From contig CM074804.1 of the NCBI GenBank assembly GCA_037447605.1, forward strand, positions 7,603,909-7,667,908: a stretch of 64,000 bases of DNA, in the 5' to 3' direction. The notes under the pieces are model-generated. The model was not told where the DNA came from. It saw only the letters and a list, made by a program, of their open reading frames with translations, and searched no databases. Within the stretch, counting starts at the first letter, position 1, and every line of letters starts with the position of its first letter. Both the position numbers and the translations under genes were made by a program. The stretch is from Zygnema circumcarinatum SAG 698-1b (lineage: Eukaryota > Plantae > Zygnematophyceae). Shown piece after piece: positions 1-64,000 of this stretch.

Positions 1-2032
1 GTCCGGCCACGGGCAGATTGGAAATGGTTTTGGCTGCCCCAACGGTGAAGCAAACGTCCGCGATTGGTCGTGCGTCGTCCGGGCAGCTGAAGGTTTGGTC
101 CGGGGCAGCCCTAAACTGTTTTCGGCTGCCCTGTCTTCGAAGCAAACGTCCGCGATTGGGTGAGCGTCGGCCGGGCAGCTCAAGTTTGGCTCCGGGCAGC
201 ATTCAAATGGTTTATTCTGCCATCCCAGGGAAATCAATCGTCCGCGATTGGGCGAGCGGCGGCAGGGCAGCTGAAATTCTTTCTGGTCCTCCGTCGCCGC
301 GATTCCGATCAGGGGCAGCCCCCCTACGGCGCGTCCCGTCACGTCGCGCGCACCGTACCGCAGCATTCCCCAACGGCGGTGGCGCCACCTGTCCGTCCTT
401 ACAGTTGTATCCACAGGGGAGATGATGTAGGCGCGCCGCCCGCCATTTTGGGCCACACCTCTCACTTCCGGGCAGCTCGCTGCCAAACTTGAGCTGCCCG
501 GCCGACTCTCGCCCAATCGCGGACGCTTGCTTCACGTATAGGGCAGCCTGTTATACGTTTGGGCTGCCAGGGGGCCTCCCCAAGGCCTCGCCCCGCGGTC
601 CGGGCTGTCATGTCTCCCTCCCTCACCGACCACCTGCTCTGTCTCGCTCTCTCGCTCTCTCCCTTCTCCCCCCTCACAATGGTTGTAACCATTGGCTGGC
701 AACCCAGTCAACCATTGCCAATAACTGCAACCATTGGCCTATTGATCCCCGCCCCTCCCAACCATTGCCAATGGTTTCAACCATTGGCTGGCTATATAGC
801 CAACCATTGCCAAAACTGCAACCATTGGACCATTGATTCCCTCTCCACCCCACCATTGGATCCAATGGTTGGCCGGATCGGCAACCAACGGTTTGCAAAT
901 CGCGACCATTTCAATCGTTGATCCAACTTATGGTCCGTCCAGCCCTTGGCCCGGAATGTGTTCGGCGACCCTTCGCGGACGTCCGCGATTGGGCGAGCGT
1001 CGGCCGGGCAGCTGAAGTCCGGCCACGGGCAGATTGGAAATGGTTTTGGCTGCCCCAACGGTGAAGCAAACGTCCGCGATTGGTCGTGCGTCGTCCGGGC
1101 AGCTGAAGGTTTGGTCCGGGGCAGCCCTAAACTGTTTTCGGCTGCCCTGTCTTCGAAGCAAACGTCCGCGATTGGGTGAGCGTCGGCCGGGCAGCTCAAG
1201 TTTGGCTCCGGGCAGCATTCAAATGGTTTATTCTGCCATCCCAGGGAAATCAATCGTCCGCGATTGGGCGAGCGGCGGCAGGGCAGCTGAAATTCTTTCT
1301 GGTCCTCCGTCGCCGCGATTCCGATCAGGGGCAGCCCCCCTACGGCGCGTCCCGTCACGTCGCGCGCACCGTACCGCAGCATTCCCCAACGGCGGTGGCG
1401 CCACCTGTCCGTCCTTACAGTTGTATCCACAGGGGAGATGATGTAGGCGCGCCGCCCGCCATTTTGGGCCACACCTCTCACTTCCGGGCAGCTCGCTGCC
1501 AAACTTGAGCTGCCCGGCCGACTCTCGCCCAATCGCGGACGCTTGCTTCACGTATAGGGCAGCCTGTTATACGTTTGGGCTGCCGGGGGGCCTCCCCAAG
1601 GCCTCGCCCCGCGGTCCGGGCTGTCATGTTTCCCTCCCTCCCTCACCGACCACCTCGCTCTCGCTCTCTCGCTCTCTCCCTTCTCCCCCCTCACAATGGT
1701 TGTAACCATTGGCTGGCAACCCAGTCAACCATTGCCAATAACTGCAACCATTGGCCTATTGATCCCCGCCCCTCCCAACCATTGCCAATGGTTTCAACCA
1801 TTGGCTGGCTATATAGCCAACCATTGCCAAAACTGCAACCATTGGACCATTGATTCCCTCTCCACCCCACCATTGGATCCAATGGTTGGCCGGATCGGCA
1901 ACCAACGGTTTGCAAATCGCGACCATTTCAATCGTTGATCCAACTTATGGTCCGTCCAGCCCTTGGCCCGGAATGTGTTCGGCGACCCTTCGCGGACGTC
2001 CGCGATTGGGCGAGCGTCGGCCGGGCAGCTGA
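1..2032. repeat. Two near-identical tandem copies of a ~1016-1017-bp composite repeat unit (array probably continues upstream of the window)
   Basis: Sequence at 1 (GTCCGGCCACGGGCAGATTGG) recurs at 1017; identical spurious ORFs are offset by 1016-1017 nt; homology stops abruptly after GGGCAGCTGA at 2032. Each unit has four direct and one inverted copy of a ~35-bp motif CGTCCGCGATTGGGCGAGCGTCGGCCGGGCAGCT and two CCAAT-rich ~92-bp monomers. Confidence 0.97.
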
Positions 2033-2326
2033 GGGCGAATGTACGGATATGTTTCGTACGGTACGAAACGGGGAGGTTCCTTGGCGCAGTTCCGTTCGCA
2101 GCTGGTTGTTCGTCGGTTTTGTCGTGTTCTGTGTCGATGTGGCATGTCCTTATTTGTCGTTCGGACATTCAAAGAAACCCAATGGTGACGTGCCACGTGT
2201 ATACGTATGTCGGCGTGGCGATACGTGATTGGACAGAGGGTCGACTTGAGGGTCTGTTAGCAATGGCGTTTTGTCTCGGCGGAGAGAGAGAGAGAGAGGG
2301 AGAGGGAGCGAGGGCAGAGAGTAGCC

Positions 2327-3709
2327 ATGGCTGCCGCGATGGCGCTGCCAGCTGGCGGTCTGGCGGCTCGACGCCATGCGCCACGTGGCAGTGGGAGGGA
2401 CGTTCTTGCAGCTTCGGCGAATGCGTGGAAGCAGCCGGCACGTTGTATGGGGATGTGTGCGGGGAGGGGCGGTGTGCGGTCCAGGTGAATGAGGGAGAGG
2501 GAGAGGGAGAGGGAGAGGGAGAGGGAAAGGCGGCACTTTACAAAGCGCCGCCTTGCTCGAGGGAGGGAGAGCAGAGACGGGGAACGCTATTGGGCAAGCG
2601 CCAGATGGGGGGAGGGGGTGATGAGAGAGGGGAAGGAGGGGAAAGAGCGAGAGTGTGGGGAGAGAAAGGGAGAGAGGGGAGGAAATGCGAGTTGCCGCGT
2701 GTGCCATGATCTGTGGTTTCTCCTTTTTCCTATGACGTTGCTGTCCGCAAACAAGAAAGAAACGTTAGGAAGAGAGAATATCTCAATTCTGCAATACGTG
2801 AGTCAAAGTTGACAAAGGAAATGTTGCAGTCCTTCAATAAGGTTTGATTCTTGACTAGCGAATGCGAGAGAAAAGGTGAGAGAAGGTGTACGAGGCAGAG
2901 GAGAAGCACGAGGAGGGAGAACACAATGTGACAATAGAAAAGTCCTATGCCAACTTTCTTGGATTTTCTCCTCTCCCTTTTTTTTGGCTCCTGTTTTGGG
3001 GCATTTCAGATTTCATGGAATTCAAGCGGCTGTCAAAGCACCGAACGAGCTGGTAGTCAGTGACGAGCACGAGGATTTGAGGAGCGATCTGAAGGATCGT
3101 CTGTACAAAGACTTGGAAAAAACGAGCGGAAATCTTTCCGATACATCTTTAGAGTTGATCGCGTCCTTGGAAAAGCTGAATCCAACGTCCCAACCGGCGC
3201 TGCTTGCTGAAAAGTACCAGGGAGATTTCATAATGCTGAACAGCACCACTCAGGGAGTCCTTTATAAGGGCGCAATCATAACTCTTGGAAGAGCAACGTT
3301 CAACTCCTTTGAGCCCGTCAAGCTGTCTGTGAGGATGGAGGACGTGTACAACTATGTGGGAGGGGAGGGAGAGTCACATTACAACGTGGAGATACACTTC
3401 ACTGTTGCAGAGGAAGGTAAGCCGCCTTTGGAGGGCAAACTGCTTAACAAAGCAGCATGGGAGAGGGCGAGTTCCGACAGACTCAACATCACCTTCTTAA
3501 GCAGCGCTTTGATGCCAAGGAACCCGGAGAAAGAGCTTGAGCAGTGGCTGGAAGTTTTTAAAGATGTGAATACAGGGATGGGAAACGATGGAGTGCTGGA
3601 GAAGCAACTGCCTGCGTACACCGGTTGGCTCGACTTTGTCTATTTGGACGAGGAACTACGGATCACTCGCGGGAATGCTGGGAGCATAGTCATTGTGAAG
3701 AGGCTGTAA
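2327..3709 (+). CDS. Plastid-targeted PAP/fibrillin-domain protein, 2 exons (2327-2484, 3010-3709)
   Basis: Exon 2 has LEKLNPT..P and the C-terminal fibrillin motif GWLDFVYLDEELRITRGNAGS. Exon 1 (MAAAMALPAGGLAARRH...) is Ala/Arg/Gly-rich like a transit peptide. The donor CCAG|GTGAAT and acceptor TTTCAG|A are phase-compatible (AG+A = Arg). Confidence 0.85.
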
Positions 3710-4554
3710 GGCATGTGCCTTGTGTGATATGCTGTGATTTAGTGTACTCTAATCTGTGAGTTAAGCACTTAAGCACATCCGTGATGTAACGCTGCCACTT
3801 TTGAAACGTGAGGCAAGAAGCTTCGCGGGTTTGAGTTAGAATTGCTTGTGTCACACGTTTTTTTTTTTTTTTGTTTTGACCAGGAAGATGTCCTTTTTGG
3901 TATTTTTATACTGCAGTGTTTTTCAATATTGAATGTTACAAATGTCGAGATCTCTGTAGCCCCTGTGGAGAAGTAGGGGGAATTGGGTTGCCAATCGAGG
4001 CAACAAAAAGTGTTTTTTGGGTAGTGGATAAAGCATTTGGAATCTCTCTCATTGCTGAGTGGCCGACTCCAACTCTGCAATTGTGAGCAGAGGGAACATT
4101 GAAACGAAGACCGAACTGTGCCCACTTCAGAAGCTGTGAAAGGGGAAAAGGCCCAAGTCAAAAACTTAGTCACTTTTTCATGTCACGTGAGCGAGCCCCC
4201 ACATAGAATCTGAGTCTGCACCTACGCAAAATATCAACATATAGCATCTGCCTACCGAGTGGTTTTGACGCATCGTGAGGATCTCTAATGATTCCTATAT
4301 CCGCAAAATCGTATTGTACAGCATTGCAGCCACATGTGATAAATTCTGCATAAGGGGCATGCTCTATCTGCCTACAGAAGAGTTACGTGACTCTATACAA
4401 AAAAAGAAAATGCACCCAATATAAGGAATGGGGATAAATGCTGCAAAATCAGCAGTAGCATATAGACTTGTTAGGGTTGCGCATGAAAAACCTGCTGCCT
4501 ACCATTCTACAGACGCTATCATAGTAAACCAGAAACCTCCTCAGAAATGAAACC

Positions 4555-7500
4555 TCATTTGCCCCCCACAGTCGCACAACCTTTCCTCGTCCTAAGCTCC
4601 ATCCCTCCCACGCGCCTCCCTCTGCACTCCCGCTTTGCAGGCCTGCCTTCCAATTCGTCTGAGTGCTGACTCTCAGCCTGGCCAGCCTCTGCAGTCCGAA
4701 TCTTCTCAGAATTTCCTTTCAATTCATCTGCCTTCTGACTTTTCCTCGTGGTTTTAGATGATTCGCCAGAGCCACCTGCACCCCCTTGAGCAGAGCTAGT
4801 GGCCCTCCCGATTTTCCGCCCTTGTCTCTGGCATGTACTTCCTGTTCCTTCTACGCCATTGACTGTCAGGAAAGGCAAGCAAAGCACAAAGTCTTCTTCC
4901 TCCTCTGGCGGCACCCGCGCATTGGAAGTACTCAACAGTGATGCAGAAATGTCTAATCCGGCCCCTCCCTGCTCAGCCGACTCAAACGGCAGGTCTGCCA
5001 CCTTCACTTGCTTTGCTCTCTCATCTCCTCTGCAAGGGCCCATGGTCGACTCCGGTCTCTTTCCTTCAACCTGTCTAAGATTCTTTTCTGTGAGCTCATT
5101 TCTGTCAGCCTTCGAAGACCCCCTTCGCTTACTTTCTACTTTATTGTCTGCAAAGCGCTGCGGTCTTTTTCTCTCTCTTGCTCCACTTCTTGCTCGCATT
5201 GCAGGGCAGTCATCTAGAATCGCATCCGCTGCCTTTGACAAGTTCCTCTTCAAACAAGCAGGCTCCCCCCCAACATGAGATTGGCTTCCAGACATCATTG
5301 TGATTTGAACCGCTTGAGCCTTCTCCACCTCAATCTCTCCAGTTTCGCCCTTCTCCAGTTGCTTCACCTCTGCAAGACCTTGTTCAGCATACCCCTGGTC
5401 ACAAGATGTCATGCAACCAGTTGGTTTGACTGACGCAGCAACATTTGACTCAACTTTTCGGTTATGTGACCTTCTTCCATAAACTCTCATAACTGGAATC
5501 TCAACCTCACCCCCAGGCAGAGCAGTTGGACTCAAGTTTTCAGCAGCGTTGTTGTTGGAGGTCCACGAACACAGAGACCCCGGATCACACTCTTGAAGAG
5601 ATGTCAGTTCTTGCTCAGACTTCTTCGTAGTTCGTGACAAACCTGACATGGTTTCAGATCCAAGAATATCCGGCAGGCATGGATGGTCTTCTAATTTTCT
5701 CTCAAATCCTGAAGACGGATTCAATGACTGGGCCTCTTCACCGTACTCCACCAATCTGTTGGCGGATAAAGTATTCAGCTCAACTGCTTGCTCAGATGAA
5801 TTGACCAACTGACGGAGGTCTCCACGATGCTCGTCTTCGCCTCCCAACTTCCAGTTTGGTGCAATCCCTTCATTACCCCCTTCATCCATCCCGTTGCCAC
5901 AATTAACCCCATTGAGCTTGTTACCTTCCACCGTGTTCCCCCAATTCAGCGCAGTCCCTCCCTGTACCGTTCTCCAGCTCTCAAGTCCAACGCTAACTAT
6001 AACAGTATTCACGCTCTCAGCGGCATCACCACCTTCTGCAATTGTTAGAGCTTTGAATGCACTTCCATCTCCACTCCTGCTCTCAGCTGCGTTGCCACCT
6101 TCTGCAATAGCTATAACCATGTCTCTAGCTTCATTCCCATCTCCTCTCATGTTCCCGCTGACTGGTGCATCTCCACCCTCTACCTCATTCCTGCTCTCAA
6201 GTGCATGTCCTCCTTCTACCATATACCTGCTCTCTGGTGCACCGTCAGATTCTAACAAATTCACACGTTCAGGTGGACTCCCGCCCTCTACGGTAGTCCC
6301 ACTCTCAGGTGCAGCCCCACCTCCTATTGTGTTCGCACTCTCGGACGCACTCCCATCACATATCATGTTCTCATTTTCAAGTATACTTCCACCTTCTATC
6401 AGAAACCCACTCTTTAGTGCCCCGCCATCTTTAACCGTATTATTGCTCTGGGGAACATTCCGACTTTCAATGATGTTTCGGCTCTCTAATCCAGCCACAA
6501 CTTCTACACTGTTTCCGTTCCCTACTGCGATCCCATCTTGCATTGCATTTCCGCTCCCAAATTCTCTCTCACGTTCGATAGTCGCTTGCTTGGGTGCGAT
6601 CCCATCATCAATAGTGTTTCTGTCCGCAAGTGATACCCTGACTTCTAAGCCATTCCCATGCTCAGATGCACTCCCACCTATCAAATTCGTTCTCTTGGGC
6701 ACACCGCGGCATTCAACCACGTCCATGACTTCCGGTGCAGTCCCACCTCCTGCAGAATTCCAGCTATCAGGTGCACAAATACCTGCGGTAGTCGCAATCT
6801 CAGGTACAATTCCACCTTCTACCGTATCCCCACCTTCAAGAGCCCTCCCATCTTCACCTGAATGCCTGATCTCTGGTGCACTTGTGCCCCCAATCGTAGT
6901 ACCACTATCCAAAGGGAATCTACAGGTCTCCTCCTGGATGTCCCCCAAATTGCAAGCTTCACCTTCTAAGCCACTGTCAGACACAGCTGTGGACGGATAC
7001 ACCCAGGTCACGACTACACCAGTGTCAACAGCACCCTTGACAACACTCTGAGTTGAAGAATCGGCAGATTGAAAACTTCCAGGTGCATGAAACACTTTTG
7101 CAAAAGAAAACCTGTTCTCCTTCATAGGCTTTCTACCTCCCCAGCCAGGAGCGAAATACGGAATTGCCATACGATCACGAGGAGAGTATTTCATTTCCCC
7201 TTCAATGCCTTCCTCTGCTTCGAAATCTTCAACCTCTTTATTATGCTCCCATCTCTGCCACGTTAGACCTCTAGTACGAGCGCTACCATCCTCCATATCA
7301 AGACTCCAAAACTCCCCTCCCAAACTTCTTAAGTCTCTGCCATTATGTATGAGCAGCTCTGTCTGTGGAAAACTATTTGGCTCTTGCACTATGGTCAATG
7401 CAGATTTCTCGCTCTGAGAAAGTGTGGTTGCCTCCTCCTTTGTTAACACAGATCCCTCACATACAGACATCCTAATAGCATCACTCTCCAAAGTCTTCAA

Positions 7501-10500
7501 CCGTTCTGCCTGCACAACCTCCACTTCAACTCCAGGCCTTCTCAGCTTATCAACAGACAGAAGTGACTGTAGCCACTGCTGCTTTACTGAACCAACATCT
7601 GTGCCCAATGCCTGTGTCTGCCCTAGCACAGTCCTTTCGGGTTGACTTGCCACCTCCATCACTTTTGTTGAAGTCTCCGGACCAGCCTCCAACAGTTCTA
7701 TCCTGGAAATTCTGAACTCTGAACTTTCAGATACGTGCAGTTCAGAAGATTCGCGTTCTGCTGGAGAGTGTTCCTCTACAACTCTCTCCACAGCAACGCA
7801 CTCCACGGCATTGGAGGTCACGCATGGCAACTCCATCGTTCCATTCAGACCCTGATACACCTTCTTTACTGGCAGCAATCTCCCATGGGAGCTCCTACGC
7901 GCATGCCTCCCAGACGATCGCTTGACGCTAAGCCTTTGTGATCTACGAGTGGGTAGCATTTCCCCCGGATCTGGAGGCTTCGGCCTGTATAAACTTCCTA
8001 ATCTACCTCCACCCTTTATCTCAGAAGCCTTGTCCTCCTTCACCCTGGACAAACCGAGCACTTTCCTTGCACCATTGTGTACCGAGGATGGCGTTCCCGA
8101 GGCTGATGCAAAAGAAGGTCCGATCCCAGCCGGCCCCGCCCTTCCCCAGTGCTGCTTTGTTCCAGCTAGTAGGCCATAACCTTCGTCCATTTTCGTCGCA
8201 CACATCTCTCCTGCTTCCAAACCAGAAACCCGTTCTCCACATCCTCCGGAGCTTTGGGTGTTGTAGTTACTGGAGTTAGCTTTGACGCCTTCGCCATATG
8301 CATCACCTCCTTCCAAGCGACAAACATTTAGAATTCTATCAGCTAGGTCGTCTCCAGTACTTCGCCAAAAGCCTAATCCTGCAGAGGGAACAAGTGCAGG
8401 AGTTATAGGCGTGGCTGCAAGCCCCAAAGCCTCCGCTTCATCTTCCAATATTTCCATCACAAGTTCGTGACTTCCTCCGTCTTCTTCTGAAGATATAGCC
8501 CTTCTCGCGATACGTTTCCGGGCTCTGGATGAAGGGCCAGATCCATTACGTCGTTTCGACGACTTGCTGCGACAATTGACTGGAGAACGAGACACACGAT
8601 GGCTAGTTTGTCTATCCAATTTGTCTTCACTTTGCCTTAGATTCCAACTAAGAAGAGGAGAAGGAAAAACAGTGGGCGTAACGGGAATGAATGTATCAGC
8701 AGGCAAGTCCGAACTCAACTGCTCGCCACATTTGACAAAAGGCCGAATTTTCATCAAAATCGATCCACTGGATTTCCAATGCTCAAGCTCATTGTTGTGC
8801 TCGAAGTTATCCCTGCCGGAAGCACTACCGAGCCCCCTAAAAGGCTTGTCTATGAACTCGTCTCCACCGTAGATGCAGAGTTCCCTTTCACCCCTTATGC
8901 TTTTTTCACCGTGATAGTTATTCGCGAGCTCATTCATTCCTGCAGACACCCTTGGTGTCGAAACTGTGACGACGCCATCTCCCCAGCCTAACTCTCTATA
9001 ATCCTGCAGGGGCTCTGTGACATGGAATCCATCTAACACCTGCCTAGAGCTGTTCTGTTGTCCTTCTGACGAACTGCTGACCGCATGCGAGTATTTTCCA
9101 AGGTTCAGAATGGTAAGATTGTCAGGCGATAATTCTCCAAAGGAACTATCTACATGTCCCCCTTCCTTGTCCATGCCTCTTGAGAATCCACAGCTTTCAA
9201 CAAGCAATGCATAGTCTTCGTATTCAGCAACATTGCTCACCTCCCCTTGCAGATCAGCATCAGAATTGCTGATCTCAGTGTCTGCCTGCACAGCCTCCTT
9301 CCACCAATTATCACCCAAGTCCTCTTCACACTTCTGCGTCATCTGCATGCTGTGAGTAGTCCTTCCATTGGTTAAACCAGCTGGTTGCTGCAAACATGCT
9401 CCTGTTATTGGTGCAGCATGACCTTCCAAATGCCCAGATTCCTCCTCTCCTCCCTCAACAGAAACTCCATCCAAAAGAGGGCACATGCCCATGTCCACCT
9501 TCTTCCAGTCCAAAAGCCCTTCGTCTGTTGAGCTTGCCCACCAGTCAGGCTCATGGCTCAGCGAGCAAGGAGAACCTGCCTCCTGATCGAGTACACAACT
9601 AGAGTTGTTCCCATCAACTAGCCCCGAGTGGACAGGCAAACCATCTACAGGCAGCGTGCTCGCCTCCTCCCCCCCCATTCTCATCAAATGTTCTGAGACG
9701 AACTGTTCATCATCTTCCATAGGCCCCAGCCCTTCTGTATCATCTGCAATTGCTCCAAAACCAGTCAGCCGGGTCCCGTCTTCATCACTGCTAGGCAGTG
9801 ATTTGTGCATATTCCTCAATTCCAGCTCACCGACACAAGACGTTTCTTGCCCCTCATTCTCCTGCCCGCCTGGAATCCAATCCCCGTTGGAATCGCCTTG
9901 ACCTCCAAAAGACGAACCGTCCCTGCTCACTTGGTCAAACGCTTCCCCCAAACACCCCATTCCTTCTCCCATTTGAGGTTCAAGCATAATCAATTCGGAA
10001 TAGCGAGATTGCAAGGGCGTGCCAGAGTTGTCAACATCGACTACAATACAAGAGTCTTGCAACCCCAGTGGTCCTTCGCTATCTCCTCTACGTTCAAGCT
10101 CCAAGCAATCACCACTGAGAAGACCTTCAGCGCTAGTTGGCTTCCTCCCCATAAGAATCGAGTCATCGAGCTTATCCTGAGTTTCAGCTCCTGGACACCC
10201 TTCCCATGCCTGCACTCCCTGAAAGATCCTCCGGTTCCCCTGCCCGAAAATTTGCAATTCGCAACCACTATCACCCCTACACATTGATGCATGGAAATAC
10301 TTTCCGTCAACGAGGTCACCTCTAGGACCTACCTCTCTTGATCCTTGAAAGCCAGCCTGGAGTTCCTTTCTAACACTCAAATGATCTTCTTTACCAAGTG
10401 CTTCCACACAACTTCCATTGGACAATTCATTTCCGTCATCTTCCACGCGCTCCTTCCTGGCCAACTTCACATCTCCATACTTAGATTCACCGTCTGAAAC

Positions 10501-10674
10501 ATCTGCAGCCTCTTTGCAGCCTCTACTACTCGCATGAACCTCCTCCTTCAAGATTGGACGACGCAGCCCCATGTTCTCTGTGATTTCTCCACGACTTGAG
10601 ATGACATTACTTGAAACTTCTGCTCTGTCAGTTAAGCCGTAATTCCCGCAAGTGAAGCTGCTTGTAGACTCCAA
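4555..10674 (-). CDS. Very large (>=2039 codon) uninterrupted exon encoding an acidic, Ser/Gly/Glu-rich, probably disordered protein of unknown function; true start or upstream exon unresolved
   Basis: 6.1-kb stop-free frame (open back to a TGA at 10708-10710), with candidate splice acceptors near 10690-10705 and no recognisable globular domain. Contains a degenerate 12-residue repeat and basic NLS-like patches. Confidence 0.75.
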   Translation of the reverse strand: MESTSSFTCGNYGLTDRAEVSSNVISSRGEITENMGLRRPILKEEVHASSRGCKEAADVSDGESKYGDVKLARKERVEDDGNELSNGSCVEALGKEDHLSVRKELQAGFQGSREVGPRGDLVDGKYFHASMCRGDSGCELQIFGQGNRRIFQGVQAWEGCPGAETQDKLDDSILMGRKPTSAEGLLSGDCLELERRGDSEGPLGLQDSCIVVDVDNSGTPLQSRYSELIMLEPQMGEGMGCLGEAFDQVSRDGSSFGGQGDSNGDWIPGGQENEGQETSCVGELELRNMHKSLPSSDEDGTRLTGFGAIADDTEGLGPMEDDEQFVSEHLMRMGGEEASTLPVDGLPVHSGLVDGNNSSCVLDQEAGSPCSLSHEPDWWASSTDEGLLDWKKVDMGMCPLLDGVSVEGGEEESGHLEGHAAPITGACLQQPAGLTNGRTTHSMQMTQKCEEDLGDNWWKEAVQADTEISNSDADLQGEVSNVAEYEDYALLVESCGFSRGMDKEGGHVDSSFGELSPDNLTILNLGKYSHAVSSSSEGQQNSSRQVLDGFHVTEPLQDYRELGWGDGVVTVSTPRVSAGMNELANNYHGEKSIRGERELCIYGGDEFIDKPFRGLGSASGRDNFEHNNELEHWKSSGSILMKIRPFVKCGEQLSSDLPADTFIPVTPTVFPSPLLSWNLRQSEDKLDRQTSHRVSRSPVNCRSKSSKRRNGSGPSSRARKRIARRAISSEEDGGSHELVMEILEDEAEALGLAATPITPALVPSAGLGFWRSTGDDLADRILNVCRLEGGDAYGEGVKANSSNYNTQSSGGCGERVSGLEAGEMCATKMDEGYGLLAGTKQHWGRAGPAGIGPSFASASGTPSSVHNGARKVLGLSRVKEDKASEIKGGGRLGSLYRPKPPDPGEMLPTRRSQRLSVKRSSGRHARRSSHGRLLPVKKVYQGLNGTMELPCVTSNAVECVAVERVVEEHSPAERESSELHVSESSEFRISRIELLEAGPETSTKVMEVASQPERTVLGQTQALGTDVGSVKQQWLQSLLSVDKLRRPGVEVEVVQAERLKTLESDAIRMSVCEGSVLTKEEATTLSQSEKSALTIVQEPNSFPQTELLIHNGRDLRSLGGEFWSLDMEDGSARTRGLTWQRWEHNKEVEDFEAEEGIEGEMKYSPRDRMAIPYFAPGWGGRKPMKENRFSFAKVFHAPGSFQSADSSTQSVVKGAVDTGVVVTWVYPSTAVSDSGLEGEACNLGDIQEETCRFPLDSGTTIGGTSAPEIRHSGEDGRALEGGDTVEGGIVPEIATTAGICAPDSWNSAGGGTAPEVMDVVECRGVPKRTNLIGGSASEHGNGLEVRVSLADRNTIDDGIAPKQATIEREREFGSGNAMQDGIAVGNGNSVEVVAGLESRNIIESRNVPQSNNTVKDGGALKSGFLIEGGSILENENMICDGSASESANTIGGGAAPESGTTVEGGSPPERVNLLESDGAPESRYMVEGGHALESRNEVEGGDAPVSGNMRGDGNEARDMVIAIAEGGNAAESRSGDGSAFKALTIAEGGDAAESVNTVIVSVGLESWRTVQGGTALNWGNTVEGNKLNGVNCGNGMDEGGNEGIAPNWKLGGEDEHRGDLRQLVNSSEQAVELNTLSANRLVEYGEEAQSLNPSSGFERKLEDHPCLPDILGSETMSGLSRTTKKSEQELTSLQECDPGSLCSWTSNNNAAENLSPTALPGGEVEIPVMRVYGRRSHNRKVESNVAASVKPTGCMTSCDQGYAEQGLAEVKQLEKGETGEIEVEKAQAVQITMMSGSQSHVGGEPACLKRNLSKAADAILDDCPAMRARSGARERKRPQRFADNKVESKRRGSSKADRNELTEKNLRQVEGKRPESTMGPCRGDERAKQVKVADLPFESAEQGGAGLDISASLLSTSNARVPPEEEEDFVLCLPFLTVNGVEGTGSTCQRQGRKIGRATSSAQGGAGGSGESSKTTRKSQKADELKGNSEKIRTAEAGQAESQHSDELEGRPAKRECRGRRVGGMELRTRKGCATVGGK

Positions 10675-10970
10675 AATATCATTGCATCCCTGCCAGTTGC
10701 AGTGCTGTCAATTTTGATTTAAAGACAATCGTTCTTTAGTTCAACATCAGATAGTTGGCGGCTTTGAACAGCAGCCTCTGCAACAAAGCCTCAAGCCTGC
10801 CAGCAGGCAGCCTCTCAGCCCCTGCAGCCTCCCTCATGTCCGCAGCACCTCACCCCTCCTCTCCTCCCTGCGCCCTCTCACTCACTCACTGACTGTGCCG
10901 CCATTTGGCGGTGCCGTGTCGCAGCCGCTGCAGAGGGATATTTTTGTGGACACGAGGTGACGGAAACAGA

Positions 10971-11190
10971 CAACAACAACATTGTACATGAACAACAACA
11001 ACAACAAGCACTGTGCATGAACAACACCATTGTGCATGAACAATAACAACATTTTACATGAACAACAACAACATTGTGCATGAACAACAACAACATATTG
11101 TACGTGAACAAAAAACAACAACAACATTGTACATGAACAACAAAAACAATATTGTACATGAACAACAACAAAAGCAACCTTGTACATGTC
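10971..11190. repeat. Compound minisatellite: nine TGT(A/G)CATG cores separated by variable (AAC)n runs
   Basis: Cores at about 10983, 11012, 11031, 11053, 11075, 11099, 11128, 11153 and 11181; spacing 19-29 bp. Confidence 0.9.
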
Positions 11191-11842
11191 AACAGCGGGA
11201 TGAGACATGGATGTGGCATTGATCTCACGATGGTGATGCCACCAAATGGACATGGACAAGCACAACACAGGAACCGCTCGCAAGGGACATAAGGACGAAA
11301 GTACGAGCTATGAGCGCAACTTTGCTTCTAGGCCAACAACACAACACGGATCTAGAGTCTAGATGCCGCCGTGAGATGCCCTCCCTCGCTCGCTCCACTA
11401 GAGAATTTCAAGGTCTCCGTTATCCAAGGAGGCTCGACAAAAACCACTCCAATTTGTTTGTTGGACGTTCCACAACAACATGCGAGCATGAAAGCAGGAG
11501 GCACCATGAACACGCCGTCTGGGGGAATGCCCCCACGCGGACCCCTCCCCCTTGGCACCTCGGTCGACCAGAATATCGAGATAATCGAGATATTTGATGG
11601 CTCAGTGAAGGCATTGTGCCGGCAAGTGCTGCATGGTACCATACCATACGAATTCATACGGCCTTTATTGAGAGGCATGGCCATGGCCATGGCATGGCCA
11701 TCCGCGCTAAAGCCCAAGCCCAAACCTAGCCCTTGCCTTGGCCTTGGCCCTGCTCCTGCACGCTCCTGCCGGCTGGCTCTCTCGCTCTCTCTCTCTCGCG
11801 CCCTCTGCTGCTGCTGCTGCTGCTGCTTGAAGGGGAGGCAGG

Positions 11843-14800
11843 ATGCCTGCGCCAGTCGCCTCGGAGCGCTATGTGGACACGAAGAGGAAGGATGACGTGC
11901 GGCAGGCCAACATCCAGGCGGCCAAGGCGGTGGCGCAGGCCATCCGCACCAGTTTGGGCCCTCGCGGGATGGACAAGATGCTCACCACCGGCACGGGGGA
12001 GGTCATCATCACCAACGACGGCGCCACCATTCTCAACAAGGTCAGGACCGGGAAATTGCCGTGTGGTGGCAAGGGTTGCAGATGAAGCTGCAGGTGGATC
12101 CACTTCGTGTAAGAGAGGGAGGATTCTGGATGCGAGCCTTGCAGTACTCGTCATGAATTTTTTTCGCAGGCGGAAGCGTGCAAGTTCCAGTATTGAATTA
12201 TCACTCATTCGCTGATATGTGCAGAAGGAAGGTTTTCATAAAAAACTTAATTAGAAGTTGCAAATTCTGAGTCAGTGGTAAGCCCATCTGAAGCCTCCCC
12301 TGAGGGAGGCATATTTTTGCAAAGCCTTGGTCTCCTCAAGTTCCCTGAGTAGCGGTATCCCCTGAGGATGAACCCTAGCCCCTTCCTGAATTCTGCTGTT
12401 CCTATTTGTGACAGATGGAAGTGACGCAGCCAGCTGCAAAGATGCTGGTGGAGCTTTCAAAGTCCCAAGATATTGTTGCTGGAGATGGCACAACTACAGG
12501 TTAGCTCAAATCAAGACTTGTGTAACCAACAGGAGCAAGAGGAATAGGCTGTTAAAAAAATGGGCGATTTATTACACCAATAACAGTGCACATTTGGAGA
12601 AACGCTTGCAAACGGTTTATCGGGAGTGAGTTGTGATGTAGCTGATAGTCCTTTAGTCTCAGAATAATGCAAAATCCGATGGGCGGCATAATCTACCATG
12701 TTTGCTATCATTGTCATTCATGAAATGAAACTTCGGCGAATCAGAGGAGAAGTCCTCCTCCAAAGTCCCCTGTTCCTAGTCTCTAGCTGTTTCTGTGAAA
12801 AAGTGAACGCTTATGGTGGATTCTGAAGTTATTGCAACGCAGTCAATTCCTTGGATAGTCTCCTCATTGATGGTGTTTGCTTATGCAGTGGTCGTTCTCG
12901 CGGGTGCCTTTCTATCACAATGTCTGACCCTCCTGGCACGCGGAGTTCATCCAACCGTTATTTCTGAGGCCCTTTTCAAGGCATCCGATAAAGCAGTCGA
13001 GGTGAGCATTCATTTATTTTTGGAATCTATTTTTGCAAGGGTTAAAAAAACTGAAGCCTGGGCCTTTGTAAAACCCATTGTAGTCATAGGTTGTGATGAA
13101 ACTTCTCTATATGTTCATTGTCATTCATGCTCCTTTGACTGCTGAACTTGCTGGAGGCTTGTGAGTTTCACGGTTTTAGTCAAATGAAGGTTTTGTGCAT
13201 TTCAGATAATGTTGGTTTTTGGATAAGAAAACGAATTTTGGAGAATTGTCGTTTGTGGAACGTGAAATGGCCTTCTAAAGTGTCTGTGCACCTGTCTGTG
13301 ATTCAGATTTTGACTGCCATGGCTATTCCAGTTGAGCTGTCGGACAGGGAATCGCTAGTAAAGAGTGCAAGCACATCACTAAACAGCAAAGTGAGTTCCT
13401 AGCATTTGGATTGTTCCAATCGGATGTCTTATGCCATGGATTAGAAAGGATTCTCCTTCCGGTGCAAAACGCATGCAAGAGTGCGTATGTTTGAGTTTTG
13501 CGAGATACGAGGAGGCCTTGTTAACGAGCCTGTGAGAGTCGAGAAAAGCCTCTTTGAGTAGGGACACTAGTTAGAGCTAGATTTTGCTCCATATGGGGGT
13601 GCAGTTTATCCTCAACAACAGATATTTGTGAGCATTTTTTTGTTGTTTTTGGTAGCCGTGCTTACGAATATATGCGATTGTGGATCTCATTTGCAAGTAT
13701 GTTGAGTGTTTTGCATATCTGAGCCTTGTTGGCAACATCGTGTATTTAGGAGTAATGCTGAGAAGTATGGTCTCCCGAGTCTTCGTCTCTTCAGAGTTTG
13801 CTGTCTTGCAACTTGTATAGGAGGATTATTACTCGCTAGCACAGTTAATTTCAAGATCGTAGCGTCAAAAAGCTGAAGAATGATTTATTGCCATTGACAG
13901 CTTGAAACTTGAACTAACTTGGGAGTGATCTTTCCTTGAACCTCAGGTGGTGAGTCAATACTCATCATTGCTCGCTCCGCTTGCTGTCGACTGCGTATTG
14001 AACGTGGTGGACCCATCAAGACCAGACTCTGTTGATCTGCGCGACATCAAAGTGATCAAGAAACTTGGAGGAACGGTATGCCATTGACCTTCCTAAGCTA
14101 TTTTATAGAACTGAAGCCGAGCATTCTTGTGGAATTGCACGTACCAGTTGATCAAGTCAAAGATATTCTTTATCTTGAGCAAGGATAGACAGGGGTGATT
14201 CCTGCTCCTTTTTCGGTCTCAGTCATTTCCATTGGTGGTCTTACCGGCCCTCACCTGACTTTCAGGGTGATGTGACTCACATTTCAGATTGATGATACGG
14301 AAATGGTGCGAGGGCTGGTGTTCGATTCTAAAGCAAGTCACACTGCCGGTGGGCCGACAAGGGTGGAAAATGCCAAGATAGGCCTCATACAGTTTCAAAT
14401 ATCACCTCCGAAATCAGACATGGAGCAGAACATTATCATCTCGGACTACAGTCAGGTATGCACCTGTGTAAGAATTAGGTTTGGCACCTTGCCAGTACAT
14501 ATGTGGAGTTGGTGGGTCTTGCTCTGACAATTGAGGAGAGCGCGTGCACGATGGTGGAATGACTTTTGACGGGCGTGCTTAGTTGTTGGGTTCTTTTGCA
14601 GATGGACCGCATCCTGAAAGAAGAGCGAAACTACATCTTGGGAATGATAAAAAAGATCCGCTCAACTGGGTGTAATGTTGTTCTCATTCAGAAAAGCATT
14701 CTACGGGATGCAGTCACAGACCTATCTCTCCACTACCTTGCGAAAGCCAAGATTCTAGTGATTAAGGATGTGGAGCGGGAAGATATTGAATTCATCAGCA

Positions 14801-17149
14801 AAACTCTAAACTGCCTTCCTATAGCCAACATTGAACATTTCAGGGCAGAGAAATTGGGCCAGGCAGAACTGGTTGAAGAGACTACTGTTGGCGAAGGGAA
14901 GGTGAGCTGTTGTTGATTAGTCTCTTTTGGGTCTTTTGACATTGTAGTAACAAACCAGTTTGCTCTCGTACCCCTCGATTTCGAACTTTTCAGGACTTGT
15001 GACTAATTGCAGATTAACTGTGGAGAAGGCTTCTCATGAAGTGGAGCTGTTTTTCATCTCAGCGAAGTATCAGTTGTTTATATGGCCTCATTTCCTGCTT
15101 ACGTGAAATCACATGCAAAGCTATGTCGATATATGCCACTAAAAAGTGGTTATCCTCTTCACACTGTGGTTGAAGGATTGAGCAATTGCAACTAATTGGA
15201 CCCTACGGGTGGCTACGGTTTCTGTTCCACAGATAGTGAAGATAACTGGCATAAAGAACATGGGACGCACAATGACTGTTATTGTTAGAGGCTCTAATCA
15301 ACTGGTAAGTCTCTTTTCACGAATACCTGTGCCCTTTCAACATTCAGTTTAATGGCAACGCGTAACTTTGGGATTACGGATTTGCTTTCACAAAGACTCC
15401 TCCTTCATCCTCTGTTCGTCTTCGTTTGAGGGAGTTGCCTGTGTACTGCAAACACATTTTTGCGTGATGAACTTTTGGCATTACTGTTTCGCTTTTTTAG
15501 GTTTTGCTTTTTCGGAAGGTGAGAAGATTGCTAAAAGGTTCCAATTCATGCTTTATCAGTTCAAATGGAGATATCCGATCGGTGGATCCTTCTTGCTCAT
15601 AGGGCCTGCATCCTCCTTGTGGCACCTATAGATTTCATCAGATACTACTAGTATGCTATAGAATACAAGATAATTCAATATTTGTATCGTCGGCACTAAA
15701 TTATATTATGAACATGATGCTCCTGGGTTCTAGCCAGCCCGCGGGCTTCTTTGAAACTGCTGATGCTTAGGGTCGGCACTCCTTCAGTTGTTCTACATTT
15801 TGCACCTTCCTCGCTTCTGCAGGTGCTCGGAGAAGCGGAGAGGAGTCTTCACGATGCTCTCTGTGTAGTGCGCTGCCTTGTAAGCAAGCGCTTTCTCATA
15901 GCGGGAGGTGGAGCCCCTGAGATTGAAATTTCTCGGCAGCTGGGGGCATGGGCCAAGACCCTTCATGGGATGGAGAGCTACTGCATCCGAGCTTTTGCGG
16001 AAGCGTTGGAGGTATGTTGCCATAAGCAGACAACTTCAGATTCTTGTATGTGAGTCTCAAAAAGTCAGGGCTAGCTCTTGTGTGAGGTTTTTCCTTTTCC
16101 ATGAAGTGGAATGTGTACAGGTTAGGTAGGGCTCCTGATAGAGAACCTTGGCCCAGTTTCTGGAGAAGAAGTGCTGGCCTCTTAGTGGACGTATGCATCC
16201 TGAATAGATGTCCCCTTGTCACGGTCCACATCCGTCCGAGTTACAAAGCCTTTAAGACATCCAAACTGCGCCCATCCAAACCATAGATCCATCCATGTCA
16301 CTCAAATAATCCTCCATACATTAGCAATTCAATGTCTTGAGTTCGGTAAAACAAACAAAATCATATGGTATCATGTTGTTGGTTTCAAAGAAAGCCTTCC
16401 ATTCGTACTTCCCCATGTTCCTCACATTCCTCAGGTTTTGGCTGGAGATGCCCCCCAAGGAAGGAAAGTATTGAAAGCTCCATGCCGTCATTTGTATCAT
16501 GCCCTTTGCATCATGCCCTTTGCGAGAGTCTGCGTTTAGCTGTCAGTTGAGTGCATTCACTTGTCTCAGCCCCTCAAGGGGAGGTTGTCTTGTATCAGGT
16601 CATCCCATACACTTTGGCGGAGAATGCCGGGCTCAACCCCATTTCTATTGTGACGGAGCTTCGGAATCGACATGCAAATGGAGAGGTAGGTGCTTACTTG
16701 AGTTTGGATGATGCCTATTAAGAATTCTGTCCGTGCTGCTTTTGTTCATAGATAAGGTTCTTGAATCTTCCAAGAGTCATCTCTGTTCACTTCTGCTCGG
16801 TACAACCCTGAAGATTATTGCCTTGCATTGAGCGCTGAATCTCGTATTGAAGGTGAACTATCATCCTAGGCTTTCCTATTTCGATTGAAATTGGCCACTG
16901 GGTGGAAGTGGGCCTCAGTTCACAAATTGAGGACAGGTTGCAGCATGTTGTTGTTGTTGATGTTTATACCTTTGACTTTGGCTTGGCCTGCAGATCAACA
17001 CGGGAATCAACGTTCGGAAAGGAACCATCACCAACATTTTGGATGAGAATGTGGTCCAGCCCCTTTTGGTCAGCACGAGCGCAGTGTCCTTAGCCACAGA
17101 ATGCGTTAGGATGATTTTGAAAATTGATGACATCGTCATCACGAGGTAG
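11843..17149 (+). CDS. CCT4: T-complex protein 1 subunit delta (cytosolic chaperonin CCT4), 11 exons
   Basis: [52 protein letters not shown] and ILKIDDIV motifs; all introns GT-AG and in phase; stop TAG at 17147-17149. Confidence 0.97.
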
Positions 17150-18205
17150 GTAGGCAGGCCAGGCAGTAAGAAGGGCTTCTTCTCTTCTGGTAGGAGAGGG
17201 AGGAAACGAGAGAATAAGAAAGGGTCTTTTGTGCCCGCCCTGCCTCCTCGCCTGCCCTTTTTGCCGCCCCACTTCGCACCGTTGAACATACACGAAAAGG
17301 TTTACATGTACCCTGTTTTGTTTGTGAGGAGCATGTCACCGTCGGCTTCATGGAACAACGCTTTCCAGTCCAACCAGGTCCGTTCGATGCAACGCAGGAC
17401 GTCACGATTTCGTCCGAACCTCCGACGGCGCACATGCGTCCGCCGCTGTCCATGGACGGTCGCGCTGAAATTTAAATTTGTCGTTTAGTGTGCGTCACGC
17501 CACCCTGGTCCCACTTGAGCTCGGGTGGCGCCAGCTTGGACGAATCCTGGCCGTACTTTTTCGTACGGTACGGCCCGAGCATGGCTCCAAGTGGATCCTC
17601 CATTCTTCGTTTGGAGTCGCGTTCACAAACATAACGTTGTTTTTTGAGAAACTGGTTTTGAAATTTTTCTTTATTTTTCGAGAATCCAAAATCCTTAAAT
17701 TTTTCTTCTCAACCTGTTCGGTTTTTCCATTTAACAAGAACAAGAACTAGATCTAAAGCCGTACATAATGTACGGAATCAGTTATTGGTACGAATGTGCG
17801 ATCGTCCGTACAAGGGGGAAGCGGTTTCTTGAGGGTCTTGCTGGCGCTTGGGGCGGTCGTTGATATGCTCCCGCCAAGCTCCAGCCATGGAGGCGGAGGC
17901 CAGGGAAGGGAGGAGGGCGGGAGCTGCAGGCGTGTGGAGCCTCGGCTGCAGGGGCGAGTAGGGGGGCGGAGAGGAGAGGTAGCCCTCTAAGAGAGCTGCC
18001 GGCCTCATGGATTTTTCAGCGGCTTCATTTGGAGTTTGGTGGGGGGAGCTAGGGCTGGCGAGGAGCAGGAGTTGTTGCCTGACTGATAAAGAAGGGGGGA
18101 GGAGGATTTAAAGGCAGGGGGGACCCCAGGGAGGGAGTGGCGAGAGTTGGTTTGTTTTGTAAAATTGGCGGTGGAAAGGGGGGGGGGATTAGGAAGGGAG
18201 TCTCC

Positions 18206-21200
18206 ATGGCAGGTCGGAGCATGTCTGCATTCCACAAAAGTCGGCCCGGTAGGGTTGCAAGGATGGAGGGCTACGCGCTCGCAGCTATGGCCTTCACTGT
18301 CTCGATGTTTGTCGTTCATGGCGACGGCCATGAAGGTGCGTTCTGCAGCTTGGCTTTGTCTGCATTAGAGGCTGTAGAATGCGAGCAAGGCCACGTGTCA
18401 CAGCTGCACAGCGGTTTAGTTTAAAGACTTGAGGGGTTTTGTCGTTCAAGCTATTCGATTCGAGCGCTAACAAAGCTCTAAATGACCATTCGGATCATTA
18501 AATTTGATATGTTGAATGCTTGGTCAGTGGCAGACGTTATCTTTCTTTTTAACGATTTTAATGGAAAGAAGCATTCGCGGTAGTCATAATGGAAAGATTC
18601 CTGATCTTGTCGACGTTGATTTCTTTCATTGGCAACAAGTCCAGGTCCTTAGTAAAGCTTCTTGAGATGTTTGCGTAGGTTTGTTTCTCAGGGCGGTCTG
18701 TTTTGCCTAGGAATGCGAAAAAATACATTTAAGCTCTCAATCGGATACTGAAGCTGTGAGAGTGCAGCTGGAGCTTATCTCCTGTTTCTGTGAACTTCTG
18801 TCGATCGTTTAGTGGTATGTTTTACAAGGTCTGCAACTAAATTCTTTGTCCCGCTGGCTGCACAGTAAATGGGTACCTTTCCTGAGGGGATGCAGATTGG
18901 AAAAATGCACCAGAGTGGCAGGTTGATACGGCATATCAAAAGGGAAGCATTGGATTTCCGAGACGAGTATTGCTGCAGAATTGTAAGCTCTTCCCGATGG
19001 CTCGACTACTTTTAGGAATTTCATTTTTTCAGTTGTGAAACCAATTACAGATGCCCATCAGTAAAAGTGGAATTGAATGGATTGCGTTGAATAATGTACT
19101 TATCAGCTCCAAATCACTGTAGTGCCTCTCGCCACAGTTTTGTTCCAGAGACTCATAGATCATTGATCTACAATCTCGTGGCCTGCATGCTGCGTGCTGC
19201 AATTCACAGCTTCTTGTGTTTGTTGTTGCTTGTGCAGCACCGCCTGCTCCTCCCCCCCCGGCTGGTCCGTCGAACATGACAGTTTATGCTCCCCCAGGTA
19301 TTCACTCAAGCGTACTTATCCAGTTGGTTGGCCCATGCTTTGATAGAAATACCAATCTTTCATGTAACTTCGCAGCGGGGAAGTAGCGAACAAATTCTGT
19401 ACAAGTGTTATAGCATAGCCTTAAGCTGGATTGGTATTTAACCACACATGTGACCAGTAAAGAACACATGTGTTAAACAATTAGCTGTTGAGCCTTGTCT
19501 GCTGCTGGCTTGGTTTACGAAGTTCAAACAAGAGCATTTGGACTTGAACGCTGACTCTTTCATGTCTTCCACTGAACGAGTTTAGATGCAATGCAAGCAT
19601 TTGAACACTATTACCGTTGTGTATTTAGGATGTGTGGCTGACCGTCATCAAAGGTTGGGTGAAATGAAACTCACTGATTTCTAAGCCAAGTTTCGACTTA
19701 GGTGTATTTACGAGTGCAGTCTGCTCTCTGAACTATCTAGCGTCTCTTAATTCTTCGTGTCTCCATAAGTGCCGTCCTAGGAAGCTAAAATGCCCCTAGC
19801 ATTGCATAATAAGACAAACATGATACCATTTGTATAAACTTAAAGGAAGAAATTTCTGTAGAGATTATGAATTCAGCGCCGTCGTCCCATTTTCTTTTCG
19901 TGTCTAGCCGTATATAGCCCTTAGCCCTAGCTTGCAGCTTTTCTTATTGGCATCGAGGTCCTTTAGCTAAATAATTATCTAGGTATCTTTTTTGTCCCTC
20001 CAATGTGATGGATTTAGAGAGGATAGGGTGCATTCTGGAATTGTTGAGACAGACCATACCGGCTCCCTACAATTTGCAGGATCTGATAGCACGAAGGTTT
20101 GATTTTTGGAAGGAGAATGAGAGGAAGACAAGAAAAAGGGGGTGATGTCGAGGGAGGTAGAGGGAAAGGGAGGGAAGTGCACGAGGGTTAGAAAGAGACA
20201 TGGGAGTGGGAGAAACGATTGTTTGGGATTGGAAGTTGCAGTTTATGATATGTTTTGCAGAATGAATGACTAAAGTGACACCCATAAAGGTTTTTATTGT
20301 CTAGAGTTCAGTTTCAGGATGGGCCGACTCCAGTCATTCTGAATATCAATCACCTAACTCTGGTCCGTTGGGTTTGACTATGATCAAACCCTCTGAACAA
20401 GTTGTGACTTCATCTCTCGCTGACTTGTGTTGAGGATTGCTAGCGATATCGGTCAGCTATCTCCCCAACAGTTGAACCTTTTCAGTTGAATCTTTTCAGA
20501 TTTTACCTGAAGGTTGACATGAAGCTCCTGCATCCTTTGCAGGCATGACCTCCTCGGGAGCGAATGTGGCCGGCTGTGAGGACCGCTGCTCGCAATCGTG
20601 GGAGATATTGGGCCTCTACTCCACTCCACCTGACTGTCCATGCGTTTACCCTCTCGAGCTCAAGTTGCTTCTCTCGAATTCCTCGCAAGTTACCCCAGAA
20701 TTTCTGAATGATTTCGCCCAAGAGCTTAACCTTTCTATGGACCCAAAGAAGCAATTGATCCTTTATGCTTTGACTTACTTACCAGCTTCGGCGACCCTCA
20801 AAGTTATCCCCATTAATGAAACACAATTTCCTGCTACCACAGTGGCCCGCATTCGGAATGCGCTAAAAAACAATCTGGTGAAGTTGCCTGCAAGTCTTGG
20901 AAACTTCACATTCGGTAGCTTATCCCAACTTGATCCTCCGCCACCACCTCCACCTAGTAAGCTCCACCAAAGCCCTCGTTTTGCGAAGCTGCCTTGCACA
21001 ATAACTTTTGTGATTTCATGCATTTGGAAGGAAATGTGAGGATCATCGGCTTCCTTCATGCATGTTTATCGTGTCCCTTTGCCTTTCCAACCTCATACTT
21101 ACTACTCAAGTCGCGGTGTCCCTGTTCTATGGCTCTTAATCGTCAAGAAGGTGCATTCGCATAAAAGCATTGAACAATGGTCTTTCGTTTATGTTCATTA

Positions 21201-23987
21201 TTCGTTGACCAATGTGTTTTTGCTTTGTTGCACGGCAGGCCCTCCTCCACCTCCGTCCCCACCCCCGCCTCCATCGCCACCGCCATCGCCCCCCCCTCCT
21301 CCAAAGAAGAAAAGCACAAGTTTGGCTTTGATACTTGGGATAATCGCGGGTTCGGTGGTGCTTCTAGTCGCCCTTTTATGGATCATATGTTTGTACAGAT
21401 GGCCGGCTAGTCGGAATGAAAAGGCGAACGGCAAATGTGAGTCGAATGGAGCATAGTACTATTGCAATGACATATGCGGAGAAGCGTTAATGTATGAGAA
21501 TGTTGGCAATTCCAGTCAAGAAATTTCATACGCTGGGCTCTGAATTGGGCATCAACAGTGTGTGCTTATTTAGAGCCCAAACCTTTTATCCCGGTCGGAG
21601 AGCACTCTCTTTAGCGTCCTCTTTTCCCTCTTGTCTTCCTTGTCGTCCTCCTCCTCCTCCTCCTTGTCTTCCTCGAGAAATTTATTGAAAATTGTTGGGC
21701 TGTGGGAGGGAGTTGCCCGCAGTGATATCTGGGAATGCTGGCAGTTTAAGGAACAACTCCTATCGAGATATTTCCTCCATTCCACGTCCAATGAGTACAC
21801 GTGTGTTCTCCTTCGAGGAACTTCTGGAAGCAACCAGCAGGTGAGAAGGCTTTTGGCTGCTTCTTCGCCCTTCCTCAGTGCTGTACCAAAGGAGGTGTTC
21901 ACGCACTGGTAGATATTTTAGACCAAACTAATCTCAGACCTCTACTGGATATTGTTCGTTTTTCAGTTTTGAGAACTCCATGCTTCTTGGAGAGGGAGGG
22001 TTTGGACGTGTGTACCGCGGAAAGCTACGGGATGGAACAAACGTGGCCATCAAGAAGTTGACTACTGGGAGCCATCAAGGAGGGAGAGAGTTTTTGGTGG
22101 AGGTGGAGATGTTGAGCCGGCTGCACCATCGGCACCTTGTGAAGCTGATTGGGTACTATGCAAGCAGGGACTCGTTGCATCAACTGCTCTGTTATGAGCT
22201 TGTCCCCAATGGCAGTCTCGAGTTTTGGCTTCATGGTAGGCTGCAGCATGCTATGAGCCCCTACTTTCCTTTTAATGACTTCAAAACCTAATGATCATCA
22301 AGACATCTCAAACTCAGGGCTACAATCTTAATGCCATGTGTTTCCTCTGGCCAGAGGCATTGTCAATGCCAGTTCCTTTCCTTTTGGTCAAGTAGTAGGA
22401 CTTGGGTCAGGTCTTAGATTAAGATTAATGTTTATGGCTAGGTTTTGGGGTAGGATTAGTGCTACTGTTGTAGTTTGGGTGAGGTTCGGAACGAAGTTAG
22501 TTGGAGGCAAGTTCTCGAGTGTCGATGGAGGGCAGGACTACGAATAAGATTGAAGTTGAAGCTGGGATTAGCGCTGAGCATAGACACTGTGAGGAATTGT
22601 TCATGTTCACTCTAAGTCAGGCTCATCTGAAGATCTCAATGAGAAGATAGTCAATTTAGGTTTAGCCTAGTTTTGGTGATCGGGGTAGAATCAGGATTAG
22701 GGTTGGATGTTTGGAGCTAGAAGCGAATGACTATAGCTATCACACTCGTCTCAGTTCTCGTTCTCAGAATCATGTGTCTATTGAGTCCCGTGAGTGTTGG
22801 TCTTTAAAATGAGGAGATCAGGCACGCACTTACATTCCCTTTTTTTTAATATGTTCCGTTACTTCTCCTTGCTCTTGAATTAAAACCTCAAGTTTACGAA
22901 ATCTCTTATTTTGCTTGGTGGGGATTGGGGTGGGGGGTGAGATTGGGCCTGCAGGAAACATTGGAGATCGGCCTGGTCTGGATTGGGACTCAAGGATGAA
23001 GGTGGCAATTGGATCTGCGAGAGGCCTTGCATACCTCCATGAAGACAGTCAGCCATGTGTCATCCATAGGGACTTCAAAGCGAGCAACATTCTCCTATCT
23101 ATGGACTTTCATGCCAAGGTGGCAGACTTTGGGCTGGCAAAGCAGGCCCCAGAAGGGCAAGGAGCATATGTGTCGACACGCGTTATGGGGACATTCGGGT
23201 GAGTGCTGTACATATCTGCATGCAGTGCATCACTCTTCACTCAGGGCTTGGATAACAAACCCATAACGAAGCACTGGAGGGTGAGGGGGGTAACGAGCCT
23301 GAAAGCTTTTTAGGGTAATTACATTCGTCAGAAGGGCATTCTGGTCCAAAGGGAGCTCCAAAACAGCTTGCAGGACCTGGAGCAAGGGCCTGAAGTCAGG
23401 TACATAGGATGGCACGTTTGAAACTGAAACTGAGTCTGAAACTGTAACTGGAAGGTCCTGGTTGGCCTGCGGCTGAAGTACTGTTGCCGATGTTGATGCG
23501 CATATAGGTATGTCGCGCCGGAGTATGCAATGACAGGCCACCTTCTCGTGAAGAGTGATGTATACAGCTATGGAGTTGTGTTGCTGGAGCTGCTGACAGG
23601 GCGGAAACCGGTAGACATGGCACAGCCTAATGGAGAAGAGAATCTTGTCACTTGGGTAACCTTCCCCTCTTCCTCCCTCTTAGTCTCTCCTTCCTCTACG
23701 CTGTCTTTATGTTGTTTTAGCTCCGCTAATCTTTGGAGTTCACAGATTCATAGTGGGCCCATGTCTTAAGTGGAGGGGAGGGATGGAACGGGTGATGCGG
23801 CAGGCACGCCCACTGTTGGGAGATGTGGAGCGGCATCCTGAGCTAGTAGACCCAAGGCTTCAGGACAACTATCCTCCTGCAGACTTTGCGCAAGTAGCAG
23901 CCATTGCAGCGGCTTGTGTTGCCTCAGAAGCGGCGCAGCGTCCAACCATGGGAGAGGTGGTGCAGTCCTTGACGCTCGTGCAGGTTT

Positions 23988-24076
<89 letters not shown>

Positions 24077-24805
24077 GTTTCTGCTTGCCCCTCTCTCCCT
24101 TCTTCCCACTGTTTCTGAATAACTTCTGTTTGTCTCGGTACCTACACATCTGCGAGTCTCTTGACATTGTATTCCCCTTCCCTTGCAAGTTATCATTGTG
24201 CAAGCCTGAGTTCGTTTAGCTGTCGAAAGAAAGGTGTTGGACAGGACTTTATCCTTGGTATTGGTATAGGAGAATCGGCTTTCTAAGCCACCTTTGTGGG
24301 ATGTAAAAAGCAAGGGAAGGGAAGAGGCGAGTGATAAGGCTGGAATTAAAGTATGAACCGACGTACGGATTCAGTAGGAGGGAGAGTGAAGAGGAGAAGG
24401 ATCGAGATGCAGAGAGAGCGTGAGGTAAAGAGTGCGAGAGGAAACACTTATGAGGTGAAGCTGAGTGTAGCACTGAAGGTCCGCCTATGTTGCTGAGTGC
24501 AGCGTGAGTCGGACTACCCATATGGCGAGATCGCTCAAACGAGTAATCCTCCTCCTCCTCCCTTACTTGGTGGAGAGACTCCCTTTCAGCCTCCCACTAT
24601 TGAGATTCCCCAGTGGGTAGACAGCATGAAGAACGACCTCAAGTCCCCAGTTCCCGCTGGGGGGGACACGCCTGCCTCCGAGCAGTCCTTCATCTCCACT
24701 GAATCGGGACCCCTCTTTGCCCGCCAAATCTCCTCTACCTCACAGAGTCACGCGTCCAAGGTTCAAAACTCCTTCATTTCAGAAGACCTCTATGAGGGGA
24801 GATGA
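18206..24805 (+). CDS. Proline-rich (extensin-like) receptor-like Ser/Thr kinase of the ALE2 / At4g02010 type, multi-exon
   Basis: N-terminal hydrophobic segment; ectodomain with CPCVYP; SPPPP tracts; TM helix [22 protein letters not shown]; kinase motifs [54 protein letters not shown]. Some small 5' exons (19.2-20.4 kb) are uncertain. Confidence 0.93.
23989..24072. repeat. (CT)42 microsatellite
   Basis: Uninterrupted CT run starting 5 nt after the last 5' splice donor of the kinase gene. Confidence 0.98.
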
Positions 24806-26052
24806 ACAACGACACAGCTTGGTGTGGTTTTTCGCTCGGCTCGGACTGGTGTGGTTTTGCTTGACTTGACTTGGGCTCGGCTCGCCTCGCCTCGCCTCAG
24901 CTTGGCTCGGCTTTTCTTAAGGATTGCTAAGTGGAGTGCTACGCCTTCATTCGAGTCGAGCAGGAAGTGGGTAGCGACATGTTTCTGCCGTACTTGTGGT
25001 TTCAGTCGGTGCAGAAGGAAAGGCAGACCGACCGACTGGCGACAGGGGATCAGCCAACTCGCGGTGGGAATTTGTATTAAGAGGGGAACCGTGGGGTGAG
25101 AAGTGCCTCATGCTCTCCCCCTAGAAATGGAACGATAGAGCACCAACATCAGCATCAACACAGTGGCCAGTCCTGTACTTATGATGCATGAGATGGAGGA
25201 AATGTGGGGTTTTACACTACAGTAGCTGTAATACCTTTTTCCTCTATTAATGTCTGTAGTTAAGCTTGTAAGCGAACAATAATGAAGAGGAATAAGGAGT
25301 GAAAGTACTCGAAAGATGAGAGGGAAGTGTTCATTGGTCGATCACAGTCATTTAGCAACTTTTATTTATCGTACCTTTAGAAGTACTTCTAGGTCTTCAT
25401 GGCATGAGAATACGGAACTATCCATGCTCTCTTCCTGCCTGTGCTACCTCTCATCCTCGTTCCCCACCTGCCTTCAAGAGTGAAATCTGAAGATAAGGCA
25501 TGTTTGACAGACGTCAGGAAACGTACCCTCACTTAAAAATTATTTTTTTATTGTCACTGCCGGTGGAAGGTGAAAGTCTTGAAAACGCTACTGGAGCTTT
25601 AAGGCCGCAAGCCGTTTGAGATTGTTCCAGCAGTCGGCATATATGAAATTTCAAAATAGAGACAAAATGATCTACCGCCCTTTCTGTAATCGGGGGTACA
25701 TATTCAGCTCAGGCTTGTCGTCCCAAAAATCCCCAACGCATCTCCTCTACATACTCTCTCCTCCATCCCTTCCCATCCCGCCTCCCTCAGAGCTTATAAC
25801 CCTAAAAACCGAAAATTCCTCCTTCCTGTGGTCGACCAAAGCAACTTTGCAATGCTACGGAGGATAGCTATTACAAAAAATAGCGCTAGAGGAACGGTTG
25901 CCAAATCTAACTATGTACAAAAAGGATAACTTACACTAGAGAAGTGTTACAGGGAGGCCCTTGTAATGGTTTTACTCAGAGAAAAAGCCAAAAGAACACT
26001 ACGAGTAGAGTGAACATCTTTGAGTCGAATTGAAGTAATACGGCGAAAAGTT

Positions 26053-28771
26053 TCATACAGTGGACGAAGACAGTGCGGTCTTACTTGTCCACAATGGGCC
26101 ATTGATTCCATCTCCAAAACCTTTCAGATGCCCAGATTCCAATACGAGTGCGCTGTGGTACCAACCTGTACTCACTTGAACCACCTTGCCGCTCAAATAT
26201 TCATCCGGTATCTGCTTAGGCTCCATGACTTTAACGAGGGAAGTTCCAAGGCCGAGGGCGCCCGTGCCGCCCCAGCCGCTCCCATACACTTTGCCACTAG
26301 CCGTAAGAAATAGAGACTTGCGCTTTTTCATGCTTACCTGCAGACGGAAACCTGATACGGATCAACCAGCAAATACTGTGATGACAAACATCAGCACGGT
26401 ATCGAGAAATCCAAAAGATCCTAGAGTGCACCAATAGTGAGAGCATGATGATGCGCTTGGCATAGGTTCAGGGAGAGGGAGAGAAGAGGGAGAGAAAAAG
26501 ATCCAGGAGAGAGTCCCCTGGGAGGTGGGAGGTGGGAAGAAGGTACAGTTAATTGATGAAGGCTGAAAACTGCACCTGCACAATGAGTTCGTGCTTCAAT
26601 CCCTTAACCACCTTCGGACACGTTACCAGGTCTTCATGTCCGTGCCCGAGAGCGCCACAGTAGTTGTCGCCCCATGTATAAACCTAAAATCCTCAATGCA
26701 GACTAAAAAACGTGTCAACCTCTCCCAGACTTAGAGGCGGAACTATCTCCGTAATGAAGAAGGAGCTCTCGCATGATAATATTGGATCAAGGAACACAAT
26801 CTCAGATATGCAGGATCCACCACTCATCTCAAGACTGACCACTGACTCTGCTTCCTTTCCAACGAAAATTGACTGGAATATGAAAGAAGTCCTCACCTGA
26901 CCTAAGGTGTCAATAACTGCAGAATTCTCGTCCCCAGCAGCAACAGCCACCAAACGCAACTCAGACATGAGAAAGCTCATAATCTTGCGAGGCTCAAGCT
27001 CATTCCGAGGTACATTCTCAGGTGAAGGAAAGACAGGTCCATGGCCGAGCTGATTCCTATAACCGCAACCAAAAGAGTACGCTGTGCCTGCCTCTGCAAG
27101 AAGGAGATTGTGACTTCTGCCAGCGGCGACCTGCAGAACTGGTTCAGTTTCAAGACCAGTTACAGGCCCTGGAGTTGCCTGATTTTCCTCACTTCCATTT
27201 CCCAATCGGCCGCCAATGCCAGCGCCCCATGTATAGACCCGACCAGAGACTGTGAGGGCAATTGTATGTTTGTCGCCAGCTGATACCTGATCAAAATCAG
27301 ACAGCAGAGGGGCTGCGAGTAAATCGCATGAAACAGGAAAGCAGCATGATCTAAATTGTCCGACTTGGGCTCGAAACAAAGCCAAGAAGCGTCGAGCGAA
27401 CATTCCACTTGCCTGCTTGCATGGTATTCCTATGAGCCCTTCCACGATTTTGGGCTGGATAATGCACGTATTTGCCAAAGCCTGGCCGTGACCACAGCAG
27501 CCATCTATGTCGTCGCCAAATGTATAAACCTGCGATCATCCAATAGCATTCATTCATCGCTGCATCCTTGAGCCCCTGCAAACTAGGATGGCCAATAAAG
27601 GAACGCACAGATAGATGAATGCTAGCAACTGTTTTAAGTGTTTGTGAGAGAAAGAGAGAAGAAAGGAGAGAAAGAAAGTGAGAAAGAGGGATAGGGAATG
27701 AGAGGAGAAGGAAGCGGGAGAAAGAAAGGGAGAGGGGAAGAGGGCTGAGGGGGTGAATTTCAGACTTCAAGTGTACCTGCATACTGCAGTCCAAGACAGC
27801 AACGTGTGATCTGCCAGCAGCTACGCTAGCTACACGAGTGCCTCCAAAGCAAGCTGTTGGTGCGTATATGTGAAAGGTACTTGGCTCGGTCTCTAGAGGA
27901 GGGCTCTCCTCCCAGCGCAAGCCTTGGACCAGGAGAGACCCCTCTGCATTGACAAGCAGCGTCTGGTTACGGGCAGCTACAACCTGCCATAGCAGAAAGC
28001 ATGCGATAGTAATTCGTGAGCATCATTTAATTTTTGGCTCAGGCTTTGCTAATTGTACGAATGTATATGATTCGATCATATCGATACAGTAGTCTTCATC
28101 TCCGGGTCAAATACAAGTGTAAGAGAACAGATCACTAGAACGCTAGCACACCTACAGAAGATACCACTACCCCTACAAATTAAAAACTCGGGATACAAGA
28201 CATTGGTTTCTGAGAATTCTGCCAAACATTCTGCCTCGTACGCATTTTAATAGGATATTCCGAGCAACTATAAAAGTTGACGCGTCACATCGCCTTTTGC
28301 TTGTTAAGAGCAACGTTGCAAACCATTTGCAATGCTCTTTTCTTTTTTCGTCATTTGTTAACCGCGGTTTTTGCGAGCATGGCATCGCTCTATTCATTAT
28401 CTTTTAAAGCTCCAACGAAGACACTGTTTGTCATTTGCAAGCGAGCAGCTCACCTGAGGAAAGTGCTGCTTCTGCCCTCTTCCCTGCTCCACGAGTTCAA
28501 TAAAGTTTAAAACGCGGGCCCATCGCGAGCCGCAGCGCTTCAGCAACTCCATCCAATTGTCTCCGCACATCCGCCACGGTCCTCCTCTTGCGCGGCTGCG
28601 CTTGTGAGCTGTATTCTCCAGGAGCGACGCTCTTCTGTTAGGCAGCTGATTGCAGGGCGACCTGAAATGAAAGCAAGTAGCTTCCAAGCTTGCAAGGTCT
28701 CTGGCCGCCAGGTCTGCCGATTCCAGCACATACCGAAGCAATTCCTGCGGCAAATCATCAAAGCTGCTCAT
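26053..28771 (-). CDS. RCC1/UVR8-repeat beta-propeller protein with F-box-like N-terminus (resembles the At3g15430 family)
   Basis: N-terminus FDDLPQELLRYVL; RCC1 repeats VAAGRSH, VSAGDKHT..VYTWG, VSTGWYHS..GFGD; ATG at 28769-28771 and TGA at 26053-26055; one intron uses a GC donor. Confidence 0.88.
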
Positions 28772-29520
28772 GATTCACAAGAAATCGCATATATATTGTC
28801 CTTTTCTATGCTTGAATTACGTCTTACGACCCTCTCTGGAACACCTTAATCTGCTTCTTTTTCCTCTCCAAGAAGCATCCCCCTCCCTCTCTCCAAGCCA
28901 AGTCTTCCCCCTGCAGGCTCAATCAACATCAGTCCAAGCTTCCAAGATTCATACTCTGATGGGACTTTCCTCCGCCCAAAACGTTTTCATATCTGCTCGG
29001 GATCGTTCTCATTGGTCCACCGACGTGTACAACGAATCAAAATAGGATTTGACACATGCAAGACGTACGGTCTGGCACACGAAAACATGACAAGATGGCG
29101 TGTGACTTTAACAAGTATTTGGACCAATCAAAATGTGTCACGTCGGACAAGCATCACTTTCATTTTCACGCAACAAGATATTCGAGAGCTCTTTAGCCAA
29201 TCACGTTGTGCCACGTTGGACAAAGGTCATGTCTTAAATGAAGTCCATCAAGCCCTCTTTTAGCCAAATTTCAGTCGACTACAGTCGCTCGAGACCCCAA
29301 GTCACTTCAAGTGATGAACCGTACGGTAACTGTACGATGGATTGTACGGCGTGTAAGAACTTAACCACTTTCGAGCCCCTCTCTATTGGCGGCTAATCAT
29401 TAGTCAAACTTTGTCGAAGAAGTTGTTAGTCATTAGTCTTGGCTATTAGTCGACTAAACCACTCGACGGGGATGGGCCGTTTTTCCGTTTTCTCCCCTGC
29501 ACGCTGCTTGCTTGCTTGGC

Positions 29521-30617
29521 ATGTCGGCCATGGCGTCCAGAGCTCCTTCGTGCTTGACCCGGAGCACGGGGGAAGCCAGCACATCGGCGGTCTTTGGAGA
29601 AAGCAGGCCATGGCGTATGCGGAAACGTCCTGTTGTTCTCGCTGTCAGAAGAAGCTTGTTGGAACTGAAGAAGCGCTTAAGAATGAGGGATTTGCAGCTT
29701 TCAAGGACTGCACGCTACGTGCAGAAACCTTCTTCCGTTGTTCCCTTGATTGTCTCTAGTGGAGAGGCATTTGATGGAGAGGTTGAGAGCCTGGCGGTGC
29801 CGACTTCATGGACTCAACCGGATATTGCTGTACTGGTAACTCACTGCTGCAATGCGGGGTCCTCCGTGCATATACATGATGAACATTTTTTACGGGAGAC
29901 TGATGGCTGTTCTATATACTTTTATTATGTTTCACAGATATTTGATAGTTGTTTCTGTCAATTTGCCGAAAATCAGATCAATTGTTACTTTACCCCCGTC
30001 TGTTTTTCAATTTTTGTTTCGAACTGAAGGGCTTAAGATGTTCCTTGTCGTACAAACAACCTACAACTGTTGTCATCTTGGCGTAGAAAGAAAGAAAAAG
30101 CATCTCTTATCTGAACGTGGGGGACCTCTCTGCAGTCGCATTCATTCTGTTTCGGCTGTCCATTCACAGGAAGCAGAATGGCTACGAGCAAGTCTTCAAC
30201 GATGGCTAGACGATGAGTATTGTCCAGAGGCTGCGAATGTAGAGATCAGCGCACGATGTGCAAGGGTGTATCAGCACTGCCTCCTGGAACAGAATACGGA
30301 GATGGCAGACATTCTCATGCAGGTTTGGTAGCAACCAGTCCTGAACAGCGCGTCCTTGTCTGCAAATTCATTTGACGTCGACAATTTGTCCTCTTTGTCA
30401 TTTCGGGCATGTCAGGCAGATGCTTCTGTTTGCGTTCTCTCATGCAACTGACGCTCAGTGTGGATGCTCTCGTTACCTTGTTTGATCGCAGATGGTGAGA
30501 GACCTGGAGGGATTTTCATTCAGAGAGAGCTTCCATTCCGCGTTTACGGCAGCAAATGCTGCAGTTGCTCTCATCACCAATCGCATGATAATGCTTGAAC
30601 AAGGTCGATATAACTAG
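29521..30617 (+). CDS. Conserved small plastid-targeted protein of unknown function (WLDDEYCPE family), 3 exons (29521-29835, 30170-30322, 30492-30617)
   Basis: Ser/Arg-rich N-terminus; conserved block LQRWLDDEYCPEAANVEIS...MVRDLEGFSFRESFHSAFTAANAA recalled from plant and cyanobacterial hypothetical proteins; all phase-0 GT-AG introns. Confidence 0.78.
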
Positions 30618-31712
30618 TTCCCTGCTCGAGGGAAGTCTATTCGATATCGGTTAATAAGCTGCTTTGTGAAATAATATCCTGACCAGCCGCATTGAAACGC
30701 TGCCAATCGCTGCTGAAGCCAAATCATGCCCTCTCCGCTTCTAGCATGTGCATAGTTTGCGTTGCGCTCCTGTATATTTGTATACCAACCTTTTCCTGCT
30801 AATATCATGCCTGAGGAAAAAGGAAAGAGGAAAGTGATAGCATAACACACAGCTGCTGCGTCAGATCGTCTCATCACCTGCTGCCTTTGCTTTGATAAGC
30901 TCTCAGAGTAAACTGCGCTTCTCTGGGTTTCTCCACATTTGATGGAACTCCATCCTTTTCTTTCCAGCATGTAAATCCAACCGTCCTGTCGCTATCCTGC
31001 ATACCATTGGCACTCTCATGGATCATTCTTTGGAGCCCCTTTCATTGTAAGGCCGCATGGCAGGGATGCTTCATTTCGCGGTATCTTAAGTGCTTCTGCG
31101 CAACTTTATACCTTGTTGTGGAAGCATGGTTCTTTGCCTTTACGATTTCCATGCTTCATGTCACCAAAAAAAGAAGGGGAAGAAAATAAACAATAAAAAG
31201 AACCCCTTTGTGCCTAAGCTCCAGGCGACCATGGTTGAATTGCAAACATCTGAAGATCATGGCAACGAAAGTCCATCACACAAATGATTGTGTTCTTAAA
31301 AAAAGAGTCATTTTAATAATTTATTGGGGCGCTGACCACCATGGCCATTTACCGCATATATTTTCCCACCCTAACGTTGAACGACCTCGAGAGAAGATCG
31401 TACGCCGTACCGCATAGTACGAACTGCCGTACTCGAGGCTGTATTGCCGGCGGGCATGCGCTCGCATGGAAAGGGCTGGCAGAGCAATACGCTCGGCCAC
31501 TATTAAAAGGAAAGGGGGGGCTTTCGAACATTCCAAATCAAAATCTCTTCAGGAGCGCCAGTTTGGAATTTGAAAGCTTTGGCGAGACACGTCAAGGGAT
31601 TTATGTTGTGATGCGAGAGGCGCTGGCCAGGGCTTGGACTAACTGGGAGAGGCGGAGTAGCATGGGAGTTTTGCTGAAGCAAAAGAATCTGCTGCTTTCC
31701 TTTTGATCAACG

Positions 31713-33216
31713 ATGGATGACAGCAACCAGCACAAATCGGGAAATCAGGGACATGGAAGAGACGGCCGCTTTGAGAGTCCAGTCACAATTCTGCTGAAGG
31801 CGGAGGAGATTGCAAATGCTATAGTTTCAGCGGCGAAAGTAAGGAAACAATATGACACTCGAATAACCTCTCAGTCCATTCGTTAACGTTGCAAGCTGAC
31901 AATTAGTCTAAGGCGCAGTTAAATTACGGCTACGACCTGTCACATATCCATGGCTTTGAATTTGCACCTTCCACCTAACCTTACGGCAAGGACTCTGTTT
32001 AAGCAGGAACGACGAGCTCGGCTGTTGAAGCGTGCAAAGGATGACGCTAGAGCAGAAATCGCTGCTTACCGTGAGCAGCATGAAGCGAAACTTCACGGGA
32101 AAATTGCTCAAGCCGAGGAGGGACGAGGTGAGTACAGCATGATAACAAGCGGACAGAGTTGGAGCTGACTTGCGTTCTTGGATCGACAAACGATTTGGCA
32201 TACGATTAAGTACTGCAAAACGGTTTCCACCTTCTGTCTATGCAGGGTTCTCGAATAAAGCGTTTGAAAATGACTACAGTCGTAGAGTTACCCCTGGGAT
32301 CTAATGTTTTGCATAAGCGATATATCCAGATTAAGGTTTTGTGTCTCAAACCTTACGAATGCGGTTCTACGACATTTAGAGCTATTGATTGACTGATAAT
32401 TTTATTCTCGGGTTTCTACTTTCTTGTATAAAGTCGCCACCAAGTGCCTATACACTTGTTGTCGTTAGTGCACTCGGGCAGACAAGTAATGGATGCATAT
32501 ATGATTAGTTACCTTGCACTGCTTCTAACAGCTTGCTTAACGAAGAACGGAAAGATCATGCAAGCGCCAGTCCAGAAAATGGACTGGATAACCGATTGGG
32601 CGATGAAAAGTATAGCTTTTAGGTCATTGCTACAATCGACCCATGCTACGGCCAGGGCTATGGCTATTATTTGCACATTTTTATTGATGTTTGCTTCTGC
32701 AGCCGGGAAATCCGTAGGCTTTTTCGCAGATTGACACGTTTTCCCTAGCCATTACAATGTGTCTCAGCTTATGGTTACTGCAGTACAACTGGCTAACAAC
32801 TGGCTAACAGGCTGCACCCAACATATTTCTCAACGCCCTTACCAGGTCTGCACAGATTGCAGCGCTATAGTTCCTTGCACGAATGCAAAACAGGCGATTT
32901 CTTTCACTTGCACTATTTGGGCCGTTTGGTGCGTCTCAGGCACGTGTTCAACTGTAGGGTCAACATGACCTGCAGAGGAACGAGGAAAATACAATGGAAT
33001 ATAAGGCAGTACTTTGCAAGAGTCACGATTGCCCCGGTTACTTTGGTTTTTGTTTGCCCGGTCTGTTTTCTCGACAACCTGCAGCAGCAGATTATGAGAC
33101 ACCAGAAGAAAGCGAACAGAGTACGTGACCTGCATCCTACATGGAAATGCCTCCATGCAGGTGAAGCGCATGAGATTCTGGAAGCCGAAGCTAACAAGAA
33201 AATCGATTCGTTAAAG
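31713..33216 (+). CDS. Divergent V-type H+-ATPase subunit G (exons 31713-31838, 32007-32127, 33161-33216; last exon unresolved)
   Basis: LLKAEEIANAIVSAAKERRARLLKRAKDDARAEIAAYREQHE...KKIDSLK follows the VHA-G pattern (LL.AE..A..IV..A+...RLK.AK.EA..EI..YR); splice phases are consistent. Confidence 0.72.
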
Positions 33217-34604
33217 GTGAGGATTCCTTACACCCTAATGTGGCAGTCATCCGTTTGCACTTGGAGTTAGAGGACATCGCACGTGCTAGTTTCTGCCTTT
33301 GGATAATGTTCAGGGTTTGAGACAACATTAGCTTTAAGTTATGCAGGACTACAGATGAATGCAAGGTTTGCATCATTTGGAGTTAGCTTAACGAGCCTAC
33401 GTTCTGATAATCATTCAAATGCGGTGATCGTTATACCTGGCCTCCGTTCACACAACAGGGTCTACTGCAGGAACAGCCTACGCTATACTTGGAGGTCAAT
33501 GTATTACCGAAGTCGTTGAGACCCTTGTGCTTGCATCGCTTACATTGAATATGGCTGTGTGACTATGCTGCTATAGCCTTTCTCTTTGAGAATTTCCACT
33601 TTAGCCGCTTACGTGTAAATGCACAATGTGGAGGGCCTTGCAGTCTGACGCCGCAGAAAGAGAGAATGAGATTCGGTCGTGGCTTGTGAGCCTTGCGCTG
33701 GGGTTGTGAGGCTTTCACATGTCATCCGCTCACATGTGAACAAGAGCAGTCTGTTCCTCTGCTTTACGACTGCAGTATACTGTAACTGGACAGTTTTTCG
33801 TCTAATCACCATAAAGCCAAAGGAAACCGGCATCCCCATAAAGTGGTTTTTCATATGTACAGCTAGGGAAGGAAGCGCACGACCCACGAGTGACTACCGT
33901 ATGGGAAGCTTCGTGAGGAGGCACAGCGTCTGTGGAACCAACGTACATAGCTGCCCACAATACCGTACTAGTGGTGGTACTGAGATAGGCCCACAAACTA
34001 ATGGTGGCCTCGCCTGCTCTTTCCAGTTTCGTTCGGTTAGGGTTCCCCTTCTCACTGCGTGAGCAATCCTACTGACTGCCGTACCGAGTTTCCACAAGTT
34101 TCATCACGGCTTTGTAGCAAAAGGCTTGTTTCAGAATTCACTTCTGTCCACGTTCGCCTTTTCTGGGCACCAAAAGGTGTAAATAGTACATAGCAGCTAA
34201 TCACGGAATTTGGAATGGAAAAGCTAATGCAGTCTCTTGGTCACAACGTGTACTTGTTGCTTGATTTTACTCCAATATGGTGATTACATTTGACATTTTA
34301 TTTTTAGCTATGTCAACATAGAGTCGACGCCTGCTCTAAAGCTTACAAGAAAAACGCTCGAAATGCCTGCAATGCATGTCACCTTATGCTCCATCAAGAG
34401 TTAAGACTGCTGCCATCATATATCCTAATATTATTGACGGGCACTTCACTACAATATCTCATGCTCACTATACGCCGCTTCACAGCCGTATGTACACGAA
34501 GCAGCCACGGGTCAATTGTCTTCGTGCTTTCAGAGGGTTCACAATGAATCAGCAGCCCGCTCCTGCTGCCCCCCTTTGTGTCTTCAAGGAGTGCTGCTCG
34601 AAGC

Positions 34605-36936
34605 TCACGCCAGGACTCTTTGGAAGGCCTTCTCAAACGTTCCCACATCCTGCACCGCGTTAGGCAGCTTGAACTACACGTCAGTCGTGTCACATCGACA
34701 CTTTGCTCTCATCATCTCATGGCATGTGTCGGCTCATTATGCGCTAGCCTGTCTGTGAAGGCTCCACCAAGAGTTTGGTCACGTGCCGGCATTCATTGGA
34801 TAAGTGACTTGTTTTGCTTTCGAGGTGAAGGCGACTTGCTTTTTCGTGAGCGATCATAATAACCAAACATGCCCTGGTTCTCCAGTTCTTGATAAGTCAT
34901 TCTGACGTGAAATTTTCCCATTGGGCATAACAAAAGGAAACTTTCTGTCCACAAGAGAGAGGCAACATGCAGACTAAAAATGGTTCAGAGAGTGAAACTT
35001 GCTCACCTGTGCTCCGGAGAAGTAGAGGCTGTTATTGAGCAAGAAGTACGGGACTCCCCCTACATTCAGCTCCTGCTTCGCTTTTCGATCCTCTGCTAGG
35101 ATTTCGCGCTTCCCATTCTCAGATGCCTGATGACCCTCCCAAAGCTGTAGCGTGAGAAAATGAGGTGACTCGTCATCTCAATTCTGTTGGGATAACCGCG
35201 AACCAGATAGATGGAACAAGATCATTCCACCTTTTTAGCAAGCTATCTACCCATCTCCCCTCAGCTTCAGTCTCCCATTATTTCATAATGTCCACTAAAC
35301 ATGAACACCACTCCTCCTTAAAGACCTTCTCCGCTTCAGTAGAAGCAAATAGCATTACCATGTACTCTTGAACTCCATGAAGACCAAGTTCTTCTGCAAT
35401 GGCGACTATTTCCGTCATGTCCGACACATTCCTGCCCTCCTCATACGTCTTCTGCAGCAGCAGGCTTTTGGCTTCACTCCCCTTGCCCTGCTGCTGGGCC
35501 CAATGCACCAACCTGCCCTGCCTCCCCCTCCGTTGCCACATCAGATAAGTCTCTCGATCCCACATAACTTGAATTCAAAGAAAGTCATTCCACTTTTTTC
35601 ATTCCCCTCACATTGATCACTGAAAGAGTTCAAGGCAAACAAGGATTTTCACCTGTGGGCATTGAGTGTGTTTGGCCACCACTGCCAATTGGCGAACTTG
35701 AGTCCATTTCTAGCGCCTGACCTGCCGTAGATCATAACTTGCACAGGGGCATGTTGATTAGTCAGGAAAGAAAGTTAGAATTAAAGCAGCCCTCACTTTA
35801 AGGAGACCACTGAAAGAAGGCTGACAAGGTGAACCGATAATAAATCCATTATCTAATCAAGAAGGCATCTTGAGGTACACACAGTTAAGCGAAGCGCCTT
35901 TACCTCCGTAATGATTGTGTCCACGAGTCAGAGCCCCAACGTCGAATGTTATATGCAAGGTATTCTTCACCTGCAGGATTCGTCCGAGGATCAATCATGT
36001 AAGGATGCCTGCGAAACATGAACGCTTTCATATAGTCAGTAGCCCGAATTAACATAGATAGTAGCATAGTCGTTACCCTATAGCCGTGCATGCTGCTTGC
36101 CAGAGTATTACTAATCTTCCTTTATTCATCTGGCCATAGTGTAGGATTTCGAGAGGCTCGTGCTGAAGCACGAGCAGCACATTGAACATTATCGAAATTC
36201 CATGGTCTCCTGTTAAGTTCTGAAGGCTTCATGGTATTTGAGAAGAAAAAGGTTTTATGCGATTAGGCGTGATTATTACGCGTAACTCCAGCAAGCCTGG
36301 AAAGTATCAGGTGCCCTGATTGAGAAGAAAACTACAATGGCTGAAAAGACTACCAGATTTAGATTTCAAAACAAGAGCGAAGAGAAAACAATGACAACGC
36401 ACCATGTGATATTAATATCAACTGGACGGTCGGGAGGTTGCGCCATTTTCACATTCTCAATGGCCTTCTCCAAGCGGACCTGTGCGCCAGGTGCAGGCAC
36501 ACATGCAAGTCGACTCTTCAGACTGCTTGGAAGCAACAACAACATAACCAAACAATAAAACAACGATAAACAATCGAAAACTGTCGAAATTCATCCAGCT
36601 ATAAGAATCCGCAGCGTTCAAAGTGCGCATGAAGGGAATACGAAAGACGCATCCATGAACCAGCGAGTGCGATTCAGACATTTAAAGGCCTCCATAACCT
36701 CCAGAGAGGTACCTGCTATTGTACCATCGTCAATTTCTAGCAAAGCACATAGTTATCTGGTTCCATTCATTTCGAACCACAACCAACAAGTGCGTCATTT
36801 TCCGACAGCAGCATTTGCAGCTGCATCAATCTCAGGAGCGGGAAGCAACAGCTGATCCGACCTTCCCCACGTAGCACCACGGGCAAGCAATGTCGCTCCA
36901 CACGTCCACCTGCACCGTCGCCATTGCCACCTCCAT
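34605..36936 (-). CDS. DsbA-like thioredoxin-fold oxidoreductase, FrnE subfamily, 7 exons
   Basis: VDVWSDIACPWCYVGK (CPWC active site), W.PY.IDP, PNTLNAHRL, GVPYF (cis-Pro loop) and FSGAQ; ends DVGTFEKAFQRVLA*. Confidence 0.92.
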
Positions 36937-37260
36937 CCTCCCCTCAGAGGGGGTCCAGACGGAGAGCGACAGGAGAAGCCCTCCCTCTCTCTCTCTCCCT
37001 TGCCTCCCTCTTTCCAGGAGCGCCTGGGGAGAGTCACAGATGCGGAGGGACTCCCTTCACATGCACTGCACAGTTCCAAATGTAGTTTACGAGGGACCAG
37101 TCGCAATTATTTTTACATGGAACGCCTATGATTTGTGCAAGATCTTAATCGTACGGTGATGGACGCACCGACATGAATCGTACAATGAAGATCTTTTCTG
37201 TACGGACAGCCGCGCGGCTTCCAGAGAAGAGCCCACGTGGCGCGTCTGCCACCGGTCCCT

Positions 37261-37374
37261 AAACTGCGCGATCGGTGGACCGCGCAGAAAACTGCGCGTT
37301 TCGACCTTTCGCACCGTTTTTCGCGTTCTGGAGGAACCGGAACCGCGCAGACAACTGCGCGGTAAACTGCGCGC
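37261..37374. promoter_or_regulatory. Cluster of six CTGCGCG motifs (both orientations) in the DsbA/FBN7 divergent promoter
   Basis: AACTGCGCG at about 37262, 37290, 37353 and 37365; CCGCGCAG at about 37280 and 37343. Contains CGCG-box (CAMTA-type) cores. Confidence 0.55.
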
Positions 37375-37563
37375 AAGGCTGCCCCTGCCTGCCTCGCCTG
37401 GACCGCACGGTATTCCGGACTCCTCGGAGCTTCGCACGCCCGAAAATTCCTGAACGAACCTTCTGCTCACGCTCAGGAGTAGCGGGAGAGGAAAGTGAGG
37501 AAGCCATAGCCTGTTGCTGCTGCGAGCTTGAGCTTGAGCTTGGACTGCTTGTACAGCTTGGAT

Positions 37564-40500
37564 ATGGCTTCCATTGCAGTGCAGGCACGGGCACCATGGA
37601 GTGAGAGCGGGATAGGAAAGGTAGAAGGTGTGGAGAGAAGAGGGAGGGTGACAGTCGTGGGCTGTGCTGAAAGGTTAGGGCAGAAGTTGGGTGGAAAGTT
37701 AGGGCGAAGCTGGAGCAGGGTGGAGGAGAGGACTGGTTCAGTGTTCGGTGATAGGAAGGTGACCAAGAAAAGCAATGTCAGAGCTGCTGTGGCGACGGGT
37801 GAAGGCAGCACCACGCAGTTTGCGAAGGAAATGGAACGCGTGTCAGCGAAGGAGGCGCTTCTTCTTGCGGTGAGTGTACGGAACTTGGTGATTAGCTTCA
37901 GAATGTCGCCACCTGATCCTCTATGCATACTTTTAACTTTTCACTGATATGCGATGATGCTGGAATGTGGCACAGTGGGACGATACAATCATAAAGTGCG
38001 ATGGATAGGAGCCAGTAGTGTTAATCTCTCTCTTGGAAACCTGCAGCCCTTTTTTTTTTTTTTCCTTGTCAGTGTGCCTTTCCGACCTGCTTGTACAACA
38101 CCTTTCTTCAATGCTGTAAGCATCTACGTGAAAGCTTGGCATACCAAGAACAGCGTCCCCTCCACTAAGATGTTTACGTAGTCTGGATTTAGCTGTTTGA
38201 GGTAAGCCGCGTGTTCCTTTATTCGGTAGTACTGAATCTTCTGTTTGCCGCAGGTCAAGGACGCAGGTGGTGTAGAAGCTCTAAGCAGCGGAACGGGCAA
38301 TGTGGCTGCAAAGATTGACGTGAGCGAAAAGGTTTTGGCTTTGGAGCGTCTGAATCCCACCCCGAGACCCACAACGTGCGTTGCTTTCCAATATCCCACA
38401 CATATCATCCTGCTTTTCTATCGCTTCATCGTGTGTAGAGTAAGCAAGCATGGCTGGATTTTCGTCAATCTGCTGTGTTACAAAAATAAAGTCGCAATTT
38501 TGATATTGTTTGTATGCCTTCCGCCATTGTTATTCCTGGCGAGAGCCAAGAGCAACGCTGTAACTGTCTTATGTTCCCAAAGACTCGTTGATCGAGAATG
38601 TAGAAGCTTGAGCCTCGGACTAGAGGAATCTTGATGTTTTATAATCGTCTTCATCTATGGATTCTGAAGGTCCACTTTTGTGAAGGTATCTGGATTTTTT
38701 TTGCGTCTGCAGCAGGAACTGCATTCTTGTACACTTTCAAGCAAGTTTTGACCGTATCATGACTCTGAATATTACAATATCAACAGAACATGAGAAACAG
38801 TCGGCCTTCTCCCTCGGTATACAGCTGAAATGCGCGTGCTAGGTGGCTGTCTGCTTGCTGAATTTGTGAGTTCTTCCACGGCAGGTCTCCACTGTTGGAG
38901 GGTGTATGGGAGTTCGTCTGGGCGGGGGCACGTAGCCCCGGCCTCGCTGCTGCCCGTGTTCTTCTCAAGTGAGCACCTCCTTTTTCTTTTTTTTTTGAAC
39001 AATTCCGAAGCACCTGCATACCATGTTTCAATAATGCCATACTGTGTGGAACAGCTCCTCTTGTGTGAGGACCGCAGAAGCCCCTCCTCTTGGGGTTCTG
39101 ATCAAGCATTGACTTTGCTTCAACAAACCTACCAGCTCTGTGTATTCAGTTCGTCAGAACTTGTACAGATATTCTTCGTCAAGGCTATTGAATGTCAAAG
39201 CTGAAGTAGAATTTATATTCTTGTGCAGAAGTGCAATGCCCATTTTGGCTTATTTTTTAATTTCACTGGGTTGGAACAGGCGCTTCCCAGAGCAGGTGGC
39301 ATCACTGAGCTCACTGACAGTGGAGATCCTCCCAGGTGGCACGAAGGCCACTGCGTCTCTCAAGTTACTTGGTGCAGTGAGGACCTCCTCCCATTTATCT
39401 AAACTACTGGCCTCGAAATAACTCAAGTATATATAAATCTTAGTTTTGTTTGAATCAATTAGAAAGTCATTCCGAAGTTTGTCGTTTAAGGGACACTGAG
39501 TGATGCTGCGTCAGTTGAAGAAGTCTTCAGTCAGAGGACGTGAGAGTTCAATTTCTTTCTGTCAGGCTCCATCGGCCAATTTCCCAATAGCTACAATATT
39601 TCAGATGCGATTGAGCTCTGAATATGCCCGCGACTGGCCTTTAACTATCAACTGAAGAATATTCAATAGGTGAACAATTTAGTTTTGTGACAAGCAGTGG
39701 GGTTTCCTTTTGCCAGGTCGAAACTTCCTTCACACTGACAACAAAACTTGCAGTGGAGGGCCCACTAAGGTCAGTTTCGAGCAGTTTAAGGCCTTTCGTG
39801 TGCTGGTATTTGCTACTTTTTATAGTTGATTGTGTCATCTTGAAGCCACGACGAACCTTAACGTGATAACAACGGTCACTGCTGGGAACAGGCTGAAAGA
39901 GGAATATTCAGAAGGAGTGTTGGCCACCCCAGTTGTGCCAGAGGATAGCGTACCCTCCGCCTTGAAAGGCGCTTATGACCAGTTGATATCTGCTGCCGCC
40001 AACCTTCCAGAAACTGTCAAAGAAGCCCTTGCCAATGGATTGAAGTTGCCACTATGTGAGTGAATGTTCTCATCCAGGGACTGTGTGAGGATAAGTGGGT
40101 CACAGGGGTTATGGGCCGCAAAATGGTGAGTTGCCACCACTGGAATCGGGGAACTAAGGATGGGATGAATGAGAGTCACCGGAGGTAAATGAGTGGCTGG
40201 CAAAAAGTTGTGTGGGTATTGCACTGTGGAGCCTTGCGAAAGGCCGTCTTGTCTTGACAAACTGCTAATTTTATTGAAGGGGGCAGGGAAGGACGAAGTG
40301 TAGGGGTTCACATAGTCGTATATAACTCGCTTTCCCATGGCTTCATTGCTCAATGATCTGCATTGGCGGTTTAGGAGTTGGAAAGGCTCATGGTTCAGTT
40401 TCTGATTATGTCTGGGTGTGCTTGGTACTGCTGGCAGCTGGCTCATTTGAAAGGCAACTCCTTGTCTCCTACCTTGATGACGAGATCTTGGTGAGTCGTA

Positions 40501-40909
40501 ATGACGACCTGGAATGTTTTAGGCTGGAACAGGACTTGGTGGTTAGGAACAACACCTACCTGTGCAACTTCACTGCATTCTTTTTTTCTTTCTGGCTGGG
40601 TACATATCAGGTGTCGCATGTCTTGTAATTAGTATGGTAGAGTCAACGCCAAATTTACAAGAAAGTTAATGTTTCACACTCTCGTTGAATAGGGCTAAAG
40701 AATACACTGTTGGTGCTTTCAGTCCTTGGGAGCGGCACCTGTTGTCAGGAAGCTGAAAGTGAGAGAGGACTCTTTTTGTTGCTGCTGGGTGGCAGGTCGC
40801 GCGCGACCAGTCAGGGGTGCCGGATGTGTTGGTCCGCATTGCGGCTCCCAAGATCGAGCCCGGAACAGAGGAAGACGTGTATCCAAACAGCCTTGAGTAT
40901 ATGAACTAA
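37564..40909 (+). CDS. FBN7: Plastoglobule fibrillin FBN7 (PGL34/PAP13-like), 8 exons
   Basis: AKEMERVSAKEALLLA, LERLNPTPRPTTSPLLEGVW, GPLRLKEEY, LVSYLDDEILVARD..GVP match the recalled FBN7a/b sequence; exons 37564-37869, 38254-38375, 38885-38968, 39280-39376, 39717-39769, 39892-40055, 40438-40490, 40796-40909. Confidence 0.92.
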
Positions 40910-41220
40910 TGCACAGCTTCAGCAGCATAGTGGTAACTTACAAGGGACAGATTTTTGGTTTTTTGGTGACATTGTTGCTTGTACATAACCTGAGCCCATG
41001 CAGGCCATCGGGTCTGCGAAGGAGGCTTTGCAGACAAATGGGTCTGGGTAGTTACTGCATGACGGGTCAATGTAAGTTTGAGTTGAAGAGGATATTATTT
41101 TTTTGTTATTTTAATTCAGTAATGTATGCCATTTCCGCACAATCCTGCTTCGATTCAATGGCCTTTTGCTAAACAAACTTAGCAATGAACAATGATGAAA
41201 CGTTACACCTGGCTAGATCG

Positions 41221-41720
41221 GCGGCCAATTGTTGCAACCATTCCACTGGCTCCAATGGTTAGCTGGGTCGCCAGACAATGGTTGCAATTATTCCATTGTC
41301 TTTCATAGTTGGCTGGGTAGCCAGCCAATGGTACAAGCATTCCATTGGCTTCAATGGTTGGCTGGATCGCCAGCCAATGGTTGGAATCATTCCATTGGCC
41401 CCAATGGTTGGCTGGGTCGCCAGACAACGGTTGCAATTATTCCATCTGCTTCAACGGTTGTCTGGGTCGCCAGGCAATGGTTGCAAGCACTCCATTGGCT
41501 TCATTGGTTGGCTAAATTGCCAGCCAATGGTTGTGACCATTCCATTGGCTCCAATGGTTGGCTAGGTCGCCAGACAATTTTTGTTTTGATACGAAATTCC
41601 AAACCCAGCCAATCATTAGCAGTACCGGTAATCGCAAACCATCGGATCCAATGGTCGACAACCATTGCTAGCCAACAGTTGCAACAACCTCGCCAACCAT
41701 CGGCGATGGTTGCAACCCTT
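41221..41720. repeat. Seven ~50-bp tandem monomers plus a terminal block, related to the CCAAT-rich satellite but inverted
   Basis: CCAG(C/A)CAATGGTTGCAA..ATTCCATTGG..CAATGGTTGGCTGGGTCG recurs at 41221/41271/41321/41370/41420/41470/41520; followed by GCAAACC..GGATCCAATGG as in the reverse complement of the large unit. Confidence 0.9.
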
Positions 41721-42408
41721 TGTTGGGGGTCAAGGCTCCAATCTCTCATTTCAGACCTTTGCCCGGAAAATCAAATGTATGTGGTTATTAGTTTTACCAG
41801 TGAAAGGGGCGCTTCTCTTGTGGGGTTGGGATGTGGGAGGACCTCCCAATCGGCAATCAAAATACCTGTTCAGAGTGAGAAAAGTTTGACGTTGGAGGAA
41901 CAGCAGGAGAGTAGGGACGCTACAGATAGTGGACGTATTTTTAGCATTTCAAAAGCCGACCTAAAGGAGGCTAGAAGTGGGAGAATCGATGAGTACTGGA
42001 TCTCTTTTCGTTTTCTCTTCCAAAATGATTAATGTCGGCATCGACTTCCAATCGTATGATCACTTGTCGAAACTAAAAAGCGAGGTTCTATGAGCCCTTT
42101 TCCTGCCTTCTATACATTATTCAATGAACGAACATGAACGTATGAACGAGGCTTTCCTTCAGAGTCGCCTGAAACAGAGCCCTGCAGAGGACCCAGCTAT
42201 CTTTACACTTGGAACTCGGACAAAACTGGCAATGCCTACACTCTCTGAACAGGTCCTATTCGAGGAGTTACTTGTTCTCCTGAACTCCCCAATGGCTACC
42301 GTTTCTAATGAAAGCCCTTCCTAACAAAGAACGCCCTCGCTCTTCAACAAAAGAATGGTAATCTTCCTCTCCATAGCTCCAAGCGTCAGCTCTCCTATCT
42401 AGGGGCCT

Positions 42409-50957
<8,549 letters not shown>

Positions 50958-51122
50958 CTTCGCTGCTTTGCAGTCAACTGTCTGCCTTCAAAGCAGATAG
51001 AAAACAGCCTTTGGATAGCCTGAAGGCTACTACTCTATACTCAACACAGGGCTGCTTCAGATGAATTAAATCGCACTAGCCTGTATCGGGACCGCCCTGC
51101 GCCGACTCCAGAGTGCCCAATC

Positions 51123-51650
51123 AACCCTAAAATTCTCTGAGGTATCGTTGCTAGTCCTCACCTTGCATTCAGTAAACTAAACTGCTTCAATTCGCGGAAG
51201 AGAAGTGCCAGGGCGAGGGAGTCTGAGTGCAGGAGAACGTCAGAGGGACGACTTCTGCCACTCCCTCTCCGGCCTCCCTCTCCCACATCACCCTCTTAAT
51301 AGTTCTATCACCCCCACCATGGGTCCGGCCCAGCATGCCTTACTCCCGTTCTATGTCATAGTAGCGCGTGTCGTAAACGCTGACCGATCCATGCGCTCTG
51401 CGTTTTCATGTTACAGTTTTGTAAACCGTAAATTCTGCACGTTTCATGCGCTTTTGAACATTATATGCTACAGACGCAGTTACCGTTTTATACGACTGGT
51501 CCATATGCGAAAAAGTTCTATGTCACAGTGACGCGTTTCGTGGTCTCCGACTGTTCCATGCGCCTCAGGGATTCGGTCATTTCCGACCGTCGATTGGAGA
51601 AAGAAGAGGCTTTCCGACCGTCCGATTCGAAGGGACGCAGTTTTAGGGTT
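51123..51650. promoter_or_regulatory. RPB2/RPL31 divergent promoter with telo-boxes and a site II element
   Basis: AACCCTAAA at 51123 and TTTTAGGGTT at 51641 (each oriented toward its own gene); GGCCCA at 51327. The telo-box plus site II pairing is established for plant ribosomal-protein promoters. Confidence 0.65.
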
Positions 51651-51766
51651 ATGTTTGTATATAGGGTGGGAAGGGAAAAGAGGGAGCCCTCTTTCCCAAA
51701 CCCTCTCTCTCACTCTCGCAGGGCTTTCTCCCACACTCCGCCCTTCCTTCCGTGAGAGGGGCAGCC

Positions 51767-53728
51767 ATGGTTGAGAAGGGGAAGCCCAGGAAGGACGAGG
51801 TTGTGACCAGGGAGTACACTGTGAACCTCCACAAACGCCTGCATGGAGTGTATGTCTCTCTCGAACTCTGTCGCCCCCTTTTCCTTGTTCTCTCTCTCTC
51901 TCTCTCTCTCCCTCTCTCTCTTTCTCTCCCTCTCTCTCTTTCTGCGGGTTTGTGTCTTATTGGAGGATAGGTTGGGATGGCTGGCGGGTAAAATGTAGAA
52001 CGTTTAGGGTTAGGAAAGCGAGGGTAAGCCATGCGGATTACAGGATTTAGGTTCGTTTGATTTTAGGGTACTTGGACAGAGGCAGTCTTGCAGCAGGGCA
52101 GTGAGAGGCCGCACGTGTTGGAGTGTGGAACGTACGGTGGAAGAAGGATGCTGGGCAGCAGTTCAGTCATAGTTTGAGAGTCCGCTTGATGGTCCGTTTT
52201 GGCAATAAGAGCATTAGAATTAGAAACTATACCCAGAATTACTGGGAAAATTAGGGCAGATGCATTGCTCATGTATCGGTCAAGAGTACATTACGAAGGG
52301 GGCAGAGTCAGGGAGGCTTACATTTGAGAGTAGGACATGTTTTAGGGTTAGGGTTAGGGCGAGAAGGTGACGATCAAGGCAGGGACGGCGAGTGCGACCG
52401 TGGGGCTATCTATTTCAAGCCCCACTAATTGCCCCGCTTTGTTCGACAACCCCATTGTACTGGTGCATTTCAGCAGCTGCATTTTGGCCGGTGCACTTTT
52501 TCCTTTCATTTTCGAATGCCAAAGGCTGAGAGGGTCTAAACATGGATTGCCTTTCTTAAGGCCTCTGCTTGACTGCCAAATAGGTTTTTGTACCGTCGCC
52601 CAATATGAGCGCAGGAGTACTGAGCTACCTCGGTGATCCTTTGTGATCCTCTTGAGTCCATTGTGATACTACGGTTGGATCAATTTGAGTCGTTCGATTC
52701 ACTTAGGCCTTGAAACATTACTGCTTGGAGTTTTCATAATTGATAAGTGGAGTATGCGATATAGAGGTGGGCAAGAGTCGAGGAAGGTAGAGTAGATAGA
52801 ATAGAGTAGATTGATTTATTTGAAATTTCTCCCTCATTCTCTCTCTCGCTCTCCCTCTCCCTGTATCGTGCACGGGTAATTGGCGCTCTCCGAAAATGAA
52901 AAACTTGAAAGGTTGAACTTCTCGTTAGGAATTGAAAAGATAGGGGTGTGATAGGTGATACCTTTTTTGTGATGCCCCTTTTTTTTTACCTTTTGTTTAT
53001 CTTGTCAAACCTTGTTCAGCTCTACAAGAAATAGAGTTGTCACTTCTTTCAGTTGGGTACAACGAAGCTGCTGTAAGAATTTGGAGCCCCTTTGGGTGGA
53101 ATCACTTGCCCGTTAGCACTTCCATCTATTCAAAATTTCACGTATAGCATTGACATATGAAGCGGAAAGACGAGCATGAGGTCAGCTTTTGACAGTGTGG
53201 TCTAGCAGAACTTCTTTCTCTTCGTAGCTCACGATGAGCATGTCAGTTTTTGGGTGTTATTGGACTCTTTCTGACGTCATGGGTCAAAATTTGACTGATT
53301 CTTAAGCGTGGCCAGTAGTCATGAGATGCCCCTTCAATTTCAATTTCGAGCAATTCCACTCGAAGCCTCTGGGCTTGCACGTTTGCCATCGTTGCTTAAT
53401 GTTCAGCCAACTGACACGAGATGGACATGATGGTGGCTCTGATTGCAGCACCTTCAAGAAGATGGCACCCAAGGCAGTGAAGGAGATCCGCAAGTTCGCT
53501 CAGAAGGCCATGGGAACCTCTGATGTGAGGCTAGATGTGAAGCTGAACAAGCACTTGTGGAGTCGTGGTGTGCGGAATGTCCCCACTCGCGTCCGCATCC
53601 GCATTGCGCGGAAGCGTAACGATGATGAGGATGCCAAGGAAGAGCTTTACAGCTATGTTACCGTGGCAGAGGTTCCTCCAGAGGGGCTCACCGGGTTGGG
53701 CACAAAGATTGTAGAGGATGAAGAGTAA
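51767..53728 (+). CDS. RPL31: 60S ribosomal protein L31, 2 exons (51767-51849, 53449-53728)
   Basis: [27 protein letters not shown]|[18 protein letters not shown]...[31 protein letters not shown]. Confidence 0.97.
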
Positions 53729-54405
53729 GAGGAGGCTATCGGGCTCAATCCATATGTGGCAAAGCAAGCTTTTTTTCCTGGAAAATATTGATTGTTCCAT
53801 ACCATGAATACGAGGAAGTGGGGCTCCAAAGCAGTGGAGAGAGTGTGCTGAGTTGCTGTGCTCTGCATACCATGGCACTTTTGTCCACTGGCGAGAATCA
53901 TGGAATGGGCTAACGAGTCAGCGAGTGCCTCCATGCGGTGCATCTCTTTCAATGCAATCAGAACCCATCTGCAACGGAGGGGTTGCCAGCCATTGTAGTC
54001 GGTCAACTGAAGCCATAATGTCGGCCTATTGCCATGCCTGGGGCCATGCATGCATGTATGATGTGTTTGCGCGCATGTGTTACGTGGGTTACGCGTGCTT
54101 GCAGTGGAGGCAGCTGGAACTCGGCAAGCTCTTTGTGGTCGAGACTGCAATTTCGATTTGTAAATGGTCAGTGTTTTCAAGTATTTCATCTAATCGCTCT
54201 AGGGGAGAAAACTAGCGCAGACACACCATCTACCAAAAGCTCTTCTCAAATTAAAACGAAACCGTATTCATATGGGAGCATTTTAGAAAGGCATGCAGAG
54301 GGCCTCCTCCCAAATGGTGCGAAAAACTACTATCCTTTCAAATTTGAAGAACTTGGATACATATTGTACAGACCACCCCATCAGTCCCTGCCTCCCTCCT
54401 CTCTC

Positions 54406-56903
54406 CTACAGCGCAGCCCTTGCAGCGCGAGCCTCTGCCAGGAGGCAGAGCTGCTCAAAGAGCATGTTGGCTGCCACGCGCGGCGTGTTGCCTGTGGGGT
54501 CCCAAAGGGGGGACGTGCATACAAAGTCGGCGCCAATGAGGTTGAGACCTCGGAGGCCTCTCAGAAGCAGCTGCGCTTCAAGAGTGGTCAGACCGCCATC
54601 CTGCTTGCCCTCACTCACAAGGAGGCTTTGGTGAGTAAGGATATGCGGTTCATCGACCCTAGAGGGACCAAAGATGCAAATTTGGAAAAGGTCTCAACTG
54701 ACTTCTGAACGAATGGACAATCAAATTAGGGCAGGTACAAGGCATGAGAAGAGTGGGCTTTCTGCTGACCTCAGGCGAACCGGTTCCGATGGCAAAGGCT
54801 GGGTCGAGTGCATCAACATCAAACGTGATGTATGTTGGCCCATCTCCAACGACCTTAAGAATAGAAGGATAAGAGCCCACATAAGCACCTTCATGCAGCT
54901 TGCGGCAGTGCAGCTTGCAGCATCCTCCCCCCAAGAATAATGTATTGAACACCTTAAGTGTTTAACTTTGGGCGCACTCGTTCATACCTCACGAGCGATC
55001 TGTGCGACCTTGCGCGGCCCAAGATCATAAAACTCCTCCATGGGAACTACTCTCATTCCCCACTCTTCACTCCACATCTTGGCGGAGGATACAGTCCCCC
55101 TGATGCCGATCTGAATCGTTCTTTTCGGGTCAAGCAGCCCTTCCTCCACAGCATTGCTAAACGGAGTGCCGTTCCAATACTGCACCAAAGAACCTTCCAC
55201 GAAATTGATCTTTCAATCATCATACAACGGGGGACTCCCAAAGTAAACTCATTGCTCGTAAACTTTTGCCTTAATTGACAAACTCAAGCAGAAAGGTAAA
55301 AACCACATTAGAAAACTGGAGCAAGGAGACGAACTTGTAGTTGCATTCCTTGCTGGCCGATCTAATAAAGGGTTCTGGGACAAACCGTCTGCGTTGCCCG
55401 GAATCTGAGGTCACCTTAGAACCCATACTGCTTTCGGATTCCGCTGTGTCTGACGTGTCCATGTGGGCGTCCAGGTGGACCATTCCCACAGGGCCAAGCT
55501 GGCGTGCTATTGCTCGCAAGATGGGGAGAGTGATGCTGTGGTCCCCTCCCGCTGTGAGAGGAGTCACTCCTGCCTCACATATCGGAAGATAGAACTCCTC
55601 GATCTCCTTCAGCGCACTCTCCACACCTGACCATGGTCGAGACAACACAACGTCTCCCACTGGAGGCGCTCTCTCCCACCCCACCTCTTACAAAGTCAAC
55701 CGGAATTGAAATGTCGCCATAGAAACTGTAGCCTAGTCGTGGCAATGATGGCTTTCATGGGTCATGGGTCACGGTCATGATGGTCACTATATGCAGGCCC
55801 TTCAGTAAAGAGAAACTTGAAAAAGCAGATCAACGAGAATAAATGCAGTGCTGTAGAGGAGCTTGGGGTTCTCAAAACATAAGGACAGTACAAAACAAAA
55901 GAAGCTGTCTGTGCATACCATCGGCGACGCGGCATAAACTGAAAGGAGAGATGCCGGTGGAGCCATGGATCTTGCGGAGCATGCTTGACTTGTTTCTGAT
56001 TTCCCGCGGACCCAATCTTGTGCCGGGATGGCTGGCACCGCCGTCAAATGGGACCCCAACAAGGGCGATATCTAGCTGCAAATTTGAAAAATTGTCCCAA
56101 CAACCCTGGTCAGACAAAGATTTCACTCTAAAAGGCATTAGCTTGCGGGGATTTCCTAGGAGTTTTTACAATCTTTTGAGTCTTCGAAATTTTCAATGCG
56201 TTCATTCTGCAGGGGCGTTACAACTTATTTTTTGAGAGACTTGAGCTTCGCAAGGGTCTGCATAGTTGCAGGGCTTCCAGAGTAAGCGAAATCCCATGGC
56301 GTTCGGAGTTCAGCAAATTAGGGAGCTTCAATTCAAAAACCAGAACCGGCTTGAACCAAACGAACCCAAAAGGTGCGTACGATAAAAACTTTTTAGAAAA
56401 ACAAAAAGAACTTGTCGAAAGTCTTCGAGCTCAGCAGTCCCGTACTGCACTCTCAGCGATCATACCAAGAATGATGAAAATCCTAAAAAAAATTCAGTCT
56501 CCAAATGCTAATAAGCCCCAAAAACGTGAAAACGCAGACCCTAACCCTAATACCGGATAATACCGACCTCGCTGATGCTGGTAGCCAACGGTGCCCGCAG
56601 GAGTGTCGGAAGTCCTGAGTACTTGGGCACGCCATGCTGCACAGGGTGCTGCCAGCGCTTCAGCTGCGCATCCATGGCTTCTGTCAAGGGGGCGGAAGAG
56701 GAGGAGGAGGGGGAGGAAGAAAAGGAGGAGGAGAGGGATGGGGAAGGACGGGAAAATGGGGGAGTGAACTGGGGGGAAGAGCATGGCGGGGGCGGGGGCG
56801 GGGGCGGGGACGACGCCCAGGGGCCTCCCTTAAGTCGCCAGCCTGCACGTGCAGCACGCAGAAGCGTCCCCATGGCTTCGCCACGTGGCGCCATGGGAGG
56901 CAT
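54406..56903 (-). CDS. Ureohydrolase (agmatinase / guanidino-acid hydrolase-like) with organellar targeting extension, 6 exons; start may be 56903, 56894 or 56873
   Basis: LDIALVGVPFDGG, GPREIR, GGDHSIT, HLDAHMD, GLLDPKRTIQIGIRG, TFDVDALDPAFA.GTG.PE.GGLT; Arg/Ser/Pro-rich N-terminal presequence; GT-AG introns in phase. Confidence 0.92.
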
Positions 56904-57548
56904 TGAGGGCTCCTCACCCGCTCTTAGCACTGAGCTGCTGTGGGGGCGCCTCTTCTCCCGACACGTGACTTTATCGGGCAACTCGCATCCTCCCTTGCTT
57001 TGCCTTTATCAATCCATTCTGACTTTATAGAGCGAGTCGCGTAGGGCTAGATAGTTGGCCCGGCCATCAAAAGAGGTCATCACTCATCAAAAGCCCACGA
57101 AGAAGGAAAAAGGACATGAGGCCATCAAATGTACATGGACAAAAAAGCATCATGGGGAACCACGAGGAACTATCTGGTCGCGAAGGACCTAAGGACAAAC
57201 GAACAAAGCTAGGAGCTTTCGGAGCTACGCCTAGGCTTAACACCGCAGCGAGATATAGACGATCCATGGAGGATGGAGAAAGAAGAAAGAACAACGAAAG
57301 AGGGCTGAGCAGGCAATGGGAGCCCCGGGGGGGTTGGTAGAGGGGGCCTGGAAGCAGAGTCTGCAGATGGATAGCAGTTCTCTCGTTTGTAAAAGTGCTC
57401 GAGATTGCGTGAGGAGGCTGCTGGAAAGCAGCTCCCACTATTGCGGAACTCTCTATCAAGCAAGCACTGGTTACTTGTGAGCTTTTTTGATTGCCTTCAT
57501 GAATATGGTGAAAAATGTCTCCGTTGACATTGCCAAACGTCGTCTAAA

Positions 57549-57661
57549 TCGTATCGTATCGTGCGTATCATCACGTATCCCGGCGTGTCGTATCGTTTAG
57601 TATCGTAGCGTATCCCGTCGTATCGTATCGTCTAATACTCGTTAGTCGTGGTATCGTATCG
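57549..57661. repeat. Degenerate (CGTAT)n tract: about 11 same-strand GTATC copies
   Basis: CGTATCGTATCG...CGTATCC...GGTATCGTATCGG read directly; ends ~24 bp before the composite repeat. Confidence 0.85.
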
Positions 57662-57683
57662 GTCACTCTCTCTTTCTTTCCCC

Positions 57684-60600
57684 TTATACGTTTGGGCTGC
57701 CGGGGGGCCTCCCCAAGGCCTCGCCCCGCGGTCCGGGCTGTCATGTCTCCCTCCCCCCCTCACCGACCACCTGCTCTGTCTCACTCTCTCGCTCTCTCCC
57801 TTCTCCCCCCTCTCAATGGTTGCAACCATTGGCTGGCAACCCAGTAAACCATTGCCAATAAGTGCAACCATTGGCCTATTGATTCCCGCCCCTCCCAATC
57901 ATTGCCAAAGGTTGCAACCATTGCCTGGCTATTCAGCCAACCATTGCCAAAACTGCAACCATTGGACCATTGATTCCCCCCCCACCCAATCATTGCCAAT
58001 GGCTGCAACCATCGGCTAGCTTCCCAGCCAACCATTGCAAGTAACTTCAACCATTGGACAATTGATTCCCGCTCCACCCAACCATTGCCAATGATTGCAA
58101 CCATTGGCTGGCTAAGCAGCCAGCCATTGCCAATGGTTGCAACCATGGGCTGGCTGGAGAGCCAACCATTGCCAATGTCTGCAACCAATGGATCATTGAT
58201 TCCCGCCCCACCAAATCATTGCCAATGGTTGCAACTATTGGCTGGCTTCCCAGCAAACCATTGCAGGTAACTGCAACCATTGGACCAATGATTTCCGCTC
58301 CACCCAACCATTGCCAATGGTTACAAAAATTGGCTGGCTATTCAGCCAACCATTGCCAATAACAGCAACCATTGGACCATTGATTCCCGCCCCACCCAAT
58401 CATTGCCAATGGCTGCAACCATTGGCTGGCTTCACAGCCAACCATTGCAATCAACTTCAACCATTAGACTATTAATTCCCACTCCACCCAACCATTGCCA
58501 ATGGTTGCAAGCATTGGCTGGCTATCCAGCCAACCATTGCGAACAACAGCAACCATTGGACCATTGATTCCCGCCCCACCCAATCATTGCCAATGGTTGC
58601 GACCATTGGCTGGCTACCTTGCCAACCATTGCCAATAACTGCAACCATTCGACCATTGATTCCCGCCAAACCCAACCATTGGATCCTATGGTTGCAACCA
58701 TTGGCTAGCTATCCTGCCAACCATTGCCAATGACTGCAACCATTGGACCACTGATTCCCTCCCCACCCCACCATTGGATCCAATGGTTGGCTGGATCGGG
58801 AACCAACGGTTTGCAAATCGCGACCATTCCAATGGTTGATCCAACTCATGGTCCGTCCAGCACTTGGCCCGGAATGTGTTCGGCGACCCTTGGCGGACGT
58901 CCGCGATTGGGCGAGCGTCGGCAGGGCAGCTGTAAGTCCGGCCACGGGCAGATTGGAAATGGTTTCGGCTGCCATGTCCTCGAAGAAAACGTCCGCGATT
59001 GGGTGAGCGTCGGCCGGGCAGCTCAAGTTTGGCTCCGGGCGGCATTCAAATGGTTTATTCTGCCCTCCCAGGGAAATCAATCGTCCACGATTGGGCGAGC
59101 GGCGGCAGGGCAGCTGAAATTCTTTCTGGTCCTCCGTCGCCGAGATTCCGATCAAGGGCAGCCCCCCTACGGTGCGTCCCGTCACGTCGCGCGCACCGTA
59201 CAGCAGCATTCCCCCACGGATGTGGCGCCACCTGTCCGTCCTTACAATTTTATCCACAGGGGAGATGATGAAGCCGCAGGGCCCGCCATTTTGGGCCACA
59301 CCTCTCACTTCCGGGCAGCTCGCTGCCAAAAACGAGCTGCCCGGCCGACTCTCGCCCAATCGCGGACTCTTGCTTCACGTATAGGGCAGCCTGTTATACG
59401 TTTGGGCTGCCAGGGGGCCTCCCCAAGGCCTCGCCCCGCGGTCCGGGCTGTCATGTCTCCCTCCCTCACCGACCACCTGCTCTGTCTCGCTCTCTCGCTC
59501 TCTCCCTTCTCCCCCCCTCTCAATGATTGCAACCATTGGCTGGCAACCCAGTCAACCATTGCCAATAACTGCAACCATTGGCCTATTGATACCCGCCCCT
59601 CCCAAGCATTTCCAATGGTTGCAACCATTGGCTGGCTACTCAGCCAACCATTGCCAATGGTTGCTTCCATTGGCTGACTATTCAGCCAACCATTGCCAAT
59701 AACTGCCACCATTGGACCATTGATTCCCGCCCCTCCCAGTCATTGCCAATGGCTGCAACCATTGCCTGGCTTCCCAGCCAACCATTGCAATTAACTTCAA
59801 CCATTGGGCTATTAATTTCCGCTCCACCCAACCATTGCCAATGGTTGCAACCATTGGCTGGCAACCCAGTCAACCATTGCCAATAACTGCAACCATTGGC
59901 CTACTGATACCCGCCCCTCCCAATCATTTCCAATGGCTGCAACCATTGGCTGGCTTCCCAGCCAACCATTGCAATTCACTTCAACCATTGGACTATTAAT
60001 TCCCGCTCCACCCAACCATTGCCAATGGTTGCAACCATTGGCTGGCTAAGCGGCCAGCCATTGCCAATAACTGCAACCATTGGACCATTGATTCCCGCCC
60101 CACCCAATCATTGCCAATGGTTGCAACCATTGGCTGGCTATTCAGCCAACCATTGCCAGTAACTGCCACCATTGGACCATTGATTCCCGCCCCTCCCAAT
60201 CATTGCCAATGGCTGCAACCATTGGCTGGCTTCCCAGCAAACCATTGCAGGTAACTGCAACCATTGGACCATTGATTCCCGCTCCACCCAACCATTGCCA
60301 ATGGTTGCAATCATTGGCTGGCTATTCAGCCAACCATTGTGAATAACTGCAACCATTGGACCATTGATTCCCGCCCCACCCAATCATTGCCAATGGTTGC
60401 AACCATTGGCTGGCTACCCTGCCAACCATTGCCAATAAATGCAACCATTCGACCATTGATTCCCGCCACACCCAACCATTGGATCCGATGGTTGCAACCA
60501 TTGGCTAGCTATCCTGCCAGCCATTGCCAATGACTGCAACCATTGGACCATTGATTCCCTCCCCACCCCACCATTGGATCCAATGGTTGGCTGGATCGGG

Positions 60601-60744
60601 AACCAACGGTTTGCAAATCGCGACCATTCCAATGGTTGATCCAACTCATGGTCCGTCCAGCCCTTGGCCCGGAATGTGTTCGCCGACCCTTCGCGGACGT
60701 CCGCGATTGGGCGAGCGTCGGCCGGGCAGCTGAAGTCCGGCCAC
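57684..60744. repeat. Two further units of the composite repeat, with the CCAAT-rich 92-bp monomer expanded to 10 and 11 copies
   Basis: Same orientation and blocks as 1-2032 (TTATACGTTTGGGCTGCC start, CCATTGGATCCAATGG, 35-bp motif). Monomer anchor GATTCCC at 57881, 57972, 58064, 58198, 58290, 58382, 58474, 58566, 58658, 58753 and 59588, 59722, 59814 ... 60553. Confidence 0.97.
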
Positions 60745-62010
60745 AGGCTTCAGCTGTCGCTGTCTTTATGTCGTTATCAGTTTAACGGGATAATGTAGAC
60801 CGTTCGCCGTAACACACAATCACCGTCACATGTGGCATGTCACGCGCAGTACGGCGGGGAGGGAAGCTTCCAAGATTTCTATTCTTACCGTACGGAAGCC
60901 TTGTCCGAAAGTAGGTTCAAAAAACGACAAATCGAAGGCCCGCCCGCGTGAAGCTCGGGCGCAGTACCACGTGGAGTCGGTGACTGCGGGTAGCCGCGGC
61001 CTGACGCCACGTGGAGGTAGGTATTACGTTGCGCCTACCGGCCGGACCGACCAACCGACAGGAGTACGGCTATGTTGTCCCGATCTGAACTCCAAGGACC
61101 AATCTAAGCCGTCCGCTCTGGTTATCTTACGGCGGAAGCACTCCCGTGTCCGCAGAAAAAAGCGCAATTCCCTCTGATTGGCTGCGCGACTTCGACCTCG
61201 ATCTTCGTGGCGCGCTAAGCGGCGGTCACGCCACGCGCCTAAGTTTGAGGACTACTGTACTTGATTGGCAGCCGGCTCGCACTTGCGAGTCATTCTGTGT
61301 GCGACGCGTGGCGAATGTGGTCCCACCGAGACCCAGTCTTCCACTTACGACCACCGTCGATGGCCGTCGGAGGATCCTTCAGCAGCGTCCGATCAGCCAT
61401 GAAGATACAGATACGTCATCCGTCCGCTCGCCGTAGAATCACCGTGTAGCCGTGATGCCACGTGGAGCCCTCGCTAGACCTCCCGCCCCCTCTGCCGAGG
61501 GACGCTTGTCGGGACCTGTGAAAAGATCTGTCTTACTACACGGACGGCCCAGATCGCCCATCGACCAAAATTTGTGGCCACTGGCGTTATTTCAGTCGTC
61601 CGATCTCTGACATTGCCGATCGGGCCTGCACGCGCGCCCCCACCGACCAGAAAGCGCCGCCGCGCAGAATGAAATTCCTGGGAAAAGGCCGCCGTTGTGT
61701 CGGTGCGCTCTGGCGCTTTCGAACGCACGCCGACACGTGCAGCGTTTGGCCTCGCCAAAAGCGCCGTCCACCGGTTGAACCGTCGTCTTGTCCAGACACG
61801 TGGCGTTCGGGAAGTGGTCTGGAGAACGACGGAACCGTTTTCTATACCGAGTCGTTCCCACTGAAATCTGGGATTTGGCACTCCATAAGGCGGCGGGGGG
61901 GGGGGGTCCTGTCATCGGCAGCTGCAAGAGCTGTGCTTTCAGAGTGAGGGTCCTCTCACCGGAAGCTGCAAAACTTTGCTTTCAGAGTAAGACTTCTGAG
62001 AGTGAGGAAC

Positions 62011-63025
62011 ATGGGGAAGAAGTTAACGAAAGGATCCATGGGGAATAAAAGGGTTCGAGAAGAGGAAGTCTCTGGAAGCAAGAAGGCACGACGCCTCAGC
62101 AGCACTAGCAGCTGCAGTGAGGAGAGGGGGAGGGAGACACCGGGAGATTTAGGAAAGAAAAGGGCTCGAGAAGAGGAGCTATATGGAAGCAAGAAGACAC
62201 AACGTCTCAACAGCAGCAGCAGCAGTAGCGAGAGGGTGGAGGACGAAGAAAGCGATGACGATTGTGTCATCCTCCCTGGAAACCCTACGGCGAAAAAGGA
62301 CACCGCGGAGAAAGTGGAAGCCGCGGAGGCGAAACAAGGAGAGGACGACGACGAGGAGGACGTCGTCATATTGGGAGAAAAAGGACCGGTAAGTGGGGCT
62401 TGGGTGGAGCTCTCGCTTCTTTACAGCATTTTAGACAAAGAGAGAGGGAGAGAGGGGGGTAGAGAGATCTAATCTTGCATGGGAGGGTGGAATCGGCAGG
62501 TGGCGTGCCGCGATTTCGCGCACGCTCGTCATGACTGCATAAAGTTTAAGTTTAAGGCGTCCATCATCTCTGACCACCATCAGCACTGCGAGAAGGTAGG
62601 GAATGTTCAAAAGTTGAAAAATGCTTGCTTTTTTTGTTTTTTTTGTTTTTTTGCTTTTTTTTTATATTATTTTTTTTTCATTTATTTTTTTTTTTTTTTT
62701 TTTTTTTTAATAAATACTTATGTCTGTATTGGGATGTTCTGCGCAGTGCTTCTGCTACGTGTGCGACTGTCGCGCACCGTGCTCGGAGTGGCGGATTCAC
62801 TGCCACGCTACCAACAAGGAGTTCCTTTGGAAGGCGCTTCGGACGGCTGCAAGGTATGCAAGGAATGGCGGCGTTGAGGAGGAAGAGGAGGAAGAGGAGG
62901 AAGAGGACGACTGGGAGGGGGTTCCTATCATTCCTATCAAGGACATTCCGGTAGCAAAGGAGAAACTGGAGGAAAAAATAGTTGTAAAGATAGAGAAGGG
63001 AGAAGAGAAAGCGGAAGGAGGTTGA
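62011..63025 (+). CDS. RIN13 (RPM1-interacting protein 13)-like Cys/His-rich nuclear protein, 3 exons; 3' end possibly frameshifted
   Basis: DVVILGEKGP|VACRDFAHARHDC..F.F...HCEK|CFCYVCDCRAPC.EW..HCHA matches the recalled RIN13 family block; acidic SIM-like motifs DDDCVIL and EDVVIL. Confidence 0.8.
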
Positions 63026-63269
63026 GGCGAGCGATGACGACGACTGCGTCATCCTCCCTTCAAATCCCTTCGACTCGGATGCCGCGGAGGAGAAAAAATG
63101 CTAAGAGGAGGACGACACCTCGAAGGAAACTGAAATAGACTTCAAAAAAAGGTCTGACCCGGTGGCTGACACCGTAAAAGACCTGAATGTAGTAAAAGAG
63201 GAGGCTAAGGAGTGTTGATTTTCGGTAGAGTGACAGCGCTTGGGACGAGGGGCTGGGACGCATTTAGGT

Positions 63270-63936
<667 letters not shown>

Positions 63937-64000
63937 GAGAGAAAGAGAGGGCGGGAGGGGAGGGAGGAGGGGCAGGGGCGAGGGCGAGGGGCGAGGGCAA

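Follow-up and report, generated by a model that had tools for sequence, protein, structure and literature searches.

Several activities of the ureohydrolase family have come as surprises, among them those of guanidine hydrolase, metformin hydrolase and the peptide arginase, as well as the re-assignment of human AGMAT. [quoted passage not shown] A 64,000-nucleotide stretch of the genome of Zygnema circumcarinatum SAG 698-1b (the window) carries a ureohydrolase gene whose metal-binding motifs appear normal, and in which the catalytic His and the guanidinium-binding Glu are replaced by Asn and Cys. The locus therefore raises the question of whether its product is a dead enzyme, a conventional hydrolase of guanidino compounds, or an enzyme with a new substrate or reaction, as an earlier note based on the letters of the sequence had proposed.

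Gene structure and family membership

The gene resides on the minus strand, and its spliced frame is open from an ATG at 56903 to a stop codon at 54406. All five introns have GT..AG boundaries, and all five are confirmed by joints in RNA contigs from four public runs representing four studies (X1-X4). These contigs show zero mismatches to the window. Unspliced RNA contigs of the gene are also seen, at lower depth. The earlier note had proposed confirmation by cDNA, and the spliced RNA contigs now provide it for the following gene model.

54406..56903, minus strand: whole ureohydrolase coding sequence, six exons, 402 amino acids, including the stop codon
56568..56903, minus strand: exon 1, 89-residue leader and start of the catalytic domain (HGVPKYSGLPTLLRAPLATSISE); joint 56568/56075 in runs X1-X3
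55919..56075, minus strand: exon 2, LDIALVGVPFDGGASHPGTRLGPREIRNK...CRVAD, with a Pfam Arginase match; joints 56075/56568 and 55919/55659
55415..55659, minus strand: exon 3, GGDH, DAHMD and the lengthened loop TSDTAESESSMGSK with Glu238 (55441-55439)
54988..55179, minus strand: exon 4, opening with YWNGTPF and including Asn249; joint 55415/55179
54770..54853, minus strand: exon 5, VVGDGPTYITFDVDALDPAFAIGTGSPE, with Asp322, Asp324 and Ser336 (54778-54776)
54406..54600, minus strand: exon 6, DGGLTT...GADFVCTSP..., with Asp339, Asp363, Phe364, Cys366, Arg379 and the stop codon; joint 54770/54600
56567-56076, 55918-55660, 55414-55180, 54987-54854 and 54769-54601, minus strand: the introns, as given by RNA-contig joints
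55540-55538, minus strand: GGDH motif, His205
55471-55457, minus strand: DAHMD motif, D228, H230 and D232
54820-54812, minus strand: DVD motif, D322 and D324

An alternative start codon at 56138 (MPFRVKS...) is ruled out, because the RNA joins 56568 to 56075 and thus adds an upstream exon and a leader. This N-terminal leader comprises 89 amino acids, is rich in Pro and Ser, and begins with MPPMAPRG; the catalytic domain starts from HGVPKYSG. A comparable leader, which begins with MAPRG and is poorly conserved (dN 0.50), is present in the ortholog P0151, a streptophyte transcript contig that is 88.5% identical to the catalytic domain encoded in the window. The leader of the window protein likely serves in organelle targeting or is disordered. 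Downstream of the ureohydrolase gene, and convergent with it, is a plant-type RPL31 gene.

Five of five open reading frame pieces between 54406 and 56138 match the Pfam Arginase family (PF00491) with scores of 35-68 bits, compared with a cut-off of 22, and all homologues found carry the same domain. The fold was modelled on residues 116-445 of P0151 instead of the window protein, by using a 70-row alignment. The resulting AlphaFold model has the arginase alpha/beta fold (mean pLDDT 90.6, pTM 0.89); a model from an 8-row alignment, with a pLDDT of 67, was set aside. When the P0151 model is submitted to Foldseek, the top match is the 3-guanidinopropionase GpuA of Pseudomonas aeruginosa (3NIQ; TM 0.87/0.91, 50% identity), followed by GbuA, proclavaminate amidinohydrolase, agmatinases, guanidine hydrolases and metformin hydrolases. 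Thus, profile, ligands and fold all place the protein in the arginase superfamily, as an uncharacterised variant within a known family. Sequence comparison places it in the branch of agmatinases and guanidino-acid hydrolases.

The NCBIfam comparison was likewise made with orthologs (P0151 and P0003) in place of the window protein. The orthologs score below both NCBIfam cut-offs for agmatinase (for P0151, 232.7 vs 302 for NF002564, and 146.9 vs 174.3 for TIGR01230), but these cut-offs are a weak discriminator, because the nearest bacterial relative with His and Glu, P0157, also falls just short of them (286.1 and 172.9). The protein lacks the three active-site features (His, Glu and Thr) that define canonical agmatinases and guanidino-acid hydrolases.

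Metal ligands and guanidinium contacts

The GGDH, DAHMD and DVD motifs listed in the earlier note are found on the minus strand, and the six metal ligands that they contribute (H205, D228, H230, D232, D322 and D324) are intact and align with the ligand columns of all relatives. The second-shell residue Asp363 is also retained. The span originally assigned to the altered active site, 54490-55180, holds the Asn and Cys motifs, but the exon that carries GGDH and DAHMD (55415..55659) lies outside it.

Asn249 (codon AAC, 55173-55171, in YWNGTPF) occupies the column of the catalytic His, corresponding to arginase His141 and SpeB His163, in alignments to GpuA, PAH and GbuA. Cys366 (codon TGC, 54519-54517, in DFVCTSP) occupies the column of the Glu that corresponds to arginase Glu277 and SpeB E274, in alignments to GpuA, GbuA and agmatinases. 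Both replacements had been claimed previously, and the codons read as stated. In phmmer comparisons with solved structures, the Asn aligns with the His of YTHGTPF in GpuA and the Cys with the Glu of ADVVEVSP, and the alignment is free of gaps on both sides of each site.

A third altered guanidinium contact is Ser336, which replaces the Thr of GTGTPE (arginase Thr246, SpeB T244). This column holds Ser in 10 of 10 members of the clade described below vs Thr in all 58 relatives that have His and Glu. In the report of the Escherichia coli SpeB structure, H163, E274 and T244 are the proposed side-chain contacts to the substrate guanidinium (PMC8049259); therefore, all three of the three guanidinium contacts are altered in the algal protein. 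The His and Glu have been reported to be essential in canonical members (PMC9772407).

The insertion in the specificity loop, also claimed in the earlier note, proves to be exonic. The RNA joins 55415 straight to 55179, so that MGSK is followed directly by YWNGTPF, and the loop DTSDTAESESSMGSK is genuine exon sequence. Intron read-through as a source of the additional residues is ruled out, because the RNA joints put the splice exactly after SSMGSK. The loop is acidic, contains a 5-residue insertion, and is longer by 4-5 residues than that of GpuA and of the nearest bacterial relatives. In the AlphaFold model of P0151, the inserted residues are predicted to form a short helix (confidence ~90). 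Glu238 of the loop is found in 9 of 10 clade rows, with Asp in the tenth, and is invariant in the 8-row alignment.

The best sequence match among solved structures is GpuA (PDB 3NIP/3NIQ; E 2e-95, 50% identity), with which the algal protein shares all six metal ligands as well as the overall motifs. However, GpuA reads YTHGTPF, GTGTPE and ADVVEVSP where the algal protein reads YWNGTPF, GTGSPE and ADFVCTSP, and its loop is shorter. GbuA of P. aeruginosa, the second-best solved match (43% identical to the P0151 model), and human AGMAT, which is mitochondrial and has an N-terminal transit peptide, belong to the same family branch, but both keep the His and the Glu (His201 and Glu320 in AGMAT numbering).

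Two other systems bear on the question of whether an enzyme altered in this way can function. The metformin hydrolases MetCa and MfmA (PDB 8SNF, 8X3G, 8RYI) are only 21-24% identical to the P0151 model, and like the algal protein they have Asn in place of the non-coordinating catalytic His, with ligands intact. At this site, N199 of MetCa and N200 of MfmA belong to a Ni enzyme that is active; mutation to Ala abolishes the activity in N199A and leaves 5.6% of it in N200A, and N199H is less active than the wild type (PMC11271267, PMC10927577). Metformin hydrolase also has a Ser289 described as 'unique'. However, these enzymes keep the Glu (E320/E321) where the algal protein has Cys, and require a ligand-less partner subunit and Ni chaperones. 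A scan of the largest open reading frames of the 64-kb window yielded no second arginase-family gene that might encode such a partner. The algal protein is not a metformin hydrolase.

The second system is OspR, a peptide arginase of the landornamide pathway that is active despite replacement of His by Ile73 and of Glu by Ser264. A neighbouring residue, Glu11, was proposed to act as the replacement through a water molecule (PMC10028609). OspR differs from the algal protein in being a bacterial RiPP maturase that acts on peptide arginines and has other replacement residues; the analogy is one of principle only. It offers a precedent in that, even when both residues are replaced, the kind of group hydrolysed need not change.

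Distribution and evolution

When exon 3 was compared by HMMER with 1.84 billion representatives, three close matches were obtained that span the loop, after which identity falls to ~60%. In addition, 5.8 billion proteins were searched, first with a single protein and then with a profile of the clade, and the best 120 matches of each search were considered. Among these matches, ~15 protein clusters share the Asn/Ser/Cys pattern and the loop, with the common motif Y(W/P)N(G/Y)TPF ... GTGSPEDGG ... DFVC(T/C/A)SP. All of these clusters apparently derive from the green lineage.

The clade's streptophyte members are P0151, P0152, which comes from a EukProt transcriptome and is 81% identical, and a protein of Chlorokybus atmophyticus (P0003). 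The Chlorokybus protein, one of the three close matches to exon 3, is 73% identical and shares YWNGTPF, DFVCTSP and the loop. The members of a second group are metagenome-derived and 60-64% identical. The genes neighbouring these metagenome homologues are eukaryotic, encoding a mitochondrial carrier, a P450, a Sad1/UNC protein and a plant-type UDP-arabinopyranose mutase, and some of the homologues are interrupted by an unspliced intron between the GG and DH of GGDH. Therefore, the metagenome homologues presumably belong to green algae with compact genomes. In three fragmentary predictions (P0001, P0002 and P0015), the reading frame is lost directly after MGSK, which shows that other genomes share this intron position.

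A conserved block of genes surrounds the algal homologues, consisting of those for a HAD hydrolase, the ureohydrolase, UDP-arabinopyranose mutase, a mitochondrial carrier and an S51 peptidase, and in two metagenome contigs a creatininase-family gene is near the homologue. Eukaryotic neighbours say little about function, and we treat this neighbourhood as inherited gene order and as at most a weak lead.

The earlier note had suggested a search for homologues with the same replacements and for their bacterial gene neighbourhoods. The search was productive in the green lineage, but the best 120 matches of neither the single-protein nor the profile search include a bacterial Asn/Cys protein whose operon might point to the substrate. 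Outside the clade, the next proteins among the matches listed are proteobacterial 'guanidinopropionases/agmatinases' that have His and Glu and are 56-62% identical. Cys at the Glu site does occur in bacteria, contrary to the earlier statement that no such member was known: the P0108 cluster and P0121, uncharacterised homologues in a separate clade that is ~37% identical, carry it. Their neighbourhood, with a LuxR-type regulator, a DUF3500 gene and an aminotransferase gene, is uninformative on function. Another candidate Cys variant, P0141, was rejected as a frameshifted prediction. Another distant protein, P0070, combines Asn at the His site with a retained Glu, and its loop is of comparable length. 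No literature describing an Asn/Ser/Cys ureohydrolase in algae or plants was found.

A quick maximum-likelihood tree unites the Asn/Cys proteins in a single clade (SH-aLRT 100), which has a long stem (0.88 changes per site) and two subgroups, one streptophyte and one chlorophyte-like. This split into streptophyte and chlorophyte-like members means that the green lineage has carried the gene for a long time, and that it is no recent transfer into the Zygnema genome.

Columns that discriminate the clade were defined as those at least 90% fixed within it and differing from a residue that is shared by at least 85% of the 58 relatives with His and Glu. Seven columns pass this strict rule. Six of the seven are located in the three active-site motifs (Y247, N249, T251, S336, F364 and C366), and the seventh, R379, is outside them. 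Looser criteria bring in Asp339 and Glu238 of the loop. When the window gene is compared with its closest relative, transcript L005, dN is 0.084 in the catalytic domain, where synonymous sites are saturated (pS 0.81), and 0.50 in the leader. A dead enzyme is therefore unlikely. The pattern of substitutions points to a burst of change in the active site and then to a long period of conservation, not to decay.

Possible function of the algal enzyme

The view that this is not a dead enzyme, put forward in the earlier note, has gained strength: the gene is expressed and correctly spliced, the ligands and Asp363 are kept, and the altered pattern is invariant in the clade. This conserved green-algal pattern is probably that of a working enzyme. 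Because the clade-fixed changes cluster in the three guanidinium-contact motifs, a new substrate or reaction for the clade is plausible. We consider it likely, though well short of certain, that the protein is a working two-metal hydrolase of the arginase fold with a remodelled head-group cradle, and with a substrate that is probably not one of the classical guanidino compounds.

The proposed scheme begins with a green-lineage subfamily that would have split from bacterial enzymes resembling guanidinopropionase. A metal-bridged hydroxide would attack the carbon of an amidino- or guanidino-type group, and this chemistry is most likely retained, because the metal-hydroxide machinery is unchanged. 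The cradle for the head group would have been altered by the changes of His to Asn249, Thr to Ser336 and Glu to Cys366, in all of which the new residue is smaller or uncharged. Accompanying changes would include that of Val to Phe364, the new charges of Asp339 and Arg379, and the loop insertion with Glu238. Asn249 might hydrogen bond to the transition state or leaving group, a role that has been proposed for Asn199/200 of metformin hydrolase. The carboxylate role of the lost Glu may have been taken by Glu238 of the loop, comparable to the role proposed for Glu11 of OspR. Alternatively, the carboxylate could be dispensable if the head group of the substrate is substituted or less basic.

A smaller and less charged cradle, formed by Asn, Ser and Cys with the adjoining Phe364, would suit a head group that is not an unsubstituted guanidinium. 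For this reason, 3-guanidinopropionate, 4-guanidinobutyrate and agmatine are probably not the natural substrate. Another guanidino or amidino compound from the nitrogen metabolism of algae, perhaps an N-substituted one, is more likely. The leader, which is rich in Arg, Ser and Pro, suggests that the enzyme acts in an organelle.

It is possible, although we think it less likely, that the protein is an ordinary ureohydrolase of guanidino acids or agmatine, in which Glu238 supplies the carboxylate and the substrate class is that of GpuA, GbuA and AGMAT. Both sequence and fold are nearest to those of GpuA, the loop Glu is kept throughout the clade (with Asp in one of 10 rows), and OspR maintains arginine-to-ornithine activity with Ile, Ser and a relocated Glu. 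However, the three contacts changed together on a long stem and then froze, which suggests a shift in specificity. Moreover, the replaced residues are those reported to be essential in canonical enzymes (PMC9772407), and the orthologs score under both NCBIfam agmatinase cut-offs, for what that weak discriminator is worth. We regard as tentative, and of limited probability, a more radical proposal in which the reaction of the clade is new to the arginase fold in eukaryotes, involving either an N-substituted or weakly basic head group or a direct role of Cys366. If so, the head group may be a methylated or cyclic guanidine, or may be creatine-like, guanylurea-like, biguanide-like, ureido or amidino.

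New chemistry centred on Cys366 itself seems quite improbable, whether the residue were a nucleophile, an extra or soft-metal ligand (with a preference for Ni, Zn or Fe), or a redox switch in an organelle. The Cys is invariant in the 10 aligned clade rows and in every member examined, and is often followed by a second Cys (DFVCCSP in P0152, P0158, P0160, P0290 and P0291); in addition, Ni-dependent relatives exist and the leader is of an organelle type. Yet the set of six canonical ligands is already complete, and the bacterial homologues P0108 and P0121 that share the Cys yield no neighbourhood clue. The protein is very unlikely to be a non-catalytic pseudoenzyme, such as a binding or scaffolding subunit resembling MetCb or MfmB, even though it lacks two residues that are regarded as indispensable for catalysis in canonical members. 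Of the six metal ligands, three to five are missing from known pseudo-subunits such as MetCb, whereas the algal protein and its clade keep all six. The active-site motifs are also under strong purifying selection, and metformin hydrolase shows that Asn at the His site can support catalysis.

To our knowledge, the metabolism of guanidino compounds in algae is barely charted. Because the contacts are replaced in a fixed pattern, the metal site is intact and purifying selection is strong, the remodelled algal hydrolase is a well-defined candidate for another activity in the family. If its reaction is indeed new, nitrogen metabolism would gain a new step, one that the ancestor shared by green algae and the streptophyte lineage would already have had and that would later have been lost from most plants.

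Transcripts at the two ends of the ureohydrolase gene

RNA contigs from two public runs (X1 and X2) contain a joint from 56370 to 56599 on the + strand that skips 56371-56598, a segment bounded by GT and AG on that strand in the window sequence. This spliced transcript, present at low depth, runs in antisense across the first exon and first intron of the ureohydrolase gene. RNA contig coverage goes on past 57100, upstream of the gene; this RNA may be part of the antisense transcript rather than a long ureohydrolase 5' UTR.

56048-56370 joined to 56599 onward, +: antisense spliced transcript (X1, X2)
53321-53728, +: plant-type ribosomal protein L31 (RPL31) exon, convergent to the ureohydrolase gene

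At the other end, the 3' ends of the RPL31 and ureohydrolase genes probably overlap or abut, because a single high-depth RNA contig covers 53618-54602, bridging the RPL31 side and the last ureohydrolase exon.

Other genes in the window

4555-10674, -: uninterrupted ORF of 2039 aa, rich in Gly, Ser and Glu
2876-3709, +: ORF piece matching PAP_fibrillin (plastid lipid-associated protein)
26693-27478, -: ORF piece matching RCC1 repeats

The long ORF, for which comparison with Pfam gave zero matches, looks like a giant exon of an acidic, largely disordered protein. The PAP_fibrillin and RCC1 pieces are ordinary plant-lineage neighbours.

Relatives of the Asn/Cys ureohydrolase

The position of arginase Glu277 is also Cys in bacterial arginase-family proteins, namely the P0108 cluster, with P0287, and P0121 (DVVCF or DVVCL), in which the His region and the GTGTPE motif are likewise altered. 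These proteins are a clade of their own, apart and uncharacterised.

L004 8001-9011: P0287 (P0108 cluster), bacterial, Cys at the Glu277 position

A distant family member from the representative library, P0070 (295 aa), has Asn at the His site, keeps the Glu (DVAEVCP) and equals the green-lineage Asn/Cys clade in loop length.

On green-algal metagenome contigs from two different species, the Asn/Cys ureohydrolase has a gene of the creatininase family (PF02633) as a neighbour at a distance of 1-5 kb; L001 also carries a second arginase-family gene and an adjoining amidase gene.

L001 2135-2827, L001 14746-17200 and L006 2238-2906: coordinates for these neighbouring genes

The closeness of the creatininase-family gene may be merely inherited gene order. 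As a weak lead, it hints at a creatine- or creatinine-like substrate.
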